From: a virus | Taxonomy: Duplodnaviria; Heunggongvirae; Uroviricota; Caudoviricetes | Virus record (IMG/VR): IMGVR_UViG_2609460344_000010 | Span: 1 to 5,435 of that record | Length of the DNA stretch: 5,435 bases | Strand: one strand, 5' to 3' | Shown: positions 1 to 5,435 of the stretch, piece after piece | Numbering within the stretch: the first letter of the stretch is position 1 | Layout: every line of letters begins with the position of its first letter | Made by a program: the position numbers and the translations under genes | The notes under the pieces: generated by a model | What the model was told of the DNA's origin: nothing | What the model saw: the letters and a program-made list of their open reading frames with translations, nothing else | Database searches by the model: none

Positions 1-45
1 GTTAAATGGAGCATGGGTGACGGCTGCAAGTATATAATGATATTC

Positions 46-70
46 AGAAGGCCTTCCGGCCTTCTTTATT
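46..70. terminator. Putative intrinsic terminator hairpin at the end of the tail operon, possibly bidirectional
   Basis: Perfect 8-bp stem AGAAGGCC (46..53) / GGCCTTCT (58..65) with loop TTCC, followed on the plus strand by TTATT. It sits immediately downstream of the chaperone stop codon (71..69) on the minus strand, where the trailing U-tract is weaker (GAAUAUCAUUAUAUA). Confidence 0.5.
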
Positions 71-590
71 ACTGTGGCTGCTCAGGCCATTTAATGGCGT
101 TAAATTCAGCTTCTGTTTTAATGGCGGGCAGTTCCATTTTCTTCACCTGACTGATGTATGCCATCCATTGGGTAAGTGCTGCTCTGTCTTCATCGCTGAT
201 GGTGTCCAGTTGTAGCTCCGTTCTCCAGTCATTAATTTTTTCATATGCCTGATTAAGATATGACTGGCGCAGTGCTTCCGCTTTTTTGGTATAGTTAACC
301 GGGAGTTGTGAGATGACACCATTATCAAACTTCCAGTTTCCTGAAATATCAGTACCTTCAGGTAATTCGTCTGTCTCAACAACGGAAAAACCCGCAGGAT
401 ACAGCGCCGAAGCATCCTGTGATATTGAGCAGATAACACCGCTGTCAGGTGTTATGCAAAGTTTATATTTTTTGGTGAATAATGGCAGGGATTCGTAGAA
501 ATCCTTACCATCTTCACTCTGGAAATACTGAACATTATTACCATATGGCATATTTTCAGGATAATAACGGGTTATATTTTTTAGTTCCAT
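69..590 (-). CDS. Tail fiber assembly chaperone (P2 gpG / Mu U / lambda Tfa family)
   Basis: 173-aa ORF with ATG at 590..588, preceded by GGAGG with a 5-nt spacer. Size, position directly downstream of the fiber gene, and motifs (SEDGKDFYE, ISQDASALYPAGFSVVE, C-terminal ...WPEQPQ) match my recollection of the P2 gpG family. Confidence 0.8.
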   Translation of the reverse strand: MELKNITRYYPENMPYGNNVQYFQSEDGKDFYESLPLFTKKYKLCITPDSGVICSISQDASALYPAGFSVVETDELPEGTDISGNWKFDNGVISQLPVNYTKKAEALRQSYLNQAYEKINDWRTELQLDTISDEDRAALTQWMAYISQVKKMELPAIKTEAEFNAIKWPEQPQ

Positions 591-641
591 AAAATCCTCC
601 TGGAAATAAATCTGTTTTAAAATATATTATTTACTGACTAT

Positions 642-1532
642 TTATAACTGAGATACCGTAATCCATGTACCTCCGACTAATTTTTGCAGGGGTCTGAATG
701 CTATAAAATCGTTTGAAGCATCAACTTTACTGTCAATCTGCAGGCCTGCCATAACATTACCGTACGCAGAGTAATATGCCCCACCGTACATTACCTGCCT
801 GTTCTCTGCTCCCAGCCTGATATCCTGGATATATCGGGAATCCGCATCCTGCTGTGTTATACCAGAAGTGATGTTTATGTCCTGCGTCCCGTCAAAGGGA
901 ACCCCATTAATATTTCTTGGGGTGGCGAGTCTATTCGCGGCAACGGCGGTGCCGTCCGATGGCAGAGCATTCGCCGCCCTGTTTACCGTTTCCCGTAAAC
1001 CGACGTTATCGATAAAAGCCCCTTTATCCGGAATGTCTGCGCCGTTCTGCTCCCTGCGCAGGTAACGGTTATCACCTTCGCTTTTGCTGTAAACATCCAG
1101 ATTATTACGGGCGGTTCCCTTATTCTCCAGGTCGGCGAGATTCTGATCCTTCGCCAGGGCATTAACGTCAGCGGGACCAAGACTGTTTTTTGTGGCAAGC
1201 GTCCCCAGACCAAGATAACCACGGGCCAGACGCTGGGCCTCCGCACCGGCATCAGCAATTTCTTTCAGGTTATTTTTCCGGGAAAAGGCATTCGCAGCGA
1301 TAATGGCTTTAATGGACAGCGTAAGCTGGTTTAACTGCGCCTTATCCGGCTGAATACTGGCTTCAGCCAGAATATTCAGCAGTTCGGCCTGGAGAATATT
1401 CAGCCAGTCCTGACCAATCCAGCTGATACCTTTTTGTCCGTCACCTTCGGTAAACCAGGTGGTGGTATTACTCTGCGCCGGTGCCAGCGCAGGCATATTC
1501 GCCACGCCGGAATTATTATCAACATGAAACAT
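642..1532 (-). CDS. Tail fiber protein (compact; Mu S / P2 gpH-type C-terminal region)
   Basis: 296-aa ORF with ATG at 1532..1530, preceded by GAGGAG with an 8-nt spacer. A central GLRETVNRA motif (encoded 975..1001) and a C-terminal region (...[11 protein letters not shown]...[21 protein letters not shown]) resemble, from memory, the receptor-binding ends of P2 H / Mu S-type fibers. Followed directly by a Tfa-like chaperone gene. Confidence 0.8.
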
Positions 1533-2092
1533 TAAATAGTCTCCTCTTCATGGCTGTTTGCATACACGTAAATAAACGTCTGCCATGCAGGCTTATAACG
1601 GTTCAGAATACATTCCAGCGCACCGCCTTCATAAATACGCAGCGGCGTGAGAATATCATCCAGCACATTCATATTCCGGTAGCCGGTTTCACTGTTAATC
1701 GTGACAATACTGACCCACTGTGAATCCGGTGATGGCTGAATATCTATTTCATAACCAAACTCTGCCGCAAACCGGATATAAAATTCACGGTTAAGAGAGG
1801 GTTTCATCCGGTATTTATTCCCGGCATAACGCTGACGCTCCTGAATGGTTGCGCCGGTCATATCACATTCCGGTAACCCCAGATAACGCTCCCAGTCTTC
1901 CAGCAGCAGACGGGATGAATCAGGAAAACGTTCTGCCAGCATCTGGTTACCGGTCCAGGAAACACGCTCCGTGGAATGACTGAGGCCCAGGCACAAAGCC
2001 GCAAGAACGGATGACGGCCGCTTATCCCATGCCAGCCCGTCAGGCAGCAACTGCAACAGGGCGCGCTGATGCGGGGTCAGGGTTACAGCCAT
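1532..2092 (-). CDS. Baseplate/tail protein, P2 gpI / Mu gp48-like
   Basis: 186-aa ORF between the J-like gene and the tail fiber. ATG at 2092..2090 is preceded by AGGAG with a 7-nt spacer. Its start overlaps the J stop by 10 nt (ATGGCTGTAA), and its stop overlaps the fiber start (TAATG, sharing base 1532). Confidence 0.75.
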
Positions 2093-3168
2093 GTGATTTC
2101 TCCTACCGTCAGCAGCTCACTGTCTCCCGCCTGAACTGACGTCAGCGGACTGCGCACTTCAAAATCCTCCAGATTTTTCACCCCTGCCACCGCCCGCCAG
2201 AAAGACGACGGCAGAACCAGACCGCCGGGCCGGGATTCGTTATACAACAGGTCGGTCAGCGCCTGTTTTACGGCCGCCTGATTCTCCGGTGTTTTCGGGA
2301 TGATCCTGATGCTGAAGGGCACCGGCTTATTGGTCAGTTTAAACACGGTCACCGTCGGCCCCAGAGGCTGTCCGACAGGCTGGCCGGTCGCCGGATCATC
2401 ATGACTGCGGATATAATCCGCCACCCGCTGAACATCACCGTCACCGGGGAAAATGTCCGGGTTATTATCCTGAACAAACGTTACCCCCACGCTGCCCGCC
2501 TGCGGCCATTCCGGGCGGCACCATGCCCGCGTCACGCCCGGCACTTCACGCGCCCAGCGTTCAAAATCATACTGCGTGCCGCCGGACGGTGGATTCTGCA
2601 CCCGGAAAACCAGACGGGAAAGCAGCTCCGGCACGGTTTCCACATCCGCACCACCGGTGATCCCCGTTCCGGTCACCGTGGCCGTCTGGTTGATCCCCGC
2701 CTGCGGTGTGATAAATGTCAGTTTTGTCCCTGCCGGGGCATTCCCCGCACGACCGGCACTTTCGGCTTCCACACTGACATTCAGCGTACCGGCCTTACCG
2801 GTCAGGGAGGTGGTGATACGGTAAACAACACCATCGCTTCGCTGAAGGAGTACGCCTTCCGTGATCCCTGCATCCGTGGTCAGCATCAGTTGTACCGGTC
2901 CGTCAGCGCGGGAAGCCGGTTTACGGATGACACCCCAGAATGCGCAGTGTTTCAGCAGTTCGGCTTCATCGGCTTCGGTCGGGATGATCTGACGCGCAAT
3001 CCAGGCCAGATGCTCATGCTCCTGAGCAGATAACCCTGCCTGAGCGTAAGCAATGGCATTCAGGGTGGTTTCATTCACGCCCGGCTGCGAACCGGGCAGG
3101 CGCTGGCTGATATCCTGTTGTGTCTGTGTGATCAGTTGCGCCAGTGGTAAGGGCTGATAAGGCATCAT
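2083..3168 (-). CDS. Baseplate J-like protein (Mu gp47 / P2 gpJ family)
   Basis: 361-aa ORF in the canonical position between the W-like and I-like genes. ATG at 3168..3166 overlaps the upstream stop as ATGA. A G-rich Shine-Dalgarno (AAGGGGGA) lies immediately upstream. Confidence 0.8.
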   Translation of the reverse strand: MMPYQPLPLAQLITQTQQDISQRLPGSQPGVNETTLNAIAYAQAGLSAQEHEHLAWIARQIIPTEADEAELLKHCAFWGVIRKPASRADGPVQLMLTTDAGITEGVLLQRSDGVVYRITTSLTGKAGTLNVSVEAESAGRAGNAPAGTKLTFITPQAGINQTATVTGTGITGGADVETVPELLSRLVFRVQNPPSGGTQYDFERWAREVPGVTRAWCRPEWPQAGSVGVTFVQDNNPDIFPGDGDVQRVADYIRSHDDPATGQPVGQPLGPTVTVFKLTNKPVPFSIRIIPKTPENQAAVKQALTDLLYNESRPGGLVLPSSFWRAVAGVKNLEDFEVRSPLTSVQAGDSELLTVGEITWL

Positions 3169-3602
3169 TCCCCCTTCATATCAGCATAAAAAATCATCGG
3201 ATGTCTGCTTCCGTCCGGCAGGGTGATTTTCACGGAAAGCGAAAGGCGAGCATGCCCCACACGCATGGCATGACATACCACGGATGTGGCAGCACCGCTT
3301 TTATGCAGCCACGCCAGCGCTTCATCAGCATAGGCCTGTGCACGGCTGACCACGGAGGACAGCGTCTTTTCACGGCTTAACAGCCAGAGACGGGAGCCAA
3401 CGGGGCGCTCCCGGAAACTGTCTCCCCACCATCCCCGACGGTCACGGGTGCCGTCAGGGATTTCATCGGAATCCAGCGCCCGCCTGTCCGTAAACAGTGA
3501 AATAATGACCGCCGTCAGCAGACTGTCATCCGTCAGAAGATCTGCGCCGTTCAGTTGCAGGGAACCGCAACCCTGATCCCAGACGACAGCAATATCAGCC
3601 AT
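3165..3602 (-). CDS. Baseplate wedge protein, Mu gp46 / P2 gpW / T4 gp25-like
   Basis: The ORF track extends this ORF to 3746, but the plausible start is the ATG at 3602..3600, preceded by GGGAGGA with a 7-nt spacer. That start overlaps the spike stop (minus strand ATGGCTGA). Product is then 145 aa, typical for gpW/gp46. The stop overlaps the J-like start as ATGA. Confidence 0.75.
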   Translation of the reverse strand: MADIAVVWDQGCGSLQLNGADLLTDDSLLTAVIISLFTDRRALDSDEIPDGTRDRRGWWGDSFRERPVGSRLWLLSREKTLSSVVSRAQAYADEALAWLHKSGAATSVVCHAMRVGHARLSLSVKITLPDGSRHPMIFYADMKGE

Positions 3603-4103
3603 TCTCTGGTCCTCCCGTTTTGCTGCCTTCACCGTTATCCTGATGCACATGGCCGGAATAGGTGATCCCGGCAATAACGGCATCAGACATCGTGAACAGC
3701 CCGTCTGATTTACCTGTACCATCAAGCACGAAATTACCCTTAACATGCAGGTTTTTATCCACCGTCACATTGCCCGTAAAGGTGGCCTCCGGCGTATCCA
3801 CCCGCATCCCCTCATCGGCGTAAATCTCCAGCATTTTGCATGTCACAATAATGCGACCATCCTTTGTTAACCGTATCCGGTGCCCCTCATGGTGATACAC
3901 CCCCGTATCTCCGGCGGTAAGTCCGGTCGGGCGGCTGCGCCGGTCTTCCACCACAAGCACCACAGCCTGATCCCGCTGTCCGCCAGACAGGCAAAAAAGG
4001 TTTCCGCACCCGGCAGGGGAACGCTGATCTGCCCGTACTGCTGGGGACGCTCCACATCATCAAAGGTTTCGCCGTCCATGCCGGTGAGCTGCACATTCTG
4101 CAT
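3595..4103 (-). pseudogene. Baseplate spike, Mu gp45 / P2 gpV-like, interrupted by a frame change; either a true frameshift or a homopolymer sequencing error
   Basis: Two adjacent minus-strand ORFs in different frames (3867..4103 and 3595..3963) together read as one spike-like protein: ...YGQISVPLPGAETFF in the first, then CLSGGQRDQAVVLVVEDRRSRP... in the second. The frames switch at the A6 run 3993..3998 (T6 on the coding strand). Adding one T there fuses them into a protein of about 169 aa. Confidence 0.6.
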
Positions 4104-4157
4104 TTTCAGCGCGTCATTGTGCCGGTCAGAACACCACGCCCAAACAACAGACGAACA

Positions 4158-4173
4158 CCCCGCATCACCGGGG
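4158..4173 (-). other. Short GC hairpin (CCCCG, 6-nt loop, CGGGG) in the hub-spike spacer; possible attenuator or RNA structure
   Basis: Perfect 5-bp all-GC inverted repeat 4158..4162 / 4169..4173. On the minus-strand transcript it is followed by a U-rich stretch (UGUUCGUCUGUUGUUUG, 4157..4141). Confidence 0.3.
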
Positions 4174-4196
4174 CAAGAAGGCGGCTGAACACTTCG

Positions 4197-5318
4197 TCAT
4201 TCATCATTGAATTTAATCCCCTGTTTTTTCATCTGCTGGCGAATAAAGGCATCAACATCGTCACCGGAACCACCCCGGCCCTTACTGTCCGGCTCTGCCG
4301 GAACGATAAAGCCGTCACGCGGTGCCAGTACCAGCCGGGTGACTTCCCCGTTATGTTCATCAAGTAAAAACTCCACCTGACAGACCAGCAGTTCAGTCTG
4401 TTCTATACCGAAACGCAGGGCTGAAACACCGGTCAGCAGATTGACATCCCATAACCGGCCATCATCCCGGAACCAGCCACGCACGGTGGCAGAAAACCGT
4501 TCTGAACGGGCAATCGCACGGCGCATTTCACGCAGGGCACGCTGCCGTGCACCGGTGGTGTCTGTCTGTTGATCGGCGAGGATGATTTTCGGCCGGTAAC
4601 GGCCGATCGCACTCACTGTCACGCCCACAGGTGCGGCCAGCGGGCGGCGGTCACTGCATCCCCGCATGCCACCACCACGCCCGTGCCCCCGGACACGGTA
4701 TTCACTGTATCGTCCTCGCCAGTCCACGTTGTGATCCAAATCCAGCAGATTATCTCCCAGCACCAGTCTGTCCGTCTGCTGGCTTCCTGCCTGGGTGAAC
4801 ACCAGATCGCCGTCAGCATTACTGGTCACCAGCACCCCGCGATGCCGGGCAGCACGTGTCAGCGCATCTGCCACGGTTTCTGAGTTTTCCAGTGTGAAGG
4901 TGGAAAAGGGCCGGGCTGCCGTTGCATCATTTACCTGCCAGCGCACCGTGACCCCGAACGGAGCACACAAATCTGAAGCAATGTGCTCCAGCGTGCGGTT
5001 CCTCCACTGGCTGCCCGGATGAATGGCTGAACAGTCCACCAGGTCACCGGTTTTATCCCGTCCGCTGAGCGTGATCTGAAAACGCGTGGCGCTGATGCGC
5101 TGCCGGACCTGATCCAGCCAGCCAGTGATCACAGGCTGACCGTCAATGCGCAATTCCAGAGACTGACCGGCACGGACGGATGACGGAAGGCGTACACCGG
5201 GCATCATTACCCCCAGTTCAAAGGAGCCCGCCAGATGTTCAAGAGAGCGACGAACACTCACCGTCAGCCAGCCGGAAAAAATCTCACCGCCCAGATACAG
5301 TTCAACCCTGCTGCTCAC
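4197..5318 (-). CDS. Baseplate hub protein, Mu gp44 (P) / P2 gpD-like
   Basis: 373-aa ORF at the expected position and size for the hub gene of Mu-type baseplate clusters. Start is GTG at 5318..5316, preceded by GGAGG (5329..5325) with a 6-nt spacer. The start lies 17 nt inside the 3' end of the upstream ORF. Confidence 0.8.
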
Positions 5319-5435
5319 TAATCACCTCCACTGAATGGCCTCCGGGAATGAACAGCGGATCAACAATACCGTTACGGCGCACAAAGCGTTGCCAGCCGGT
5401 ACTGTTCCCGGTGGCACGGTACAGGGTCACCAGTG
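5302..5435 (-). CDS. 3' end of an upstream tail gene, truncated by the window edge; possibly DNA circularisation protein N/gp43-like, by synteny only
   Basis: Hand translation of the minus strand from 5433 gives a stop-free frame ([43 protein letters not shown]) ending at TGA 5304..5302, with enterobacterial-type codon choice. Not in the ORF track because it has no start inside the window. Identity is inferred only from its position upstream of the hub gene. Confidence 0.45.
5325..5329 (-). promoter_or_regulatory. Shine-Dalgarno sequence (GGAGG) for the hub gene
   Basis: Minus strand reads GGAGGTGATTAGTG, with GTG as the start codon at 5318..5316. Confidence 0.6.

What the first reader, a model, noticed from the sequence alone, without database searches (positions are those of the whole stretch)
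69..900. AT-richer host-range cassette (fiber C-terminal domain plus chaperone) appended to a GC-richer baseplate operon
Spot counts of 60-nt samples give about 40% GC inside the chaperone gene (301..360) against about 57% in the J-like gene (2401..2460). The 3' end of the fiber gene is intermediate. A compositional break confined to the receptor-binding end of the fiber and its chaperone is the signature of horizontally exchanged host-specificity modules in P2/Mu/lambda-type phages. It suggests this element recently acquired a new receptor specificity from a lower-GC donor.
Basis: partly seen in the sequence, partly recalled or inferred. Interest (0 to 1): 0.45.

Follow-up and report, generated by a model that had tools for sequence, protein, structure and literature searches.

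The report
Invertible phage tail-fibre host-range switch
The AT-rich stretch is real, but it is three-quarters of a well-known kind of flip-flop DNA segment (like the G segment of phage Mu) that lets a Mu-like prophage of E. coli swap the tip of its tail fibre. It is not evidence that a new receptor specificity was recently imported.

Summary
The GC drop is real. Window 69-900 is 41% GC against 57% for the rest. However, GC falls in steps, at about 1820 and about 740, and is not one break at the fibre tip. The window is a whole 5.4-kb contig of an Sp18-like, Mu-type prophage. It carries baseplate genes gp44-gp48, a 296-aa fibre and a Tfa chaperone, all on the minus strand. A 26-bp site at 990-1015 differs from Mu gixL at 4 positions. 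Full-length relatives have a second, inverted copy about 1.31 kb away and a recombinase 70% identical to Mu Gin next to it. Relatives encoding the identical Tfa protein occur in both orientations. The flip replaces the last ~70 residues of the fibre with an alternative tip, whose last 11 codons are at window 1-36 on the plus strand. Different tip/tfa cassettes sit on the same backbone, so module exchange is real. Mu, Sp18 and phage 186 show the same low-GC tip-plus-tfa signature, so "recent import from a low-GC donor" is unsupported. One oddity: the segment carries only one tfa, so the flipped state makes a fibre with no co-transcribed chaperone. Overall this is a new member of a known kind, of modest interest.

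The parts
1..36 (+). Last 11 codons and stop of the alternative, silent fibre tip cassette (tip B, ...LNGAWVTAASI*). The rest lies beyond the contig end.
   Evidence: Relatives L001 and L002 continue this frame. In the flipped state L002 it is the C-terminus of a 293-aa fibre.
46..65 (.). Perfect palindromic hairpin between the convergent tfa and tip B. It looks like a terminator, with the T-run on the plus (tip B) side.
   Evidence: Terminator scan. Hairpins occupy the same position in the other cassette families.
69..590 (-). tfa: tail-fibre assembly protein, 173 aa, the only chaperone gene in the segment.
   Evidence: PF02413, E 1.7e-19. Mu gpU structure 5yvq_B, E 2e-15. The identical protein is found in both orientations relative to the fibre gene.
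591..641 (-). AT-rich spacer (GC 0.22) ending in a GGAGG ribosome-binding site before tfa. It is also a junction for module exchange.
   Evidence: The spacer sequence is not conserved between cassette families.
642..861 (-). Tip A: the unique distal ~72 residues of the fibre (aa 225-296), the receptor-binding tip expressed in this orientation.
   Evidence: Homologous to the Mu S tip, residues 435-502 of 5yvq_A. Best phage hits are Mu-like Yersinia phages and P2-like gpH at 45-47%. Homology to most E. coli relatives stops at 852-880.
862..1003 (-). Proximal inverted repeat inside the invertible segment (fibre aa 177-224, ...[10 protein letters not shown]). Its partner lies next to the invertase in relatives.
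   Evidence: Inverted repeats of 86 nt at 90% and 50 nt at 84% in L001 and L002. Alignment; self-match.
990..1015 (-). gix-like 26-bp crossover site TTATCGATAACG-TC-GGTTTACGGGAA. The central dinucleotide TC is at 1002-1003.
   Evidence: One match in the window and none in 200 shuffles. It differs from Mu gixL at 4 of 26 positions. Every full-length relative has exactly two such sites, in inverted orientation. The core dinucleotide co-varies: TC/TC here and in Mu, TT/TT in Sp18.
1004..1532 (-). Constant part of the fibre gene (Sc, aa 1-176), which attaches the fibre to the baseplate.
   Evidence: Residues 1-198 match Mu S 1-191, E 5e-51. tblastn to Mu S ends near the annotated G-segment boundary.
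1532..2092 (-). gp48/YmfQ baseplate wedge protein. Its 3' half (1532 to about 1820) already has lowered GC.
   Evidence: PF10076. GC step at about 1820. In Mu, gp48 carries the fibre-docking loop (PMC11915804).
2083..5318 (-). GC-rich Mu-type baseplate genes: gp47/J 2083-3165, gp46 3165-3602, gp45 3595-4209 (frameshifted) and gp44 4197-5318.
   Evidence: Pfam hits. Gene calls on the same contig. gp45 frameshifts.

Best explanation
Window 1-1003 is about three-quarters of a Mu G-segment-type invertible DNA segment, roughly 1.31 kb between crossover cores, in an Sp18-like Mu-type prophage. A Gin-family serine invertase is encoded just beyond the contig end in relatives. It would cut at the TC core of the 26-bp site in the fibre gene (1002-1003) and at an inverted partner site, and flip everything between them. 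In the orientation caught in this contig, the constant fibre part (aa 1-176) is fused to repeat-encoded residues 177-224 and tip A (aa 225-296), and is followed by tfa. After inversion the same constant part is fused to tip B, giving a 293-aa fibre, and tfa faces the wrong way. The result is two receptor specificities from one prophage. The low GC belongs to tip A, the spacer and tfa. This is the long-standing composition of the tip/tfa gene pool shared by Mu-, P1- and P2-type phages. These modules are swapped between phages by recombination at conserved motifs such as the [10 protein letters not shown] patch. Shown here: the site, its partner, the invertase homologue, both orientations, in-frame alternative tips, cassette exchange, and the shared composition. 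Inferred: that Gin catalyses the flips, that the host range changes, and that the switch still works in this particular genome.
For: Relatives L001 and L002 share identical flanking proteins but have tfa and the fibre tip inverted, giving fibres of 296 and 293 aa. The exact Tfa protein of the window occurs co-directional with the fibre gene (L012, L019) and inverted (L010, L016, L017). In E. coli complete genomes, the query in the window's orientation covers at least 80% in 5 genomes and the flipped query in 20. Of 13 single-locus genomes cross-referenced between searches are as in the window and 11 are flipped. The site at 990-1015 is unique in the window, with 0 of 200 shuffles matching, and differs from Mu gixL at 4 of 26 positions. 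Every complete locus, Mu included, has exactly two such sites in inverted orientation. Core dinucleotides match within a locus and differ between families, TC/TC versus TT/TT. In L019 and L013 compared with L010, L016 and L017, the repeat polymorphisms travel with the tips, which places the crossover in the 19 nt around the core. The adjacent 190-aa recombinase has Resolvase and HTH_7 domains and is 136/193 identical to Mu Gin, with the GYxRVSTxDQ serine motif. Gene order matches Mu: gp44-48, S, tfa, gin, com, mom. The tip in the chaperone-less position (the T4 tip type of Sp18, L024 and L025) is under purifying selection, with dN/dS 0.08-0.15 at dS 0.7-1.2. The composition is shared with Mu, Sp18 and 186. 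The same kind of system, with large imperfect repeats carrying 26-bp sites at their outer ends, was shown to flip in E. coli EC958 (PMC4134206).
Against: The window itself holds only one site. The contig ends 36 nt into tip B, so the partner site and the invertase are not seen in this genome. The outer half-site of the proximal site (TTATCGATAACG) deviates from Mu at 3 of 12 positions. gp45 carries two frameshifts, so this prophage may be defective. In some relatives gin is split (L005, L006). L001 and L002 differ by an exchange in the inner 23-bp patch, not at the gix site. Phage 186 carries a fossil "Mu-like inversion crossover site" without any invertase, so a site alone proves nothing. The Fis enhancer was not examined. 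Only one tfa is present, unlike every characterised system.
Confidence: 0.85

Rival explanations
1. One reading: a static mosaic cassette. The fibre tip and chaperone were recently acquired by horizontal transfer from a lower-GC donor, and the gix-like sequence is only a fossil recombination scar, as in phage 186. There is no programmed inversion in this element.
For: GC and GC3 are clearly lower. Alternative cassettes sit on the same backbone. Phage 186 has such a fossil site without an invertase. The window's own invertase is unseen and its gp45 is broken.
Against: Both orientations exist among close relatives with the identical Tfa, and the crossover maps to the site. An intact Gin homologue and a partner site with a matching core are adjacent in relatives that are 92-98% identical to the window over the matched region. 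The low-GC signature is shared by Mu, Sp18 and 186, so it is not specific to this element or recent. No low-GC donor was found.
Confidence: 0.08
2. The flips seen between relatives come from RecA-type homologous recombination between the ~150-bp inverted repeats, or between co-resident Mu-like prophages, and not from site-specific Gin action.
For: L001 and L002 differ by an exchange inside the repeat, in the 23-bp identical patch at window 866-888. The repeat variants stayed with the flanks. The whole operon shows pervasive homologous exchange. Some genomes hold up to 6-7 matching places.
Against: In L019 and L013 compared with L010, L016 and L017, all repeat polymorphisms move with the segment, so the crossover is in the 19 nt around the core. 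The core dinucleotides of the two sites co-vary between families. A conserved invertase gene sits next to the segment in every family examined. The longest identical patch in the repeats (32 nt) is not where the L001/L002 exchange occurred.
Confidence: 0.05
3. The low GC is not a trace of ancestry. It is maintained by function, for example amino-acid composition or a regulatory role for the AT-rich spacer and the tfa 5' end.
For: The trough is sharpest at the spacer and the tfa 5' end (451-740, GC 0.317). The pattern recurs in four phage lineages.
Against: The shift is strongest at synonymous third positions: GC3 is 0.39 in tfa against 0.55-0.64 in the baseplate genes. The spacer sequence is not conserved between cassette families. 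No promoter-like site exceeds chance. Tip B in the same segment is not AT-rich, at 0.51.
Confidence: 0.1

Closest known systems
Phage Mu G segment with Gin invertase (S/U versus S'/U')
   Same: Same gene order: gp44-48, fibre, tfa, invertase, com, mom. The crossover site differs from gixL at 4 of 26 positions, has the same TC core, and sits at the equivalent fibre position, around aa 177 here and about 170 in Mu. The recombinase is 70% identical to Gin. The fibre N-terminus and tip, and Tfa, are homologous to Mu S and U in structure 5yvq.
   Different: The segment is about 1.31 kb, not about 3.05 kb. The fibre is 296 aa and lacks the ~240-residue shaft of Mu S. About 150 bp of imperfect inverted repeat lies inside the segment, where Mu has 34 bp. 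Only ~70 residues are swapped. There is one tfa, not U plus U'.
Prophage Sp18 of E. coli O157:H7 Sakai (ECs_4989-4992: fibre, tfa, partial fibre, DNA invertase)
   Same: Same prophage family and the same single-tfa architecture. The backbone is 88-91% identical from about 852 onward. It is annotated as a Mu-like phage with a DNA invertase.
   Different: Different tips. The Tfa is 62% identical. The core dinucleotide is TT, not TC. In the reference genome it sits in the flipped state.
Invertible tail-fibre segments of E. coli EC958 prophages Phi1, Phi2 and Phi4, and the P1 C segment with Cin
   Same: 26-bp crossover sites with TC or TT cores sit at the outer ends of larger imperfect inverted repeats (36-508 bp) inside the fibre gene. 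Flipping was shown by long reads (PMC4134206). That P1 cix sites lie at the outer ends of 0.6-kb repeats is from my own recollection.
   Different: Those segments are 2-3 kb and are mirror images, with each tip followed by its own minor fibre or tfa gene.
Phage 186 fibre gene K and its tfa
   Same: The Tfa is 36% identical. A gix-like site is annotated inside the fibre gene. The same GC decline runs from baseplate to fibre C-part to tfa.
   Different: No invertase, no partner site and no alternative tip. The site is a fossil module boundary.

Membership tests
Gin/Cin/Pin/Hin-type (serine invertase) tail-fibre inversion system | A 26-bp crossover site (two imperfect 12-bp half-sites around a 2-bp core) inside the fibre gene at the constant/variable junction | tested here: met
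   Window 990-1015, minus strand. Unique, with 0 of 200 shuffles matching. Differs from Mu gixL at 4 of 26 positions.
Gin/Cin/Pin/Hin-type (serine invertase) tail-fibre inversion system | A second site in inverted orientation with the same central dinucleotide | tested here: met
   Met in relatives only: exactly two inverted sites per locus, with cores TC/TC here and TT/TT in Sp18. In the window itself the partner lies beyond the contig end.
Gin/Cin/Pin/Hin-type (serine invertase) tail-fibre inversion system | An adjacent serine recombinase of the DNA-invertase subfamily | tested here: met
   Relatives carry a 190-aa protein with Resolvase and HTH_7 domains, 136/193 identical to Mu Gin, with the catalytic serine motif. 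It cannot be seen in the window.
Gin/Cin/Pin/Hin-type (serine invertase) tail-fibre inversion system | Both orientations occur, with the exchange point at the site | tested here: met
   Both orientations. Linkage of repeat polymorphisms places the crossover in the 19 nt around the core. One pair, L001/L002, instead shows an exchange inside the repeat. Flipping within a single culture was not testable.
Gin/Cin/Pin/Hin-type (serine invertase) tail-fibre inversion system | Alternative C-terminal parts fused in frame to one constant N-terminal part | tested here: met
   Fibres of 296 and 293 aa share their N-terminal part (residues 1-218 aligned, 3 substitutions) and then diverge. All cassettes read in frame from the site.
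Gin/Cin/Pin/Hin-type (serine invertase) tail-fibre inversion system | A Fis-dependent recombinational enhancer in cis (in the 5' part of the invertase gene in Mu) | not tested
   Only a DNA alignment of the gin 5' ends was made: 49/60 and 40/60 identical in the first two 60-nt blocks. Fis sites were not mapped.
Gin/Cin/Pin/Hin-type (serine invertase) tail-fibre inversion system | Mirror-image content, with each alternative tip followed by its own assembly gene (U and U') | tested here: not met
   One tfa per segment in all four cassette families examined. Only 32 nt separate the tfa stop from the tip B stop. This is typical content and not a mechanistic requirement.
Tail-fibre assembly protein (Tfa, PF02413; Mu gpU) | Sequence membership and a position directly downstream of the fibre gene | tested here: met
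   PF02413 at 70.7 bits against a cut-off of 22.1. 5yvq_B at E 2e-15. The gene starts 51 nt after the fibre stop.
Mu S-type tail fibre | A baseplate-binding N-terminal domain and a C-terminal tip homologous to Mu S | tested here: met
   Residues 1-198 match S 1-191 and residues 229-294 match S 435-502. The central shaft of S is absent.
Recently transferred compositional island | A composition that is anomalous for this element only and is not shared by the equivalent modules of related phages, with a plausible donor of matching composition | tested here: not met
   The same low GC is seen in Mu G, the Sp18 cassette and 186 K/tfa. No lower-GC donor was found.

The most novel reading that the evidence does not exclude
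This prophage family runs an asymmetric, minimal inversion switch. One chaperone gene sits between two tips, so one state makes fibre tip A with Tfa (in Mu, Tfa stays on the fibre and binds the host surface) and the other state makes a naked tip B with no co-transcribed chaperone. Either tip B is a member of the Mu/P1/P2 tip family that folds without Tfa, or tfa is expressed independently of orientation by an unrecognised route. Both would be new for this class of fibres. The tip in the chaperone-less position is under purifying selection (dN/dS about 0.1 for the T4 tip type), and the flipped state predominates in complete genomes, so the tfa-uncoupled state is unlikely to be a dead end.
Probability: 0.35. 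Interest if true: 0.5.

Novelty: new member of a known kind. Interest (0 to 1): 0.28.

Why it matters
It corrects the reading of the region. What looks like a freshly imported AT-rich island is a programmed host-range switch with a family-wide compositional signature. In practice, such segments cause contig breaks, alternative contigs and artefactual duplications in assemblies. They also make "fibre" annotations depend on orientation. Biologically, the single-chaperone layout, conserved across at least four cassette families in more than 230 E. coli genomes, offers a compact natural test of whether Mu/P2-type fibre tips always need a Tfa. It also defines small (~70 residue) swappable tips that could be useful for retargeting Mu-type tails.

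Tried and rejected
(1) A second invertase site at the inner end of the repeat (GTTCCCTTTGACGGGACGCAGGA, window 866-888) as an explanation for the L001/L002 difference. By eye it matches the gix half-site consensus poorly, so homologous exchange at the conserved [10 protein letters not shown] patch is more likely.
(2) An own promoter for tfa, which would make it independent of orientation. No sigma-70-like site lies on the tfa strand, hit counts are not above shuffles, and the spacers are not conserved between families.
(3) A search for a lower-GC donor or a wider species range. Two genome-contig scans gave nothing useful, only one odd "Vagococcus" contig at 43% identity.
(4) A structured RNA in the AT-rich trough. 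No Rfam family reached its gathering score.
(5) Finding the rest of the segment in the window's own genome. The window is the entire contig JNRD01000137.1.
(6) A single clean compositional boundary at the cassette edge. This was rejected by segmentation.
(7) Literature search for a description of the single-tfa layout. None was found in the searchable library.
Full report
WHAT THE WINDOW IS. The window is one complete 5,435-nt assembly contig, JNRD01000137.1 of GCA_000704505.1. All genes are on the minus strand. They form the distal end of a Mu-type late operon:
- gp44/P, 4197-5318
- gp45/V, 3595-4209
- gp46/W, 3165-3602
- gp47/J, 2083-3165
- gp48/YmfQ, 1532-2092
- a 296-aa fibre, 642-1532
- a 173-aa tail-fibre assembly protein (Tfa), 69-590
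These assignments rest. The closest E. coli relatives are Mu-like prophages of the Sp18 family, found in 232 of 5,426 complete genomes. The best match is 94.4% identical.

CHECK OF THE OBSERVATION. Window 69-900 is 0.413 GC against 0.566 for the rest, and no 832-nt window starting beyond 900 is as low. The difference is strongest at synonymous sites: GC3 is 0.39 in tfa against 0.55-0.64 in the baseplate genes. A/T-ending codons make up 63% in tip+tfa against 40% in the baseplate genes, p = 9e-10.

GC does not fall in one break at the fibre tip.
- The best single breakpoint is after about 1820, inside gp48. No shuffle out of 200 reached its likelihood.
- The BIC-best model has three levels: 1-740 at 0.396, 741-1820 at 0.496 and 1821-5435 at 0.584.
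- The deepest trough is 451-740 at 0.317. It covers the tfa 5' part, the spacer and the last codons of the fibre.
- The fibre stretch 861-1001 is GC-rich at 0.553.

WHAT IS REALLY THERE. Two complete E. coli genomes carry the same prophage with identical flanking proteins. In one, FORC_043 (L001), tfa follows a 296-aa fibre gene as in the window. In the other, NCCP 13905 (L002), the same Tfa protein is encoded on the opposite strand and the fibre is 293 aa. A 190-aa "recombinase family protein" lies directly beyond the segment in both. The two fibres share their N-terminal part (residues 1-218 aligned, 3 substitutions) and then diverge into two distantly related ~70-residue tips.

Looking up the window's exact Tfa protein found contigs in both states. 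L012 and L019 are co-directional with the fibre gene. L010, L016 and L017 are inverted.

The segment is bounded by about 150 nt of imperfect inverted repeat. The proximal arm is window 862-1010. At the outer edge of that arm lies a 26-bp site, window 990-1015 on the minus strand: TTATCGATAACG-TC-GGTTTACGGGAA. It is unique in the window and absent from 200 shuffles. It differs from Mu gixL (TTATCCAAAACC-TC-GGTTTACAGGAA) at 4 positions, and the following 14 nt also match Mu. The partner next to the recombinase is TTCCTGAAAACC-TC-GGTTTACGGGAA. Every complete locus fetched, Mu included, has exactly two such sites in inverted orientation. They are about 1.31 kb apart here, 3.05 kb in Mu and 1.37 kb in Sp18.

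The recombinase has Resolvase and HTH_7 domains. It is 136/193 identical to Mu Gin, including the N-terminal serine motif. The gene order beyond it (com, mom) is that of Mu.

Window 1-36 on the plus strand encodes the last 11 residues of the silent alternative tip. A palindromic hairpin at 46-65 separates it from the convergent tfa.

WHERE THE EXCHANGE HAPPENS. Polymorphisms in the repeats serve as markers. In L019 and L013, compared with L010, L016 and L017, every repeat variant stays linked to its tip whichever side it is on. The crossover therefore lies between the flank-specific outer half-site and the first polymorphism, a 19-nt interval centred on the TC core. The two cores are TC/TC in this family and in Mu, but TT/TT in Sp18. 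That co-variation is expected if the 2-bp overhangs must match for religation, as is established for serine invertases and as tabulated for EC958 prophages in PMC4134206.

One pair does not fit. L001 and L002 keep their repeat variants with the flanks. The exchange between them occurred in the inner 23-bp identical patch encoding [10 protein letters not shown], window 866-888. By eye that patch is a poor match to a gix half-site. I attribute this pair to homologous exchange between related prophages, which is rife in this operon.

HOW COMMON ARE THE TWO STATES. A query built in the window's orientation covers at least 80% in 5 complete E. coli genomes. The flipped query does so in 20. I cross-referenced strands between for 13 genomes with a single locus: 2 are as in the window and 11 are flipped. 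These are consensus assemblies. Flipping within one culture could not be tested here, but it has been shown by long reads for equivalent prophage segments (PMC4134206) and for a Mu-S-like fibre locus in a systematic screen (PMC9881135).

Calling this an "exchangeable host-specificity module" is right.
- About 204 of 236 backbone-positive genomes carry another cassette, the Sp18 type.
- Five tip types and several tfa alleles assort combinatorially across four cassette families.
- Partial matches break at about 76, 376, 545-611 and 852-880.
- Different parts have different nearest phage relatives. Fibre residues 1-198 match Mu S. Tip A matches Mu-like Yersinia phages and P2-like gpH. Tip B matches P1, SfMu S' and P2 H. 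Tfa matches the Sp18 type, then Rac-SA53, then 186.

"Recently acquired from a lower-GC donor" is not supported.
- The same decline from baseplate to tip to tfa is present in Mu (Sv 0.45, U 0.44, U' 0.43).
- It is present in Sp18 (0.44-0.48).
- It is present in phage 186, which has no invertase (V 0.60, W 0.56, J 0.54, I 0.51, fibre C-part 0.48, tfa 0.45, sheath 0.57).
- No lower-GC donor was found.
- Mosaicism is not special to the cassette. The whole baseplate operon alternates between blocks at 100% identity and blocks at 71-89% against different relatives.
The low GC is best read as the long-standing composition of a tip/tfa gene pool shared among enterobacterial myoviruses. The step at about 1820 suggests that the lower-GC "fibre module" starts in the half of gp48 which, in Mu, carries the fibre-docking loop (PMC11915804). 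That last point is inference.

MECHANISM, WITH STATUS OF EACH STEP.
1. The invertase binds the two 26-bp sites and exchanges strands at the core. This is inferred from homology, the site pair, the linkage data and the core co-variation. Enhancer and Fis dependence was not tested.
2. Inversion fuses the constant part either to repeat plus tip A or to repeat plus tip B, in frame. This is shown by the sequences.
3. Tip A is followed by tfa after a 51-nt AT-rich spacer with a GGAGG site. This is shown.
4. The two tips give different receptor specificity. This is inferred from Mu. Both tips are homologous to the Mu S and S' tips.
5. Whether the switch still works in this genome is unknown. The contig ends inside the segment, and gp45 carries two 1-nt deletions.

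WHAT DOES NOT FIT THE TEXTBOOK. In Mu, and in the EC958 prophages, each alternative tip has its own assembly gene. By my recollection the same holds for P1 and e14. Here, and in Sp18, STEC2018-607 and STEC2018-553, there is a single tfa. The tfa stop and the tip B stop are only about 30-50 nt apart. In the flipped state tfa points against the late operon.

The tip in the chaperone-less position is not decaying. Alleles of the T4 tip type, which occupies that position in Sp18, L024 and L025, show dN/dS of 0.08-0.15 at dS 0.7-1.2. The window family's own tip B (type T2) had too few differences for that test. Its frame is intact in the silent state in most loci, and L001 is an exception. The phage relatives of tip B (P2 H, P1 S, SfMu S') all come with a Tfa. 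I found no promoter-like site for tfa and no conserved spacer motif.

In Mu, Tfa remains part of the fibre (PMC11915804). That paper also cites a study reporting that Tfa proteins bind the host surface; I did not read that study. A state with Tfa and a state without it could therefore differ by more than the tip. This remains unexplained and is the only part of the locus with some novelty.

COMPARISON AND VERDICT. This is a Gin-type invertible tail-fibre segment in an Sp18-like Mu-type prophage, which is a known kind of system. Compared with Mu G it is miniature: 1.31 kb, ~70 residues swapped, and a 296-aa fibre lacking the shaft of Mu S. It has long internal repeats, as in EC958 Phi1 and Phi2 (and, from memory, the P1 C segment), and it has one chaperone. 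The membership features tested were met, except the mirror-image duplication of tfa. The enhancer was not tested. Novelty: a new member of a known kind. Interest is modest. The single-chaperone asymmetry is the one lead worth an experiment.

Noticed in passing
window 3595-4209 (about 3985 and about 4118): gp45 (baseplate spike) has two 1-nt deletions relative to L001 and Sp18, so three reading frames are needed to read it. Either this prophage copy is defective or the draft has errors. One deletion is in a CCC run and the other is not in a homopolymer.
   Followed up: partly
window 1532-5435: The whole baseplate operon is a patchwork. Blocks 100% identical to one relative alternate with blocks at 71-89%, and the pattern differs for each relative. 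This shows pervasive homologous exchange among Mu-like prophages.
   Followed up: partly
window about 1820 (inside gp48): The strongest GC step of the window lies here, not at the fibre tip. The lower-GC half of gp48 corresponds to the part that carries the fibre-docking loop in Mu.
   Followed up: partly
window 1 and 5435 (contig ends): The contig stops 36 nt into the silent tip cassette and inside gp43. The likely cause is repeat or heterogeneity-induced assembly breaks, for example another Mu-like prophage copy. The cause was not determined.
   Followed up: no
L001 5856-6037: The silent tip B cassette of FORC_043 has a frameshift relative to the expressed copy in L002. Other loci with the silent cassette keep it intact.
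   Followed up: partly
L005 and L006 9926-10497; L013 2612-3709: Some relatives have a split invertase gene (106 + 83 aa) and a large internal prophage deletion. Another has an IS element inserted in the fibre gene. These are decayed, probably locked, copies.
   Followed up: no
L011, L014/L015, L018 (FTW* assemblies): These contigs show palindromic duplications of the invertible segment, with two tfa copies or two fibre genes facing each other. They look like mis-joined reads of both orientations, the artefact warned about in PMC4134206.
   Followed up: no
L001 2896-4950 and equivalents in all relatives: A 684-aa protein with SASA (sialate O-acetylesterase-like) and DUF6645 domains sits between the invertase and com/mom, where Mu has no gene. 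It could be a moron or a tail-associated esterase.
   Followed up: no
L023 4463-4488 (phage 186 gene K): The public record annotates a "Mu-like inversion crossover site" inside the fibre gene of phage 186, which has no invertase. This shows that these sites persist as module boundaries.
   Followed up: partly
window 69-590 versus L021 4226-4747: Between this family and Sp18, the Tfa N-terminal half is more conserved (dN 0.17) than the C-terminal half (dN 0.39). From my recollection of the Mu work (North et al. 2019), the reverse pattern, a variable N-terminal and a conserved C-terminal domain, was described there.
   Followed up: no
L022 (NZ_JBQPOM010000054.1): A contig labelled Vagococcus sp. 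encodes a Tfa 43% identical to the window's. This is an unexpected host label, and possibly contamination.
   Followed up: no

Follow-up and report, generated by a model that had tools for sequence, protein, structure and literature searches.

The gene for the baseplate spike of a Mu-like prophage cannot be read in a single frame in the 5,435 nucleotides analysed here (the window), and the question raised by this locus is whether its interruption belongs to the phage or to the way in which the sequence was obtained. An earlier note on this DNA had described one frame switch at a run of six A (A6; T6 on the coding strand), and had proposed a sequencing or assembly error in the homopolymer, an inactivating mutation in a decaying prophage or a slippage-dependent expression switch. 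Comparison with relatives reveals that the spike gene is broken in the deposited contig by two single-base losses, neither of them in A6/T6. The observed feature is most likely not biological; with a probability of roughly 70%, the split would be a consensus artefact derived from two collapsed paralogous prophages.

The window is an entire draft contig (JNRD01000137.1, 5,435 bp) belonging to GCA_000704505.1, the assembly of Escherichia coli 2-460-02_S3_C3. This isolate came from the faeces of a child in Tanzania; its reads, 100 bp long, were produced on an Illumina HiSeq 2000, and MaSuRCA 2.3.2 was used to assemble them (PMC6222053). The contig is short and isolated, and it is recorded with two samples, which may reflect either a duplicate listing or an independent assembly, the latter of which would count against an artefact. 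It contains a baseplate and tail-fibre module of a Mu-like prophage on the minus strand, in which a gp44/GpP-like baseplate hub gene (5318..4197, 373 aa) is followed by the spike gene (4207..3595), an intact gp46-like gene whose start overlaps the spike stop (3602..3165, 145 aa), a gp47/J-like gene (3168..2083), a gp48/YmfQ-like gene (2092..1532), a tail-fibre gene (1532..642) and a tail-fibre assembly gene (590..69). The precomputed Pfam order on the contig (GpP-like, Phage_Mu_Gp45, GP46, Baseplate_J, Phage_Mu_Gp48) likewise places the spike between the gp44/GpP-like hub gene and the gp46/W-like gene, and the gp45 gene of Mu is flanked in the same way by gp44-like and gp46-like genes. The six neighbouring genes are full length, and no stops, truncations or IS elements that would signal decay were found in the module.

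Profile and homology matches identify the locus at 4207..3595 as a baseplate spike gene of this Mu-like prophage (Mu gp45/P2 gpV family), whose product is homologous to Mu gp45, the trimer that forms the puncturing tip of the contractile tail. Once the two missing bases are put back, the 204-aa translation matches TIGR01644 (phage_P2_V) with 188.5 bits (cutoff 46.75) over profile positions 1-191 of 192, and PF06890 (Phage_Mu_Gp45) with 88.8 bits (cutoff 24.1), and it aligns with the Mu gp45 chain 9ki1_V (PDB 9ki1 chain V, 197 residues) at E = 4.8e-64, residues 2-200 against 4-194; these matches bear out the gp45/gpV-type identity proposed in the earlier note. End-to-end colinearity with 9ki1_V is obtained only after both missing bases are restored, and the match takes in the N-terminal stretch encoded by a separate 33-aa ORF. 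The likeness to Mu gp45, of which C-terminal fragments are also represented (3vto, 3vtn), covers nearly the full length of the repaired protein, and an HVH near its C-terminus aligns with the HIH of Mu gp45, which is reported to be the metal-binding motif at the spike tip. The window differs from Mu in that the nucleotide match is only ~70% and concerns the first half of the gene, and in that its gene is interrupted twice.

In intact relatives, the spike gene measures 615 nt (204 aa) and is read in one frame, whereas in the window it measures 613 nt, no single uninterrupted ORF of ~195-210 codons spans it, and alignments to relatives run through three successive frames. The gene is thus split, as had been noticed, but into three frames rather than two and by two missing bases rather than one. 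The first frame, a 33-aa ORF on the minus strand (4207..4106), holds the true N-terminus: the opening 30 codons are homologous to residues 4-33 of Mu gp45, at the N-terminus of that protein, and the ATGATG start at 4207 overlaps the TGA that ends the gp44-like gene, as the start does at this position in all relatives, so that the start assumed earlier at ATG 4103 leaves the N-terminus out. The minus-strand ORFs 4103..3867 (78 aa) and 3963..3595 (122 aa), offset by one base, were correctly described. The former, deposited as KDY55831.1, is the second frame and is homologous through codon 40 (...ETFFACL), not for 37 codons as first supposed, the remainder being out-of-frame read-through; on its own this fragment reaches 49.6 bits against PF06890, with matched residues 1-40 only. 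The latter is the third frame and encodes the C-terminal portion of the spike with its HVH motif. Of these two ORFs, the depositors annotated the former in full (78 aa) and only 3834..3595 of the latter (KDY55830.1, 79 aa), as separate fragments.

The location of the two losses becomes apparent when the window is compared with the two main allele families of the gene in E. coli, each taken here as a single representative: A-type from NCCP15648 (WP_072105406.1) and B-type as WP_000980532.1, which is common in STEC. The two types are 81.5% identical within the spike gene; the repaired protein aligns without gaps to the proteins of both, with 97% identity for A-type and 90% for B-type. At the first lesion (minus strand, between 4117 and 4118), one base is missing and CACACATG has become CACAATG; the codons are ACA-CAT-GAC in A-type, ACA-ACG-GAC in B-type and ACA-AT-GAC in the window, and the loss lies within a run of three consecutive A/B mismatches at gene positions 91-93 (A CAT, B ACG). 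This lesion splits the first 30 codons off into the 33-aa ORF. At the second lesion (minus strand, 3983..3984), one G is missing (GGG to GG) and CTGGGCGG has become CTGGCGG, where A-type has CTG-GGC-GGA and B-type GCT-GGC-GGA; it falls within another triple-mismatch run, at gene positions 223-225 (A CTG, B GCT). The window sequence at this site, TGTCTGGCGG, equals A-type sequence that continues as B-type with the register shifted by one base, across a CTGG microhomology; alternatively, the alignment can be viewed as TGT-CTGGGC against TGTGCTGG-C, where taking both gaps gives the window sequence TGTCTGGC. Either lesion is reproduced exactly by a parent-to-parent join offset by one base.

The frame therefore changes at ACA|ATG and CTG|GCG, away from T6. 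The A6 run is indeed present at 3993..3998 on the plus strand (T6, for Phe-Phe, on the coding minus strand), but it has wild-type length and is not a shift site: CCTTTTTTGCC is identical in the window and in all intact A-type relatives in the nucleotide alignment, B-type carries GTTTTTCTG in place of the run, homology in the frame of ATG 4103 continues for three codons beyond T6 (ETFF-ACL), and the missing G of the second lesion lies 9 bases downstream of the run on the coding strand. A homopolymer change at A6/T6, either as a sequencing error or as phase variation, was thus considered and discarded, since the run length is the same in every intact A-type copy. The comparison of T7 with T6 at this locus, advised earlier, has its answer in the same alignment, T6 being the ordinary length; the relatives, for their part, are single ORFs and not the pairs of ORFs that had been envisaged along with a genuine T6. 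The repair suggested earlier, insertion of one T to give ...ETFFCLSGG..., restores the right length with three wrong residues, the homology-based repair being ...ETFFACLGG... (Mu ...EALIACVGA...). Assembly error had been among the options offered, yet the lesion is not a change in homopolymer length. Six-base homopolymers are common in the window (8 in 5.4 kb), so the closeness of A6/T6 to one of the lesions is coincidental; a homopolymer nearby is not evidence of a frameshift site when intact relatives place the break nine bases away.

The locus was found in 228 records in a search of complete E. coli genomes, and it forms a single 615-nt ORF in all 26 copies from IMG/VR and in six annotated complete-genome copies (L001-L004, L013, L014). 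The A-type (NCCP15648) and B-type (STEC E2865, FWSEC0008) genes, annotated as 'phage baseplate assembly protein V', share the flanking genes and the start/stop overlaps of the window; they are intact 615-nt ORFs, whereas the window is a nucleotide patchwork of both in which two mismatch clusters have each lost one base. The B-type gene, intact in FWSEC0008 and E2865, is frameshifted in one lineage recovered from three samples (L010-L012), in which one C is gone from a C-run. Other broken relatives comprise P0002-P0005 and P0007, in which T6 has become T5 (P0027 being the partner fragment named after S. sonnei), and two metagenome assemblies (L007, L008) in which TTTGGCC has become TTTGCC; in-silico removal of one T from the A-type gene yields P0003 exactly. 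All these relatives are interrupted at places other than the lesions of the window. In the S. sonnei-named fragments P0003 and P0027 and in L010-L012, the same gene is likewise divided into N-terminal and C-terminal ORFs by a one-base loss, but the lesions of P0003 and L010-L012 are in homopolymers (T6 to T5; C-run) and are probably real because they recur in several independent samples, whereas those of the window lie outside homopolymers and are unique to one contig. A T6 to T5 frameshift of this very gene is therefore known in other assemblies, and the idea of the earlier note was reasonable in kind, if inapplicable to the window. P0102, a 169-aa protein 98% identical to the repaired one, was examined as an independent instance of the first lesion and rejected; its DNA (L007-L009) carries a different deletion or a scaffold gap.

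Neither lesion was found again in an independent isolate or assembly in the collections searched. A protein lookup returned the 78-aa product only from the contig of the window; among ~15 billion proteins, the repaired allele and the products of either lesion alone were absent, and the chimeric gp44-, gp46- and gp47-like proteins occurred in no other assembly. Exact DNA probes across the lesion junctions gave 0 matches in metagenome, genome and viral collections, while the positive controls, the intact A-type and B-type junctions, matched 17 and 9 viral contigs, respectively. The sources listed for the chimeric proteins are NCBI-derived only, with no Logan re-assemblies, whereas the tail-fibre and tail-fibre assembly proteins, encoded in pure blocks, do list Logan; the absence of the chimeric proteins from Logan weakly favours an artefact, provided that the reads are public.

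The composition of the window points in the same direction. Over 4,568 aligned bases, the window agrees with A only at 445 sites and with B only at 279, and just 25 sites are private or three-way, mostly within one patch; when the same analysis is applied to 89-3156, a truly distinct lineage, 29 private and 24 three-way sites are obtained. Since A and B are single representatives, some of the single-site switches may be ordinary within-family variation, and the number of A/B switches was set aside as a test for an artefact, being weak alone because natural genomes also switch often; private-site counts, k-mer novelty and the coincidence with mismatch runs were used instead. The gene contains six runs of at least three consecutive A/B mismatches, together 20 of its 615 nt, and both lesions fall in two of the six (P ~0.001-0.003 for two independent random deletions both in such runs). 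The gp44-like gene is a B/A/B/A chimera, and its product is the sole member of its 90%-identity cluster. In the first 100 nt of the spike gene, B and A alleles alternate every few bases, and the interleaved block at 4110..4189 (minus strand), in which a private substitution (G at 4166) accompanies the first lesion, is contained in no natural copy: all 38 that were compared are 9 or more bases away from it, the best match among 5,426 complete E. coli genomes reaches 92.2% identity, and a 34-nt exact probe of it found nothing in the metagenome collection. A third natural lineage was considered as the donor of this block, given that TNDALK in some members makes ACA-AAT-GAC-GCG conceivable, and was dismissed in view of that best match of 92.2% and of the absence of the block from all 38 natural loci.

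A test independent of the chosen representatives gave a concordant picture, for the natural 21-mers of the 38 loci cover the window except for 146 nt (3966-3982, 4110-4147, 4169-4189 and 4599-4668), that is, at or near the two lesions and in a scrambled patch of the gp44-like gene; the stretch 3966..3982 (minus strand) is immediately 3' of the second lesion. A mixture of two known parents with novelty confined to junction zones is the pattern expected of collapsed paralogues, which further supposes that both parental types can reside in one genome, and this is shown in other genomes: IMG 2606217106 yields both an A-type (L026) and a B-type copy (L034), and some complete genomes hold up to 4 copies of the locus.

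These observations can be accommodated by a sequence of events in which the isolate, or the DNA sequenced from it, most likely contained one A-type and one B-type Mu-like prophage, two types that share long identical stretches outside the spike gene. The final stage of MaSuRCA is a Celera overlap-layout-consensus assembly, and its overlap-consensus step may have merged reads of both prophages into one layout, from which a contig alternating between A and B would result. At consecutive A/B differences, the aligner would place one gap in each sequence, and a column-wise consensus that takes the gap twice would lose a base. Each real prophage copy would then keep an intact 615-nt spike gene, there would be no regulation at the site, and the junction strings of the contig, CACAATGACGCG and TGTCTGGCGG, would be expected in no read. 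The window resembles collapsed-repeat consensus errors, a known class of short-read artefact, in its short contig, the alternation of two known paralogues, the indels at ambiguous alignment and the chimeric proteins restricted to one assembly; it departs from the class in its blended zones, whose sequences diverge strongly for a typical collapse, and the case made here is built on sequence patterns. Against an artefact, the simple deletion of one base from an A-type gene describes either lesion equally well when that lesion is taken alone, and an A/B divergence of ~20-25% in the blended zones is high for merging by an overlap assembler unless identical flanks anchor the overlap.

The lesions may nonetheless be genuine, with a single prophage whose spike was inactivated in vivo by two one-base deletions or by patchy gene conversion in slipped register between co-resident Mu-like prophages, an explanation that we consider unlikely on balance, although it is the main rival of an artefact. 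The lesions are, after all, present in the deposited sequence, several further assemblies have this gene interrupted by different lesions (P0002-P0005, P0007; L010-L012; L007, L008), phages of this group are naturally mosaic, and the repaired frame, without further stops and with mostly synonymous differences from its relatives, fits a very recent inactivation. Two independent losses 134 nt apart amid six intact neighbour genes are, however, improbable, and the coincidence of both with A/B triple-mismatch runs makes them still less likely, at the P value given above. Heteroduplex repair of A and B strands of equal length would leave the length unchanged, and the natural A/B recombinants in the panel (L024, L028, STEC2018-607) have clean, indel-free crossovers; moreover, most switch points in the window are surrounded by <10 identical bases, too few for homologous recombination, as also for a path through a k-mer graph, and the lesions and blended blocks were seen in no other genome searched. 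The version in which the patchwork itself is real, two Mu-like prophages of one E. coli having traded numerous tiny tracts in vivo and slipped in register by one base where mismatches cluster, so that one spike copy was inactivated, is judged quite improbable; it would amount to an unusually fine-grained and error-prone homeologous gene conversion between prophages. If the gene were truly a pseudogene, the prophage would no longer build an infectious tail, which would make it one more defective prophage, of little consequence.

Programmed recoding, by which a full-length spike would be made through ribosomal -1 frameshifting or transcriptional slippage (for instance at T6), possibly with translation restarting at ATG 4103 once it has stopped at the TGA (4108..4106), appears very improbable, and the earlier note was right to rank a slippage switch last. 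Both shifts are in the -1 direction, one slip of tRNA-Phe back on UUUUUU would yield ...ETFFCLSGG..., and the TGA and ATG 4103 are only 2 nt apart; but recoding would have to occur twice, the sequence at the true shift sites is not slippery, and a product started at 4103 would miss 34 N-terminal residues conserved in Mu gp45. Neither zero-frame zone contains an X XXY YYZ heptamer, and no Shine-Dalgarno-like motif was detected ahead of ATG 4103 or GTG 3963. The two-frame arrangement is not conserved either: all intact relatives are single-frame, those of A-type with the same T6 and those of B-type without the run, so that nothing selects for slippage. Least credible of all, and practically negligible, are random per-base sequencing errors unrelated to a second prophage copy, arising from low coverage or platform indels. 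A draft assembly and a short contig would be in keeping with them, but Illumina data contain few indel errors, the combination of Illumina and MaSuRCA is not prone to homopolymer errors, the lesions lie outside homopolymers in any case, and the coincidence with A/B mismatch runs and the interleaving of alleles would be left unexplained.

KDY55831.1 and KDY55830.1, together with their chimeric neighbours WP_032189694.1, WP_032189692.1 and WP_032189691.1, present in RefSeq and UniRef as one-off proteins, are probably not real proteins, and the main value of the analysis lies in database hygiene, by flagging a probably chimeric contig. The only other oddity of the module, and a third instance of the register-shifted A/B blending seen at the lesions, is the in-frame scrambled patch of the gp44-like gene (4599..4668, minus strand), where A and B strings are joined out of register while the indels together preserve the frame, and which encodes the private peptide MRGCSDRRP where A has KRGDSESAAR and B has HAGDALTAGT.

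The gp46-, gp47- and gp44-like genes of the contig (positions 2083-3602 and 4197-5318) are each, at the nucleotide level, a chimera of the A-type and B-type allele families found at this locus in E. coli, and the corresponding proteins (WP_032189692.1, WP_032189691.1 and WP_032189694.1, respectively) are each known from this contig only. Within the gp44-like gene, a scrambled patch at 4599-4668 is composed of strings from the A-type and the B-type sequence that are shifted in register, remains in frame and encodes the private peptide MRGCSDRRP; the 373-aa protein bearing it, WP_032189694.1, is the sole member of its own 90%-identity cluster. These three proteins may be assembly chimeras that have been taken into RefSeq and UniRef. 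Two samples are listed for the contig in the contig look-up; the second may be a repeat of the same record or a separate assembly.

Mu-like prophages of both types occur together in IMG genome 2606217106 (A-type locus L026 and B-type locus L034), and some complete E. coli genomes contain up to four copies of the module; such coexisting copies are required before repeats can collapse in a short-read assembly. Regarding sibling isolates, 2-460-02_S3_C2, another colony of the stool sample that gave the isolate with the contig, encodes a gp47/J-like protein of 281 aa that is short at its N-terminus (record P0044, KDY56043.1), and assemblies from Logan and ENA contain this protein too (5 contigs). 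The type given for colonies C1 and C2 is O111:H12 ST3281, and C3 is absent from the listing (PMC8923075).

Frameshifts in the spike gene recur in other assemblies and at more than one site. A T6-to-T5 frameshift is present in several independent assemblies (protein records P0002-P0007, P0027 and P0031), with P0003 borne by four contigs and P0027 by seven, and the C-terminal partner fragments of the frameshifted gene carry the source name Shigella sonnei; these copies probably represent a real, lineage-specific pseudogene. The site affected is the same homopolymer that the earlier note had flagged. In the B-type lineage represented by loci L010-L012 (3 samples), the frame is lost through a C-run that is one C shorter, and in two metagenome assemblies (L007 and L008) through the single-base change of TTTGGCC to TTTGCC. 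Several neighbouring genes are broken as well in L011, which suggests that this locus derives from a noisy long-read assembly.

At the tail-fibre end, positions 1-680 match the A-type representative NCCP15648 (L001, 7113-7792) with 95% identity on the opposite strand; compared with that genome, both the gene for tail-fibre assembly and the variable 3' part of the tail-fibre gene lie in reverse orientation. In the metagenome locus L007 (9095-10427), a 1,161-nt segment is flanked by 86-nt inverted repeats, 94% complementary, and a resolvase/invertase gene lies directly downstream. This is an invertible host-range segment resembling the G segment of Mu, and its flipped orientation is the one present in the window; the contig terminates within this segment.
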